Positions 1-64,000 of a stretch of 64,000 nt of DNA are shown piece after piece. Source of the DNA: Candidatus Micrarchaeota archaeon. Its GTDB lineage: Archaea > Micrarchaeota > Micrarchaeia > Anstonellales > Anstonellaceae. Both the position numbers and the translations under genes were made by a program. The stretch covers positions 4,015 to 68,014 of the forward strand of contig CAZOMB010000002.1 in NCBI GenBank assembly GCA_964581105.1, read 5' to 3'. Numbering within the stretch: position 1 is the first letter of the stretch; each line of letters starts with the position of its first letter. The notes beneath the pieces are model-generated. The model searched no databases. It was given only the letters and a program-made list of their open reading frames with translations, and was not told the DNA's origin.

Positions 1-1
1 T

Positions 2-481
2 GTAAAGGAGGTTGAGCCTGATTATCATTATGTTGACAAAAAGACTGGCAATGAAAAAAGCCTTTCCTCTTTTTTGCTTTGCGAGGGAAAAAGCTGCAGA
101 AGAGTTGTTATTTGGGAATTTCCTGAAGGAACCAAAAAGCCTGATGTTGGGGATGTTGTGCTTCTTGAGAAGGTTGAGTTCAAGAACAGTGAAATACAAT
201 TTAACAGGGGATCAAGAATGGTGAAAAAGACCAAGGCTGGCCAGGAAAAAGGCCTGTTGAAAATGATAAGTATTGGGGATGGTGGGGCTGCTTTTCATAT
301 AGGGGAGAAGAAATACACTGCAAGTCTTTTGGAGGCCCTTGAGCTCATGGGGATAAGAAAAGTTCCACAAGGAATCAGTGAAAAAACACTAATACTCATA
401 AAAGCGCAGGAAATTGCAGGCAAGAGCGTAAAATACAAAGCTGACGGGCAAAGGCTGGCCTGGCTGGCAGTGGAAAAATAA
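2..481 (+). CDS. OB-fold protein, RPA/SSB-like, C-terminal part (5' truncated by window)
   Basis: Frame open from base 2 (VKEVEPDYHYVDKKTGNEKSLSSFLLCEGKSCRRVVIWE...GDVVLLEKVEFKNSEIQFNRGSR), matching the OB-fold pattern of archaeal RPA repeats. Confidence 0.55.
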   Translation, partial: VKEVEPDYHYVDKKTGNEKSLSSFLLCEGKSCRRVVIWEFPEGTKKPDVGDVVLLEKVEFKNSEIQFNRGSRMVKKTKAGQEKGLLKMISIGDGGAAFHIGEKKYTASLLEALELMGIRKVPQGISEKTLILIKAQEIAGKSVKYKADGQRLAWLAVEK

Positions 482-493
482 AAAAAGAGGAAA

Positions 494-952
494 TTACCTG
501 TATTTTCCTACTACTGTTTTTGATCCATACTGGGTTGCTGTAAGCCCGTTTGGACTTGTGTAGGTGATGTTCATCTGAACATCATAAAGGCTCCCTGCTG
601 TCCCGGTTGTGGCATTTGTGAGAGTTAGATTCTTTATTTCCCCTGATGCAAATGTTGTTGAGGTTGTGTAAGCAGTTGCATTGTCAAATGTCAGGTTTGT
701 CAATGTAAGAGAGCCTGTTGCGTCAACGTTTTGAAGGACCACTGTTGCTACGCCTGCAGTTGTGACCGAGTGCTCAAGAAGTGCAAATGGAGATGCGCTT
801 CTCCAGTAAGATGAAGACTGTGTTATTTTTGCGTCAGATGCAAGGCCTGGGAAAAAGCCAAGCAAGGCAATTGACACCAGTGCAATAATCAGAACCACTG
901 CAAGAAGGACCAGGTACTCGGTTGCACCTTGGCCTTTGTTGTGAAAAACCAT
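494..952 (-). CDS. Archaeal type IV pilin-like protein, class III signal peptide
   Basis: MVFHNKGQGATEYLVLLAVVLIIAL (basic-G-Q..E-hydrophobic); AGGAGG RBS before ATG 952; Thr/Ser-rich beta body. Confidence 0.85.
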   Translation of the reverse strand: MVFHNKGQGATEYLVLLAVVLIIALVSIALLGFFPGLASDAKITQSSSYWRSASPFALLEHSVTTAGVATVVLQNVDATGSLTLTNLTFDNATAYTTSTTFASGEIKNLTLTNATTGTAGSLYDVQMNITYTSPNGLTATQYGSKTVVGKYR

Positions 953-1077
953 CAAAATCCCTCCTATGCATTTGCCAATACTTACCTTTAATGCTTCTAA
1001 TTCGAGCAGACAGTATAAAAGCGTTTCTGAAGCTGTCCTAGAGGAATTGTTAAAAGAGGCAGCTTCCAAATCAGGCT

Positions 1078-2370
1078 ATGTATCGGTCAAATGCTTTGCT
1101 TGCAGGGGTTGGCTTGCTTTTGCTTTTGGGCTTGCCTGCAGCAAAATTCACTGCAAACCTGACAGTCCAGGTGTTTGACCAGGACTTAAGGCCAGTTGAA
1201 GGGGCCCAAGTATATGTTGAGTACCAGCTAAATGCAGTAGATGGAGACATTAAGACCAAGCCAAAGCTGACCAATGAAAGCGGCCTTGTCTTTATACAAT
1301 TCACAAATTATGAGGAAATAGAAAACTCGACTGACTATACCTATGTCTTGTATACAAAGTATGGGGACCAGCTTAAAACTGCTGACTTGGCTGCAAATGC
1401 CACCTACATTAGAAAGTACAGCATGCATGTTGAGGCATACTATCTTTTTGTCGGCGCTTTTGACCAGAATGGAAAGCCTATTGTCGCAAATGTGACTGTA
1501 GGGGAAGAAACAAAGGAAACTGACACTACTGGAAGAGTGGGCTTTCAGGTCCCTCAAGGAAGCTATACAATAAAAGTTGAGCAAAAGGACTTTGTCAGGA
1601 ACCAGGACATTAATATTTCCCAGGATGAGTCTGTTGACATAACTGTTGGCTTGTATGAGCTTGAAGTCAGGGTAACTGATGACAATAAAAACCCGCTTTT
1701 GGCCTCTGTGGAGGTATCTAGCCAGCACAAGGAAACTGACTCAACCGGCACTGCTGTATTTGGCAATATTTCAAATGAGGCGCCGCAAGTGGTAGCAAGA
1801 TATGGGCAGGGATTCAAAAAAGCAACACCAAGCCTGAAAACACAGACTTCTGTTGACATTGTCTTTGATTTGAATAAGCCAGTCATAAAAGAGCTTTATG
1901 TTGACCTGTCAGACTCAGGGGCAGGGACTTTGGGCCTTTTTGCAGATGATTTGGGCATAGCTGCAAGCGGCATTGAAACTGTTGCAGTAAGTTATGAAGT
2001 TGATGGCATTGAAACCAGTGTTCCTGCGTATTCAATTGCATATAATACATTTGAGGCAAAGCTGCCTGCCCAGGCTCCTGGCACCCTTGTAAAGTATTCT
2101 GCCACTGTGACAGACAAGGAGGGCAACAGCGCATATGGGGCAGGAAGCTATGCTATTCCTGGCGATGAGCCACCTGAGCCAGAACCAGAGCCTGATGGAG
2201 AGGGCTTTGACCTTGGCATACCTGTTGAAACCATTGTAATTGCAATCGTAGTATTTGCAATTGTTGCGTATGGGGTTTTGTTTTACCTGAACAAGAGGAA
2301 AAGAGACTCTCTTCCGCCTGTTCCGCCTGCCCAGCCACCTTCCCAGCCTCCAACAATCCCGCAGGCATAA
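1078..2370 (+). CDS. Membrane-anchored surface protein with carboxypeptidase-regulatory-like/PEGA-type beta repeats
   Basis: N-terminal signal; repeated V.D.N.KP+.A.V..G...KETD.TG units; EPPEPEPEP linker; C-terminal TM; Pro-rich tail. Confidence 0.7.
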   Translation: MYRSNALLAGVGLLLLLGLPAAKFTANLTVQVFDQDLRPVEGAQVYVEYQLNAVDGDIKTKPKLTNESGLVFIQFTNYEEIENSTDYTYVLYTKYGDQLKTADLAANATYIRKYSMHVEAYYLFVGAFDQNGKPIVANVTVGEETKETDTTGRVGFQVPQGSYTIKVEQKDFVRNQDINISQDESVDITVGLYELEVRVTDDNKNPLLASVEVSSQHKETDSTGTAVFGNISNEAPQVVARYGQGFKKATPSLKTQTSVDIVFDLNKPVIKELYVDLSDSGAGTLGLFADDLGIAASGIETVAVSYEVDGIETSVPAYSIAYNTFEAKLPAQAPGTLVKYSATVTDKEGNSAYGAGSYAIPGDEPPEPEPEPDGEGFDLGIPVETIVIAIVVFAIVAYGVLFYLNKRKRDSLPPVPPAQPPSQPPTIPQA

Positions 2371-2392
2371 GGAAAAGACAGAATACCCTCAT

Positions 2393-2580
2393 CCTAATAA
2401 TCTCTTCTGTTTCTAATTTTACTGCAGGGATGGCGGTCTGATTGCCTGCGGCAATACCCGCCACCCTAATAATCTCTTCTGTTTCTAATTTTACTGCAGG
2501 GATGGCGGTCTGATTGCCTGCGGCAATACCCGCCACCCTAATAATCTCTTCTGTTTCTAATTTTACTGCAGGGATGGCGG
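2393..2580 (+). repeat. 72-bp tandem direct repeat (about 2.6 copies) containing tRNA-Leu leader and tRNA nt 1-13
   Basis: CCTAATAATCTCTTCTG... recurs at 2393, 2465 and 2537; GCAGGGATGGCGG recurs at 2424, 2496 and 2568, the last being the real tRNA 5' end. Confidence 0.95.
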
Positions 2581-2703
2581 AGCCAGGTTTAACGCGCCAG
2601 AGGGTTTTGGCAATGACCAGGATCCGGTGAAACTCAAGATCCGAAATTAGGATGCGTTATCTGGTGACTTAGGTCATCGGGAGTTCGAATCTCCCTCCCT
2701 GCA
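2568..2703 (+). tRNA. tRNA-Leu(CAA) with introns at 30/31 (2601-2631) and 37/38 (2639-2658)
   Basis: Acceptor GCAGGGA/TCCCTGC plus A; anticodon arm CCAGA CTCAAGA TCTGG after removing both introns; long variable arm; T-arm GGGAG TTCGAAT CTCCC; both introns fold as bulge-helix-bulge. Confidence 0.9.
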
Positions 2704-2724
2704 TTCAAACTTCAGAGGGAGAGT

Positions 2725-3291
2725 CTATTTTTTCGCAAGCTTTAGAAAATTAGCATAAATTTCGCTCCCATGCTCTGTGTGCTCTACTTCTGGGTGGAAC
2801 AGGCAGCCGTAAATTGGCTTTGTGAGGGACTTGAACGCATGGTTTGAGCAGTCCTTTGAGTGCGCAAGCACTTGAAAATCAGGCGTTTTTATTACCTCGT
2901 CGTTGTGGGAAGCCCATGCTGTGAATTTTTCTGGCAAGCCTTCGAACAAATCGTTTTTTTCATCAACAATTATTTTTACTTTTCCGTATTCTGGGACTTT
3001 GCAGGGTTTTGCAGTTCCTCCAAAATGGATGCCAATAAACTGTTGCCCTGCGCAGATTCCCATTATTGGCCCGGAAAACTTGTCTAGGAAGGTTTTTGCA
3101 TTTCCTGCTTGCTTTGACTCGCCAAGCCCAAGCCTTAGTGCACCTCCTGAGAGAATGAGTGCATCATACTCTAAAATTTGTTTGAGAGAAGAGGATGACG
3201 GCAGTATTTTTGATTCTACTTCAAGGTACTTTAAGGTCCTGTGTATTCTGTGTGTCCACTGGGAGCCTAAATCTGCTATTGCTACTTTCAT
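2725..3291 (-). CDS. guaAA: GMP synthase, glutamine amidotransferase subunit A
   Basis: DLGSQWTHRI, ILSGG, PIMGICAGQQ, FHPEVEH class I GATase motifs; adjacent to subunit B. Confidence 0.95.
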   Translation of the reverse strand: MKVAIADLGSQWTHRIHRTLKYLEVESKILPSSSSLKQILEYDALILSGGALRLGLGESKQAGNAKTFLDKFSGPIMGICAGQQFIGIHFGGTAKPCKVPEYGKVKIIVDEKNDLFEGLPEKFTAWASHNDEVIKTPDFQVLAHSKDCSNHAFKSLTKPIYGCLFHPEVEHTEHGSEIYANFLKLAKK

Positions 3292-3295
3292 TTGT

Positions 3296-4255
3296 TCACT
3301 CCCACTCTATTGTGCCTGGCGGCTTGGATGTGATGTCATATACTACTCTGTTTACATGGCCCTTTAGTTCGCGGGTAATCCTGTCTGAAATTTTTTCAAG
3401 AACAGGAGAAGGAATGCGGCATGCTTTTGCAGTCATGCCATCCAGGCTTTCAACTGCCCTTATTACAATTGTGAAACTGTATGCACGTGCGTCACCAAGC
3501 ACGCCAACCGACTTTACTGGCAAAAGCACTGCAAAATATTGCCAGGGAAGCCTCATTTTCCCCTCTTTGGAAGCATTTTCTATTTCTTGTTCTGCAATAA
3601 GGCATGCTTTTCTTACTATTTCTGTTTTTTCAGGAGTTATCTCGCCCATTATCCGAACAGCCAGGCCTGGGCCTGGGAATGGCTGGCGCTCTGATATCTC
3701 GCCTGGCAAGCCCAATTCCCTGGCAACTGCCCTTACCTCGTCCTTGTAAAGCTCGCGCAATGGCTCGCACAAGAGCATGTTCATTTTCTTTGGGAGGCCG
3801 CCGACATTGTGGTGTGATTTTATTGTGTCCCTGCCATTGCCTCCTGACTCTATCCAGTCAGGGGCGATTGTCCCTTGTATCAGGAATGCTGCTTTTCTCT
3901 TTTTTGCCTGTTTTTCAAATACTTGTATGAATTTTCTCCCGATTATCTTCCTTTTTTTCTCAGGTGAGCTTGCCCCTTTGAGTGCTGAGAAAAATTGCCT
4001 GCTTGCATCTATTATCTGGAGGGTTACGCCTGCCCTTGCAAGCATTGCTTTTGCCTGCTTTGCCTCATCCTGCCTTACAAGCCCTGTATCAACAAATATG
4101 CAGTGGATGTTTTTGCCAAGCGCTTTTGTTGCAAGGGCTGCTGCTGTTGATGAGTCAACCCCCCCTGAGACTCCTATTATTGCCTTTCTTTCCCCTACTT
4201 GCTTTTGCATTGAGCTTATAGCCTGAGAAATGAATTTGCTGGCATCAAATGGCAT
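3296..4255 (-). CDS. guaAB: GMP synthase subunit B
   Basis: SGGVDSS PP-loop, QGTIAPDWIES, IKSHHNVGGLP, PFPGPGLAVR, C-terminal KPPGTIEWE. Confidence 0.97.
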   Translation of the reverse strand: MPFDASKFISQAISSMQKQVGERKAIIGVSGGVDSSTAAALATKALGKNIHCIFVDTGLVRQDEAKQAKAMLARAGVTLQIIDASRQFFSALKGASSPEKKRKIIGRKFIQVFEKQAKKRKAAFLIQGTIAPDWIESGGNGRDTIKSHHNVGGLPKKMNMLLCEPLRELYKDEVRAVARELGLPGEISERQPFPGPGLAVRIMGEITPEKTEIVRKACLIAEQEIENASKEGKMRLPWQYFAVLLPVKSVGVLGDARAYSFTIVIRAVESLDGMTAKACRIPSPVLEKISDRITRELKGHVNRVVYDITSKPPGTIEWE

Positions 4256-4264
4256 TTGAAAACC

Positions 4265-5305
4265 TCACTTTTTTTTGTGCTTTTTCCTGTGACCTTTTTT
4301 GCCTGCAAAGTAATTTACCCCTACAACAAGCACAAAAAGCGCAACAAGGATTGCAGCTAACATTACAAATATTGTGATGATTGAATAGTCTGTTGCTTTC
4401 TCTTGTTCTGGCTGCTGAACAATTGCAACCGGCTCTTGTTTCTCCTCTTGCTCATCAACTTGTTCTGGCTCAGCTTGCTGTGCTGCCAAAACCTCTGTTG
4501 AGGAGGTCAGGTTGTCATAAATGAATTCATAAATTCCTGGCTCTGCTGCATTTATGTGTGCTTTGCCCTGTTCATCAGTCTGAAGCGTGGTTGTTCCTGA
4601 AGGCGCAGTTGCAGTTATTGTTTGTCCTGCAATTGGCTCAGTACCTTTTGCAAGAACAACCTCGATAAGAGAATACTGCTGTGCTTGGCTTGGGGATGAG
4701 ATTTCAGGCACAGATTCTGGCTCTTGCTGCTCTTGCTCAAGCTTTACATTTACCTCTTTAAAGCCAGCCTGCTGCAAAAATACTGGTTTTGCCCCTTTTT
4801 CAAAGCCAGGAGACTCAAACTCCAACTCATAGCTTCCTTCAGGGAGGAATGACAGTATGTAATAGCCATGCTTGTCTGGCCCAATTTTCTTTTCAATCAA
4901 GCCGTCTTTGTATGCGGTTATTGTTGTGTTCCCAAAATCAGCTGGTCCTGTTATCTGCCCATATGCACTTGCGTATGAAACCAGTTGGCGCATTGTGAGG
5001 GTTATGTTTGTCTTTCCAGCCACTTCAACAAGCGAAACATGCAAAGGGTAAGGATAGCGCTCAAGAAGCGCAAAATAGCTGCCGTTTGTAAGGTTAAAGC
5101 TTGCAACCCCATCCAAATCAGCCTCTGTAGACACCAGGGTTACGCCTTCTGAAACAATGGACACGTCTGTGCCAACTGCCAGCGTTCCTTCTGTCACTGT
5201 AACCTTGATATAAAGCTGCTCTGCTGCTGCGCATGAAAGCAACAGCGCAAAAAGTGCGAATGTTTTTACTGCAATGCTCACAAGACCACCAACAAGTCTA
5301 TTCAT
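4265..5305 (-). CDS. Membrane-anchored surface protein with carboxypeptidase-regulatory-like domains
   Basis: Signal peptide; GYYILSFLPEGSYELEFESPGF and TDEQGKA motifs; Glu/Gln linker; C-terminal TM with basic tail. Confidence 0.65.
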   Translation of the reverse strand: MNRLVGGLVSIAVKTFALFALLLSCAAAEQLYIKVTVTEGTLAVGTDVSIVSEGVTLVSTEADLDGVASFNLTNGSYFALLERYPYPLHVSLVEVAGKTNITLTMRQLVSYASAYGQITGPADFGNTTITAYKDGLIEKKIGPDKHGYYILSFLPEGSYELEFESPGFEKGAKPVFLQQAGFKEVNVKLEQEQQEPESVPEISSPSQAQQYSLIEVVLAKGTEPIAGQTITATAPSGTTTLQTDEQGKAHINAAEPGIYEFIYDNLTSSTEVLAAQQAEPEQVDEQEEKQEPVAIVQQPEQEKATDYSIITIFVMLAAILVALFVLVVGVNYFAGKKGHRKKHKKK

Positions 5306-5326
5306 GGAAGCAATAAAAACATTGGT

Positions 5327-5692
5327 CTATGCTTGTTCCGGCCTCCAGCATGAGATAGTGGCATTTTCCAATGAACCACTTTGCCATATTGGGAATGTGA
5401 ACGCTGTTTTTTCTTCTTTAAAATGGCTGCAGGAAGAGTAACCTATTTGTGCTGTTTTTACTTCTATGCATAAATCTGAGAGTGGGTGGATTTTGTCAAT
5501 TTTTTCCCTAATGGTCTGCTCCTCAAAATCCTTTGACTTTGCTATTATTGCTGCTGCATCTGAGCACAGGAAAAAGTCTGCTTCCCCTGCAGTTGAATGG
5601 GAAAATAGGGCCAGGAGGGGGAGGGAAACCAAAAGCAGCATGAATGACAGTGCTGCTTCAAGGGAAAAAAGAAAGCCCCTTTTTTGACTCAT
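5327..5692 (-). CDS. Pilin-like protein, class III-type N-terminus
   Basis: MSQKRGFLFSLEAALSFMLLL; ATG 5692 overlaps the stop of the upstream gene. Confidence 0.65.
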   Translation of the reverse strand: MSQKRGFLFSLEAALSFMLLLVSLPLLALFSHSTAGEADFFLCSDAAAIIAKSKDFEEQTIREKIDKIHPLSDLCIEVKTAQIGYSSCSHFKEEKTAFTFPIWQSGSLENATISCWRPEQA

Positions 5693-6144
5693 GACATGCA
5701 GACCTCCAAAAGCACTGGCTCGCCTGACATGAGGGCAAGCCTTTTTGTGCAATATACTTGGTTTGCCTTTTGCCCTTTGCTTGAGAAAAAAATATCCTTT
5801 TCTTTGCTTTTGACTGAAACGCTTGCAAACTCCTTGCCTGCGATTGCAAGTGCATTCTGCAAATCGATTTGTTCAAGCTGGGTTTTGTCGATTTCCCATG
5901 CTTTTGTGTACTCAGCTGTCCCAATGCCCTTGTTGTTCTTTGCTGCCTGTGAAAGGATATATGAGGAAAAGCGCAGCGAAACAAGGGAAGAGGAGGTTTC
6001 TGTTGCTGAGGAATCTGCAAATGCGCTTGCAGCTGAAAGAAGCATTGAAAACGAGGCAAATGCAAGAACTGCAAGGACTAGGGCAAAGCCTGCGTCAATT
6101 GAGAAAAACGCATTATGCGCTTTTCTTTTGGCTGTTTTCAACAT
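5689..6144 (-). CDS. Pilin-like protein
   Basis: KRKAHNAFFSIDAGFALVLAVLAF; single N-terminal hydrophobic helix; member of an overlapping four-gene cluster. Confidence 0.6.
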   Translation of the reverse strand: MLKTAKRKAHNAFFSIDAGFALVLAVLAFASFSMLLSAASAFADSSATETSSSLVSLRFSSYILSQAAKNNKGIGTAEYTKAWEIDKTQLEQIDLQNALAIAGKEFASVSVKSKEKDIFFSSKGQKANQVYCTKRLALMSGEPVLLEVCMS

Positions 6145-6466
6145 GCAAAATCCCCTGCTGGCTCATTGAAACCTTGTGGAACAAAGGCTCTCTTATGCTT
6201 GGATTTTCCTTTGATGCAATTGCAGTGCCTTGCGATACAGGCACTGCAGAAATGTTAAGGCTTAGTTGGGAGCCTGAAAGAGCGCCTGCTGCAGTGTCAA
6301 TAGAAAGCACAGAATAGGAAAGCATTTTCCTTTGTCTTGAAATCTCAACTGACTCTGAAAATGCATGTATGACTGACTGTGATGCAAGCAAAAGGATTGC
6401 AAGGGCTGACAAGAGGGCTGCAAATGAAACCAGTGCTTCAAGCGAAGCCTGTGCCTTTTTTGTCAA
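6113..6466 (-). CDS. Class III signal peptide (pilin-like) protein
   Basis: TTG start after GAGGTG RBS; KKAQASLEALVSFAALL. Confidence 0.75.
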   Translation of the reverse strand: MTKKAQASLEALVSFAALLSALAILLLASQSVIHAFSESVEISRQRKMLSYSVLSIDTAAGALSGSQLSLNISAVPVSQGTAIASKENPSIREPLFHKVSMSQQGILHVENSQKKSA

Positions 6467-7005
6467 AATTCCACCTCATGGGCCTGCGGGAAGGCTGTTG
6501 AATAGCCAATGCCAAATGAATCTGAGTAAAGGGAAAAGCCAACTTCAGAAATGTGGATTTTCCTCTCAAGAACATTTACTTCAAATGAGCCTGTGCATAC
6601 TGGGTTTGAAAGCGCAAAGGCGCCTTGGGGGATTTGCGGGGATTTTGTTTGCGACATTCTCAGGGAAGCCTGCTGTAAAGTTGCTTCTGATGTGCTGCTG
6701 CACCAGAACAAAATGCTATAGCCATGTTCCTGCAACTTTCCTTCAAAATCAAGTGCCTGAAGATAGGCTGCTGTTGCTGCTGACTGGCTTGCCTTATCTT
6801 TTGGCGCTGTTTTAAGGGCAAGGGAAACTGTTTGAGACAACGAGGAGTAAAAAGCCTGCTTTATTGCAATTTGTCCAATATGCAATGACTGGAACTTTTG
6901 GTAAGAGTTGTCAGGAACAGCTTTTGAGAAATTTTCAGCTGACACAAGCAGGGCAAGAAGGAAAACTGTGCACAGTATGAAAGAAACAAAGCCCTTTTTC
7001 ATCAT
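6463..7005 (-). CDS. Pilin-like/exported protein
   Basis: MMKKGFVSFILCTVFLLALLV; 4-bp overlaps with both neighbours. Confidence 0.55.
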   Translation of the reverse strand: MMKKGFVSFILCTVFLLALLVSAENFSKAVPDNSYQKFQSLHIGQIAIKQAFYSSLSQTVSLALKTAPKDKASQSAATAAYLQALDFEGKLQEHGYSILFWCSSTSEATLQQASLRMSQTKSPQIPQGAFALSNPVCTGSFEVNVLERKIHISEVGFSLYSDSFGIGYSTAFPQAHEVEF

Positions 7006-8042
7006 GAGAGCTCTTGTGCCAGCTTTACAAGGTAGTTTTCTGTTTTTTCTATGTCAGCAACAGAGCATACTGCAACATTTGAGTGTATGTACCTGGTTGG
7101 CACGCATATTGCTATTGAGGGTATGCCCCCTCTTTCCCCATAAACTGATGCTGCATCAGTTGAGCCTCCCTCTATTACCTCAAGCTGGTAAGGTATTTTT
7201 GCCTTTTTTGCAACTGAAATGCACTTGTTTTTCAGCTCTGAGTCTGCAAAATTGCCTATTCCCCTTGCCTCAACTATGCTGATTGCAGGACCTTTGCCTA
7301 TTTTTATGAGCATTTCATCCTCAGTCATTTCCGGGTGGTCTCCTGCAATTGATGTGTCAACTGCTATGAATGCAGACGGCTCCAGATTGTATGCTGCAAG
7401 TTTTGCCCCCTTGCCAAAGGTTGAAACTTCCTCCTGCGCTGTGCCAACAAGCACTATGTTCTTGTTTTTGAGCCTTTTTGCTATTTGAATAAGAATATAG
7501 CAGCCCACCCGGTCATCAAGCGCTTTTCCCGTCACAAGCCTTTTGTTCAGGGTTTTTGTCTGAAGGTCAAATGCAATTGCATCGCCAATCCTTACGCCCA
7601 TTTTTTCTGCTTCTTTTTTGTCCTTTGCCCCAATGTCAATGAACAGGTGCTTGCTTTCAATTGCATTTTTCATTTCCTCTTTTTTTTGCATGTGTGGGGG
7701 CTTGTTGCCAATTACCCCGTAAATCCTGCCCTTTTCAGTCTGTATTACCACTCTTTGGTTGACAAGCACCCTGTCATCTATCCCGCCTATTTTCACAAAG
7801 CGCAAAAAGCCCTTGTCATTTATGTACTTTACAAGCATGCCAATCTCATCCATGTGAGCTCCGAGCATGAGGGGCTTTTTCCTTGCCTTTGGGGAGGCAG
7901 CAATTACATTGCCAAACCTGTCTGTTTTCACTTTAAAGCCGTGTTTTTTGAGTTCTGCCGCCATTATGCTGGCTATTTCTTGCTCATAGCCAGGAACCCC
8001 AAAAGACTCTGCAAGCTTTGAAAGAAGTCTCATGTCTGCCAT
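7002..8042 (-). CDS. M42 family (TET/FrvX-like) aminopeptidase
   Basis: GVPGYE, LGAHMDEIG, GKALDDRVG, AQEEV, GSTDA, RYIHS metal-binding motifs. Confidence 0.93.
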   Translation of the reverse strand: MADMRLLSKLAESFGVPGYEQEIASIMAAELKKHGFKVKTDRFGNVIAASPKARKKPLMLGAHMDEIGMLVKYINDKGFLRFVKIGGIDDRVLVNQRVVIQTEKGRIYGVIGNKPPHMQKKEEMKNAIESKHLFIDIGAKDKKEAEKMGVRIGDAIAFDLQTKTLNKRLVTGKALDDRVGCYILIQIAKRLKNKNIVLVGTAQEEVSTFGKGAKLAAYNLEPSAFIAVDTSIAGDHPEMTEDEMLIKIGKGPAISIVEARGIGNFADSELKNKCISVAKKAKIPYQLEVIEGGSTDAASVYGERGGIPSIAICVPTRYIHSNVAVCSVADIEKTENYLVKLAQELS

Positions 8043-8095
8043 ATTATCCCCCCTGAGAACAAAGGAAAAACTCGCTCAAAGGTTAAAAAGGAGTG

Positions 8096-8680
8096 CTAGG
8101 ATTTGTACTTTTCCTTCAAGACTTTCACTATTTCTACAATGGCCTTGTATATTGGTGATCTGATAACAGCCTGGCATACAAAGGGAACGACCAAGGATTT
8201 GTAGTTTTCCTTGAAGCTTTTCGCCATTTCTACAATGGTCTTGTATATTGGTAATCCGACGATAGTCCTGCATGCAAAAGGAACAGCTAAAGCATGTGAA
8301 ACAACTGTAATGAATGTTCCTGGCTGTGCAATTAGGGGGTATAAACACAAGCCAACTGTTAAAGCAAAAGAAGTTGCTGTCTTTATGCTGTTGTAAGAGG
8401 AACCAGTGCTCAAGAAAATTGCAGTCCTAAGTACTGCTTTTCGCAGGGTTTCTTTCATTTTTGATGAAAGGGTTTGCCCTTGTTCTTGTTTTGGCTCCTT
8501 TTTTTGCCTTGGCTCCTGTTTTTGAGGTTCCCGCCTCCAGGGAGCATTGTCCCGTAGTCTACGAAAAAACTCTATGGCTCTTTTGGTTTTGGAGGTGTGC
8601 CTAAATGGACCTGAGAAATCTTTCGTATGATCCTGGTCATGGCTAGTGTGGTGTGTGATTTTCTCTTTTAAGGCATTCAT
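8096..8680 (-). CDS. Orphan protein, probable membrane-associated, with C-terminal 32-aa duplication
   Basis: 194-aa ORF filling the gap; TATA-like TTTTATAC upstream; no recognisable family. Confidence 0.55.
   Translation of the reverse strand: MNALKEKITHHTSHDQDHTKDFSGPFRHTSKTKRAIEFFRRLRDNAPWRREPQKQEPRQKKEPKQEQGQTLSSKMKETLRKAVLRTAIFLSTGSSYNSIKTATSFALTVGLCLYPLIAQPGTFITVVSHALAVPFACRTIVGLPIYKTIVEMAKSFKENYKSLVVPFVCQAVIRSPIYKAIVEIVKVLKEKYKS
8099..8290. repeat. Imperfect 96-bp tandem duplication inside the orphan ORF
   Basis: GGATTTGTA.TTTTCCTT.AAG...ATTTCTACAATGG.CTTGTATATTGGT at 8099 and 8195. Confidence 0.85.
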
Positions 8681-8715
8681 GCTAGAGTTGTGCTAGAAAG
8701 AGTATAAAAATGTAT

Positions 8716-9579
8716 CTAAACCCCTAGCTTCATGCCATCATATGCAACTTTTGCGTTTTTGAAGGCTTTTTTTGCCTCTGTTAAAATCTGCTTTTCATCC
8801 CTGTACCGGCCTGAGATGTGCGTGAGCAAAAGAAGCTTTGCTTTTGCAGATGCTGCTGTTTTTGCAGCCCTGAAGGCTGTTGAGTGCTTTGCCTGTGCAG
8901 CATCCTCTTTTTTGTCCTCGCAAAATGTTGCCTCATGTATGAGAAGGTCTGCCTGTTTTGCAGCCTTTTTCACATCTAGGCATGGCGCTGTGTCGCCTGT
9001 GTAAACTATTTTCTTTCCCTTTTGCAGGTATGTGACATCTTCTAGCTTGATTGTTTTTTTTCCTATTTTTATTTTGCCCTGCTTTGAAAGCTTTGAGAAA
9101 AGGGGCCCTCTTACCCCTAAGGACTTTGCCTTTTTCTCATAAAAGCGCCTTCTGTCCTTTTCCTGCAGCACAAAGCCAAAGCTGTTAATTGAATGGCTTG
9201 TCTTGAATGCTGATATTGAAAAGCCCTCAAATTCTGCCACTAATCCTGGCTTGTACTCAATTATTTTTGTGAAATGCTTCTTTGTGAATGCATTTGCAGA
9301 GCCTGCAGGCACATAAATTGCAAGTTCAGTTTGCCTGTTGTTAAGCCTCATTGTCTCAACAATTCCAAATACCCCTAAAAAGTGGTCCAGATGCATGTGG
9401 CTTATGAAAATTGCCCTTATTCCCATGTAAGAAAGGCCGTATTTCATCATCTGCCGCTGTGTGCCTTCACCGCAGTCAAAAAGCAAAATATCTCCATTTT
9501 TCCTTATTGCAACTGAGGAAAGGTTCCTTTGCACTGTTGGCACAGCTGAGGATGTGCCGAGCATGGTTATTTCAAACAT
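8716..9579 (-). CDS. rnz: Ribonuclease Z
   Basis: LGTSSAVPT, FDCGEGTQRQ, SHMHLDH, YTGDT, LIHEATF, AKHST, LTHISGRY. Confidence 0.96.
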   Translation of the reverse strand: MFEITMLGTSSAVPTVQRNLSSVAIRKNGDILLFDCGEGTQRQMMKYGLSYMGIRAIFISHMHLDHFLGVFGIVETMRLNNRQTELAIYVPAGSANAFTKKHFTKIIEYKPGLVAEFEGFSISAFKTSHSINSFGFVLQEKDRRRFYEKKAKSLGVRGPLFSKLSKQGKIKIGKKTIKLEDVTYLQKGKKIVYTGDTAPCLDVKKAAKQADLLIHEATFCEDKKEDAAQAKHSTAFRAAKTAASAKAKLLLLTHISGRYRDEKQILTEAKKAFKNAKVAYDGMKLGV

Positions 9580-9589
9580 GCAAAAATTA

Positions 9590-9612
9590 GGGCAATGGGC
9601 ATATAAAAGCTA
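9590..9612 (-). promoter_or_regulatory. Archaeal BRE/TATA promoter of rnz; example of recurrent (A)GCTTTWTAWA motif
   Basis: Minus strand TAGCTTTTATAT about 25 nt before the ATG; similar motif upstream of minus-strand genes starting at 16376, 29931, 33018, 48212 and 48757. Confidence 0.55.
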
Positions 9613-10338
9613 ATCTTTGGCATTGAGAAGGTATGCTCCTGTTGTTATTATCACTATTACAAGGGCTGCAAGGGAAATGAGGGGGTTTTTCCTCAAGAAA
9701 TCAATTGGGTCATTTGAGTCTCCTTCTGGCTTGAGTGAGTCAAGCAGATTGCCATTATTTGACTGGTTTAATGAAATGTTTGGAAGAGAAAAGCCACTTG
9801 AGTTGTTTTGCGACTGGTTTTCCCCAAGCGCATTTTTCAGTGTCTCAAAAAGCCTTCCTGCCTCTTTTTCAATGTTTATTGTTTCTGATGCCTCAACAAT
9901 CTCTGACTTTAATGAGATTTTTGATATTGACCCTTGCTCAGACTCGCCTGGCTGTAAAAGCACAAGCACTGGAATTTGTACGGAAAGAACAGAGGAGTTT
10001 GCACAGGTATTGTCCTGAACATCGCAAATGAGAAATGCTTCTGCTGTTTTTTGTTCCCCAAGCATTGATGGGAATTGTATGCTTGAGTTGTTTTGCGCTG
10101 TTGCAGTGATTTTTACTGCAATTGACTTTCCCTCAAGCCCTAAAAGCGCTGAATCTGGCACTGCCCATGCTGCATTTATTGTCCCGTTGTAGGAAATTCC
10201 TGGTATAAGCTCTGCAAATCCAAAGTCATATGAATAGTCCACAAGCTTCTCAACCGGGGAAATATTCAGCTCAACCTCGTCTGTAAAAGAGGTTGAGAGA
10301 AGGTATGCTAAGAGCAATCCTGCAGTCAAACTGGCCAT
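9610..10338 (-). CDS. Hypothetical membrane protein with N- and C-terminal TM segments
   Basis: MASLTAGLLLAYLL...; C-terminal PLISLAALVIVIITTGAYLL; alternative TTG start at 10347. Confidence 0.6.
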   Translation of the reverse strand: MASLTAGLLLAYLLSTSFTDEVELNISPVEKLVDYSYDFGFAELIPGISYNGTINAAWAVPDSALLGLEGKSIAVKITATAQNNSSIQFPSMLGEQKTAEAFLICDVQDNTCANSSVLSVQIPVLVLLQPGESEQGSISKISLKSEIVEASETINIEKEAGRLFETLKNALGENQSQNNSSGFSLPNISLNQSNNGNLLDSLKPEGDSNDPIDFLRKNPLISLAALVIVIITTGAYLLNAKD

Positions 10339-10368
10339 GCATAACAAAACACGAGGAAGTATTTAATC

Positions 10369-11772
10369 TTAATGCAGCTTCTGTTTTCTTATCCAGCCTA
10401 TGTTGCTCTTGTAAAAGGTGCGGATATCCCCTATGTCATTGAGAAGCATAAGTGGCCGCTCAAGAGATAAGCCCCATGCTAAAACAGGGTACCGGTCGCA
10501 AAGCGGGATTGATACTTCTGGCCTGAAAATGCCTGCCCCCCCAAGTTCAAGCCATTGTTTTTTCTTTTCAAAGTAAACTGTCACCTGCAAAGAGGGCTCT
10601 GTGTATGGGAAATATGAAGGTTCAAAGCGTATTTTCTCAAACCCGAGTTTTTTGTAAAACTCCCTTAGGCACCCCAACAAATCCCTGAAGGTTGCGCCTT
10701 CCCATACCACTATCCCTTCTACCTGGAAAAATTCTGCCAAATGCTTGTAATCAGTTGCCTCATTGCGGTATACTTTGCCTATTGAGAAGTATTTTTTTGG
10801 CTGCTTGTTCCTGCAAAAATTGTACAGGTATGATGCAGATACTGTGGTTGTGTGCGTTCGAAGAACTGTCTTTTTTGCGTTTTTCTCAAGCCAGTCGCCC
10901 CCCCAGGATTTTTCATGTATTTTTTTCACTCTTGCAACCAATGAATCATCTTTTGGGAGAGAGGAGGATGATTTTAAGTAAAAGGTGTCAGCCAAATCCC
11001 TTGCAGGATGGTCCTGTGGCTGGAAAAGAGCGTCAAAGTTCCAGAATGATGACTGTATTTGCGGCCCATACATTTCCTCAAAGCCCATTTGCATGAAAAT
11101 TTTGGTTATTTTTTTCCTTAGCCTGGAAATCATGTGCCTTTTTGCTGCAAAAGGTATTTCTGCAGGCGCTGAAATGTCATATTCGCGAAGCTTTGTGTTT
11201 TTCCATGAGCCTGACAAAAGCATGTCGCGTGTCAATACATTTACTGATTCTGATTGGGGCTCTTCTGGCGCAACTGCTGTTGGCTCAATGTAAAGGGTTT
11301 TTTCTGTTTCAATTGTAATAAGTTTTCTTTTGAGAAGGAGCTTTTCCTCTTCTGTGCTTAACTTCTCATTGTTTTTTAGTTTTTTGAGAGAAACCATTGG
11401 CCCATAATCTTGCTCAAGCTCTTTTTCAGATACCAACTTTCCCTGCTCAACTTTTACCCAGCCGTTTTTTGTTGCCCATGCCAAGCCAATGGTCCTTTCT
11501 TCCTGTGAAAGGGATGATACTGTGGATGATGCTTGCGCTGCCTTGTGGACCTTTTGCTCTGGAAACCCGTCTGACAGGAACTTTTCTGCTTGCCCTGTGA
11601 GAGTAGTTTTCTTTTCCTCTAAATACTCAAGGGAAACATAGCCTTTTTCCTTGAGGCTTTGGCAGAATGAGTGTATTGATGAAACAGGTATCCCAGACTC
11701 CTGGGAGAGCTTTTGTGCAGGCATTTTCTCCTTGAGATGTGATAGTATTTTTGACTCAATTTGGTGAAGCAT
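10369..11772 (-). CDS. pheS: Phenylalanine--tRNA ligase alpha subunit, long archaeal type
   Basis: FWNFDALFQPQDHPARDLADTF, LRTHTT, VYRNE, EFFQVEG, YFPYTEPS, WLELGGAG. Confidence 0.97.
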   Translation of the reverse strand: MLHQIESKILSHLKEKMPAQKLSQESGIPVSSIHSFCQSLKEKGYVSLEYLEEKKTTLTGQAEKFLSDGFPEQKVHKAAQASSTVSSLSQEERTIGLAWATKNGWVKVEQGKLVSEKELEQDYGPMVSLKKLKNNEKLSTEEEKLLLKRKLITIETEKTLYIEPTAVAPEEPQSESVNVLTRDMLLSGSWKNTKLREYDISAPAEIPFAAKRHMISRLRKKITKIFMQMGFEEMYGPQIQSSFWNFDALFQPQDHPARDLADTFYLKSSSSLPKDDSLVARVKKIHEKSWGGDWLEKNAKKTVLRTHTTTVSASYLYNFCRNKQPKKYFSIGKVYRNEATDYKHLAEFFQVEGIVVWEGATFRDLLGCLREFYKKLGFEKIRFEPSYFPYTEPSLQVTVYFEKKKQWLELGGAGIFRPEVSIPLCDRYPVLAWGLSLERPLMLLNDIGDIRTFYKSNIGWIRKQKLH

Positions 11773-11776
11773 CAGC

Positions 11777-12637
11777 TCACTTCCTGCCTATTCTGTTGAA
11801 ATAGTAGAATGCTGCTGCTGCAGCTGCAATTATTATGACTGCTGCCAAGCCTTCTGGCCCTAGGAAGACCAAAATTACGCTGTTTTGCGCATCTTTGAAG
11901 AATTCTATCACTTCGCTTTCAAGAGGCAGTTCCACGTCGTATGTGAACTCAAACTTTGAAAGGGTCTCTCCCTGCCAGTCAAAAACTCTTTTTTCCCCTA
12001 TATAGTAGCGCAGGTTTGTTGACTGGTCATACCTGAAGGATTGCTCGCTTTCGTCCTCAAGGTTTGACGGGACTGTTGAAAAGTATATTTTTTCTGCTGA
12101 CTGGGGGATTGCAATTGAGATTATTGTGCCTTTTGGCAATATCAGGTCCTTGCTTTTTGTCTGCTCAAAGGAAAGCGCATCCTGCTGCAATGAGTACCTT
12201 GAGGTGCGGGGCTTGTACTTCTCAACTTTTATCAAGCCTGAGCCGTTTTCAGACGCAGGCACTTTGTAGTCAAGAACAACTGTTGCGTGGCATATTCCTA
12301 TGAATGAGTTGCACCTTTCAATTGCCTGGGGCAAAATCCTCAAGTCCTGTATGTCTGCCTTTGCCCTTGTTATGTGGTGGCGCATCTCAGAAAGCTGGGT
12401 GCGGTTCTTCCATGTGCTAAGGTCAGAGTAAGTGGAGCGAGTTGTCTCATAAAGGTCCCTTGATGACGAGCCATTCACCATTATCTCAACCTGCTCCTCA
12501 ATGCTTGCGTCGCCTCCCTGATTTATGTTGATTGACACTGTCAGTGACTTTAGGGTAAACTCTGCTGAAACGAGGCTGCAGCAGAGCAGAATAACAAGGC
12601 CAAGCACTGCTATTGGCTTTTCAGACGTCAGAGCCAT
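11777..12637 (-). CDS. Secreted/membrane-anchored hypothetical protein
   Basis: Start MALTSEKPIAVLGLVILLCCSLVSA (signal peptide); C-terminal TM. Confidence 0.65.
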   Translation of the reverse strand: MALTSEKPIAVLGLVILLCCSLVSAEFTLKSLTVSININQGGDASIEEQVEIMVNGSSSRDLYETTRSTYSDLSTWKNRTQLSEMRHHITRAKADIQDLRILPQAIERCNSFIGICHATVVLDYKVPASENGSGLIKVEKYKPRTSRYSLQQDALSFEQTKSKDLILPKGTIISIAIPQSAEKIYFSTVPSNLEDESEQSFRYDQSTNLRYYIGEKRVFDWQGETLSKFEFTYDVELPLESEVIEFFKDAQNSVILVFLGPEGLAAVIIIAAAAAAFYYFNRIGRK

Positions 12638-12689
12638 GGAATGCTTTTGAGTAATATCTATATAAATGTGTGGAAGTAAAGACGAAAAT

Positions 12690-13361
12690 ATGCGCTCAGT
12701 CACATATTTGGGCCATTCCTCATTCGAGGCAAGGCTAGGCGACATTGTCATTTTGTTCAATCCTGTGGTCTCAGAGTCAGTTGGCGGAAAGAAAAGGCTG
12801 ATAAAAAGCTCGCTTAACCCTTCATCTGTAAAGGACTGCGACATGATATTCCTGTCAAATGAGGAGCCTGGCAACTGCGAGCCAGAAGTTGTCAAAGAGA
12901 TTTCTGAGAGGACTTTTGCAAGCGTTGTTGCCCCAAAGCCAGCTCTTTCAAAAATAGATATTTCTGACAGGTTCAAAATTGATGTTAGGACAGGTGACAA
13001 GTTCTCTTCAAAGGGCATTGATGTTGAGGTAATAAAGGCAGTGCACCCTCAGTCGGAATACCCTGTTGGCTATTTGGTAAAAGGAGACGGGGCAGCTGTG
13101 TACCATGCAGGAGATACATACAGCTTTACTGACATGGCCAGGATAAAATGCGATGTTGCGCTTGTGCCAATTGGCGGCGGCTCTGTGATGGACCCGTTTG
13201 CAGCAAACAGCATGGTAAAGGAAATGAGACCAAAGATTGCTGTGCCAATGCATTACAACACATTTGAGAGGATAAGCCAGGACCCTCAGGAGTTTGTTAT
13301 AGACCTTGGCGGGAAAACAAAGGGAGTTTCCCTTAAGGTTGGCCAGGAACTTAGGTTTTAA
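12690..13361 (+). CDS. Metallo-beta-lactamase-fold hydrolase, UPF0173-like; metal motif partly degenerate
   Basis: VTYLGHSSF, VYHAGDT, DVALVPIGG, AVPMHYNTF; the usual THxHxDH reads SNEEPGN. Confidence 0.8.
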   Translation: MRSVTYLGHSSFEARLGDIVILFNPVVSESVGGKKRLIKSSLNPSSVKDCDMIFLSNEEPGNCEPEVVKEISERTFASVVAPKPALSKIDISDRFKIDVRTGDKFSSKGIDVEVIKAVHPQSEYPVGYLVKGDGAAVYHAGDTYSFTDMARIKCDVALVPIGGGSVMDPFAANSMVKEMRPKIAVPMHYNTFERISQDPQEFVIDLGGKTKGVSLKVGQELRF

Positions 13362-13380
13362 GCGATTTGGAGGTGTTGAA

Positions 13381-13779
13381 GTGATAACTGGAATAAAGAT
13401 TACCTCTGTTGAGGCAAAGAGGGACAAGGATGATGACATGACAGGCCTAAACGTCAATATAGGGGTTGACAGTGCCACTGTAAAAGGAGAAGAGGCAGTA
13501 ATTGCTTTCAATTACTCTGCCATATACTCAGAGGGGGTTGGCGAGCTGAAGATGAAAGGCACAATAACAGCAAAAGAGGACCCTGGCCTTCTCAAGGAGA
13601 TTACTGACAAATGGAAAAAAGAGAAAAAGCTGCCTGACAGGTTTGCAGAAATTGTGCTAAATGCAATCAACTATGCGTGCGGAACGAACGGCGTGTTTGT
13701 TGTAAGGCCAATCAATTTGTCGCCTCCAATAGTGCCCCCAAGAATAGAGCTGAAAGGAAAGGGTGCGCAAAGCTCCTGA
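13381..13779 (+). CDS. Conserved archaeal protein, possible SecB-like fold
   Basis: GTG start after GGAGGTG; beta-strand pattern, then helices, ending INLSPPIVPPRI. Confidence 0.55.
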   Translation: MITGIKITSVEAKRDKDDDMTGLNVNIGVDSATVKGEEAVIAFNYSAIYSEGVGELKMKGTITAKEDPGLLKEITDKWKKEKKLPDRFAEIVLNAINYACGTNGVFVVRPINLSPPIVPPRIELKGKGAQSS

Positions 13780-13804
13780 GTCGCTTTAGGTGTGGGCAAA
13801 GGCA

Positions 13805-13829
13805 TATATACATGTTGCTAATGTATATA
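13805..13829. promoter_or_regulatory. 9-bp inverted repeat with 7-bp spacer over the TATA region
   Basis: TATATACAT-gttgcta-ATGTATATA directly upstream of orphan 13843. Confidence 0.45.
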
Positions 13830-13842
13830 ATGTGGTGAGGAA

Positions 13843-14265
13843 GTGGAAAATGATTCTAATGATAAGAGCATGAAGGCTGTTCTCAAAGGTAAGACCTTAG
13901 ACAACAAAATAGTATATGGCATAATACTTGTTTTCATGTTTTTACACATCACCAATGGGATAACCTCTGTACAAAATTACTTGTCTAAACTACTCAAAAC
14001 AAATGTGCCGGCAGAAGCAATCCCACAGGCAAACAAGGCAAAAAAAACAGTGGAAGTAACAAAAGACGGGATTGTTCCTCAAAACCCCAAGCTCAGTGGA
14101 ACAAAAACCCATCAAAAAATAAAATTGCCAGAAACCAAGCTAATGGATTACCAGCATACTCCTCTTGTAATGGAATATGGGAAGCTGCCAAAAAGGATTA
14201 TTACCAAGAATGGCTTTGCCCCAAAAATGTCAAAATATGACATGAAAAGGAAAATCCCCCGTTAA
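13843..14265 (+). CDS. Orphan single-TM basic protein
   Basis: GTG start after GTGAGG; one hydrophobic stretch IVYGIILVFMFL; Lys/Pro-rich. Confidence 0.5.
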   Translation: MENDSNDKSMKAVLKGKTLDNKIVYGIILVFMFLHITNGITSVQNYLSKLLKTNVPAEAIPQANKAKKTVEVTKDGIVPQNPKLSGTKTHQKIKLPETKLMDYQHTPLVMEYGKLPKRIITKNGFAPKMSKYDMKRKIPR

Positions 14266-14271
14266 CTTCTT

Positions 14272-16014
14272 CTAAAGCCTGGTGCTGGAAAGCTTTGCAG
14301 AGCGGAATGCAGATACCATGCTTGTTATTGCAAATGCCAATGAGGGAAGCACAAGGATTATTGCGATTGATGAGGGAGTAATGGTATATGCCCATACATA
14401 AAGCACACTAAGGGCAATGAAAAAAAGCGAAGAGATAAAATGGCCTATTGCATGGTATTTTGAGTTTTTGCCTGTGCGCACAGTCATCTTAAGGATTGAG
14501 CCTGCCAAAGACTTTGTATTGACCAGGAAAAGTGCTGAAGGGATGAAAAAGCCTGCAAAAATGAAAAGGTAAAACGGATCTAAAAAGCTCCATTGGGGCT
14601 GCTGGGCAAAGAACAGGCCAAAATAACAGGCAACTGATACCAGTAAGAGAAGCGCGCCGTTTTTTGAGCTTAGGGCAAGGTGCTCATGCGTAGAAAGCTG
14701 GTCTGTCCTGTATGAGATGCTGGGCAGCTTTTCAACCACCTTGTAATAGCGCGAGCTTTCTGAAAATGCCCGTCTCATGCCAAGTGCTGTTGAGCGGAAA
14801 AGCCTTATGTTCTTTATTGCCATTTTAGGGGAAAAACGGCGCAAATGGTTGTAAAGCTCGTTTTCACGGCTGAACATCCATGCAGAAACAAATGAGGATA
14901 CTATTATTGCAAATGCAAAGCTGCCAAGGAATTCTGGCGGTATTAACCCCTTTGCTGTGCCTTGGCTCATCAAAAGAAGGGAAAGCTCTGACATTGCAAC
15001 AAAGGTTGCTGCGCAAAAGCATGCGCTCCTGCCTGGAAATCCAGCTATGTATGCTGCCAGGCCTGCTGAGAAAAAGCGGACCACTATGCCTATGAATAAG
15101 AATAGTAACAGCAGCTGCAAATTTGAAAGTACTGCATATATGTTTACAAGAAGGCCTATTGAGAAAAAGAAAAAGGACGCAAACAGGGAATTAAAGGGCT
15201 TTATTTTTTCCTCTATTTTCCTTGAGTGGGGCGAGCCTGCTATTATGCTCCCTGCAAGGAAAGCCCCCACTGACAGGGAAAGCCCGATTGCCTCAGACAT
15301 GTAGCCTATTACAAGAACAAGGCTGACTGTGGCAAGTATCAGAAGCTCGTTGCTGTGGGAAACAAGCTCAAGGAACTTGTTTATTATTTTTGAAAGCACA
15401 AGATAGGCAAATACAAATGTCAGCGCCACGCGTAGCAAAGAAAGCGCAAACGCATATTCATTGGTAACAAATGGCTGCTCTGAAATAAGACCAAGGAAAA
15501 ATACAATTAAAAGGTCCTCTATTATGAGGATTGAGATTATGAATGGTACTTCTGGCCTTCTTATTTTTCCAGAGTCCTCCAAGAGCTTGATTATTATCGG
15601 GGTGCTTGAAAAGGAAAGCACTAGCGCCACAAGCGCAGATGTCTGAGTTTCAAACCCAAGCGCAAAAAGAGAGCCATATGCAATCAAGTATACTATGCCT
15701 ATTTTCACAACTGCAGCCAAAAAAGTGAAAAGCCCTAATCTTGAGAGCTTTATGACGGAAAATTCAAGCCCAATGCCAAACAGTATCAGTGCTGCGCCTA
15801 TTACTGCAAATACCTCGACTATCTCAGGCTCTGTGATTATTACCTGGTCAAGCTCCAATCCAAATAAGGAAACTCCTGCAAGAGGACTAAAAGGGCCAAA
15901 CAGCATGCCAGCAACAAGTACTCCGAGAACATGCGGAAGCCTGAGCCTGTTGAAAATCAGGGCTGAGAGCATTATCACTGTAATGCTTATTCCAACTGCA
16001 AGTGCAGGCTCCAT
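14272..16014 (-). CDS. Cation:proton antiporter, CPA2/KefB-like
   Basis: LFGIGLEFS, SFSSTPIIIK, ILIIEDL, LGAFLAG-like VGAFLAG, FFFSIG, MSELSL; many TMs. Confidence 0.9.
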   Translation of the reverse strand: MEPALAVGISITVIMLSALIFNRLRLPHVLGVLVAGMLFGPFSPLAGVSLFGLELDQVIITEPEIVEVFAVIGAALILFGIGLEFSVIKLSRLGLFTFLAAVVKIGIVYLIAYGSLFALGFETQTSALVALVLSFSSTPIIIKLLEDSGKIRRPEVPFIISILIIEDLLIVFFLGLISEQPFVTNEYAFALSLLRVALTFVFAYLVLSKIINKFLELVSHSNELLILATVSLVLVIGYMSEAIGLSLSVGAFLAGSIIAGSPHSRKIEEKIKPFNSLFASFFFFSIGLLVNIYAVLSNLQLLLLFLFIGIVVRFFSAGLAAYIAGFPGRSACFCAATFVAMSELSLLLMSQGTAKGLIPPEFLGSFAFAIIVSSFVSAWMFSRENELYNHLRRFSPKMAIKNIRLFRSTALGMRRAFSESSRYYKVVEKLPSISYRTDQLSTHEHLALSSKNGALLLLVSVACYFGLFFAQQPQWSFLDPFYLFIFAGFFIPSALFLVNTKSLAGSILKMTVRTGKNSKYHAIGHFISSLFFIALSVLYVWAYTITPSSIAIILVLPSLAFAITSMVSAFRSAKLSSTRL

Positions 16015-16049
16015 GCTGAGAAAATGGGTTCAAAATTTAAAAACAAGAG

Positions 16050-16376
16050 TTAGCAGGCGACTGTTTCACCGGCTATTATAGATAGGATTGCAGGGGCAAT
16101 GACTGAAATCAGTATGCCAATAAGCGCGCCTGTCAAGCAAGAGGTTGCCCATACATTTGCCCTTGCCCTTGTCTCAGCGCCCATCATCTGCCCTGTTGCA
16201 TATATTACTGCTGCCAAAAGCACCATTAGCATTGCAGCTATTGGCACAAGCTCCTTTAAGCCACCACAAAGCGACTCGAGGGCAGACTTTAGCCTTGTTG
16301 TTGGGTCTTGGGCAAAAGCAATGTTAAGAAGAAGCAGGCTGAGTACAAATGCATATAATGCTGTTTTGCTGTTCAT
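16050..16376 (-). CDS. TrbC/VirB2-like pilin (signal peptide plus two hydrophobic helices)
   Basis: MNSKTALYAFVLSLLLLNIAFA...LCGGLKELVPIAAMLMVLLAAVIYATGQ...RARANVWATSCLTGALIGILI. Confidence 0.6.
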   Translation of the reverse strand: MNSKTALYAFVLSLLLLNIAFAQDPTTRLKSALESLCGGLKELVPIAAMLMVLLAAVIYATGQMMGAETRARANVWATSCLTGALIGILISVIAPAILSIIAGETVAC

Positions 16377-16438
16377 TGGCCGCACCGATAGTTTTAGGGG
16401 AAACACAATTTTTAAAGCTAGGGCTTCACGATATTGCC

Positions 16439-17206
16439 ATGAAAATAAGGCTTGACTGGAGGCGCTCTGCTCAGGAAAATGCTGCCAAGCTCTTTGAGCT
16501 CTCAAAAGAACTGGCAAAAAAGGGGAAAGGCGCAGCTAATGCTTTAAAGGAAACTCAGGCTGAACTTGAAAAGCAGGAAAAACACATTGCCAGACAAAAT
16601 GAGATAGACACAGGGCCTGTTATGAAGAGAAAAAGGCAATGGTTTGAAAAGTACCGCTGGTTTTATACTTCTGGCAAAAGGCTTGTTGTTGCAGGAAGGG
16701 ACGCAAAACAGAATGACTTGCTTGTTGCAAGGGTGATGGATGAGCAGGACCTGTTCTTTCATGCTGACATACAAGGCGCGCCTGCCACTATACTTAAGGA
16801 TGGGAAAAAAGCAAATGAAAAGGAAAAAAAAGAGGCTGCAGGATTTGCTGCCTCCCATTCATCTGCCTGGAAAACAGGGGCAGCTGCAGTTGATGTTTAC
16901 TGCGTTTCAAAAGACCAGCTTTCAAAGCATGCACAAGGAGGTTATATAGGGGCTGGTGGGTTTGCAATCAAAGGGAAAAGAGAATGGTTCAAGTCCACAA
17001 GGCTCGGCCTTGCCCTTGGGAAGGTTGATGAAATTGTTGTGTGCCTGCCTGTTTCCCATTCAAAAGCAAAGGAAATGCAACTTGTTTTGCCAGGAAATAT
17101 GGAAAAGGGAAAAGCTGCAAAAGAAATTGCCAAGCTTCTTGGGGCACAAGTTGATGAGGTGCTTTTGGCCCTTCCAGCAGGAAAATTCTCTTTAAAGGGA
17201 AAGTGA
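16439..17206 (+). CDS. NFACT RNA-binding domain protein; C-terminal half of Rqc2/NEMF-like
   Basis: SAQENAAKLFE, WFEKYRWF, VAGRDAKQNDLLV, FFHADIQGAP, ASHSSAWK; N-terminal NFACT-N/HhH absent. Confidence 0.85.
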   Translation: MKIRLDWRRSAQENAAKLFELSKELAKKGKGAANALKETQAELEKQEKHIARQNEIDTGPVMKRKRQWFEKYRWFYTSGKRLVVAGRDAKQNDLLVARVMDEQDLFFHADIQGAPATILKDGKKANEKEKKEAAGFAASHSSAWKTGAAAVDVYCVSKDQLSKHAQGGYIGAGGFAIKGKREWFKSTRLGLALGKVDEIVVCLPVSHSKAKEMQLVLPGNMEKGKAAKEIAKLLGAQVDEVLLALPAGKFSLKGK

Positions 17207-17210
17207 TTGT

Positions 17211-17750
17211 GTGTTTAAGAAGATAGCAAAAAATACATTTATGCTAAGGACTGATGAGAGAACCTGCTCAACTGTTTACTTGATTGAGGAAAATGGAAAA
17301 AAACTGCTTATTGACTCTGGCGATGGAGGAGTGAAAATTGACTTTGTGCCAGATATTTGCATATTGACGCATGGGCATTATGACCATACTTTGGGAGTAA
17401 AGAAAGACTGGCCAAAAGTGCTGCTTCACAAGGATGAGTTTTCATTCAAAGGAGCTTATATAAAAATACCTGAGAATGCTGCTGCAAACCCAATGAAAAA
17501 CCTGGAATTTGGCCCTCATGAATTTGAGTTTTTCCATACTCCTGGGCATACTGATGGCTCAGTAAGCATTTTTGACTTGAAAACAGGGCTTCTTTTCTCA
17601 GGGGACACAAAATTTGCCGGAGGGTCTTATGGCATTACCAACCTTGGCGGAAGCAAGGAGAAGATGCTGCAAAGCCTGAAGCTTATTGACTCTCTTGGCT
17701 ATAAGCTATTGTGCCCAGGGCATGGGGAGCTTGAGGAACGCAAACCGTAG
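17211..17750 (+). CDS. MBL-fold metallo-hydrolase
   Basis: LTHGHYDH, HTPGHTDGS, FSGDT, PGHG. Confidence 0.9.
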   Translation: MFKKIAKNTFMLRTDERTCSTVYLIEENGKKLLIDSGDGGVKIDFVPDICILTHGHYDHTLGVKKDWPKVLLHKDEFSFKGAYIKIPENAAANPMKNLEFGPHEFEFFHTPGHTDGSVSIFDLKTGLLFSGDTKFAGGSYGITNLGGSKEKMLQSLKLIDSLGYKLLCPGHGELEERKP

Positions 17751-17828
17751 CATATTTTAAAGCTTAGTCGGGATAAAGGGTAGAACAAGCCCCTAGACGG
17801 GAGGCTCTGAATTTGTGAGGGTGCAATT

Positions 17829-18413
17829 ATGTATCTTGTACTAACATGCAAGGACAGGATTAGGCTTCCTGCCCAGTATTTTTCAATGAAGCTTGAGGAT
17901 GCGCTGACGCAGATTCTCAGGGAAAAGTATGAAAGAAGGATTGACAAGGACTCCGGGGTTTCACTTGCAGTCTGGAATGTCGGGCCTGATGGTGACGGAA
18001 TTGTAATCCCTGGCGACAATGCAGCTTATTATGACGTTTCATTTGATGTTCTTTGCTACCAGCCGCAGGTAAATGAGATTGTTGAGACTGATGTTTCTGA
18101 GATAGTTGAGTTTGGCGCCTTTGTTTCCCTTGGCCCAATTGAGGGGCTTGTGCATTTGTCCCAGATTGCAAACGACTTTTTGAATTACAACCGGAAAACA
18201 CAGTCATTTGTCGGAAGGGAGAGCAAAAAGTCAATCAAAAAAGGAGATGTTGTTTATGCAAAAATCTCAACTGCCAGCATAAAGGGCAGCATACCTGAAA
18301 GCAAAATAGGCCTTACAATGAGGCCTGACGGGCTTGGCAAGGAGGAATGGCTGTCTTCAAAAAAACCTGAGGCAAAGGCAGGCAAAAAGCCCAAAAAGAA
18401 AAAGGCAGCATAA
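17829..18413 (+). CDS. rpo7: RNA polymerase subunit Rpo7 (E')
   Basis: PGDNAAYY, VEFGAFVSLGPIEGLVHLSQI, KIGLTMRPDGLGK.EW. Confidence 0.96.
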   Translation: MYLVLTCKDRIRLPAQYFSMKLEDALTQILREKYERRIDKDSGVSLAVWNVGPDGDGIVIPGDNAAYYDVSFDVLCYQPQVNEIVETDVSEIVEFGAFVSLGPIEGLVHLSQIANDFLNYNRKTQSFVGRESKKSIKKGDVVYAKISTASIKGSIPESKIGLTMRPDGLGKEEWLSSKKPEAKAGKKPKKKKAA

Positions 18414-18611
18414 GTGATTTTTATGAAAGCATGCAAAAACTGCAGGCTCTTGACAACAGAAACAGGAAAATGCCCTGGCTGCCAGTCAACTGACCTGACT
18501 GAAAAATATTCGGGCCAGCTGGTTGTAATGGACCCAGAAACGTCTGAGATAGGCAAAAAGCTTGGGATAAAGGTTCCTGGCAGGTACGCAATAAAGATAA
18601 GGGAAAGGTAA
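18414..18611 (+). CDS. spt4: Transcription elongation factor Spt4 (RpoE'')
   Basis: KACKNC...CPGC, SEIGKKLGIKVPGRYAIK; follows rpo7. Confidence 0.95.
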   Translation: MIFMKACKNCRLLTTETGKCPGCQSTDLTEKYSGQLVVMDPETSEIGKKLGIKVPGRYAIKIRER

Positions 18612-18615
18612 TCTT

Positions 18616-18909
18616 ATGCCAAAAAAGCCGAGGGGAAGGGAAAGGCTGGTAAACTGCGTTGCCTGCGGAAGGACGATGCCAAGAGACAAGTCAGTCAAGT
18701 ACAGCAGAATGAATGTTTATTCCACTGACCTTAAGACTGCTGATGATGTGAAAGCTTCAACTTATGTTGAGAGCCATTATTGCATTTCATGCGCAAAGTC
18801 AAAGAGGATATTTGAAAAGCTTAAGAACAGGGCAATAAGGGCTGCTGCAAAAGGCGAGCGCAGGGGAAGAAGAGTTTCCGGGCGCTGGAACAGCGGAAGA
18901 AGATGGTGA
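18616..18909 (+). CDS. rps26e: 30S ribosomal protein S26e
   Basis: CVACGRTMPRDKSVK...HYCISCA matches the eS26 zinc motif C..C.R.+P.DK...YC.SCA. Confidence 0.85.
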   Translation: MPKKPRGRERLVNCVACGRTMPRDKSVKYSRMNVYSTDLKTADDVKASTYVESHYCISCAKSKRIFEKLKNRAIRAAAKGERRGRRVSGRWNSGRRW

Positions 18910-18933
18910 GCCTGTTTTTCAGGAGGCGTTATT

Positions 18934-19221
18934 ATGGAGGAAAAACTTGTTTTTGAGGGGCATGAGTACGAGGGGCTGAGCTTTCCGCTTGGCAATGTGC
19001 CGCTTCTCATTGTAAAGGCAAAAAAAGGATATGTTGCTTGCGGCTATATCAGCAAGGAAGCTTCAGAAAAGTTTGGGGATGTTGCTGCTTTTGTAAGCGG
19101 GGTTAAAACTTTTGAGGAGCTTTTCAAGGCAAAAATAAAGAAATTCACAACATGGGCAGATGACTTGGGAATAAGGGAAGGCATGTCAGTCAAAAAGGCG
19201 CTTGAGCTTATGGATGAGTAG
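18934..19221 (+). CDS. YunC/DUF1805 family protein
   Basis: PLLIVKAKKGYVACGY, AAFVSGVKTFEELFKA, LGIREGM. Confidence 0.85.
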   Translation: MEEKLVFEGHEYEGLSFPLGNVPLLIVKAKKGYVACGYISKEASEKFGDVAAFVSGVKTFEELFKAKIKKFTTWADDLGIREGMSVKKALELMDE

Positions 19222-19230
19222 GGCGAACTG

Positions 19231-19491
19231 ATGGTTGAAAGAAGGAATCTTTTCCGCATATGGATTTTGTGCGCTGCAGTGGCCCTTTTCTTTTTTGCCT
19301 ACAATTCAATCCTCTTTCTTGTGAACCTGGCCCCTTTTATTAGCACTGAACCTCCTGGCCTTGCAGAAGCAACAGAGTTTGGAGCAGGAATGGTCAATAC
19401 ATCTGTCAATGCAACTATTTCGTTCTTTGTTTTGCTGGCATTGTTACTGGTGGGCTTTTTCATATTCATAGTTTTCAGGAAAAACAGCTAA
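19231..19491 (+). CDS. Small two-TM membrane protein
   Basis: Two hydrophobic segments; follows yunC in the same direction. Confidence 0.55.
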   Translation: MVERRNLFRIWILCAAVALFFFAYNSILFLVNLAPFISTEPPGLAEATEFGAGMVNTSVNATISFFVLLALLLVGFFIFIVFRKNS

Positions 19492-19751
19492 CCATACTTT
19501 CTTTTGAGGAGAATAAGGGCAAGTATAAGGCATATTCCAACCATATTTGCAGCTATTATTGGCATGCTCATCAGCATTATTCCGTAAATAAACCAGAGTG
19601 CCATACCTGAAAGAAGTGTTGCAAGCCAGAGAAAGGAAATGTCTTTTGTGCTTTTTGTCCTGTAGCTTCGTATTATCTGGGGCACAGATGAAATTGTGGT
19701 AAGGAACGCCGCAGCAAAGCCAATAAGCTCAACAAATTCCATGAAATCCAC
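19488..19751 (-). CDS. SemiSWEET / PQ-loop transporter
   Basis: IGFAAAFLTTISSVPQIIRSYRTKSTKDIS, LWFIYG, IIAANM. Confidence 0.92.
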   Translation of the reverse strand: MDFMEFVELIGFAAAFLTTISSVPQIIRSYRTKSTKDISFLWLATLLSGMALWFIYGIMLMSMPIIAANMVGICLILALILLKRKYG

Positions 19752-19755
19752 TCTT

Positions 19756-20961
19756 TTAGCTTGATTCTATTATTGAAAGGTTCCTTGTAATTATTTTTTT
19801 GACATCTTTGGAGGGATAGCCTATTCTTATGAGCCTTGTCCTTCCTCTCATTCCTGCGCCTGACTCTATTGTTGTGATAAGCCCTAGCATTTCCAAATCA
19901 TTCAAATACTCGCGGTACCAGCGCGCGCTTCTCCTGGGTTTTCTGAAGCGCTTGGCTGTTTTTGAGTATTCTTCATATACCTCGCCTGAAATAAGGAAGC
20001 TGTCATCAGAGCCAGCTGCATCTGTAAGCCTTGTGTTTTTCCCCTTGTCAAGGGACAGGTTTGCAACTGCCAAAAGAACAAGCTGCTGGTGGTCTGGCAA
20101 AGTTGAAATTGCCTCAAAAGTTATGTCTGTGTCTACGGACTTTCTTGCATCTTCAACTTCTTTGTCAGTTATTTTCTTTATCTGCTTGTCATCAGCTATT
20201 TCCCCTGATTTCATAAGAAGCTTGAGAGCATAGCGCGCATCGCCTGTTTCTGAGGCAGTTATTGCTGATGCAAGGTTTACTGCAGCTTCTTGCACCACTT
20301 TTGGCTTAAAGCCCATTTTTGCCCTTTGCTTTACAATTGCCTGCAGCTGCAATGCGGTGTATGGGGAAAATACCATCTCATTCTCGCAAAGAGAGCTTCT
20401 GCTTCTTGGGTCAAGCTGGTCCTTGAAAGAGAGCTTGTTTGATATCCCTATTATGCTTATGCTGCTGTGTTCAAGCTCATCATTTGCGCGTGTCAGGGTG
20501 TAAAGTAAGTCGTCTAGGTCTTTTACCATGTCAACCTCGTCAAGAATCACTATGAGCCTTGCTTTTTCTGTTTCTATTTTGTTCATCATCCTCTCATAGA
20601 GCATTGCAAATCCAAACCCCAATGAATCAAGGGAAGGGAGAAGCTGTTTTGTTATTTTTTGCACCACTCTGTAGCGGGAGTTGAACATTCTGCAGTTTAC
20701 ATAGCATACCTTCGAGGTTTTGGCATGCGGCTCAAACTTTGATATCACGTGCTTGACTGAGCAGGTCTTTCCTGTGCCTGTCTTGCCATATATGAAGAGA
20801 TTTCTGGGCCTTTCGTTTTTCAGGGCAGGCGAAAGGCCGGACATTATCTTGTCTATCTGCTTTTCCCTGAAAGGCAATGTTTCTGGTATATAGTGAGGTG
20901 AGAGCACGTTCCTGTCTGCGAAAACAGACGGCCTGTTGAGTATTTCTGAAAAAGATGGCAT
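19756..20961 (-). CDS. cdc6: Orc1/Cdc6 replication initiator
   Basis: YIPETLPFREKQI, GKTGTGKT Walker A, ILDEVD Walker B, GDARYAL, C-terminal winged helix. Confidence 0.96.
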   Translation of the reverse strand: MPSFSEILNRPSVFADRNVLSPHYIPETLPFREKQIDKIMSGLSPALKNERPRNLFIYGKTGTGKTCSVKHVISKFEPHAKTSKVCYVNCRMFNSRYRVVQKITKQLLPSLDSLGFGFAMLYERMMNKIETEKARLIVILDEVDMVKDLDDLLYTLTRANDELEHSSISIIGISNKLSFKDQLDPRSRSSLCENEMVFSPYTALQLQAIVKQRAKMGFKPKVVQEAAVNLASAITASETGDARYALKLLMKSGEIADDKQIKKITDKEVEDARKSVDTDITFEAISTLPDHQQLVLLAVANLSLDKGKNTRLTDAAGSDDSFLISGEVYEEYSKTAKRFRKPRRSARWYREYLNDLEMLGLITTIESGAGMRGRTRLIRIGYPSKDVKKIITRNLSIIESS

Positions 20962-21062
20962 AATAGCACCTGCCCGCCTGTTGCCCTGCGGGCTTTTTGA
21001 TAGCACAAAAAGCCTTATTAAGATATGCCGAGAATTATGAACATCATCACAGAGGTGAGAAG

Positions 21063-21428
21063 ATGGGCATTATTGAAAAGATCACGCGGGGACTCGGCCT
21101 GAACAAGGAGATGAACCTCGAGGAATACATGAATACTGTTGAAATGGAGAACGTTGATGTGCTCCATGAGGCTGCAGACTTTTATGTAAAGCCAGTTGCG
21201 CTTGAGTCTGAAAAGGACGTGAATGTGATTATGGAGGAGCTTAAGGCAAAAAACATCATTTTGCTGAATGTTTCCCCAATGAGCAAGCAGCCAAACAAGC
21301 TCAAGCAGACAATTGACAACATCAAGATGTACGTGACAAAAATCAACGGCGACATTGCAAGGATTGACAATGACAAGATTTTGCTCACGCCAACAAAAGT
21401 GAAGATTGTCAAGAGCAGGAAAAGGTAG
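21063..21428 (+). CDS. sepF: SepF-like cell division protein (DUF552)
   Basis: GAGGTG RBS; ELKAKNIILLNV, INGDIARI, ILLTPTKVKI. Confidence 0.85.
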   Translation: MGIIEKITRGLGLNKEMNLEEYMNTVEMENVDVLHEAADFYVKPVALESEKDVNVIMEELKAKNIILLNVSPMSKQPNKLKQTIDNIKMYVTKINGDIARIDNDKILLTPTKVKIVKSRKR

Positions 21429-21437
21429 CCCTCTTCT

Positions 21438-21824
21438 TTATTTTTTTCTTTTCCCTAGCTTTGGCCCTTTTAAAAGGAAAAAGTACTCCAAAAACTCTTT
21501 AGTGCTTTTGCTTTTTGCCTCAATTTCTGAAAACGAGATTGCTGCTACTGTTATATTCAGGACCACCAGGAATGAGAACAATAAGTCTTCAACTGGAAGC
21601 CCGCATGGGCAGATGCCAAGTGTTTTTGAGCAGTCAAAAACCCATGGCTTTAAAATGCAGGTGCCAGGCTCTGCCCCAATGTACATCGCAAGGCTCAGGA
21701 CAAAGATCAATGGAAATGCCCGCTTTAATTTTTCCTGCAAAGAAAAGCGCATTATGCCAAATACATAGAGCAATGCCAGTGATATGAGAGTAGGCACTAG
21801 CATGTAAACCAGAAACTCACTCAT
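21438..21824 (-). CDS. Lycopene cyclase domain protein, second of pair
   Basis: GGAGGT RBS; PWVFDCSKTLGICPCGLPVEDLLF; three TM segments. Confidence 0.65.
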   Translation of the reverse strand: MSEFLVYMLVPTLISLALLYVFGIMRFSLQEKLKRAFPLIFVLSLAMYIGAEPGTCILKPWVFDCSKTLGICPCGLPVEDLLFSFLVVLNITVAAISFSEIEAKSKSTKEFLEYFFLLKGPKLGKRKK

Positions 21825-22122
21825 GCTTCCAACCTCCAAATACCAGTGCCAGCATGGCAATTTCCATGCCTATGAATGATATGAAAACCCACTCCTCAAG
21901 AGGAAGGCCAAAAAACCAGATTCCAAGTATCTCTTGTGGGGGGAACCACCACAACCCTTTCCTTATTGCAAAATAGTCCCAAAGAAATGCAACAGCAAGG
22001 CTTCCAATCCCGCAGAACAGGATTGTCTTTTTGTACCTTAAGAGAAGTTTTTTGTGGAACAGGATAAGAAGTAACATTGGAAAAAACACATATATTGAAA
22101 GCCAAATCCAGTATGAAAGCAA
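21817..22122 (-). CDS. Lycopene cyclase domain protein, first of pair
   Basis: TTG start after AGGTGA; LWDYFAIRKGLWWF...ILGIWFFGLPLEEWVF. Confidence 0.85.
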   Translation of the reverse strand: MLSYWIWLSIYVFFPMLLLILFHKKLLLRYKKTILFCGIGSLAVAFLWDYFAIRKGLWWFPPQEILGIWFFGLPLEEWVFISFIGMEIAMLALVFGGWKHE

Positions 22123-22126
22123 TTGT

Positions 22127-22837
22127 TCACCTTTGTTTGCCAAGCTTTTTTGCAGCTTTTCTCAATACCCCAAGTATTGTTGCGCACTCCTTGTCAGAGA
22201 GCATTGATTTTCCGACCATTCTTTTAAATGCTATTTTCGCCTTTTTAGGGTTTCTCATGTCTTTTGAGAACTTGTCTGTTATAAGGGAAAACGAGCGTAC
22301 TAGCTCTTGTTTTTCCTTTTCGCCTGCTGGCTCATAAGCCTTTATGTTAAGGCTTGAAAGCTCGTAAAGAACTATTGCAACTGCGTGTGAAAGGTTCAGG
22401 ATCGGGTATTTTTCTGACGTTGGAATAGTTACAAGAAAATCGCATGCAGAAATGTGCTTTTCAGACAAGCCAATCCCTTCATTGCCAAATGCCAGGGCTA
22501 TTTTCCCCTGTCTTTGCTTTTTCAGCTTGGTTTTCAGCTTTCTAAGGGCTATTAGGGAACGGAATGTTTTGTTATAGTGCCTGTAAAGTACACCTGTTGT
22601 GCCTATTGTGAACTTGCAGCCCTTTGTTGCCTGTGACAGTGTTTTTCTTATTTTTGCCTTTTGCAGTACTTCTTTTGCATGCTTTGAGTATTTTATTGCA
22701 TCAAACCCAAGCGGGTTGCACTTTGGGGATACAATGAAAAGCTCTGAAAAGCCAAAATTTTTCATTGCGCGCGCAACTGAGCCTACATTCATCCCGTATT
22801 CTGGCGCAACAAGCACTATCCTAAATCGATTATTCAT
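22127..22837 (-). CDS. trmJ: SPOUT RNA methyltransferase, TrmJ family
   Basis: PEYGMNVGSVARAMKNFG, FGNEGIGLS, YPILNLSHAVAI. Confidence 0.9.
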   Translation of the reverse strand: MNNRFRIVLVAPEYGMNVGSVARAMKNFGFSELFIVSPKCNPLGFDAIKYSKHAKEVLQKAKIRKTLSQATKGCKFTIGTTGVLYRHYNKTFRSLIALRKLKTKLKKQRQGKIALAFGNEGIGLSEKHISACDFLVTIPTSEKYPILNLSHAVAIVLYELSSLNIKAYEPAGEKEKQELVRSFSLITDKFSKDMRNPKKAKIAFKRMVGKSMLSDKECATILGVLRKAAKKLGKQR

Positions 22838-23441
22838 TTTTCTCAGCCTCAATTAATGCGATTTTCTCAAAAAAGAACTTTTCCTGTGCAAGTATTTGTG
22901 CTTTTCCTATGTCTTTTTCAAGCTGGTTTGCTGTTTTTTCTATTCCTTTGTTAAGGGAAGTTGCAATTACTGTTACTTTGCCTTTTTCCAAAAGAAAATA
23001 TGGTGCTTTTTCTGAGAATCTCCTGAACACTTCCAGGCCAGAAACTCCGCCGTCATATGCTGCGTTCTCAGCTTCAAGTGAGAGCTTTTCCTTTCTTGTT
23101 GTTGGCAAATAAGGCGGGTTAAACAGGATGAAATTGAATTTTCCTTTTACATTTGAGAACAGGTCTGATCGGAAAAATTTGCAATTTGAAAGATTGTTTG
23201 TTGTGGCATTTTTTTCTGAGCACTTGGCTGCTTCTTGGTTTATGTCAACCCCTGTAACTTGGTTTTGGGGATTTGCTGCAGCAGCTGAAAGGGAAACTAT
23301 TCCTGTGCCACAGCCAATCTCAAGTATTTTCCCTGAGATAGAGGAAGCATAGGTTGCAAGGAGAAATGAATCTTCTGCTGGCTCATAAACGGTTTTGTCA
23401 ATGTTGATTTGCAGTGTGCCAAAGGAGATTTTGCTGTTCAT
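22830..23441 (-). CDS. HemK2/PrmC-like methyltransferase
   Basis: VYEPAEDSFLL, LEIGCGTG, FNPPYLP, YDGG; ATGA overlap with sua5. Confidence 0.9.
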   Translation of the reverse strand: MNSKISFGTLQINIDKTVYEPAEDSFLLATYASSISGKILEIGCGTGIVSLSAAAANPQNQVTGVDINQEAAKCSEKNATTNNLSNCKFFRSDLFSNVKGKFNFILFNPPYLPTTRKEKLSLEAENAAYDGGVSGLEVFRRFSEKAPYFLLEKGKVTVIATSLNKGIEKTANQLEKDIGKAQILAQEKFFFEKIALIEAEKNE

Positions 23442-24043
23442 TTTTCCCACTCGAATTTGTCGCCTGGCCTTGTTGCGCCTTTTCTCAGTATTTTCATTGC
23501 TATCAGGTCAATTACTGTTGAAGGCTGGCAGTATATGCACTTTCCGCTGTCAATTGCAAGGTCTGATTTTTCTAATACTTGCTTGTCAACCTCTGAAAGC
23601 TTTGTTGGCGGCATGCTTCCTGAGAAATTTGCGCTTGTTGAAACTATTGGAAGGTTCAGCTCTTTTGAAACCTGCCTCATAAACATGTGCTCTGGTATTC
23701 TTACCCCTATGCTCATGGTTGGAGAGACTGGCAGTTTTTTCTTTAAGGGGAGTATGAATGTGTATGGGCCTGGCAAAAGAGAATGAAGTATTTTTTCCTG
23801 CTCTGAAGATATTTTGCAATAACCAAGTACCATAGGATAATCTGCAACAAGTATTGAGAGGGGCTTATTTCTTTCCCTTTTTTTCACTTTGCAAAGTTTG
23901 TCCACTGCTTTTTCAGAAATTGCATTGCAGCCTATGCCATAAAGCGTGTCTGTTGGGTAAATTACAAGCCCGTCTGAGGAAATTGCCTTTTTTGCCTGGT
24001 TTTCTGCTTTTTCATGCTCAGAAACAGATATTGTGCTGCTCAT
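23438..24043 (-). CDS. sua5: Threonylcarbamoyl-AMP synthase, YrdC-domain only
   Basis: YPTDTLYGIGC, KKRERNKPL, LPGPYTFIL, IGVRIP, STSAN, PSTVIDL. Confidence 0.93.
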   Translation of the reverse strand: MSSTISVSEHEKAENQAKKAISSDGLVIYPTDTLYGIGCNAISEKAVDKLCKVKKRERNKPLSILVADYPMVLGYCKISSEQEKILHSLLPGPYTFILPLKKKLPVSPTMSIGVRIPEHMFMRQVSKELNLPIVSTSANFSGSMPPTKLSEVDKQVLEKSDLAIDSGKCIYCQPSTVIDLIAMKILRKGATRPGDKFEWEK

Positions 24044-24047
24044 TGAA

Positions 24048-24815
24048 TCAGACTTTGTTTTTGCCTGCTTTGCGGATGGCTTTTACCATTTCAGAAACGC
24101 GCGATTTTAGGTTGCCCCCAGACTCAAGCGCTGTCCCTACCTGGACTGCGTCTGCTCCTGCTGCTATCACTGCTGCTGCCTCTTTGGGCGTTTTTATTCC
24201 GCCTGCAGCAATGTATGGTACTGATATTGATTTTGAGACAAGGGACACCATTTCAAGGGGCATGTGGCCTGTGTCAGGGTTGCTTCCACAGTCTGTGAGA
24301 ACAAAGCGGAAACCAGAAAGCTCTGCTGATGCTGCCAAGGCAGCTGCTATTTGCGGCCTGTTTCTTGGCACAAGGTTTGAGTCACCTACCCAGCCAACTG
24401 TGCCTCCTGGCTCAATTACCATATAGCCTACTGGCAATGCCTCTATTCCCATTTTCTTTACCATTGGAGCTGCAAGCATCTGCGCTTGTGAAATCCAGTA
24501 AGGGTTTCTGCTGTTAAGAAGTGACATAAAGTACAAGGCATCTGCATATTTTGTGACTGTTGCTATGTTTCCTGGGAAAAGGACTATTGGCACATTTGAC
24601 TTTTCCTTTATCCCTTTTGTTACTGTGTCAAGAAGCTCGCCCTGTGCTCCCATGCTGCCGCCTATTAGGATTATGTCTGCCCCGCCTTCTGAGGCTTGGC
24701 AGCCTGCTGAGATTGCAAGTGATGGCTCTTTGTAGTCAACTGGGTCAATTAAGGCAAAGAGCAGCCCGCCTTTTCGTGCAATTTCCTGTTTGATGTATTT
24801 TTCTGTTTTTCCCAT
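24048..24815 (-). CDS. Geranylgeranylglyceryl phosphate synthase, group II
   Basis: LIDP, IGGS, LFPGN, MSLLNSRNPYWI, GYMVIEPGGTVGWVG, AGGI; TIM-barrel PcrB family. Confidence 0.92.
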   Translation of the reverse strand: MGKTEKYIKQEIARKGGLLFALIDPVDYKEPSLAISAGCQASEGGADIILIGGSMGAQGELLDTVTKGIKEKSNVPIVLFPGNIATVTKYADALYFMSLLNSRNPYWISQAQMLAAPMVKKMGIEALPVGYMVIEPGGTVGWVGDSNLVPRNRPQIAAALAASAELSGFRFVLTDCGSNPDTGHMPLEMVSLVSKSISVPYIAAGGIKTPKEAAAVIAAGADAVQVGTALESGGNLKSRVSEMVKAIRKAGKNKV

Positions 24816-24819
24816 AAGA

Positions 24820-25785
24820 TTACCTTTTATTGCCTGTAAATATGCCTGCCATTTCCTTGACACCATCTCTTATTTTAACCCTTGCCTTAAAGCCAAGCTC
24901 AGTTTGCGCTCTTTTGCATGAATATGCCCTGTCAAGGGACAGCTGCCTTATGTTCTCCCCTGTAATGCTTGGCTTGTTTGCAATGCCGGTTATTGAGAGC
25001 AGGTTTTGTGCTTTTAGGGCAATTTTTGCTACCAGGGGGTTTGCATGCCCCTCTGGAGGTGTAACGCCTAATTCCTGCGCTGCAAGGCCTAGGAGCTGCT
25101 CTTGGGTAAGCTGCTCTTGCCCGGTTATGTTATATGACCTGCAGGATTTGGCTTTTGAGTCAAGAGAGAGTAAAATTGCTGATATTGCGTCATTTATATG
25201 GAGCAAGGGAAGCCTGTTACTGCCTTTGCCAAGGGTTTTCATTTTCCCTTTTTTGAGAAGCTTAAAAACCTGGAAATAGCCCTCTTCAAAGCCTGGGCCA
25301 TAAATCATGCCAAAGCGCAGGAATGTGATTGGCAGCCTGTCACAAAAGTCCTTTGCAAGGGATTCTGCGAGCATTTTGCTTTTGCCATAAGGGCTTTTTG
25401 GGTTAAGTGCAAATGACTCATCAACTGTCTTTCCCTTGTATTCGCCATAAACAGAGATTGAGCTTGCAATAACCAGCCTTTGTATGGAAGAGGGCATGTT
25501 TGATATCAGGTTTTTTGTTGCAAATGCATTGTTAAGCACAAGCTGGCTGTAAGGGTAATCGCCAACCAGAGCTGCCAAATGAATTATCTTTTGAATATCC
25601 TTGAATGCTGATGCAGGGACTTTGCCTGATGACAGGTCAAACTCAAGCTGCTCTGCCCCTGAGGGCAGCGCCTGTGAAGAGCCTGGCTTTGTTATTGCCT
25701 TTACCGCATGGCCCTTTTGAAGAAGCTTTGGGACTAGCAGCTTTCCCACTCTCCCTGTTGCTCCTGTTACCAGTATTTTTGCCAT
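24820..25785 (-). CDS. NAD-dependent epimerase/dehydratase (extended SDR)
   Basis: ILVTGATGRVG, HLAA, SSISVYG, PYGKSK, RFGMIYGPG. Confidence 0.9.
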   Translation of the reverse strand: MAKILVTGATGRVGKLLVPKLLQKGHAVKAITKPGSSQALPSGAEQLEFDLSSGKVPASAFKDIQKIIHLAALVGDYPYSQLVLNNAFATKNLISNMPSSIQRLVIASSISVYGEYKGKTVDESFALNPKSPYGKSKMLAESLAKDFCDRLPITFLRFGMIYGPGFEEGYFQVFKLLKKGKMKTLGKGSNRLPLLHINDAISAILLSLDSKAKSCRSYNITGQEQLTQEQLLGLAAQELGVTPPEGHANPLVAKIALKAQNLLSITGIANKPSITGENIRQLSLDRAYSCKRAQTELGFKARVKIRDGVKEMAGIFTGNKR

Positions 25786-25836
25786 GCAGGAATTTTGGGG
25801 GAATCGTTTAAATTTGCAGCAGACCAACAAATGCCC

Positions 25837-26442
25837 ATGCTCATTGTATTTGAGGGCATTGACGGGTCTGGGAAAAATACCCAGATAAAAAAGGTGCTGG
25901 AATTTCTGCAGCAGCACAGGATAAAGGCAAAATTGCACAAGTACCCCACCAAAAAGGCAAAAGATGGTTTTGCCCACCTTTCAGGCAAAAAGACTGTTTC
26001 TCCGCTAAGGCTTGCCAATGTATTTGCAAAAGACATTGAAAATGACAGCAAAAAGATTTGTGATGAGATAAAAGATGGTTTTGTTGTAATATGCGACAGG
26101 TATTTGCACTCTACCCTTGCTTATCAGGGGGCAAGCGCAGGCTATTCAAAAATCAAAAAAGAGCTTGCAAAAACAAAGATACCTGTGCCTGACTTGGTAA
26201 TTTTGCTTGACATTGACCCATTAGCCTCTGTGAAAAGAAAGCGCAAGCAGAAAAAGCCGGACAGGTTTGAAAGAAACGCTGAATTTTTGGCAAAAGTCAG
26301 GGAAAATTATTTGAGGGAAAGCAACGAATCATTTCTTTCGCAAAAATATGCTGTTATTGATGCCTCAAGGCAAGAGGCAGAAGTATTCTCAAGGGTAATT
26401 GTGCAGATTGAGCCTGTGCTGATAAAAAGGCTTGAACGCTAA
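25837..26442 (+). CDS. tmk: Thymidylate kinase
   Basis: FEGIDGSGKNTQ P-loop, ICDRY.HSTLAYQ, PDLVILLDI. Confidence 0.93.
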   Translation: MLIVFEGIDGSGKNTQIKKVLEFLQQHRIKAKLHKYPTKKAKDGFAHLSGKKTVSPLRLANVFAKDIENDSKKICDEIKDGFVVICDRYLHSTLAYQGASAGYSKIKKELAKTKIPVPDLVILLDIDPLASVKRKRKQKKPDRFERNAEFLAKVRENYLRESNESFLSQKYAVIDASRQEAEVFSRVIVQIEPVLIKRLER

Positions 26443-26804
26443 TCTTCTCCTTGGCGGATGCAGCGAAGCTCTGGCTTTACTTCATACCTTTCCGCTATTG
26501 TTCCATCCTTTTCATACCCATAAAAAGTGAGCCTTAGAACATATGTGTCTGGGTAAGACGAGGCGCCGCCGTAAATCTTTATCTTCTTTGATATTTTTTC
26601 TTTTGGAAGCGCAATGCCTATCCTCATTCTTCCCTTTGAAAGTGCCCTGTCCGGCGCAAGTGAAATAGCCTCAGGTATTGACACGTCGCATTCCACCCAG
26701 CGCGGCTCCTGGCCCTCGTTTTTTACTGAAACTTCCATCTCAACCTCATTTCTAATGTAAGCAGTCATCCTTATTGGGGAAAAATGGGTTGCGGGGTTGA
26801 GCAT
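26439..26804 (-). CDS. Hypothetical beta-rich (Ig-like) protein
   Basis: 121-aa ORF with alternating beta pattern; convergent 4-bp overlap with tmk. Confidence 0.55.
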   Translation of the reverse strand: MLNPATHFSPIRMTAYIRNEVEMEVSVKNEGQEPRWVECDVSIPEAISLAPDRALSKGRMRIGIALPKEKISKKIKIYGGASSYPDTYVLRLTFYGYEKDGTIAERYEVKPELRCIRQGED

Positions 26805-26871
26805 AGTGCACCGCTTTGTATTTCCTGCTCCTAATTTTTTAACTTTTAGGCACTAACACTGTTTTGGTTTT

Positions 26872-27345
26872 ATGCAGATGCCTGAGTCTGAGCTAATACG
26901 CTCTGAGTGCATGGTAAGGGATTTGCAGTTCAATGAGGATGTGAAACTTACAAGAAAGGCGCTTGTAAGGTGGCTTGCCTTGTCATTGGGCCTGATTTCC
27001 CCAAATGAGTCAAGAAAAGGGCTTTTAGAGGTCTTGGAGGCATTGCTTTTTTTTCATTACAGGAAAAGAAAGTCTGGCTCTGACCCAAATATACACCAGC
27101 TTCTTGAGAAAATAGGGAAAATAAAAAAGAGCGGGCCCAACCCAAAGGCAGTCAGGTACCATTTGCTGCAGCTCAAAAAGCGCGGGATAATTGAGACAAA
27201 AAAAAGAAAATACCGCTTTTCCCTTGCCCCTATGCAGGAAAATGATGACCTGTCAGTTGCGCTTGCCAATGTTTACAGGCAGAGGATGGACTCTTCCTTT
27301 GCCAAAATAAAAAAGGCACTTTCGCTTCTTGAGAAGACGCTTTAG
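26872..27345 (+). CDS. Winged-helix DNA-binding protein (putative regulator)
   Basis: NPKAVRYHLLQLKKRGIIETKKRKYRF wHTH pattern. Confidence 0.65.
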   Translation: MQMPESELIRSECMVRDLQFNEDVKLTRKALVRWLALSLGLISPNESRKGLLEVLEALLFFHYRKRKSGSDPNIHQLLEKIGKIKKSGPNPKAVRYHLLQLKKRGIIETKKRKYRFSLAPMQENDDLSVALANVYRQRMDSSFAKIKKALSLLEKTL

Positions 27346-27908
27346 TCAGAAGCATTTGCCTGAAGGATGCGTGGGGAATATTTCTTCTCAGCCCCTATTG
27401 CAGCCTGAAGCAGCTTTTCCTTCCATATATATATGTCAGTCAGCTCGTTGATGGGCAACCTTATTTTGTCCAGCTGGCGTATTCTTAGCCATCCAGGACA
27501 ATCAGAGGTGCTTATTCTTTTTACCCCAAATCGCAACTCGAGATGTGTGGTTGTGAAATACTCTAAAAACGCGCCTGCGCCCTTTGCCTTTTCCCCGTAT
27601 ATGGCATTTTTTGGCTCGTACTTTGATGTCAATGCTTGGTCATTGTATTTGGAATAGGTTATGTAACCAAAACGAAAAATGTTTTGTTGGGTTGGAATCA
27701 GTTCTGATAAAAAAACAGGGAGAGGTATTTGCATCACAAGCCTGCAATTTGAAGGCAGATGCTCGCGTACTTTTGATTCCCCTGGGCTTCGGACGAAAAA
27801 ATTGTATTCCAAATCCTCTTCGCCCCCGAAGTTCTTTAGGATGTCTATAAAGCGTTTTGGCTTGGCTGGTCGGAAATTGTGATGGGTTGGGAGTTTCAGG
27901 AGTTTCAT
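27342..27908 (-). CDS. Orphan protein
   Basis: 188-aa ORF; TATA (CATATATAAA) about 25 nt upstream. Confidence 0.55.
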   Translation of the reverse strand: MKLLKLPTHHNFRPAKPKRFIDILKNFGGEEDLEYNFFVRSPGESKVREHLPSNCRLVMQIPLPVFLSELIPTQQNIFRFGYITYSKYNDQALTSKYEPKNAIYGEKAKGAGAFLEYFTTTHLELRFGVKRISTSDCPGWLRIRQLDKIRLPINELTDIYIWKEKLLQAAIGAEKKYSPRILQANASD

Positions 27909-27976
27909 AATTTATTGTTGTTGCTAATGTTTATATATGCTTTAGTCTCTGTCCCAAACCTTCCTGAGAAGACGCC

Positions 27977-28399
27977 TTAATCCCTTGTTCCCTCTGAGAG
28001 GGAGATGTCTGCAAATCCATTCGCTTTCCCTTTAACTGAAATGCCGCACTTTCTAAGGTCGTTTCCTATGGTTGCCCTTATGTCATTTTTCAGAGTTTCA
28101 ATGGCATGGTTGTAGAAGCGCTCGCCATCTTTCTCTAAAAGCGCAACTGGCTTTCCATTGTCCTCAAAGAGCTTGAAAAAGAAGACTGCATCCAATGGAA
28201 CTTCTGGTTCTATTTCCCGGCCCTTTTCAAGGGGTTTTGAGCTCACTGTTGTAAAGCTGTTGTGCTTGCCAGAGCTTTTCTTTTCCCTTTGGATTGAAAC
28301 CTGATATTGCAGGTTCTGCGCCCCATTGTCAATTATCGAGGGAAGCTTGACTTTTGTTACCACAAGGTGAAGCTGCCCCTGTTTTTGTTTTCCCACCAT
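27977..28399 (-). CDS. Orphan protein
   Basis: 140-aa ORF; TATA-like CATATAAG upstream. Confidence 0.55.
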   Translation of the reverse strand: MVGKQKQGQLHLVVTKVKLPSIIDNGAQNLQYQVSIQREKKSSGKHNSFTTVSSKPLEKGREIEPEVPLDAVFFFKLFEDNGKPVALLEKDGERFYNHAIETLKNDIRATIGNDLRKCGISVKGKANGFADISLSEGTRD

Positions 28400-28436
28400 C
28401 AAACACAGAATAACAGGAAAAACTTATATGCGTTTG

Positions 28437-29429
28437 TCAGATAGGTTCAAAAAAGGGCAGGAAAATTGGGGATGAAAGAAGCCTGTAAAAGCCGATTGCA
28501 GCAACTATTGAAAGCACAAGCGAAGCAAGGGGGTAAAGCACCAGGTCTGCAGTTGCAATTGAAACAGCATTAAAGGAAACCGGCAACAAAGGCTGTACCT
28601 TTGAGCCAAAGTCGCCCTGTGACATCTCATTTACCTTGTCGCGCACTGCTGATGTTGAGTCAAGGTCAAGAAGGGGTATTGAGGCAAATTCCGCGTTAAA
28701 TGAGTCAAGCTCTTCAATTGCCTGGCTTGCTGATGTATGGGATATTGTCACTGTAAAAGAGTACAGGAAAAGCAGGGGATAGACAATATGGGCAGCTATT
28801 GCGATTGCCATTGCAGCTGCGCCTAATTTTCTTGTTGCAAAAAATGTCCGCAAAATCAAGCCTGCAGGAAGGAAAACTGCCAAAGCCGCTGTTTTCACAA
28901 AATCAGCAAGCCCAAGCTCAAGAAAGGACAGGGCTGCAAGCCTGTGCGCATTTTCAGAGGCATTTGAAAGCTGCTTTGAAGCTGACTCAAGCGCAAAAAA
29001 AGGCTGGGCAGTAATCACCCCAACAGACATTCCTAATGAGCTTGCAAAGCCTGTTATGTCTGCTGCCCGAGACAGGGAAATCCCAAGGTGCTCAAAGGAA
29101 CTTTGCAATGCCTCGATGTTGCAGGAGTAATATGAATAAGGCGAGCCTGCAGGGTTTTGCGTGCCTGGGCAGTCTGGCAGCGCTTCTTGTGAAACAAGTG
29201 ATGACACAGAAGAGTCCAAAAGCAGGGTAAATGCGAGCAGTGCGCCAACCATTGCAGCTGAGATTATGCCTTGGCCTATTTCCTCTGCCCCAAGTATTCT
29301 CATTCTCCTTATCCTAAAGCCCAAGCCAGTTCCAAACAGCATGCCGCCTATGAGTATTGAGATTGTTGCTGCTATTATTGCTATGTCAAAGCCGGCTGCA
29401 TGTGCGTGCAATTCTGAAAGGAGCGTCAT
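28437..29429 (-). CDS. Multi-TM membrane protein, possibly VirB6/CedA-like
   Basis: FLPAGLILRTFFATRKLGAAAMAIAIAAHIVYP; N-terminal two-helix pilin-like segment; Cys-pair extracellular loop. Confidence 0.5.
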   Translation of the reverse strand: MTLLSELHAHAAGFDIAIIAATISILIGGMLFGTGLGFRIRRMRILGAEEIGQGIISAAMVGALLAFTLLLDSSVSSLVSQEALPDCPGTQNPAGSPYSYYSCNIEALQSSFEHLGISLSRAADITGFASSLGMSVGVITAQPFFALESASKQLSNASENAHRLAALSFLELGLADFVKTAALAVFLPAGLILRTFFATRKLGAAAMAIAIAAHIVYPLLFLYSFTVTISHTSASQAIEELDSFNAEFASIPLLDLDSTSAVRDKVNEMSQGDFGSKVQPLLPVSFNAVSIATADLVLYPLASLVLSIVAAIGFYRLLSSPIFLPFFEPI

Positions 29430-29433
29430 AAGC

Positions 29434-29931
29434 CTAAATGTCCTTTACAAATTTCACTACCAGGACACCGCCAAGTGCGCCGAGTATTGTGTCAACTGCA
29501 ATTATTGCCAAGAGAGCCACATACACCAAGATTCCCTCGACATAGCTTCCAAGAGGCAGGGTGTCTGCAAAAAGGAATATTAGCACAAGCAGGAGGGCAG
29601 ATATAAAAGAGCCTGCAAGGCATGAAAGCGCCCCAACAAGCGCCCCTCTTTGGAAGCTGAGCGGCTTTTTCCTGAGCTTTTCAAGCACAAGGGTTGAAAC
29701 AGCGCCTGCAAGTATGGGAAGAAGGCATATGACTGGGATGAATGATACCACTACCAAATCCTCTTCTATGAAAAATACTGCGCCTTCTGCTGCAATGAAA
29801 AATGCAAGCAAGAGAAATGAACCAGGGATTATTGCAACAAGATATTCCCCAAGGCTGCGGATTATTCCCTTTGGAAGGAATGAAAGAACAGAGCTTTGGT
29901 CTGGCATCTTCTGCTGTTTTGAAGCTGTCAA
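29434..29931 (-). CDS. Four-TM membrane protein
   Basis: TTG start after AGGTGA; GALVGA and GALGGV small-residue helices. Confidence 0.6.
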   Translation of the reverse strand: MTASKQQKMPDQSSVLSFLPKGIIRSLGEYLVAIIPGSFLLLAFFIAAEGAVFFIEEDLVVVSFIPVICLLPILAGAVSTLVLEKLRKKPLSFQRGALVGALSCLAGSFISALLLVLIFLFADTLPLGSYVEGILVYVALLAIIAVDTILGALGGVLVVKFVKDI

Positions 29932-29974
29932 AATATCACCTTGATACTATGGGCACGCCTGCAAATATAAATGC

Positions 29975-30337
29975 TTACCCTGAAGGCTGCTTTTTCTCTG
30001 GCTCTGGGCTTTTTTGCTCTGCTGGCTGGCTTGCCTGCTTGCTTTCAGGGGGCTTTTGCGCCTGTTCTGAAGCCTCGTATTTCTTTGCAAAGTCTTCCAA
30101 AGCAGAGGCAAGCTGTGCGCCTCTTTCAGTAAGCCTAAAAATATTCTGCCTCCCTTTTCTTTCAGACTCTACTATTCCCTGCCTTTTGAGCACAGCCAGA
30201 AGGTTCACTGTATGCACATATGATGAGTGTGATTCTCTTGCAAGCTTTGAAGGGTACCATGACTGCTCAGAATCCTTGAGAAGCAGAAGAACAGCGCAGG
30301 GTTTTGCCTTGAGGAAAAGGTTTTTCATAAAACTCAC
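29975..30337 (-). CDS. Winged-helix transcriptional regulator
   Basis: YPSKLARESHSSYVHTVNLLAVLKRQGIVESERKGRQNIFRLTERG; GTGA overlap with pyrB stop. Confidence 0.75.
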   Translation of the reverse strand: MSFMKNLFLKAKPCAVLLLLKDSEQSWYPSKLARESHSSYVHTVNLLAVLKRQGIVESERKGRQNIFRLTERGAQLASALEDFAKKYEASEQAQKPPESKQASQPAEQKSPEPEKKQPSG

Positions 30338-31233
30338 TTTTTGAGGCAGTGCACAAGTATTGCCATGCGCACTGCAACGCCGTTTTTTGCCTGCATAAAG
30401 TATTTTGCCCTGGGGTCTGAATCAAATTCTTTTGGTATTTCGTCAACCCTTGGCAATGGGTGCATGACTGCCATTCTTTTTGGCGCACTTTTAAGCTGGC
30501 TTGCGCTTAGGTGGAATTTCTTCTGCGCCAGCCTTGCCTGGCCAGAGTCTGAAAACCTTTCCTTTTGTATCCTTCCAGTGTAAAGTATGTCGCATGAGCA
30601 AAGGTCTGCTTCCTGAGTCTCAATTATTTTTGCTTTGAATTTTGCCCTTGCCTTTTTGACAAGCGATTTTTCCATTTCAAGCCCAGGAGGTGAAACCAGG
30701 GTTAATTTTGCATTGAACATTGCAAGTGCAATAAAAAGTGAGCGCATTGCCCGCGCATGCTTTAAATCGCCAAGCAAAGTTATGTTTAACCCTTTGATTT
30801 TTCCTTTGAGCTTTTTGATTGTGTACAAATCTATTAGTGCCTGTGTTGGGTGGCTTTGTGCCCCATCGCCGGCGTTTATCACTGGGTGTGATGCTATTTT
30901 TGCTGCCAATGAGGCAGAGCCTTCATTCGGGTGGCGGATTATTATTGCATCTGCATAAGAGTCAAGCATTTTTATTGAGTCTTCAAATGACTCGCCCTTT
31001 TTGCATGAGCTTGTGCTTAGGCAAAACTCAAGGCTTTGCGCACCAAGCCTTTTGCAGGCTGCCTGGAATGAAAGGTTTGTTCTTGTTGAAGGCTCAAAGA
31101 ACATGTTGGCAATAAGCTTTCCTTTTAGAGGCAAATGCCCTGCTTTTTTCAGGAGCTTTTCCATTTTTGCTGATTCTGACAAAAGAAACTGTATTTGCTT
31201 TTTTCCTAGCTGCTCTATTGAAAGAAGGTCCAT
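30334..31233 (-). CDS. pyrB: Aspartate carbamoyltransferase catalytic subunit
   Basis: FFEPSTRT, KGESFEDS, INAGDGAQSHPTQALID, MHPLPRVDEI, NGVAVRMA. Confidence 0.97.
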   Translation of the reverse strand: MDLLSIEQLGKKQIQFLLSESAKMEKLLKKAGHLPLKGKLIANMFFEPSTRTNLSFQAACKRLGAQSLEFCLSTSSCKKGESFEDSIKMLDSYADAIIIRHPNEGSASLAAKIASHPVINAGDGAQSHPTQALIDLYTIKKLKGKIKGLNITLLGDLKHARAMRSLFIALAMFNAKLTLVSPPGLEMEKSLVKKARAKFKAKIIETQEADLCSCDILYTGRIQKERFSDSGQARLAQKKFHLSASQLKSAPKRMAVMHPLPRVDEIPKEFDSDPRAKYFMQAKNGVAVRMAILVHCLKK

Positions 31234-31293
31234 TTGTACACCAGAAACTAGTGTGTGAAAAGATTTATAAAATAAAGTTTATGTTTTGGCTTT

Positions 31294-32166
31294 TTACATT
31301 GCTTTGAGCCTTTTTATCCTCTCGTCAATTGGGGGATGGGTTGAAAATGCGCCTGACAATGAAACAGGGCTTGCAAAGTAAATGGGCGCGGTTGCGTCTG
31401 ACGCTCTTTGCACTTTTGCGCCTTTTTTCTTTATTTTCTCCAGCGCTGACGCAAGCCCAGGAGGGTATCTGGTGAGGTTTGCGCCTGTTGCATCTGCCAA
31501 ATACTCTCGCTGGCGTGACAAGGCAAGCCTTACCAAATGCGCTGCTATTGGCGCAATGATTATTATCAAAAGCCCGATTATGGCAAACAGGCCACCTCCT
31601 CCTTTTCTTCCTCTTCCTGCACCCCAGAACATTGAGCGTATGCCAAGCTCTGATATTATTGCAACCAAGCCCACCATTACAACCACTAAAGTCGCAAGGC
31701 GGCAGTCAAAGTTTTTTATGTGGGACATTTCATGGGCTGCGACCCCTTCAAGCTCTGTTCTGTTCAATGCTTTGAGAAGTCCGGTGGTAAATGCAACTGA
31801 TGCCTTTTCAGGAGAAGTTCCTGTTGCAAATGCATTGAGCGCAGGGTCATCAATAACATATATTTTTGGCTTTGGTATCCCTGCTGCCAAAGACAGGCCT
31901 TCAATGACATTCACCAAGTAAGGAAACTCGTTTTTGCGAGCCTTTCTTGCCCCAGACATTGTGAGAACAAGCTTGTCAGCATAAAAGTAGCTTGCAAGTA
32001 TGTAAATTATTGCAAATGTGGTGCTTATTGCAAGGCCAAATATTCCACCATCAAGAAAAAGCCAGGTAAATGCATAAATTGCTGCAAAGGCAACTGCAAA
32101 TACAACTACTATCAAAAGGTATGAATTGCGCTTGTTTGCAGCTATTTGGTCGTAAAAGCTTGCCAT
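31294..32166 (-). CDS. htpX: Zinc metalloprotease HtpX (M48)
   Basis: NAFATG, AHEMSH, SRQREYLAD, LASALEKI, FSTHPPIDERI. Confidence 0.95.
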   Translation of the reverse strand: MASFYDQIAANKRNSYLLIVVVFAVAFAAIYAFTWLFLDGGIFGLAISTTFAIIYILASYFYADKLVLTMSGARKARKNEFPYLVNVIEGLSLAAGIPKPKIYVIDDPALNAFATGTSPEKASVAFTTGLLKALNRTELEGVAAHEMSHIKNFDCRLATLVVVMVGLVAIISELGIRSMFWGAGRGRKGGGGLFAIIGLLIIIIAPIAAHLVRLALSRQREYLADATGANLTRYPPGLASALEKIKKKGAKVQRASDATAPIYFASPVSLSGAFSTHPPIDERIKRLKAM

Positions 32167-32182
32167 GCCTCTCACCATGGCA

Positions 32183-32731
32183 TCAGAATTTTACCTTCAC
32201 ATTCTTGCGCTCTTCCCCTTGTGCCTTGAAATAATCGCGCCTTGTGAAGCTGAACATGCCTGCCACTATGTTTGTTGGCACTGTCTGTATTGCAGTATTA
32301 AAGGCAAGGACTGAGTCATTGTAAAACTGGCGCGCATATGCTATTTTGCTCTCAATTCCTGCAAGCTCTTCCTGCAGCATCATGAAATTCTCGTTTGCGC
32401 GAAGCTTTGGGTAGTTTTCAGCAACTGCCAGAATGCTTTTCAAGGTCTCTGAAAGCATGTTGTCTGCTTTTGCCTTTTGGCCTATTGACTTTGCCCTTCC
32501 TGTTGCTGCCCTTGCTTTTGTAATGTCCTTGAAAAGGCTTTTCTCATGCTTTGCATAGCCTTTTACTGTCTGGACAAGGTTTGGCACCAAATCATACCTT
32601 CTCTTGAGCTGCACGTCTATTTGCGACCAGGCATTGTTTATCCTCGCCCTTTGTGTAATAAGTGAGTTGTATGTCAGGAAAAAGAATATTGCCACGAGAA
32701 TAACGAAGCCAATTAACAGTATTCCAAGCAT
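32183..32731 (-). CDS. lemA: LemA family protein
   Basis: YNSLI, AWSQIDVQLKRRYDLVPNLV, ENYPKLRA, YARQFYND. Confidence 0.96.
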   Translation of the reverse strand: MLGILLIGFVILVAIFFFLTYNSLITQRARINNAWSQIDVQLKRRYDLVPNLVQTVKGYAKHEKSLFKDITKARAATGRAKSIGQKAKADNMLSETLKSILAVAENYPKLRANENFMMLQEELAGIESKIAYARQFYNDSVLAFNTAIQTVPTNIVAGMFSFTRRDYFKAQGEERKNVKVKF

Positions 32732-32763
32732 TTTCACACCTCCCAGTTAAAATGCAAAAAAAG

Positions 32764-33018
32764 CTAGCGGACTGCTTTTTTATCCACGATTATGTGGTCA
32801 GATGCCGCAAGCACAGACGAGTATGGGACAACCAGAAGGCCATCCTCCTTGTTCATGCGCCTTGCAGTGGGGTTGTCAAGGTTGGGCTCCAAAAGCAGGT
32901 TTTCCACCTTTCCAGTGCCCTCTGACACCTCAAGGTCAATGAGCCTTCCCAGCTCCTCGCCGTCGTTTGTAATTATTTTTTTGCCTGCCAGCTGTTTTGC
33001 AATAACAATTTTCACCAT
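32764..33018 (-). CDS. PRC-barrel domain protein (CdpB-like)
   Basis: LAGKKIITNDGEELGRLIDL, VPYSSVLAASDHIIV; AGGTGA RBS. Confidence 0.85.
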   Translation of the reverse strand: MVKIVIAKQLAGKKIITNDGEELGRLIDLEVSEGTGKVENLLLEPNLDNPTARRMNKEDGLLVVPYSSVLAASDHIIVDKKAVR

Positions 33019-33105
33019 GAGCTCACCTTTGATTCTTGATGGCATATCTATCCTGTTCAAATTTAAAAAGCTTTAGTTCGTCGGGCAGAAAACAGGGGTA
33101 GTTGG

Positions 33106-33771
33106 CTAGCCTGTATCCTCTTTTGGCCTTTTTTTAACTGTTTTTGGGAAAAGGTCTTCGCTGGAAATGGTCTTAGGACCACCAGGGTCTTTTCCATAAA
33201 GGAGAGAAACTTTTCGCAAGAATTTCTTAATAGGGGTTTTTTCCTTGAATATTTCTAGAACAAAATCGTTTGTGCGGGCAGTGTGCACGGCCTTTGCATA
33301 GTATGATTTGCCAATATCCGAGTAATAGACTTCCACATAAAAAAGTGCACATGCTTCTAAAACTTTCTTGTCCCCATATTCTATGATGTGCTGTATGTAA
33401 TTTGCTTCTTTTGATAACTGGCTGCCTGAGCTATAAACCCCCTTAACCTTGGTGCTGATGTCCTTTGCCTCTTTAACTGCTTCTTTGACTGCCTTTATAC
33501 CCGAGTCTGCAGCTGAAAGTGCTTTTGTTCCTTTCTCAAAATAAGCCATTAGGTTTGCAAGGTCCTTGTAATTTTTATTAATCTCTATGGTCTTTTTTGC
33601 AGCCTTGTTCTTGCTGGCCTTAAAATCCATATATTCCTTCAGCGTTTTCAGATACTCATCAGTTAGTGGTCTGCACTCGTTAAGATACCCGTTAAGAGGC
33701 ACAAACCCCTTAGACTTTCCTCTATCTAACAAGTTTACCTTCTTTTCCTTCTTTTTTAGCTTAATTCTCAT
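33106..33771 (-). CDS. Orphan Lys-rich helical protein
   Basis: 221-aa ORF with its own TATA (TATTTAAATA). Confidence 0.55.
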   Translation of the reverse strand: MRIKLKKKEKKVNLLDRGKSKGFVPLNGYLNECRPLTDEYLKTLKEYMDFKASKNKAAKKTIEINKNYKDLANLMAYFEKGTKALSAADSGIKAVKEAVKEAKDISTKVKGVYSSGSQLSKEANYIQHIIEYGDKKVLEACALFYVEVYYSDIGKSYYAKAVHTARTNDFVLEIFKEKTPIKKFLRKVSLLYGKDPGGPKTISSEDLFPKTVKKRPKEDTG

Positions 33772-33883
33772 ACAAATCCTCTGCTAAACTGTGTTTAGAA
33801 GTATTTAAATATGTATACTCTTCCACCATAAAGAGGCGGCTTTTTATTTGTGAGCTGCGCTTTTTCAAGCAGGGGTGTCAAAT

Positions 33884-34648
33884 ATGAAGGATAAGGGAAA
33901 ACACCTAGGAAAAATAGTGAAAAATGGAAAAGTGCTTATTTTGGCAATGGACCAGGGAATGGAGCATGGGCCAAAAGACTTTAACCAGAAGAATATTGAC
34001 CCTGAGTATGTGCTTGACATTGCCTGCAAAGGAGGCTTTACTGGCCTTGCTATTCAGAAGGGTGTTGCAAAGCACTATAAGGAGAATTACTCTGGCAAAG
34101 TGCCGCTTGTGCTAAAGCTTAATGGAAGGACAAATATCGTGCCAAAACAGGAGGTTTATTCGCCGCAGGTCGCGTCAGTAAAAGAGGCAATTGCTTTGGG
34201 AGCTGATGCTGTTGGCTATACTATTTATGTTGGCTCGCCAATGGAAGCGCAAATGTTCAAGGAACTTGGAAAGATAGAAGAAGAGGCACATGATTATGGC
34301 CTGCCTTGTGTTGTGTGGTCTTACCCCAGGGGAAAGCACGTGCCAAATGAAAAAGACCCTGCAATGGTTGCTTATGCTGCAAGAGTGGCACTGGAATTGG
34401 GCGCTGATGTTGTGAAAGTGAATTATACTGGTGATGTTGAAAGTTTCAAATGGGTAGTAAAGTCTGCCGGCCGCTGCAAGGTAATTTCTGCAGGGGGAAG
34501 CAAACTGACTGATGAGCAGTTTATTGCAAAAGTAAAAGAAGTGCTTGCTGCTGGCGGGGCTGGAATGGCTATAGGGAGGAATGTCTGGCAGAATGAAAAC
34601 CCTATGAAAATCACAAAAGAGATAACAAAGGTTGTCCTTGGAGATTAA
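33884..34648 (+). CDS. fba: Class I fructose-bisphosphate aldolase (DhnA/FbaB type)
   Basis: LAMDQGMEHGP, LKLNG, WSYPRG, ELGADVVKVNYTG, AGG, GRNVWQ. Confidence 0.93.
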   Translation: MKDKGKHLGKIVKNGKVLILAMDQGMEHGPKDFNQKNIDPEYVLDIACKGGFTGLAIQKGVAKHYKENYSGKVPLVLKLNGRTNIVPKQEVYSPQVASVKEAIALGADAVGYTIYVGSPMEAQMFKELGKIEEEAHDYGLPCVVWSYPRGKHVPNEKDPAMVAYAARVALELGADVVKVNYTGDVESFKWVVKSAGRCKVISAGGSKLTDEQFIAKVKEVLAAGGAGMAIGRNVWQNENPMKITKEITKVVLGD

Positions 34649-34668
34649 GCGGTGGTTGATTGCAAATT

Positions 34669-35574
34669 ATGACCCTTTCACAGCACCTTAAAAAAGCAGG
34701 GATAAGCCCTGAGCTTCGGCGCCTGATTTTTTCATTTGCGCACATTTCCCTGGATGCACAGCATTATTTCCCAAAATATTTGCAGGGAACAACGGGGGAT
34801 AAGAACAAGTATGGTGAGGCTGTTGCTGCTTTGGATGAATGGGTGAATGGTTTTTTGTGCGACAGGCTTGTGAAAACCGGCCTTGTGAGGAAGATTTATT
34901 CTGAGGAGCTCAAAAAGCCCCTTTTTGTGAATAAGCGGGCGCCTTTTGTTGTCACTTTAGACCCTCTTGACGGGTCATCAAATATTGTTACCAATAACCC
35001 GTTTGGCTCAATCGTCGGCGTCTATAAAAAGGATTTGCCGCAGCCTGGCAAAAGGCTGGTTGCTGCCTTTTACAAGCTTTATGGCCCTGTGAATACTTTT
35101 GTTTATACTGTCGGCAATGGCACGCATGAGTTTGTAAAGCATTATGACGGCGATGGGAAGGCGCAGTTTTTGCTTCTTTCAGAAAACATGAAGCTTCCAA
35201 AAAAAGGAGAAGTATTTGGCATTGGAGGCTATCCAATGGACTGGGGCCCGAAATTTTTGAAGTTTGCAAAAGACCTGTTCAGGAAAGAGAAACTAAAGGT
35301 AAGGTATTGCGGGACTTTTGTTGCTGATTTTTCGCAAATCCTGCACAGGGGCGGGATTTTTGCTTATCCGTCTGCAAAGAAAAAGCCTAAAGGGAAGTTA
35401 AGGCTGACTTATGAGGCGCAGCCAATGGCATTCATCATTGAGCAGGCAGGTGGTGCTTCCTGGTCTGGCAAAGGGTCTTTGGTTGATGTAAAGGAAAAGA
35501 ATGTTGATGCCAGGGTGCCGCTTTACCTGGGAAACAGGAAATTGATTTCAAAGCTGAAAAGGGCTGTAAAGTGA
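34669..35574 (+). CDS. fbp: Fructose-1,6-bisphosphatase class I
   Basis: SEE, LDPLDGSSN, GSIVG, RYCGTFVAD, GKLRLTYEAQPMAFIIEQAGG. Confidence 0.93.
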   Translation: MTLSQHLKKAGISPELRRLIFSFAHISLDAQHYFPKYLQGTTGDKNKYGEAVAALDEWVNGFLCDRLVKTGLVRKIYSEELKKPLFVNKRAPFVVTLDPLDGSSNIVTNNPFGSIVGVYKKDLPQPGKRLVAAFYKLYGPVNTFVYTVGNGTHEFVKHYDGDGKAQFLLLSENMKLPKKGEVFGIGGYPMDWGPKFLKFAKDLFRKEKLKVRYCGTFVADFSQILHRGGIFAYPSAKKKPKGKLRLTYEAQPMAFIIEQAGGASWSGKGSLVDVKEKNVDARVPLYLGNRKLISKLKRAVK

Positions 35575-36753
35575 TTAAGGCTGCGCCCATTCTATTTCAT
35601 AGTATTCTTCCTTGCTTCCTGGGATTTCTATTCTTTTTACCAAGTAGTAAGTGACTGAGGTTTCCCTGTCGCAGATTGCAAGCAAAAGCTCCAGCCCTAT
35701 TCTTTTGCACTGGTCAATTGCATCTGCCAATTCTTCCCCTCCAATGTATTCTTCCTCAGAAAGCGAGAACATCAAATATTTTGGCTTTCCTGTTTTTGGG
35801 TTTTCTATCCCCCCATGCTTTCTGTGGTAAAGCAAAAAGTCCAAAGTAGTTGAAAGTTCTTTTTTTGGCTTTTTCTTTTTTGCCTTTCCTGGGATTGCAA
35901 GCACAAATGTTTTTCTCACTGAGTGGGCCACCCTTATTGCACGTGCCCATTCTGATATTAGAAGCTTGCTTGTGCGCGGAAAGCAATGCACAACATGGCG
36001 GCTGTGCACCCATTCCTTGTTGGTTTTTACTGGAGAGGCGCCTGGGAAATAAAGCCTAAAATGCGTGCCAAACTTAAAGCCTGTTTTCAGCACAAAGCCG
36101 TGCAATCTCCAGTTTTCATATACTTCGTACAGGTGCAAAAAGTCCTTGTGCCTTTTTTTGGCTGCCTTTATTACTTCTTTTTCTGATGCATTTTCAAGGT
36201 GAAGGCCGGCATGGCGGATTAGGAAAAGGGTTTCATATGCATCAAGCTTTGAGAGTTTGCCGCGCTGCTCTGCCTTGTATGAGCCAAACTGCCCAATCCA
36301 GTATTGCTCATACAGCCTTTTGCCTGTTTCCGGGTCGTCGATTACTGCCCACAAGTCATCTGCATAAAAGCGGCCCTGCAATGCATACTTGTCAAGCGAA
36401 AACTTTCCTTCAGGGTACTTTTTTGGGCTGTTTCTCCCATATTTGTGGGTGATTTCTGATACTTGGCGGGCAATCATTCCCCTGTCCCTCCAGTCCTTGT
36501 AAGTAAAATAGCGGGCCATCTGCTTTTTTGCCTCAAATGCCTTTGCAACCTGGTTAAAGCTGTACTGGTTAAGCGAAGGGTCCAGGCATTTTGCATTCCT
36601 TATGTCAATCAGGTAAAGCGCCTCTTCCGGGAAAAGCGAGATTACTCCTTTTTTCATGTAGCCATAGTGCCCGTTCACCAGGGATGATACTGACTCTGGC
36701 TCTGATACCAGCAAGGATTTTTTCTGCAATGAAAACTCGATTTTTATTGCCAT
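35575..36753 (-). CDS. endA: tRNA splicing endonuclease, three-unit epsilon (ARMAN) type
   Basis: 392 aa in three EndA units; GFKFGTHFRLY, HSRH and AHSVRK give the Tyr/His/Lys triad; loop GQFGSYKAEQRG; GAGGTG RBS. Confidence 0.88.
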   Translation of the reverse strand: MAIKIEFSLQKKSLLVSEPESVSSLVNGHYGYMKKGVISLFPEEALYLIDIRNAKCLDPSLNQYSFNQVAKAFEAKKQMARYFTYKDWRDRGMIARQVSEITHKYGRNSPKKYPEGKFSLDKYALQGRFYADDLWAVIDDPETGKRLYEQYWIGQFGSYKAEQRGKLSKLDAYETLFLIRHAGLHLENASEKEVIKAAKKRHKDFLHLYEVYENWRLHGFVLKTGFKFGTHFRLYFPGASPVKTNKEWVHSRHVVHCFPRTSKLLISEWARAIRVAHSVRKTFVLAIPGKAKKKKPKKELSTTLDFLLYHRKHGGIENPKTGKPKYLMFSLSEEEYIGGEELADAIDQCKRIGLELLLAICDRETSVTYYLVKRIEIPGSKEEYYEIEWAQP

Positions 36754-36877
36754 GTTTTCACCTCTTATGCAGGTCTTTAACAAACTGCCTGCAAAAGTAA
36801 GCCAGGCTTTTTAGCTCATGTTTCATTGTGCATAGGAATTATAAAGCAATGCAGCTGGTAATGAATGGGCTGTGAGA

Positions 36878-37924
36878 ATGGCAAAAGCAAAAAAGTCTAG
36901 AGACAGGAAAACTTATTACAAAAAAGTGAGGGACAAGAACAAGAGCATACCTGATGCCCTCCTCACTGCTTTGATAAGGCAAAAATACCATATTGCAGGG
37001 GAGCATTCTGCTGCAAAGCTTTGCCTTTGGGCTGGAAAATCGCTTAAAGGGCAGGGAAAATGCTACAAAAACCAGTTTTATGGCATTGAATCACACAGGT
37101 GCCTGCAATGCACTCCGGTTCTCCTTTTTTGCAACCATGCCTGCGTATTTTGCTGGAGAATGATGCCTGAAAAGAGCCTGAAGTTTGATGAGATTCCTAA
37201 AAAGGGCTTTTCCTGGGACAGGCCAGAAAAAGTTGTAAGCCTGCTTCTTGAGTCGCAGAAAAGAATTGTTTCTGGCTTTGGGGGGAATAAAAAGGTGAGT
37301 AAAGAGCTTTTCAAAGAGGCTTTAAGGCCAAAACATGCTGCAATATCTTTGACTGGTGAGCCTGCAATGTATCCATATCTTGAGGGGCTTTTCAAGGAGT
37401 TTCATAAAAGGGGAATGACTACCTTCTTGGTAACAAACGGCACATTTCCTGAGAGGATGGAGAAATGGGAAACCCTGCCAACCCAGCTTTATGTTTCAAT
37501 GGTTGCGCCAAATGAAAAGGTTTACAGAAAATCCATAAGACCATTATCTAATAATTTGTGGAAAAAGTACCTCAAAACACTGGCTTTGCTTCCAAAAATA
37601 GGGGAAAAGACAAGAACTGTTCTCAGAATGACACTTGCAAGAGAAGTAAATGATTTTGACTTGGATGGGTATGCTGAACAGATAAAAATTGCAAAGCCGC
37701 ATTATGTTGAAGTAAAAAGCATGGCATTTGTAGGAGGGGCAAGGCTTCAGGAGCGCGGCTTGAGCACAAAAAGCATGCTTGAGATGGAAGAAGTTGGGGT
37801 TATTGCAAAAAAACTGGCACAGATGAGCGGCTATAGGGCAAGTGATGTGCATGCCCCTTCAAGAATCGTGCTCCTCTGCCGCGATGAAAAAGCTGAAAAA
37901 AACAGGATGATAAAATGGCAATAA
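36878..37924 (+). CDS. taw1: 4-demethylwyosine synthase (radical SAM)
   Basis: CYKNQFYGIESHRCLQ, CNHACVFCWR, AISLTGEP, FLVTNGT, VEVK. Confidence 0.95.
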   Translation: MAKAKKSRDRKTYYKKVRDKNKSIPDALLTALIRQKYHIAGEHSAAKLCLWAGKSLKGQGKCYKNQFYGIESHRCLQCTPVLLFCNHACVFCWRMMPEKSLKFDEIPKKGFSWDRPEKVVSLLLESQKRIVSGFGGNKKVSKELFKEALRPKHAAISLTGEPAMYPYLEGLFKEFHKRGMTTFLVTNGTFPERMEKWETLPTQLYVSMVAPNEKVYRKSIRPLSNNLWKKYLKTLALLPKIGEKTRTVLRMTLAREVNDFDLDGYAEQIKIAKPHYVEVKSMAFVGGARLQERGLSTKSMLEMEEVGVIAKKLAQMSGYRASDVHAPSRIVLLCRDEKAEKNRMIKWQ

Positions 37925-38514
37925 AGGCAATAATTTTTGACATTGATGGAGTTTTGGCAGACTCAAGGGCAGCTGTTGTGCACAACACCAAGCAAGTGCT
38001 CAATGAGTATGGGTTTGTAGTAAAGGATGGTGAGGTTGAGAATATGTCATCTGCTCACAGTGCACAGAGCGTATTTGTGGGGCTTGTGCCAAAGCTGGGC
38101 ATGGATGCAAGGCTGATGGAAAAAATACTCAAAAGGCTCTCAGAGCTGACTGCTGAGAACATAGATATGGTAAAGCCAACGCCAATTGCGCAAAAAATAC
38201 CTGAACTTTCCGCAAAGTATAAATTGGCGGTTGCAAGCAACAGAAAGGCAAGTGTGATAATGGTCCTTGAAAAGTTCAAAGTAACCGGGCATTTTGAGAC
38301 AGTAATGTCAAGCAGGGATGCGCCTCCAAAGCCAAGCCCTAAAATGCTCAATCTTGCTCTTGGAAAGATGGGTATTTTGCCTTCTGAAGCTGTTTTTGTT
38401 GGGGACAATGAAGAGGACAGGCAGGCTGCAAGAGCTGCCAATGTGCGGTTTTTCCTGGCAAAGGGAACAGATGCTACCTCTTGCGAGCGGTTTTTCCAGG
38501 AATTCTTGTATTAG
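37915..38514 (+). CDS. HAD-superfamily hydrolase
   Basis: IFDIDGVLADS, SN, KPSP, FVGDNEED. Confidence 0.9.
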   Translation: MAIKAIIFDIDGVLADSRAAVVHNTKQVLNEYGFVVKDGEVENMSSAHSAQSVFVGLVPKLGMDARLMEKILKRLSELTAENIDMVKPTPIAQKIPELSAKYKLAVASNRKASVIMVLEKFKVTGHFETVMSSRDAPPKPSPKMLNLALGKMGILPSEAVFVGDNEEDRQAARAANVRFFLAKGTDATSCERFFQEFLY

Positions 38515-38906
38515 GAAATTTCAATTGTGCCTTCGATGTTTTCTATTGTAAATGAGCTTGAGGGCATGTCCTGCAGTATTGACAGCTGGCAGGGGATTTT
38601 TTTGCTTGAGGAAAAGCCCTTTGCTTCAAAGTAAAGGGTGTTTTCTTGGGCAGAAATTTGTGCAGGAGTTCCTTTTATTTCAATTGTGCGGACATTGCCA
38701 TTGCCAAGCGTGCAGGCCTGCTCAAGCTTTGAGGAGAATTCATCAAAAGAGCTTTGGGAGATTGTTCTGCTTATTTTCTGTTGTGCTTGCGTGCCTATTT
38801 TTGAAGCTGCAGTATATGCTATGCCAAGGAGAATAAGGAAAATAAGGAAAACCATCAAAGTTTCAACTGAAACCTGGCCTGATGCCAATAAAGCACCTAA
38901 TAGCAT
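38511..38906 (-). CDS. Class III signal peptide (pilin-like) protein
   Basis: ASGQVSVETLMVFLIFLILLGI. Confidence 0.7.
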   Translation of the reverse strand: MLLGALLASGQVSVETLMVFLIFLILLGIAYTAASKIGTQAQQKISRTISQSSFDEFSSKLEQACTLGNGNVRTIEIKGTPAQISAQENTLYFEAKGFSSSKKIPCQLSILQDMPSSSFTIENIEGTIEIS

Positions 38907-39142
38907 TTCTTGGAGTATGTGTCACAGCTGCCTGATTCGCAGTCTGCGTCATTCACACAATAGTCCCCAGATTCGCCTTTTACCATTGTATCCTCGCTTG
39001 CAGCAATGACCTGTTCTGTCTTTTGCTCAATGCTATCAGCTGCCTGTTTTCCGCTTTTGAGCATTACAGAGGCAACAAGAACTGCCAGGCCGAGGATGAC
39101 AACCAGAATGATGAGCATCTCAGCAGAAAGCTGCGCTTTCAT
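38897..39142 (-). CDS. Short class III signal peptide pilin with Cys-rich tip
   Basis: MKAQLSAEMLIILVVIL; C-terminal CVNDADCESGSCDTYSKKC. Confidence 0.85.
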   Translation of the reverse strand: MKAQLSAEMLIILVVILGLAVLVASVMLKSGKQAADSIEQKTEQVIAASEDTMVKGESGDYCVNDADCESGSCDTYSKKCY

Positions 39143-39223
39143 TTTTCCACCCCTATGGAATTGGGGAGCAAGGAATTAAAAAATAGGTGGTTCTAAATGT
39201 AAAAAGCAGTTTAGGTGTTTTAA

Positions 39224-39712
39224 ATGAAAGTGGTTGTTCCAGTGTGGGCGCGCTTAAAACCAGACACACACTTGTTCAGAAGCAGAGCCTGCGAGGACTG
39301 TGTTCTTAGGATGCTGGAAAAGAACCTGCCCCCAGGCATGAACCAAAGGCTTGAGACAAAACTTATGAAAAGCGTTCTTTCAGTTGCCTCAAAGCTCTCT
39401 TATGCAGACTCAGGTTATGACCACTACAAAAAAAGGATTGGCCTTCTTGAGTATTTTGTCTCAGGCTGTATAAAAAACAGGCATAAGGTTTTTGAGAAGA
39501 CACTTTGGTTGCTTTCATATATTAGCAAAAAGGCCAATGGTGTTGAACTTATCAGAGAAGGTATGGAATGCGCAAGAAACATCAAGGTCCGCTATGAAGG
39601 GAATGAAATGCTGCACATGCTTGACAATTACCAAGAGCTTTCATGGCTTGTGAACAAGGCAGATGCCCGGCAAAAGCCTGTTTCCAAGAGCCCGCAGGAT
39701 GAGGCTGATTGA
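39224..39712 (+). CDS. Orphan helical protein
   Basis: 162-aa ORF; AGGTG RBS; CEDC pair. Confidence 0.55.
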   Translation: MKVVVPVWARLKPDTHLFRSRACEDCVLRMLEKNLPPGMNQRLETKLMKSVLSVASKLSYADSGYDHYKKRIGLLEYFVSGCIKNRHKVFEKTLWLLSYISKKANGVELIREGMECARNIKVRYEGNEMLHMLDNYQELSWLVNKADARQKPVSKSPQDEAD

Positions 39713-39760
39713 GAGGCCCTGCTGCAGGTTTAATAAACAGTTCATGAAAAAAGCGGATGT

Positions 39761-41845
39761 ATGAAGCTTGTTATATGCGAAAAGCCAAAAGTGGCTGAGA
39801 AAATAGCCAATGCGCTTGGCAGAGGCAAAGCCGCAAGAAAAAGCCTGTACGGGGTTGCCTATTATGAAGTTGAGAGGGACGGGCAAAAGCTTGTTGTTGT
39901 TTCTGCTGTTGGCCACCTATATACCCTGAGACAGGAAAAGGGAGGGCGAGAATATCCTGTTTTTGACATTAACTGGGCGCCAAGCCATGAGGTTGAAAAA
40001 AAGTCAGACTACTCAAAAAAATACTTGGACACAATAAAAAAGCTGTGCCCAGGGGCTGATGAGTATATATGTGCCTGCGATTTTGATGTTGAAGGGAGCC
40101 TGATTGGCTATAATGTGATACGGTTTGCATGCAATAGCAGCAAGGGAAGCAGGATGAAATTCTCCTCGCTTACAAAGGACGAGCTTGAGCATTCCTACCT
40201 TGAGAGGGGCGACTTTGACCTTGGCAATGCATTTGCTGGCGAGGCAAGGCACATGCTTGACTGGTTTTACGGGATTAACCTGTCAAGGGCGCTCATGTCA
40301 TCAATAAGAAGCGCAGGCGCAAATAAGGTAATGAGCATTGGAAGGGTGCAAGGCCCAGCACTTGCAATTTTGGCAAAAAAGGAAAAGAAAATATCTGATT
40401 TTATTCCAAAGCCTTATTGGGAGCTCACCTGCATTGCAAAGCAAGTCCTGTTTGAAAATGCGCATGGAAGGTTCTCAAAAAGAAACGGTGCACAAGAAGC
40501 GCTTGAGCATTCTGGAAGCCCTGGCGCTGTGCAAAAAGTGCAGAGAAGGGAATTTCTGCAGGCCCCAATGCCGCCTTTTGACTTAACCAGCCTGCAAGTG
40601 GAGGCATACCGGGTTTTTGGGTTTGCGCCTGCTGCAACCCTTGCGCTTGCGCAGTCGCTTTACGAGTCTTCGCTTATTTCCTATCCAAGGACAAGCTCGC
40701 AAAAGCTGCCTGCAAAATTGAACTTGAAAAGAATAATTGAGCTTGTTTCAAAAAATCTGGCTTATGAAAAACCTGCAAAATGGCTTTTGGAGCAGGGAAG
40801 GACAACCCCTGTTGAAGGGAAAAAGCAGGACCCGGCTCACCCTGCAATCTATCCAACAGGCATTATGGCGCAACCCGGGGAGCAGGAAAAAAAGCTCTAT
40901 GACCTTATTGTAAGGCGCTTCTTGTCCTGCTTTTCTGAAACTGCAAAAAGGGAAGCGCAAAAAGTGACGTTGCTTTGCGGAAAGGAGAATTATGTTGCCT
41001 CTGGCACAAGGACAACGAAAAAGGGATGGATTGAAATTTATGCGCCTTATGCAAAGTTTGAGGAAAAACCATTGCCCCAATTCTCAGAAGGCGAAACTGT
41101 TGACATAAAGGACTTTAAGATTTGGGAAAAGAAGACCCAGCCCCCAAAAAGGTATACCCCTGCCTCAATCATAACAGAGCTTGAAAAGCTTGGGCTGGGG
41201 ACAAAAGCAACCCGGGCAAATGTCATTGAAACTCTTTTCAAGAGAGGCTATCTGGAGGGCAAGAGCATAAAAGTAACCCCATTCGGGATTGCTGTCTTTG
41301 ACCTTCTTGCAAAGGCTGCGCCTGAAATACTTGATGAGGAACTTACAAGGGACATTGAAGGGGAGATGGAAAAAATACAGGATGGGGAAAATGAAAAAAA
41401 GGCAATTGAAAAGGGAAAGCAGGTCTTGGGCAGCATACTTGGCAAGTTTGAGGGCAAGGAAAAGGACATTGGCCTTGAGCTGCTGTCTGGGCTTAAGAGA
41501 AAAGAGCTTTCAGACAGCCTTCTTGGCAAGTGCCCAAAATGCAACGGCGACCTTCGTATCATTAAAGGGAGGAGCAAAAAGCAGTTTGTAGGCTGCTCTG
41601 GCTACCCAGAATGCACTGCAAGCTATCCGCTTCCCCAGAACGCAAAAATTGTTCCCCTTGGCAGGGCATGTGAAAAATGCAAAACACCAGTAATAAGGGT
41701 TGTGAGAAAAGGGAAAAGGCCGTTTGAAATGTGCATTGAACCTGGTTGTGAAACAAAAAAAGATTGGGCAAAGCCCTATGCGAAAAAGCCAAGAAAAAAA
41801 GCAAAGCCTGCAAAAAAGACAGTGAAAAGGAGGAGAAAGAAATGA
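39761..41845 (+). CDS. topA: DNA topoisomerase IA
   Basis: CEKPKVA TOPRIM, VGHL, DFDVEG, GRVQGP, ISYPRT catalytic Tyr, GLGTKATR, C-terminal zinc ribbons. Confidence 0.97.
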   Translation: MKLVICEKPKVAEKIANALGRGKAARKSLYGVAYYEVERDGQKLVVVSAVGHLYTLRQEKGGREYPVFDINWAPSHEVEKKSDYSKKYLDTIKKLCPGADEYICACDFDVEGSLIGYNVIRFACNSSKGSRMKFSSLTKDELEHSYLERGDFDLGNAFAGEARHMLDWFYGINLSRALMSSIRSAGANKVMSIGRVQGPALAILAKKEKKISDFIPKPYWELTCIAKQVLFENAHGRFSKRNGAQEALEHSGSPGAVQKVQRREFLQAPMPPFDLTSLQVEAYRVFGFAPAATLALAQSLYESSLISYPRTSSQKLPAKLNLKRIIELVSKNLAYEKPAKWLLEQGRTTPVEGKKQDPAHPAIYPTGIMAQPGEQEKKLYDLIVRRFLSCFSETAKREAQKVTLLCGKENYVASGTRTTKKGWIEIYAPYAKFEEKPLPQFSEGETVDIKDFKIWEKKTQPPKRYTPASIITELEKLGLGTKATRANVIETLFKRGYLEGKSIKVTPFGIAVFDLLAKAAPEILDEELTRDIEGEMEKIQDGENEKKAIEKGKQVLGSILGKFEGKEKDIGLELLSGLKRKELSDSLLGKCPKCNGDLRIIKGRSKKQFVGCSGYPECTASYPLPQNAKIVPLGRACEKCKTPVIRVVRKGKRPFEMCIEPGCETKKDWAKPYAKKPRKKAKPAKKTVKRRRKK

Positions 41846-42729
41846 AGCTTGCTATTTTCATACCTGCGCACAACGAGGAAAAAAGCATTGCCTCTGTTGT
41901 GCTGCTCTCAAAAAAGCATGGCAAAGTGTTTGTCATTGATGATGGCTCTGGGGACAATACTGCAAAGCTTGCAAAAGAGGCAGGTGCAACTGTGATAGCG
42001 CACAGGAAAAGGAGAGGCTATGGGGCAGCAATAAGGACAGGGCTTTTGAGGGCAAAGAAAATGAATGCTGATGCTTTTGTTTTTATTGACGGGGATTTTC
42101 AGCATGACCCCCTCCAAATTCCTCTTGTTGCAAAGCCAGTGGCAGATGGAAAGGCAGACTTGTGCATTGGCTCAAGGTTTTTGGGCTCTTTTGTGAAGCC
42201 GCCTGCTTACAGGAGAGAAGGAGTCATGGTCATCAACAAGCTGGCAGGAGTGCAGGCAGGGGAAAAAAATGTTGACTACCAGTGCGGCTTTAGGGCATTT
42301 TCAAAAAAGGCAGCAACGAAAATAAGGCCTGTTGATGACGGTTATGGGGCAGGTGCAGAAATTGTTGTGCGTGCGCAGCAGCAGGGCCTGAGGATTGCCC
42401 AGGTGCCTGTTTCTGTCAGGTATTATGAGGATGGTGGGGGCAGCGCAATTGCCAGAGGCGCAGGGCTTGCAGGGGACTTGCTGTGCAAGATTGCAAGGGC
42501 AAAGCCCTTGGTTTTCTTTTTAGGAGCAGGCTTTTTGCTGCTTGTCTCCTCTGTAATGCTCGGGCTTTTTGTTGTCAATACCTTTTATGCGACAGGCGAG
42601 CTGCCAATTGGCTCTGCTTTTTTGACAGTTTTCACAGGGATTGCCGGCCTTGTGCTTGCCCTTATAGGGATAAACCTGTACACGCTTGGCGCATTGCTTG
42701 AAAGAAAACACAAGAGGGAGCACCCTTGA
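41842..42729 (+). CDS. GT2 polyprenol-phosphate glycosyltransferase-like, two C-terminal TMs
   Basis: IPAHNEE, IDDGSGD, GYGAA, IDGDFQHDP, IGSRF, DYQCGFRA. Confidence 0.9.
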   Translation: MKLAIFIPAHNEEKSIASVVLLSKKHGKVFVIDDGSGDNTAKLAKEAGATVIAHRKRRGYGAAIRTGLLRAKKMNADAFVFIDGDFQHDPLQIPLVAKPVADGKADLCIGSRFLGSFVKPPAYRREGVMVINKLAGVQAGEKNVDYQCGFRAFSKKAATKIRPVDDGYGAGAEIVVRAQQQGLRIAQVPVSVRYYEDGGGSAIARGAGLAGDLLCKIARAKPLVFFLGAGFLLLVSSVMLGLFVVNTFYATGELPIGSAFLTVFTGIAGLVLALIGINLYTLGALLERKHKREHP

Positions 42730-45044
42730 GAAAAAAGAGGAAAGGCATTTTTGAAAAAGGAAAGCATCTTCCAATTCTCATTGTTTTTGTGTGCTGCTTG
42801 TTTTTTGCATCGCAATTGGGGGTGCTTGAGCCTGATTTTAGGTTCCAGAAAACCAGCCAAAGGATTGCTGCACAGGATGAGTGCCTTTCTGGAGATATTT
42901 ATGTTGATGCGTTTGCCTCCGGAAATTCTGTGATGCTCTATGTTCCGCATGCAGGAGAATCAGTCTCATCTGTGCTGCTTGAAGGGAAAGGAAAGGCAGG
43001 TTCAGTCACCCTGTCAACTGAAGAGCAGGGGATTTTCTTCTCAAAATTGCTTGTGAATGGGCAAACTGCCTGCTCCCCTTGCGACGTTGGCAGGCAATAT
43101 GAAATTAGGGAAACAGGAGAACTTGAAATTGTGCTTGAAGCAGGGGAAATGGGGGGTTGGGAAGAAGAGGAAAAAGGATTTTCACTTTTTGAGCTTGCTT
43201 TTATTGACAAGAGCACAAGATTGCATGTGAACGCCCCTGTGCTGATTCTGGTTGGAGGAAACTGGAAAGCCGAAACAAATTACAAAATTCCTTCAAGCTT
43301 TTATGGCATTGACGCACCGTTTCATATCCACAGGATACCTGCAATTGCAGGGTATTTGTCATCATTCAGGCTGCCATGGACAGATTACCCTGTGCTTTCA
43401 GGGATTTTGCCTGCCCTTGCTTACATGGCATTTGATATCTCCCCGCAATATGCATACAAAGTTTATGAAATTGCACTGTTTTTTGTCCCAATTGTCCTGT
43501 TTTATCTGTTCTCAACAAAGCTGCCAAAATACAGGGGAGGGGCATTTCTTTTTGCTTCTTTGATTTATCTTTTCATGCCAAGCAGGGGATTTCCAGTGGG
43601 CGGGGGAGCAGACCTTTTTGTTTATGGCATGACTGCCCACACTCTTGCAACTTTTCTTTCACTCTTTTCATTTTATTTTGGCTATGGGGCAGTGGCTGAA
43701 AAAAAGAAACATGGCATCGCCCTTTCTGCACTGTTCTTTGCGCTTGCTTTTCTTTCAAACCAGAGGATTTTGCTTGTGCTTGTAGCAGGCCTTTGCGTGC
43801 TCGGGGCACTGGCAGCAGTGTTGGGCAGGCTAAAGCGATTTGCTGTTCTTGGCATTGCTTGCTCTGCCCTGGTTTTGTGGATTGTTGTGCCATACCTGCT
43901 TTCTGTTGATGCTGCTGCCTATTCTCCCCTTGGCGGGGCATCAATCAGCAGCATAGAGGAGGGACTTGTCAGCTTTTTGCAAATAGGCCATGCTTTGCTG
44001 CCCTTGCTGTTTTTTGCGGGCCTTATTGCGGCATACAAGCAGAAAAGCATGTTTGCAGCTGTGCTTGCAGGCTTTGGGGCAATTGTATTTGTTTTTGCAA
44101 CAAACCCTGCCCTTAATACTGCCTTTCCCTTTGTTGACGGGTTGCGCTTTTTGCCTTCCTTCTTTTTGCCAGCCTTCTTTTTGGCAGGCATTGGAACTTC
44201 CTACTTGTTCTGGAAGGTTATCAGAAAAGCAGAAAGAGTGAGAAGAAAACTCGGGCTTGACAAGGATACTTTTGCAGTGGCATTTGCTTTGGCCCTGCTT
44301 TTCCCCTTTGCAGGCCTTTTCTTTGGCATTATGGAAGCAACAGCCGGGCAGTACTCTTCAGAGCTGGGCTCTTTGGAGGTTGCTGCTGAATATGCTTCAC
44401 TGCAAAAAGCATATGAAATTGTCGGGGAACAAAGGTCGCTTTTTGTTTGGAGGGGCATGGTTTCCCAATACCCGATACCGGACAAGGGAATTCAAAGGGC
44501 TGTTATCGGCTATTTTGACGGCACTGAAGGAATTTTGCAGGAGCTTGATGCCCTTAAGGCAAAATATGTTGTTCTTGGGAACGCGGGCTGGACCTTTGAA
44601 AAGGACAGCAAGGCAAAGTGGGAGGAATACTGCAAGCTGAAGAAGGGCGGGCGGTTTTCTGAAGAGCTTTATACCAGCGCAGGGGTTTTGTTTTCTGCCA
44701 AAGGCAAAGCAGGTTCTGAGGATATTAAAAGTGAAAATGCAGAAATAGTTTGGGAAGAGATTGGCTTTGACAGCGCAAGCCTTTCTGGAAATTGTTTTTC
44801 TAAAAAGTGCTCATTGCAAATATTTTCAAAAAACATCCCGACTTTTGCAGAATGCACTGGTGCTGCAGGCTGTTCTGTCTTGCATGACGCAGAAAGAGGC
44901 ATACATACTGTCAGGGGGGTGCCTGAGGGAGAATTTTCTATCCAGCTAAAGCCAAAGCCCCACCCAATCCAAATGCCGCTTGCTGTTTTGTGCGCAGCTG
45001 TGCTTGTGGCCTGTTTTTACTTTAGCCATGCAAGACGTGACTGA
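42726..45044 (+). CDS. Large multi-TM protein, GT-C/YfhO-like glycosyltransferase candidate
   Basis: APFHIHR...W...YP.L.G.LP loop followed by about 11 TMs and an extracellular domain; coupled to the GT2 gene. Confidence 0.55.
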   Translation: MRKKRKGIFEKGKHLPILIVFVCCLFFASQLGVLEPDFRFQKTSQRIAAQDECLSGDIYVDAFASGNSVMLYVPHAGESVSSVLLEGKGKAGSVTLSTEEQGIFFSKLLVNGQTACSPCDVGRQYEIRETGELEIVLEAGEMGGWEEEEKGFSLFELAFIDKSTRLHVNAPVLILVGGNWKAETNYKIPSSFYGIDAPFHIHRIPAIAGYLSSFRLPWTDYPVLSGILPALAYMAFDISPQYAYKVYEIALFFVPIVLFYLFSTKLPKYRGGAFLFASLIYLFMPSRGFPVGGGADLFVYGMTAHTLATFLSLFSFYFGYGAVAEKKKHGIALSALFFALAFLSNQRILLVLVAGLCVLGALAAVLGRLKRFAVLGIACSALVLWIVVPYLLSVDAAAYSPLGGASISSIEEGLVSFLQIGHALLPLLFFAGLIAAYKQKSMFAAVLAGFGAIVFVFATNPALNTAFPFVDGLRFLPSFFLPAFFLAGIGTSYLFWKVIRKAERVRRKLGLDKDTFAVAFALALLFPFAGLFFGIMEATAGQYSSELGSLEVAAEYASLQKAYEIVGEQRSLFVWRGMVSQYPIPDKGIQRAVIGYFDGTEGILQELDALKAKYVVLGNAGWTFEKDSKAKWEEYCKLKKGGRFSEELYTSAGVLFSAKGKAGSEDIKSENAEIVWEEIGFDSASLSGNCFSKKCSLQIFSKNIPTFAECTGAAGCSVLHDAERGIHTVRGVPEGEFSIQLKPKPHPIQMPLAVLCAAVLVACFYFSHARRD

Positions 45045-45805
45045 ATTATGCTGAAGGCGCCGCGATCCTGCGGCTTTTGCAATGCATACCTGTATTTTTT
45101 CTTTTTCCCTATTCTAGCTATTGCGCCTGATTTTAGGAGCATTTCAAGCCCCTCTTCTGCCCTTGCAGAATTAAGCTTGTTTTCTTTTGAGAATGCTGCC
45201 ACATCAAAAGAGCCCCTGTGGGAGGCCACCCAGCACAAGACCATTTCGCGCAATGACTGGTCTGAAACCGCCTCAAGCTTTTGTATTCTCCGTGCCTGGG
45301 CTGAAACCTTGTTTTCAAGCTCTATTGCCAGAAGGGCAGACTGCTCTGATGCCTTTGACAGCCTTTTGCCCTTTTTTGCAAGCTCGGCAAACTCAAGCTG
45401 CAGGTCTGTATGTTTTTTTAAAAGAAGCTCATAGTCCATGCCTGCTATTTCTGATGACAGCTCAAGAGAAGGCAGCACAAGTTTTGCAATGTCTGATGAA
45501 TCTGTCTGCATGCCCGGCAAAAGTGAAAGAGCCCTGAGCAAAAAAACATGCGCCTGCAAAGATCTGATTCTTTTTTCTGAGCCTTTTGGTGAATTATACC
45601 TGAGAAATATGCTTTTTTTGTGCATCTCAATTTCAAAGAACAGGTGTGGCTTTCCTGAAAAGTCAATGCTTTGGTTCTTTCTTATCAGAAGTTTGCCTTT
45701 TGTGACCGAAACTTTGTCAAACCCCAGCCCTGAAAGGGATGAAATGTCATGCGGGAATTTGCCCTTAAAGTGCGCTGCAATCCTGTGCTCTGCAATATTT
45801 TCCAC
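45017..45805 (-). CDS. Hypothetical protein with coiled coil and C-terminal winged helix
   Basis: GTG start after GAGGTGA; heptad region; WVASHRGSFDVAAFSKENKLNSARAEEGLEMLLKSGAI. Confidence 0.6.
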   Translation of the reverse strand: MENIAEHRIAAHFKGKFPHDISSLSGLGFDKVSVTKGKLLIRKNQSIDFSGKPHLFFEIEMHKKSIFLRYNSPKGSEKRIRSLQAHVFLLRALSLLPGMQTDSSDIAKLVLPSLELSSEIAGMDYELLLKKHTDLQLEFAELAKKGKRLSKASEQSALLAIELENKVSAQARRIQKLEAVSDQSLREMVLCWVASHRGSFDVAAFSKENKLNSARAEEGLEMLLKSGAIARIGKKKKYRYALQKPQDRGAFSIIQSRLAWLK

Positions 45806-45809
45806 AACA

Positions 45810-47336
45810 TCACCTCTTTTTTCTTTTTCCGGGCTTTTGCTTTTTTTCTGCCAGGAAAACCAATGCCTCCCGTCTGCCCGCCCCTGTGCTGCCTTTTCTT
45901 ATTGATGAAAAAAGTGACAGGAGCTCTTTTTCCCTTGCCCCAATCCTGCGCAAAAGCGAAACCGCTGATGCCCTGCTGTAGCCGAACTTTTCCAAAAAAA
46001 GGACAAGGTCTGCCGCCTCAAGTGAATAACTGTGCCTTTCAAATTCTGACAGCAGGGAAGATGTCTGCCTGTCTGTCAGCCCAAAAGAGAGCAAATGTTT
46101 TGCTAGTTCATTTTTTTCAAACTCAAGGTTCACTCCACCACCTCTGATTGACAGTGTTATAAGCAGCCCTTCGCCGTCAACTTTTTCCACTATAAATGTC
46201 CTTGGGCAGCAAACAGGGCTTGCAAACTCCAAGTGCACAAGAGCCTGGCCCACTGAAAAGCTGTGTGAAAGGGCCTCAAGCAAATCAGAATAGGCAAGCG
46301 ATGCGCGAAGGTACTTGCGCTCTGATGAAAGCATAAGCCTGAATGCTGCAACCGTGCCTGCGTTTGAGAATATGCTCTTATGGATGTCTGTTGGATTTTG
46401 TGATGCAACAATAAGGCCAAATCCGTATTTCCTGCCTTCGCGGACTATTGACACTATGTCTGAGCGTGAGTCTGCTGCGATTTTCCATGCCTCATCTGCA
46501 ACAACAAAAAGACCTGGGAGCCTGGAGTTGCAATATGGCTGGCTGCGCATCTTTTCCTTTACAAACTGCAGAATTGCCAACCCTGCAAGGCTGCGCAGAG
46601 ACTCTGTTGGCAATGAATGAAGGTCAATGCAAACAATCCCTGAAATAAGCTCTTCAAGCTTAATGGTATGGGAAGAGAATGAGCCCCTTGAAGAAAGGAG
46701 CAGGTTTTTTATCCTCCTGGCTGCCTCTGCTGATTCTGTGCTCTTTTTTGATTTTTTCCTGAGAACCGAAAAAACCGCTTCAAGGGTTGGCGGTTTTTTT
46801 CGCTTGTTTTGCCTGTGGAGAGAAAACCCGCGCAACTGGTATGCCTTTTCAATTGCCTCTTCTGTGAGCCTGCGCTGGTGCGGGAATGAGGAAATGTCAG
46901 TGAGCATTTCCAATGAGCCCATTACCTGCCTTGTCCGTGTGTGTGGGGTTGTGCCTCCCAGGTCAAGAAGATTTATCCCCTGCTTTCCGAATTCTATTAC
47001 TTTGCCCCCTGCTGATTTTACCCAGTCAGCATATTCGCCTGCCCAGTCAAGGATAAGGAATTTTGATTTTAGTGCTATTGAGGCCCTGGTAATGAAAGTC
47101 TTTACAAAATAGGACTTGCCAGAGCCAGTTATGCCAACAATACATAAGTGCGGGTTGACAAGCTTTTCAGGGTCCCAGAAAAAGGGCACATGCAAGAATT
47201 GTGTTTTTCCTATGTAAACAGATTTTGAAGGGCTTGAAACAAGTTGCTCTGGTGCTGGTTCTGGCGGCCTGAGCAAGAAGCGCCTTTGCGCCATCTGGTC
47301 AGAAAGCAGCCTTTGCAGCTGCAGCATCCCACACAT
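45810..47336 (-). CDS. HerA/VirB4-like P-loop ATPase (DUF87 type)
   Basis: NPHLCIVGITGSGKS Walker A, ILDWAGEY, VVADEAW Walker B, REGRKYG, ASQNPTD. Confidence 0.85.
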   Translation of the reverse strand: MCGMLQLQRLLSDQMAQRRFLLRPPEPAPEQLVSSPSKSVYIGKTQFLHVPFFWDPEKLVNPHLCIVGITGSGKSYFVKTFITRASIALKSKFLILDWAGEYADWVKSAGGKVIEFGKQGINLLDLGGTTPHTRTRQVMGSLEMLTDISSFPHQRRLTEEAIEKAYQLRGFSLHRQNKRKKPPTLEAVFSVLRKKSKKSTESAEAARRIKNLLLSSRGSFSSHTIKLEELISGIVCIDLHSLPTESLRSLAGLAILQFVKEKMRSQPYCNSRLPGLFVVADEAWKIAADSRSDIVSIVREGRKYGFGLIVASQNPTDIHKSIFSNAGTVAAFRLMLSSERKYLRASLAYSDLLEALSHSFSVGQALVHLEFASPVCCPRTFIVEKVDGEGLLITLSIRGGGVNLEFEKNELAKHLLSFGLTDRQTSSLLSEFERHSYSLEAADLVLFLEKFGYSRASAVSLLRRIGAREKELLSLFSSIRKGSTGAGRREALVFLAEKKQKPGKRKKR

Positions 47337-47345
47337 AAGCGAGAG

Positions 47346-48212
47346 TCAGAAACCTCCTATTATCTGTTTTTTGACAGCCTCCAGAATGTCTATTTTCGAT
47401 GCTTCTGATGCAATGGTATTTGAGGCGGCTATTTCCTCTGCGCCTGCCCTTTGAAGCTTTGTGTACGCATCCCCAAGGAAAAGCCCGTGCGAGCAGCCGC
47501 AGCAGACTGATGTCGCCCCTTGTGAAAGCACTGCCTTGACTGCTTTTATCATTGTTGAGCCGCCTGCAATCATGTCATCAAGTATTACTATGTCTTTTCC
47601 TTTTACGTCAAAATCCAGGTCAATCCTTGAAACCGGCCTGTGCGCCCTTTTCTTCCCCCTGCCATAATCGCCGCGCACCTTGTTCATGCTTTTGCCGCCT
47701 GCTGCGCTTACAATGTATTTTGCGCCCTGGTCTGGGCTTATGAAAAGTGCGTCTGGTTTTTTTGCCTTAAAATATGAAACCAGCTCTTCTGAAAGCGAGA
47801 AATTGCGTATTTGTATGCCGCCGTATGTGAATGTGCCTGGTTTTTTCAGGAAATGGCAGTCAAATGTTGCAATAGAGCTAAAGCCTGCTGCTGCAATCAT
47901 CTGGCAGACTATCTCTGCTGACAGGGCTTCGCCAGGCTTCCATATCTTGTCCTGCCTGGCATAGGGGAGGTATGGAACAACTGCCTCTGTTCTTTTTGCT
48001 GTTTTCTGCAATGTCTTGCCAATAAGGAAAAGCTGGAGCAATGAGCTGTCCTGCTTTGGGTAGCACCTGTGAAGGACCTGGACCTCTGTGTCCTTGCACG
48101 AGTCAAGGCCATGGATAAGAACATGCGCCTCTTTGTCAGGGAATTTGCGAAGCTCTATGTTTGACGGGAAAATGTATGAAGAGTTCTGGCTTACAAGAAG
48201 CTTTGCGACCAT
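47346..48212 (-). CDS. prs: Ribose-phosphate pyrophosphokinase
   Basis: FPDKE, PYLPYARQDK, SPDQGA, ILDDMIAGGSTM, SHGLF. Confidence 0.92.
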   Translation of the reverse strand: MVAKLLVSQNSSYIFPSNIELRKFPDKEAHVLIHGLDSCKDTEVQVLHRCYPKQDSSLLQLFLIGKTLQKTAKRTEAVVPYLPYARQDKIWKPGEALSAEIVCQMIAAAGFSSIATFDCHFLKKPGTFTYGGIQIRNFSLSEELVSYFKAKKPDALFISPDQGAKYIVSAAGGKSMNKVRGDYGRGKKRAHRPVSRIDLDFDVKGKDIVILDDMIAGGSTMIKAVKAVLSQGATSVCCGCSHGLFLGDAYTKLQRAGAEEIAASNTIASEASKIDILEAVKKQIIGGF

Positions 48213-48256
48213 GCAAATATTATGCTCTGGAGAATTTTTAAAGCATGGGTTGGGGG

Positions 48257-48757
48257 TTAGCCCAGCATTGAGCCTATCTTGTCCACCAATGACCCTAGTA
48301 TTGTCGCATCATGCTTTGAGCCTCTTTTGCTGTCGCATTTTGGGCAGATTTTAAGCCCGTTGTCAAGAACCCTGAAGCTGTCTGTTTCCTTTTGGCAGTA
48401 CGAGCAATATGTTTTTGGCCCCTCCCTGCCCTGCTTTTCCTTTGCGCACGACGAATGGACCACTTTGTTGTTTGAAAGCTTGGTTGTTTTTTGCCATGAC
48501 TCTAAAGTTCGCCTGCAAAGAGGGCATTTTGGCTTTCTTTCCTGCCTTTCAAGCTCTGACATACAATAGCTGCAATAGACTGAGCCCCTCTTTCTCATCG
48601 CCCTTTCCGCGCTTATCCTGGTGCCGCATCTTGAACAGGATATGAGCCTTGCCTCTGCCCCTGAGCGCGTGTAGCATGGGATACATTTTAACCCCCTTGC
48701 ATAATAGGCAGAGTCGTTTTCATCAATCACTGCACCGCAGATAAGGCAGTTTGGCAT
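48257..48757 (-). CDS. Protein with four tandem treble-clef (LIM-half-like) zinc fingers
   Basis: CLIC-x17-CIPC, CSRC-x17-CSYC, CPLC-x19-HSSC, CSYC-x16-CPKC. Confidence 0.75.
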   Translation of the reverse strand: MPNCLICGAVIDENDSAYYARGLKCIPCYTRSGAEARLISCSRCGTRISAERAMRKRGSVYCSYCMSELERQERKPKCPLCRRTLESWQKTTKLSNNKVVHSSCAKEKQGREGPKTYCSYCQKETDSFRVLDNGLKICPKCDSKRGSKHDATILGSLVDKIGSMLG

Positions 48758-48796
48758 GCAATGATACCTCTGCTGAAGAATAAAAGCGTGTGTGGG

Positions 48797-49294
48797 TCAG
48801 AAGTTAAAGCTTGACACTTTGATGAATTTTGGCTCTTTTTCTGTGCCATATGCTATTATGAGCTCAAGGCGCGCCAAATGCGCTTTTTTTATCTCCTGCT
48901 CAAGTGCCTTTAAAGAAGGAGCCTCTCCAGGGGCAAGGCACAAGAACTGGCTTGGCTTTCCTTCAAGCCTTCCAATGCCAGGCGCATATACGCGAAAGTA
49001 TTTTGCACTTTTCATAAATGGCCTGATCTGCCTTGCTTTTTTGTAAATAAGGGAATAAACCGCCAGGGCAAATGGAAAGTTTTTGCCTGTTTTTTCCTGT
49101 GAAGCCATGAACTGCTCCAGTGTTTTGCCAGAAAATTTTGATTTGCCTGTTTTTACCAAGTATGCTGCCTCAAGAGGGGAAAACAGCACCGAGATGCCTG
49201 AGGAAAAGCCAAAACCTGCTTGTGAGAATTTTCCTGAAAGTTGTTTGTCAGTCTCTTCAAAGAGATTTTGTTTTTTTGCTTTTTTGAACGCCAT
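48797..49294 (-). CDS. EndA-like single-unit protein lacking catalytic His/Lys (structural beta-type)
   Basis: FSPLEAAYL, AVYSLI, YFRVYAPG, AHLARLELIIA align to an EndA unit; K of RK replaced by L; no His at the catalytic position. Confidence 0.7.
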   Translation of the reverse strand: MAFKKAKKQNLFEETDKQLSGKFSQAGFGFSSGISVLFSPLEAAYLVKTGKSKFSGKTLEQFMASQEKTGKNFPFALAVYSLIYKKARQIRPFMKSAKYFRVYAPGIGRLEGKPSQFLCLAPGEAPSLKALEQEIKKAHLARLELIIAYGTEKEPKFIKVSSFNF

Positions 49295-49302
49295 TTTTGC
49301 AC

Positions 49303-50493
49303 CTAGTTTTTCTTTTTCCCTGGTTTTGCTTTTTTTGCCTTTGAAACAAACAAAAGCTCATTCTCATCAAACCCAAAAAGCCTTGAAACCTGGTGTGCGT
49401 CCTTTTTTGCCGCATACTGGAGAAGGGGCAGATAAGATTGCGCCTGCGATGTTGAGCAGTGGCAAAATTTTGAGACTTTCCTGAGAACTGTTTTTCTGAC
49501 GGCCCTTGCTGATTTTGATGCGCCCATTTTCCTTATGTATTCTGGGTAAGAAAGCGGCGTGTACTTGTGGTAAGGCCCTGTCTTTGCAAGAGCAACCCCT
49601 GATGAGAGCAGGTCATTTGCATAGCGGAAAAGGCCCCAACATTGCGTGCGTGACGCCCTTGACTCAAATATATCTGCAGTTGAGATAGCCTCATAGCCCT
49701 GGGCAAGGTCAAAGGGCCGGGTGTACTCTGCAGGTAGGTTGTGCGCAACCCAGGTTTTCAGGGAAGCCCTGTCAGTGCCAGATGAAAAGACTGCAATGCG
49801 CGCTTCAGAAAAGCTTGTTGATTTTAGGATTGTCCTGACAGTGTCAAAAATCCCTTTTTCCTTGTCCCTGACTGCTGAAATGTTGTGAGCCTGCAAATCA
49901 TTGAGAGCCGCCCTTACGTCGCCTGACGCTGATTTTGCCATTTTTTCTGCGCTGCCCCCTGGCAATTGGATGGAAAGCTCTCCTGCCTTTTTCTTTATCA
50001 GCGCACCTATGCTTGCTGCATGTACTTTTCGGAACTCCAATGGCATACAGAGTTGTTTTATTGCCTGCAGGTTTTTTGCATAATAGCTGTGGGAGGTGAG
50101 GATTACTGGCTGCTTTGATGAAGAAAGTGCTTTTGCTATTGTAGAAGCACTGCCCCTTTCTGTCTTGCCTGAAATTGCATCAACATCATCAATGAGTATG
50201 AGCCTTTTTGTGCCAAATATTGATGAGGAGCCAACTGCAGCTGAAAGTGTTTTTCCCATTGTGTCAGCATCCCTTAAGCCAGAGGCATTTAGCTCATAAA
50301 GCTCCCAACCGTATTCTGAGGCTATTGCATGTGCAAGAGCAGTCTTTCCAGTGCCTGTTGGCCCATACACTAGAAGCGGTTTTTGAGACTTGCCTTTTTT
50401 CCATGAATCTGCCCATTTTCTTGCCAAAACCAGTGCTTGTGGGTTGCCAACCAGCTCACAAGTCAGGGCAGGGGGCCTAAGAGGTGAAACCAT
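49303..50493 (-). CDS. rfcL: Replication factor C large subunit
   Basis: YGPTGTGKT, YELNASG.R, LIDDVDAI, GDVRAALNDL. Confidence 0.92.
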   Translation of the reverse strand: MVSPLRPPALTCELVGNPQALVLARKWADSWKKGKSQKPLLVYGPTGTGKTALAHAIASEYGWELYELNASGLRDADTMGKTLSAAVGSSSIFGTKRLILIDDVDAISGKTERGSASTIAKALSSSKQPVILTSHSYYAKNLQAIKQLCMPLEFRKVHAASIGALIKKKAGELSIQLPGGSAEKMAKSASGDVRAALNDLQAHNISAVRDKEKGIFDTVRTILKSTSFSEARIAVFSSGTDRASLKTWVAHNLPAEYTRPFDLAQGYEAISTADIFESRASRTQCWGLFRYANDLLSSGVALAKTGPYHKYTPLSYPEYIRKMGASKSARAVRKTVLRKVSKFCHCSTSQAQSYLPLLQYAAKKDAHQVSRLFGFDENELLFVSKAKKAKPGKKKN

Positions 50494-50545
50494 AGCATTG
50501 TTGTGCCAGGCAGACTTTATATATTTGGGCTGCCAGTTTTAGGCT

Positions 50546-51703
50546 ATGCTAATCGGCGTTGTGGGCGCGCCCAATAAGGGAAAAAGCACCCTGTTTTCAG
50601 CAGCAACGCTTGTGGATGCTGGAATTGCAAACTACCCGTTTACCACCATTACCCCAAACAAAGGAATCACTTATGTTCGGTCAGAGTGCCCGCACAAGCT
50701 TTTAGGCCTGGAAAAATGCAATGCAAAGAACAGCAAGTGCATAAATGGAACCAGGCTTGTGCCTGTGAATATGGTTGATGTGCCTGGGCTTGTTCCAGAT
50801 GCACACCAGGGAAAGGGGCTTGGCAACAGGTTTTTGGACAGTGTGAGAGAAGCTGACGCGCTCATACAGGTTGTTGACTCCACTGGAAAGACAGATTTGC
50901 ATGGAAACCCTTGCCAAAAGTGCTTGCCATCAGAGGAAATCGGCTTTTTGCAAGAGGAAATTGCGCTTTGGCTCTGTTCAATAATGCTCAGGAAACCCCC
51001 GAAAGAAGACAACATAAAGGGAATTGTGGAGTCGCTTTCTGGCCTTAGAATAACTGAGCACATGCTTTTGCAAGCAGCATCTGAGTGCGGCCTCGACATA
51101 ACCAGTGGCCTGCCAGGCAAAGAAGGCACAGAACAGCTGGCAAGAGAAGTTCTCAAGCTTAGGATGCCGACTGTTGTTGCCTGCAATAAGATTGACCTGC
51201 CTGAAGCAGGGAAGATTTTCAAAAAAGTGAAAGAACAAAGCAGCAAGCCTGTTTTTGCATGCAGCGCAGCAATTGAGCTTGCCCTAAGAAAGGCAGCCGA
51301 AAAAGGGCTGTGCAGTTACTTCCCAGGTGCAAAGGAGTTTGATATTTTAGGGGAGCCCAGCCAAAAGCAGGTACAGGCTTTGGAGAGAATGAGAGAATTT
51401 TTGACAGAAAACAACGGAACGGGCGTACAGGAAATCATAGATTATGTTGTTTACAAAAAGCTTGGCTGCGTTGTTGTATACCCTGTTGAAGATGAGAGAA
51501 AATTTTCAAACAGGAAGGGGGAAGTGCTGCCAGATGCGCTGCTTGTGCCAAAAGGAACAACTGCCCTGCAGCTTGCAGAACTGGTGCATACAGACCTTGC
51601 GCAAAAATTTGTTGGTGCAATAGATGCAAAAAGCCATATGAAAATTGGCGCAGACTATGTCCTGAACGATGGAGATGTGATAAAAATACTCGCATCCAGA
51701 TAA
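50546..51703 (+). CDS. ychF: OBG-family ATPase/GTPase, archaeal YchF-like, TGS domain
   Basis: GAPNKGKSTLF, NYPFTTITPN, DVPGLVPDAHQGKGLGNRFLD, NKID, C-terminal TGS. Confidence 0.88.
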   Translation: MLIGVVGAPNKGKSTLFSAATLVDAGIANYPFTTITPNKGITYVRSECPHKLLGLEKCNAKNSKCINGTRLVPVNMVDVPGLVPDAHQGKGLGNRFLDSVREADALIQVVDSTGKTDLHGNPCQKCLPSEEIGFLQEEIALWLCSIMLRKPPKEDNIKGIVESLSGLRITEHMLLQAASECGLDITSGLPGKEGTEQLAREVLKLRMPTVVACNKIDLPEAGKIFKKVKEQSSKPVFACSAAIELALRKAAEKGLCSYFPGAKEFDILGEPSQKQVQALERMREFLTENNGTGVQEIIDYVVYKKLGCVVVYPVEDERKFSNRKGEVLPDALLVPKGTTALQLAELVHTDLAQKFVGAIDAKSHMKIGADYVLNDGDVIKILASR

Positions 51704-51764
51704 GCCGTACAAAAGCATGGAACTTAAAAGCTTTTGCGCAATTTAAACCAAGGAAGGTGAGAAT

Positions 51765-53267
51765 ATGGGGAAAAAACCAGTAAAAGGAAAAGAGAACGCC
51801 ACTCTAAAATATGCTTTTGTTGCAGTAGTTGTTATTGCAGTTGTTGCACTTGGCCTTGTTTATAATGGATTTTTTGAAGCCCCACAAGAGGAAGTGGAAA
51901 CTTCACCTTTTGAGTTGGAGTCTGTGAAGCTGCTGCTTGGCTCTTTTGACAGGGGAGCAGCAATACAAGAGTATTATCTGGAATACTCTGCAAATGAAAA
52001 TGGAGTTGTATCTGACTACTTTGTTGCAGACAACAGCAAGCAACGCTGGGCAAAGGTTAGCGGCACCTTTGGGGTTTTTGAGGGTTTTTTCAGTTCAAAC
52101 AACTCAACTGACACCCTGTGCCTTGAGTATGGGGAAGAAACACGGTGCGCAAGAGTAGGGAATGATAAAAATGCATTGGACATTGCAGCAAGCCTTAACG
52201 CATTGTTCCCAACCCCCCAGACATATGTTGATCAAAAGGACCAGGTGAGAAAGCTTATCTCGGCAGGGGCAATAGTTGTCAGCCCAGATGTTGTTGATGA
52301 AACAGTTAATGGTTTTGATGCACAAAAGATTGGCTATTCGCTTGACTATCAGAACCTGACTGTGCAGGACCTGCTTTCCCTGGGCTTAAGCCCAAATGAT
52401 CCGAGCCTTTATACTGTGACAGACCAAAAAGTTTTGTTTTGGATTGACAAGGCAACTGGCCTGGTAATAAAGAGCAACGCCTCTTTCAAGGAAAACCTTG
52501 TTCCACTGTTCTTTGAAACTGAATACCAGGTAGTTGAGCTGCAAGACCCCCAGGTGCCCGAGGCACCAGAAGCAATCATAGGAACACAAAGCTTTGTGCT
52601 TTTCTATAATCAGGCAGAGCAAGACTTTGTTGAAAGGAGAAAGTGCCAGAACATGCAGCAGCCAGACAGGGACTTGTGCTATAAATCATTTGCAGTCCAG
52701 CAGGGAGATTGGGAACTTTGCAAGCTTGTGGAAGATGTTGGAGAATATGAGGCATGCACCTTGATTGTTGCCCAAAGCACAAACAATTATGTGCTGTGCA
52801 GCAAAATTGACGATCTTGCAGATGACTGTTATATTGCAGTTGCTGGAGAGACTGGTAATTATGGCCTGTGTGAGAATTTGAAAGATGCCAGCCTGTTAGA
52901 GACATGCACACAAGCTGCTGTTGAAGGACAAAAAAAGGTGGATGAGGCCCAAAAGGCGTTTGAGAAGCTCATGTCATCGCAAAACTGTGAAACTGACCTG
53001 GATTGTAAAGTTGTTGGGAACTCAAACCAGTACTGTGTGCCAAAAAATGCCACTGGCCCGTTTGCAAATGAAACCTCCCCAATGTTTTCATGCCTTGAGG
53101 ATGTGCCCTGCAGTTGTGTTGATGGTTTTTGCGGCTTTGTAAAGGATGATGCCTATTATAAGTGCCTCTCTGAAGCTGAAAATGAGCAACTGCAGGAGTT
53201 TATCAACAATCTTGTAATAGAATCAGAGAACAGCACAATGCAAACAAACAATACCACAACCACTTAA
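51765..53267 (+). CDS. N-terminally anchored surface protein with Cys-rich repeats
   Basis: Basic N-terminus plus TM; WIDKATGLVIK; repeated C..+....D.CY..+A units; C-terminal CETDLDC...CSCVDGFC cluster. Confidence 0.7.
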   Translation: MGKKPVKGKENATLKYAFVAVVVIAVVALGLVYNGFFEAPQEEVETSPFELESVKLLLGSFDRGAAIQEYYLEYSANENGVVSDYFVADNSKQRWAKVSGTFGVFEGFFSSNNSTDTLCLEYGEETRCARVGNDKNALDIAASLNALFPTPQTYVDQKDQVRKLISAGAIVVSPDVVDETVNGFDAQKIGYSLDYQNLTVQDLLSLGLSPNDPSLYTVTDQKVLFWIDKATGLVIKSNASFKENLVPLFFETEYQVVELQDPQVPEAPEAIIGTQSFVLFYNQAEQDFVERRKCQNMQQPDRDLCYKSFAVQQGDWELCKLVEDVGEYEACTLIVAQSTNNYVLCSKIDDLADDCYIAVAGETGNYGLCENLKDASLLETCTQAAVEGQKKVDEAQKAFEKLMSSQNCETDLDCKVVGNSNQYCVPKNATGPFANETSPMFSCLEDVPCSCVDGFCGFVKDDAYYKCLSEAENEQLQEFINNLVIESENSTMQTNNTTTT

Positions 53268-53268
53268 A

Positions 53269-53368
53269 TGGGCCTAGAGGGATTCGAACCCTCGACGCGT
53301 GGATGGCCCTGTGGCATCCCTTTACACACATAAGAGTCCACTGCTCTACCAAGCTGAGCTATAGGCCC
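53269..53368 (-). tRNA. tRNA-Lys(CTT) with a 26-nt canonical 37/38 intron (53305-53330)
   Basis: GGGCCTATAGCTCAGCTTGGTAGAGCA GTGGA CTCTTA [intron] A TCCAC...GAGGGTTCGAATCCCTCTAGGCCCA; BHB central helix CTCT/AGGG. Confidence 0.95.
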
Positions 53369-53463
53369 GTAGAGCTGGATTATAATAAGAAGAATATAAA
53401 AGTTCTCTGCTTAAGGAAAGTTTGTTGGTGGGTTTTGTGGTGGCAGTCCTTGAAAAAAAACTT

Positions 53464-54429
53464 ATGGGAATGACCTCACCTGTGAGAAAGAGGCTTTTTA
53501 GGGTTTTTAGGAAAAAAAACACGCCAAAAGAAGTGTATGGCCTTCTTTCTGAATTTCTGTCAATGAGTGGAAAGCAGTTAAGGCCTGCCTTGTGCCTTGC
53601 TTCCTGTGAGGCTGTTGGCGGGTCAAAAAAAGAGGCCTTGCATGCAGCAGCCACAATAGAGATGTTCCATAACTTTACCCTGATACATGATGATATTGAA
53701 GATTCATCCATACTGCGCAGGGGAAAGCCTTGCCTGCACATAAAATACGGACTGCCGCTTGCCCTTAATGCGGGAGATGGGTTGTTTATGATGGTCTGGC
53801 AAGAGGCCATGTCAATACCCCGGCCAAAAAGGGCGCAGGCACAAAAATACCTACTCTCAGCGTTTACCAAGGTTCTTGAGGGCCAGGCAAGAGAGCTTGG
53901 TTGGTACCAAAAAAACAAATGGGATGTCTCAGAAAAAGAGTACTACCAGGTTGTTAGGGGCAAAACCGGTGCGCTTATTGCTGCTTCTTGTGGTGTTGGC
54001 GCATTTTTAGGGGGTGCAAGCAAAAAAACGTGCAAGGCACTCTCTGATTTTGGAATGAAATTAGGGGTAAGCTTTCAAATAATTGATGATGTGTTGAATG
54101 TTGTTGGCACTGAAAAAAAATACAAGAAAGAAATTGGGGGGGATATTAAGGAAGGAAAAAGGACGCTTATCACCATATGGGCCTTAAAGGCGCTTCCAAC
54201 AAACAAGAGAAAAAAATTAAGAGCCCTCCTGCACAAACAGAACAAGAGCAAAAAAGATGTGGAAACTGTTATTTTACTCATGAAAGAGTCTGGAGCAACC
54301 AAAAAAGCGCTGCGGACTGCAGAAGAGTTGGTCAATGGTGCAGTGCGTGACCTCAAGGTGTTGCCAAAAACCAGGGCAAAGGACCTTCTCCTTGAGCTTG
54401 CAAAGTACATTATACAGAGGGAAAGGTAG
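53464..54429 (+). CDS. idsA: Geranylgeranyl diphosphate synthase (polyprenyl synthetase)
   Basis: GKQLRP, HNFTLIHDDIED..LRRG, NAGD, KTGALI, FQIIDD, GGDIKEGK.T. Confidence 0.92.
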   Translation: MGMTSPVRKRLFRVFRKKNTPKEVYGLLSEFLSMSGKQLRPALCLASCEAVGGSKKEALHAAATIEMFHNFTLIHDDIEDSSILRRGKPCLHIKYGLPLALNAGDGLFMMVWQEAMSIPRPKRAQAQKYLLSAFTKVLEGQARELGWYQKNKWDVSEKEYYQVVRGKTGALIAASCGVGAFLGGASKKTCKALSDFGMKLGVSFQIIDDVLNVVGTEKKYKKEIGGDIKEGKRTLITIWALKALPTNKRKKLRALLHKQNKSKKDVETVILLMKESGATKKALRTAEELVNGAVRDLKVLPKTRAKDLLLELAKYIIQRER

Positions 54430-54485
54430 GCTGAACATAGTTTTTTAAATTGGAACCGAGAAGAAAGGTGGGGCAGACCCAGGTG

Positions 54486-54755
54486 ATGTTTGTGACACTA
54501 AAGGTTTCGAAAATATATGGGATGGACATATACACTGATGGTGGTAGGTTCCTTGGTAGGGTCCAGGAGATTTTGCTTGACCTTGAAAAGGGGGAAGTTA
54601 TCCGCCTTACTATGGAGCCGTTGAACTCTGTTTCAAAGGATGAGGCAAAAAGGATTTTGCGCGACAAGAGTGTGCTTTACAAGAGTGTAAAATCTGTTGA
54701 AGATGTTGTGGTTGTAACAAAAGGCGCAGTCTCTGCGTCAGGTCTTGAGTCTTGA
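54486..54755 (+). CDS. PRC-barrel domain protein (CdpB-like), second copy
   Basis: SKIYGMDIYTDGGRFLGRVQEILLD, YKSVKSVEDVVVV. Confidence 0.85.
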   Translation: MFVTLKVSKIYGMDIYTDGGRFLGRVQEILLDLEKGEVIRLTMEPLNSVSKDEAKRILRDKSVLYKSVKSVEDVVVVTKGAVSASGLES

Positions 54756-54760
54756 GGGCT

Positions 54761-63027: not shown

Positions 63028-64000
63028 ATGCTCTGCGGCATTGAGATACACCAGCGAATCGCAGGCAAGAAGCTTTTTTGCAACTGCGTTTCAGAGGCGC
63101 AGCCAAAAAAGGTCAAAAACTTCACAAGAAAGCTTCATGCAGTGCGCTCAGAGCTTGGCGAAATCGACTCTGCAGTCAGGCTTGAGCAGGCCCGCTCAAG
63201 GGAATTTTATTATGATGCGCCTGTGGAATCAACCTGCCTTGTTGAGGCTGATGATGAGCCACCTCATAATCTTAACCCTGAGGCTTTAGATGCAGTGCTC
63301 ATGTTTTGCGAGCTTTTTTCATCAAAAACAGTTGATGAAGTCCATATAATGCGCAAAAATGTGATAGACGGCAGCAATACTTCTGGCTTTCAGAGGACTG
63401 CAGTGGTTGGCATTGGAGGCAGGCTGAAAACCAAGGCAAGTGAACACAAAATACAGGCAATCTGCATAGAAGAGGAAAGTGCAGGCATAATTTCTGGAAA
63501 GCAAGGTATTGCCCACTATGACCTTGCAAGGCTGGGAATACCTCTTGTTGAAATAGCAACAGCCCCGACCCTTAAAAGCGGAAAACAGGCGCAAGAGGCC
63601 GCACTTGCAATAGGCTCTCTTTTGCGCCGGACAGGAAAAGTGCAGCGCGGCATTGGCACAATAAGGCAAGACATCAACGTATCAATACCCCAAGGCGCGC
63701 GCGTTGAGATAAAAGGTGTGCAAGAGCTTTCAATGGTTGAAAAAACAGTTGACTTGGAAATACAAAGGCAAAAAGAACTTGCAAAAATAGCAGACCAAAC
63801 AAAAAAAATCCTCAAAGGCAGGAAAATAGGGGAAAAATTCTTTAACCTGACAAACATATTCTCAGGAACAAAATCAAAATTCATGCTAAAGCTCCTTTCT
63901 TCAGGGCAGGGGGTTTATGGAATTTTGCTTCCAGGTTTTTCAGGCCTTCTTGGCAGGCAAATCTCGCCAGGAAAAAGGTTTGGATCAGAGCTGGCAGACT
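63028..64000 (+). CDS. gatE: Glu-tRNA(Gln) amidotransferase subunit E (3' truncated; absent from ORF track)
   Basis: MLCGIEIHQRI.GKKLFCNC, SELGEID..V, MRKNVIDGSNTSGFQRT, CIEEES, RLGIPLVEIAT, RGIGTIRQDINVSI. Confidence 0.95.
   Translation, partial: MLCGIEIHQRIAGKKLFCNCVSEAQPKKVKNFTRKLHAVRSELGEIDSAVRLEQARSREFYYDAPVESTCLVEADDEPPHNLNPEALDAVLMFCELFSSKTVDEVHIMRKNVIDGSNTSGFQRTAVVGIGGRLKTKASEHKIQAICIEEESAGIISGKQGIAHYDLARLGIPLVEIATAPTLKSGKQAQEAALAIGSLLRRTGKVQRGIGTIRQDINVSIPQGARVEIKGVQELSMVEKTVDLEIQRQKELAKIADQTKKILKGRKIGEKFFNLTNIFSGTKSKFMLKLLSSGQGVYGILLPGFSGLLGRQISPGKRFGSELAD

What the first reader, a model, noticed from the sequence alone, without database searches (positions are those of the whole stretch)
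2393..2580. 72-bp tandem repeat that copies the tRNA-Leu leader and first 13 nt into hairpin cassettes
Seen: each unit is a 31-nt AT-rich leader, tRNA nt 1-13 (GCAGGGATGGCGG) and a 28-nt tail. Only the third copy continues into the real tRNA. The tail folds back on the tRNA fragment: outer stem (A)GGG-A-TGGCGG with CCGCCA-CCC(T), inner stem ATTGCC-tgc-GGCAAT. Part of the tail (TGCCTGCGG) is the reverse complement of 2359-2367, and AATACCC..CA resembles 2382-2391, which suggests an origin by template switching. Inference: if the leader carries the tRNA promoter, each copy could make a small hairpin RNA starting like tRNA-Leu, serving as a decoy, antisense RNA, processing substrate or dosage control. 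A copy-number-variable locus is also possible.
Basis: partly seen in the sequence, partly recalled or inferred. Interest (0 to 1): 0.7.

Follow-up and report, generated by a model that had tools for sequence, protein, structure and literature searches.

The report
Duplicated tRNA-Leu promoter with hairpin cassettes
In a tiny DPANN archaeon (Micrarchaeota), the promoter and first 13 bases of a leucine tRNA gene are repeated in tandem, each extra copy locked into a perfect hairpin; related genomes carry similar cassettes, which look more like a by-product of DNA copying errors than a proven new RNA gene.

Summary
Units 2393-2464 and 2465-2536 are identical, and 2537-2580 repeats the first 44 nt and runs into a two-intron tRNA-Leu(CAA) at 2568-2703.

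- **Promoter copies.** Each unit carries a full archaeal promoter: TAATAAT at -29..-23 and T-1/G+1. This matches the geometry I found in 118 Micrarchaeota class-II tRNA genes.
- **Hairpin.** The tail folds on the 13-nt pseudo-5' end (z = -4.1).
- **Reality and copy number.** The array occurs in independent assemblies with 100% identical flanks, with three or two cores, so it is real and probably copy-number variable.
- **Origin of the arms.** The 3' arm (GCGGCAAT-ACCCGCCACC) is ancestral upstream DNA. Its CCGCCA appears to derive from Pro-Pro codons of the upstream gene's tail. Only the promoter copy, the 13 nt and the inner-left arm are new.
- **Relatives.** Similar cassettes occur in 6 of 11 species-level versions of this locus and at three other Micrarchaeota tRNA loci.
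- **Stems.** All stems are pure Watson-Crick (137 WC, 0 GU) and change on both sides together.
- **Excluded.** No bulge-helix-bulge motif could excise a unit, and there is no virus or integrase link in the window.

Best reading: a palindrome-driven template-switch and unequal-recombination hot spot whose units probably fire transcription as a side effect. A selected leader or decoy role is not excluded.

The parts
1078..2370 (+). Upstream ORF (430 aa): CarboxypepD_reg-like surface protein with a C-terminal TM helix and a proline-rich tail ending ...PPTIPQA*
   Evidence: ORF list; Pfam hits on the identical protein in public contigs; homologues are Micrarchaeota proteins with PP-rich C-termini. 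The same ORF precedes the tRNA-Leu in L217, L229, L264, L421 and L236.
2386..2397 (+). Degenerate first copy of the anti-fragment (CCCTCATCC) followed by TAA. It is in frame with the upstream ORF and homologous to the ORF end CCG CCA TCC TAA of relatives
   Evidence: Sequence read directly and compared with L011/L012/L421.
2393..2464 (+). Repeat unit 1: promoter copy (TATA TAATAAT 2395-2401), pseudo-5' end GCAGGGATGGCGG (2424-2436), tail (2437-2464)
   Evidence: identical to unit 2; promoter geometry.
2465..2536 (+). Repeat unit 2: promoter copy (TATA 2467-2473), pseudo-5' end (2496-2508), tail (2509-2536)
2537..2580 (+). Partial unit 3: the working promoter (TATA 2539-2545) and the real tRNA nt 1-13
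2427..2466 (+). Cassette hairpin 1: outer stem 2427-2436 / 2458-2466 (CCGCCACCC), internal loop, inner stem 2441-2446 / 2450-2455
   Evidence: strand folding: MFE -24.2 kcal/mol, z = -4.06; 15 WC pairs, 0 GU.
2499..2538 (+). Cassette hairpin 2, identical to hairpin 1
2568..2703 (+). tRNA-Leu(CAA) gene with two introns: exons 2568-2601, 2633-2638 and 2659-2703; introns 2602-2632 (position 30/31 or 31/32) and 2639-2658 (canonical 37/38)
   Evidence: ARAGORN on the spliced sequence gives tRNA-Leu(caa), 85 nt. BHB geometry: H = 4, h' = 9 for intron 1; H = 3/4, h' = 3 for intron 2. Relatives carry CCAGA-CTCAAG without intron 1.
2690..2733 (+). 3' trailer hairpin and T6: tRNA 2690-2697 (TCTCCCTC) pairs with 2716-2723 (GAGGGAGA), followed by TTTTTT at 2728-2733, the likely transcription stop for the tRNA
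   Evidence: Sequence read directly. The same pairing appears in a weak Rfam alignment to sX4, well below threshold.
2725..3291 (-). Convergent downstream gene: GMP synthase glutamine amidotransferase subunit (188 aa)
   Evidence: PF00117. Best relatives are Micrarchaeota / Anstonellaceae MAGs at 69-73% identity.

Best explanation
The array is an unstable partial tandem duplication of the tRNA-Leu(CAA) promoter plus tRNA nt 1-13. It was created and kept tidy by DNA-level palindrome mechanics, not by selection for a new RNA.

Shown:
- An inverted repeat was there before the cassette. Directly upstream of the TATA box lies CCGCCA(C/T)C(C), which is complementary to tRNA nt 5-13. In relatives this sequence is the Pro-Pro-(Ser/Ala) end of the upstream proline-rich ORF.
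- Any copy of the tRNA start placed upstream of that sequence folds back on it automatically.

Inferred:
- Replication template switching at this quasi-palindrome produced the promoter + 13-nt copy and the inner-left arm (ATTGCC, the inverse of the ancestral GGCAAT).
- Slippage or unequal recombination between the resulting 72-bp units then gave two cassettes in some cells and one in others.

Likely consequences, also inferred:
- Each unit is a complete promoter with the native TATA-to-start spacing, so RNA polymerase probably starts at G2424 and G2496 as well as at G2568.
- The products would be short hairpin RNAs or pre-tRNAs with 72- or 144-nt leaders.
- The hairpin sequesters the pseudo-5' end, so it cannot compete with the true 5' end for the acceptor 3' strand. 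This would make the duplication tolerable.
- The net effect on tRNA-Leu(CAA) supply is probably small.
For: - Exact 72-bp units.
- 2 versus 3 cores in assemblies whose flanks are 100% identical; unitig breaks fall at the repeat borders.
- The right half of the cassette is ancestral. L236 has no cassette and is the most distant relative (GATase 42% identical), yet it carries GCGGCAAACCGCCACC + TATA. L011/L012/L421 and L475-477 carry CCGCCA(T/G)C as the last ORF codons, with the stop codon inside the TATA box.
- The event recurs. An upstream copy of the 13-mer occurs in 4 of 114 Micrarchaeota class-II tRNA loci, against 0.15 expected. It occurs in 6 of 11 species-level versions of this syntenic locus: window, L217, L469, L471, L472, L473.
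- Inner stems differ between loci: ATTGCC, TTTTGCC, ATTCGC, AGCCGC and an A/T-run hairpin.
- Stems are perfect Watson-Crick: 137 WC, 0 GU, one mismatch, one bulge. This is expected for templated DNA palindromes and unusual for RNA-level drift.
- Two-sided changes keep the pairing: 7 of 16 pairs; L469 core GGGTTGCGG pairs with CCGCAACCC. Template switching is documented to create perfect stems and to produce such apparent compensatory changes in one event (PMC8794818).
- Distribution is patchy among close relatives: L361 has a cassette and L372 does not; L217/L469 do and L229/L264/L421 do not.
- No Rfam family matches.
Against: - Cassettes persist across deep divergence (upstream ORF only 44-50% identical) in small, dense genomes, where junk is usually lost.
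- The module TCTGATTGCC...GGCAAT is conserved between the window and L472/L473, although it sits after nt 13 in one and after nt 7 in the others.
- Upstream copies in the window, L471, L361 and L210 keep a correctly spaced TATA box.
- Every cassette keeps an internal loop between its two stems. A single fold-back extension would not leave one.
- In L210, L216, L472 and L473 the only well-placed promoter lies upstream of the cassette, so there the cassette must be part of the tRNA's primary transcript.
- All of these points are compatible with a selected role.
- Copy number comes from short-read assemblies, not from reads.
Confidence: 0.5

Rival explanations
1. Selected RNA-level element. The cassette is a structured leader or decoy maintained by selection. 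Tandem promoters would raise or buffer tRNA-Leu(CAA) output. The hairpin would either stop or stabilise upstream-initiated transcripts, or guide 5' processing by hiding the pseudo-5' end, in organisms whose tRNAs otherwise seem to be transcribed without leaders.
For: The same two-tier fold appears in all seven cassettes, with z from -2.1 to -4.8. Two-sided changes keep the pairs. The TCTGATTGCC...GGCAAT module is conserved across species whose ORFs are about 47% identical. Upstream copies keep TATA at -29..-23 and T-1/G+1. In L210, L216, L472 and L473 the cassette lies between the only good promoter and the tRNA. Six of 11 syntenic loci carry one.
Against: There are no G-U pairs in 137 stem pairs. 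Close relatives lack the cassette (L229, L264, L421, L236, L372, L475). Inner-stem sequence, loop size (3 to 55 nt), the position of the module and promoter presence all vary. No U-tract terminator consistently follows the hairpin. No expression data exist.
Confidence: 0.25
2. DNA-level functional palindrome. The nested inverted repeat just upstream of BRE/TATA is a binding site for a dimeric regulator or a recombinase, so each unit adds an operator together with a promoter.
For: Perfect Watson-Crick symmetry means the structure or site is the same on both strands. Its position abuts the TATA box, where the usual A-rich BRE (-37..-35 in 118 loci) is replaced by GC-rich CCGCCAYC. In L469 the tRNA-plus-cassette segment is inverted between the same flanking genes.
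Against: The half-site sequences are not conserved between loci apart from the part dictated by the tRNA. Arm spacing varies widely. No candidate regulator or recombinase gene lies next to the window locus.
Confidence: 0.1
3. Scar of a mobile element. The direct repeats of the tRNA start are attL/attR-type remnants of an integrative element or virus that targeted this tRNA gene.
For: This tRNA-Leu is an integration hot spot in relatives. A Phage_integrase gene lies directly downstream in L472. 3'-end fragment duplicates lie downstream in L009, L236 and L473. A truncated inverted tRNA fragment lies beside a Fic gene in L470.
Against: All those relics involve the 3' end and lie downstream. Here the 5' end plus the promoter is repeated with only 28 nt between repeats. 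No integrase or cargo is present in the window. Clean excision would restore a single copy rather than leave two identical tandem units. The 16-mer ACTGCAGGGATGGCGG gave only unrelated phage or bacterial hits in IMG/VR.
Confidence: 0.07
4. Unusual exon-intron or split-tRNA arrangement. The upstream 13-mer is the true 5' exon, and the rest of the unit is removed by the splicing endonuclease or joined in trans.
For: Micrarchaeota (ARMAN) have a broad-specificity endonuclease (PMC3239211, title and abstract only). This gene already has two introns. The interior of the L216 cassette resembles the start of that tRNA's own intron (p < 0.0005).
Against: No pair of cut sites one period apart gives a 4-bp helix flanked by 3-nt bulges with supporting helices in the window, L210, L216, L217 or L361. 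The same scanner recovers both real introns. A complete gene with its own promoter follows the array.
Confidence: 0.03
5. Assembly artefact. Only one copy exists in the organism.
For: Short-read assemblers mis-handle tandem repeats, and different assemblies disagree on copy number.
Against: The junction GGCGG-TCTGATT is present in five contiguous assemblies from at least four projects. De Bruijn unitigs from two further runs branch exactly at the repeat borders. Homologous cassettes exist in other species. A 188-nt periodic stretch is resolvable at k = 141.
Confidence: 0.03

Closest known systems
Template-switch (quasipalindrome-associated) mutations that create and repair hairpin stems (PMC8794818; PMC7202029)
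   Same: A pre-existing imperfect inverted repeat; perfect Watson-Crick stems; multi-base 'compensatory' changes on both arms; a junction that contains an inverted copy of nearby sequence (TGCCTGCGG versus 2359-2367).
   Different: Those reports describe a mutational process, mostly in bacteria, yeast and rRNA genes. Here the outcome is a recurrent, promoter-bearing pseudo-5' end of a tRNA gene, amplified in tandem. The exact switch points could not be reconstructed.
E. coli tyrT locus: 178-bp tandem repeats downstream of tRNA-Tyr, each containing the last 19 nt of the tRNA (recalled from memory; one search did not retrieve a paper to cite)
   Same: Tandem units beside a tRNA gene that each include a terminal piece of the tRNA. 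The copy number reflects unequal recombination.
   Different: That case is bacterial, on the 3' side and downstream, with no promoter copy and no fold-back hairpin. The tyrT repeats also encode a small protein.
tRNA-fragment direct repeats at att sites of archaeal and bacterial integrative elements
   Same: A partial copy of a tRNA gene in direct orientation next to the intact gene. The same tRNA-Leu shows such 3' relics, and an integrase, in relatives.
   Different: att repeats are normally the 3' part and flank kilobases of element DNA with an integrase. Here the 5' end plus promoter is repeated with 28 nt between copies and no element.
Split tRNA 5'-half genes of Nanoarchaeum equitans / Caldivirga (recalled from memory)
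   Same: A promoter, then the 5' part of a tRNA, then a GC-rich complementary sequence.
   Different: The fragment is only 13 nt. Its complement pairs within the same molecule. There is no bulge-helix-bulge motif at the junction. An intact gene follows.
Leaderless tRNA transcription in RNase P-free Nanoarchaeum equitans (PMC10100707 abstract; the fixed promoter distance there is recalled from memory)
   Same: A fixed TATA-to-tRNA distance and a pyrimidine/purine start at -1/+1 across 118 Micrarchaeota class-II tRNA genes. Every copy of the promoter therefore defines a start at its own G1.
   Different: I did not determine whether Micrarchaeota have RNase P. Cassettes in L210, L216, L472 and L473 imply long leaders that would need 5' processing.

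Membership tests
Tandem repeat with variable copy number (VNTR-like locus) | Head-to-tail units of near-identical sequence | tested here: met
   Period 72, 2.8 copies, 97% matches. Units 1 and 2 are identical.
Tandem repeat with variable copy number (VNTR-like locus) | Different copy numbers in otherwise identical genomes | tested here: inconclusive
   3 cores in the window, Ga0310068 and Ga0180432; 2 cores in ERZ27256770 and Ga0309772; flanks 100% identical. These are short-read assemblies, and no reads were available.
Archaeal promoter (BRE/TATA/initiator) | A/T-rich TATA box centred about 26-27 bp upstream of a purine start that is preceded by a pyrimidine | tested here: met
   TAATAAT at -29..-23 and T-1/G+1 in all three units. 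Same geometry as tRNA-Met and tRNA-Lys in the window and as the logo of 118 loci. The BRE position is GC-rich, which is atypical.
Archaeal promoter (BRE/TATA/initiator) | Transcription actually initiates there | not testable with these tools
   No transcriptome data for this organism.
Archaeal bulge-helix-bulge (BHB) intron | Two 3-nt bulges separated by a 4-bp helix at the two cut sites, with flanking helices; excision restores the tRNA | tested here: not met
   No cut-site pair 72 or 144 nt apart (or one period apart in L210, L216, L217, L361) has H = 4 together with flanking helices. The scanner recovers the two real introns of the gene.
att-site duplication by an integrative element | Direct repeats of part of a tRNA gene that flank element DNA encoding an integrase | tested here: not met
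   Only 28 nt lie between repeats. The neighbouring genes are a surface protein and GMP synthase subunits, with no integrase. The viral scan was negative.
att-site duplication by an integrative element | The repeat is usually the 3' part of the tRNA | tested here: not met
   The repeat is the promoter plus nt 1-13.
Split tRNA 5'-half gene | 5' fragment whose 3' extension pairs with the leader of a separately encoded 3' half; no intact gene | tested here: not met
   The extension pairs with the fragment itself, and an intact tRNA-Leu follows.
Any curated RNA family (Rfam 15) | Covariance-model match to the unit | tested here: not met
   No match to the units at E <= 1 in 2000-3200. Only two tRNAs reach gathering score in the whole window.
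Conserved structured RNA (generic) | Pairs maintained by covariation that includes G-U intermediates | tested here: inconclusive
   7 of 16 consensus pairs show two-sided changes, but there are 0 G-U in 137 pairs. Only 6-7 sequences were available, and template switching gives the same pattern (PMC8794818).

The most novel reading that the evidence does not exclude
Micrarchaeota maintain, by selection, a previously undescribed class of promoter-proximal 'pseudo-5'-end hairpin cassettes' at class-II tRNA genes. These would be transcribed, self-sequestering copies of the tRNA start that act as structured leaders or decoys, tuning initiation, 5'-end definition or stability of tRNA-Leu in organisms whose tRNAs are otherwise transcribed from position +1. 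The 72-bp array in this window would be a recent amplification of that device.
Probability: 0.2. Interest if true: 0.7.

Novelty: new variant of a known kind. Interest (0 to 1): 0.45.

Why it matters
If the mutational reading holds, this is a clean natural example of a chance inverted repeat seeding recurrent template-switch events. The repeat forms between Pro-Pro codons at a gene's end and the 5' end of the next tRNA. The events build perfect hairpins, duplicate a promoter and mimic RNA covariation. That is a caution against reading 'compensatory' changes as proof of function.

If the cassettes are selected, they would be a new kind of cis element controlling tRNA expression or 5'-end definition in DPANN archaea, whose tRNA processing is poorly known.

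There is also a practical point. The locus hides a two-intron tRNA-Leu that standard tRNA finders miss, and its repeat breaks short-read assemblies.

Tried and rejected
2. **Genome scan for the anti-fragment plus core.** This was also swamped by GC-rich chance hits. It yielded only L236 and re-found L011, L012 and L210.
3. **Nine of the 12 hits for two 13-mers 53-83 nt apart** were bacterial coding or other tandem repeats and are irrelevant.
4. **The closest homologues of the 430-aa ORF (50-53% identical)** have purC downstream rather than the tRNA, so four contig look-ups told me nothing about the cassette.
5. **BHB intron, split exon or EndA substrate:** rejected by an explicit geometry scan. 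A looser scan of L472/L473 gave only many chance hits.
6. **Box C/D or K-turn reading** of GGAUGG...CUGA in the window cassette: considered by eye and dropped, because CUGA is absent from L217, L210 and L361.
7. **CRISPR-like array:** rejected because the units are identical and there are no spacers.
8. **Minus-strand ORF 2153-2536 (127 aa):** a repeat-generated artefact that overlaps the real ORF.
9. **Virus or attP link:** the IMG/VR scan gave only unrelated phage and bacterial sequences.
10. **Exact reconstruction of the template-switch points** from L236-like ancestral sequence: no unique solution. A simple GCGG-microhomology duplication leaves 15 nt unexplained.
11. **Intron origin of the window tail:** the resemblance is suggestive only. 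GGCAATA against relatives' canonical introns gives p about 0.006-0.02, and against L236 intron 1 p about 0.002.
12. **Literature searches** found no description of such cassettes and nothing on RNase P in Micrarchaeota. They also failed to retrieve the E. coli tyrT repeat papers.

Full report
**1. What is in the sequence**

Tandem Repeats Finder reports one strong array at 2382-2580: period 72, 2.8 copies, 97% matches, score 377. Direct comparison shows that 2393-2464 and 2465-2536 are identical. 2537-2580 repeats the first 44 nt.

The tail is unique in the 64-kb window even at three mismatches. As RNA, the 13-mer plus tail forms a two-tier hairpin. The outer stem is 2427-2436 / 2458-2466 with a bulged A. 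The inner stem is ATTGCC-TGC-GGCAAT. MFE is -24.2 kcal/mol and z = -4.06.

**2. The gene that the third copy runs into**

Default ARAGORN and Rfam miss this gene. ARAGORN with introns calls a class-II tRNA but gives the wrong anticodon. Relatives show CCAGA-CTCAAG-...-TCTGG.

Removing 2602-2632 (31 nt) and 2639-2658 (20 nt) gives a canonical 85-nt tRNA-Leu(CAA). A simple geometry scanner for the bulge-helix-bulge splicing motif finds both introns. Intron 1 has a 4-bp central helix and a 9-bp h' helix. Intron 2 has 3 of 4 central pairs and a 3-bp h' helix.

**3. Organism and neighbourhood**

The flanking genes are a 430-aa surface protein with a proline-rich C-terminal tail (1078-2370, +) and the two GMP-synthase subunits (2725-4255, -). 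The closest genomes are Micrarchaeota / Anstonellaceae MAGs, with GATase 69-73% identical. No integrase or other mobile-element gene lies next to the locus.

**4. Is the array real?**

Proteins identical to the two flanking genes occur on contigs from at least four projects. All are 100% identical to the window outside the repeat.

- Three assemblies have three 13-mers: the window, Ga0310068 and Ga0180432.
- Two have two: ENA ERZ27256770 and Ga0309772.
- Logan unitigs from two runs stop exactly at the repeat borders.

The cassette junction is therefore genuine. Copy number probably varies between one and two cassettes, but this rests on assemblies and not on reads.

**5. Each unit is a complete promoter**

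I collected about 120 Micrarchaeota class-II tRNA genes that begin GCAGGGATGGCGGAG and aligned their upstream regions on the tRNA start. Position-specific signals appear in 118 distinct sequences:

- an A/T-rich TATA box at -31..-24;
- A-rich positions at -37..-35 and at -14..-10;
- T at -1 in 80% of sequences.

This geometry puts the transcription start at, or within a base of, tRNA position +1.

The window's tRNA-Met and tRNA-Lys have TATA boxes at the same distance. All three copies of the Leu leader carry TAATAAT at -29..-23 and T-1/G+1. Initiation at 2424 and 2496 is plausible but not demonstrated.

**6. The key correction: half of the hairpin is old**

The same gene order (ORF430, then tRNA-Leu(CAA), then convergent GATase) is found in L217, L229/L011, L264/L012, L421 and L236.

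- In L011, L012 and L421 there is no cassette. The ORF ends ...CCG CCA TCC TAA, and the stop codon sits inside the TATA box. CCGCCATCC is the exact complement of tRNA nt 5-13.
- In L475-477 the ORF ends CAG CCG CCA GCT TAA, again inside the TATA box.
- L236 is the most distant relative (GATase 42% identical) and also lacks a cassette. Its ORF ends ...IPQA*, as in the window, followed by GAGCGGCAAACCGCCACC-TTAAATAT. This aligns with the window tail GCGGCAATACCCGCCACC-CTAATAAT (p about 0.0005).

So the inner-right arm and the 'anti-fragment' are ancestral upstream DNA. The CCGCCA core plausibly derives from Pro-Pro codons of the proline-rich ORF tail (one search shows such tails throughout the family). 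The new parts are the extra promoter, the 13-nt pseudo-5' end and the inner-left arm.

Across 120 loci, a complement of at least 8 nt to the tRNA start lies within 90 nt upstream in 9 cases, against 0.4 expected. Most of these cases belong to this locus family.

**7. The same kind of cassette recurs**

A genome-wide pattern scan and look-ups through ORF430 homologues found the following:

- **L217:** core + CCGTG + TTTTGCC-TGTT-GGCAAAA + AGT + CCGCCATCC + promoter + tRNA-Leu(CAA).
- **L471:** promoter + core duplicated. The core variant is GCAGAGGTGGCGG, with a perfectly matching CCGCCACC. The inner stem is TTTGCC/GGCAAA, around a 55-nt two-hairpin loop insert.
- **L469:** the tRNA-plus-cassette segment is inverted between the same flanking genes. 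The core is GCAGGGGTTGCGG, paired with CCCGCAACCC. The inner stem is ATTCGC/GCGAAT.
- **L472 and L473:** a copy of nt 1-15 is interrupted after nt 7 by a 53-nt insert. The insert begins TCTGATTGCCGC...GCGGCAAT, the same module as the window tail.
- **L361:** tRNA-Leu(CAA) at a different locus, inner stem AGCCGC/GCGGCT.
- **L210:** tRNA-Leu(UAG).
- **L216 = L203:** tRNA-Ser(GCU). The cassette interior resembles the start of that tRNA's own intron (p < 0.0005).

Among GTDB representatives, 4 of 114 loci have an upstream copy of the 13-mer with at most 2 mismatches, against 0.15 expected. Within the syntenic group the count is 6 of 11 species-level loci.

All cassettes adopt the same two-tier fold, with z = -4.8, -2.1, -4.2 and -3.0 for L217, L210, L216 and L361. 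RNAalifold on six of them predicts 16 pairs, 7 of which have two-sided changes.

**8. Selection or mechanism?**

Three features point to DNA-level templating rather than RNA-level selection.

- The MFE stems of seven cassettes contain 137 Watson-Crick pairs and no G-U pair.
- The arm next to the promoter matches local ancestral sequence, and the other arm is its inverse.
- The distribution among close relatives is patchy.

Replication template switching at quasi-palindromes is known to create perfect stems and to produce multi-base 'compensatory' changes in one event (PMC8794818; PMC7202029).

The junction in the window also carries an inverted copy of the ORF end (TGCCTGCGG versus 2359-2367). 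It overlaps the ancestral GCGGCAAT through a GCGG microhomology (read directly from the sequence). I could not reconstruct a unique series of switch points. A single fold-back extension does not explain the internal loop that every cassette keeps.

Several observations argue against a purely neutral view.

- Cassettes persist across deep divergence in small genomes.
- The TCTGATTGCC...GGCAAT module is conserved.
- Several upstream copies keep a correctly spaced TATA box.
- In L210, L216, L472 and L473 the only well-placed promoter is upstream of the cassette, so there the cassette must be part of the primary transcript.

**9. Alternatives tested**

- **BHB intron or split exon.** No pair of cut sites one period apart has the required geometry in any of five loci.
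- **att scar.** Relatives do show 3'-side relics and an integrase at this tRNA. The window repeat, however, is the 5' end plus promoter, with 28 nt between copies and no element. A viral scan was negative.
- **Known RNA family.** None matches.
- **Assembly artefact.** Excluded, as described in section 4.

**10. Verdict**

It is partly wrong in treating the hairpin's 3' arm as new, and an EndA substrate is not supported.

The most likely explanation (about 0.5) is a palindrome-seeded, unstable partial duplication. Its pseudo-5' ends are neutralised by the hairpin, and its extra promoters probably fire as a side effect. A selected leader or decoy role (about 0.25) remains open and is the interesting possibility.

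To my knowledge, and in the literature searches run here, such promoter-bearing pseudo-5'-end cassettes have not been described. I class this as a new variant of a known kind: partial tRNA-gene duplications and template-switch hairpins.

Noticed in passing
window 2568-2703: The tRNA-Leu(CAA) has two introns: 31 nt at 30/31-31/32 with a relaxed HBh' motif, and 20 nt at the canonical 37/38. Default ARAGORN and the Rfam tRNA model both miss it. Intron 1 is shared with the distant relative L236 but is absent from L011, L012, L217 and L421.
   Followed up: yes
about 118 Micrarchaeota loci (L345-L459), anchored on the tRNA start: Class-II tRNA genes show a tightly positioned TATA box (-31..-24), A-rich positions at -37..-35 and -14..-10, and T at -1 in 80% of cases. 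This implies transcription starting at tRNA position +1, a leaderless-like arrangement reminiscent of RNase P-free Nanoarchaeum. I did not establish whether Micrarchaeota have RNase P.
   Followed up: partly
window 2690-2733: The 3' trailer contains GAGGGAGA (2716-2723), complementary to the tRNA's own TCTCCCTC (2690-2697). A T6 run follows at 2728-2733 and overlaps the stop region of the convergent GATase gene. It looks like a terminator-like hairpin built from the tRNA 3' end.
   Followed up: no
window 2368-2397; L011, L012, L421, L475-477: In relatives the upstream ORF's stop codon (TAA) lies inside the tRNA's TATA box. In the window the ORF stops 9 codons earlier (TAA at 2368-2370), and the old in-frame TAA at 2395-2397 is now the start of the first TATA box.
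   Followed up: partly
L009 (about 73 nt after the tRNA), L236, L473; L472 2590+; L470 about 2000: The same tRNA-Leu is an integration hot spot in relatives. Duplicated 3'-end fragments lie downstream (L009, L236, L473). A Phage_integrase gene lies directly after the tRNA (L472). A truncated inverted 11-nt tRNA 3' fragment lies next to a Fic gene (L470).
   Followed up: partly
L469 about 2020-2270: The tRNA-Leu and its cassette are inverted as a block between the same two flanking genes (ORF430 and GATase). Nested palindromes lie at the block's edge.
   Followed up: no
L210 1711-1752: Upstream of the tRNA-Leu(UAG) cassette lies a mini-helix-like relic: GCAGGAA, a perfect hairpin (ATTTGTTC..GAACAAAT) and TGCTCCCTGCATT, which copies the tRNA's 3' end. 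That tRNA also has a long T-loop intron.
   Followed up: no
L216/L203 tRNA-Ser(GCU) intron (149 nt): The intron is built from several similar A/T-run hairpin modules, and one module recurs in the upstream cassette. This hints that hairpin modules move between introns and leaders.
   Followed up: partly
window 53269-53368 (-): A second intron-containing tRNA: Lys(CTT) with a 26-nt intron according to ARAGORN -i. Rfam also scores it as a tRNA.
   Followed up: no
window 8098-8284: Another tandem repeat: period 96, 1.9 copies, 82% matches (TRF score 260). Not examined.
   Followed up: no
window 494-1069 (-) and 5327-7005 (-): Several small ORFs have hydrophobic N-termini of the archaeal class III (pilin-like) signal type, for example ...KGQGATEYLVLLAVVLIIALV. 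Relatives carry a weak PF04021 hit in the equivalent neighbouring gene.
   Followed up: no
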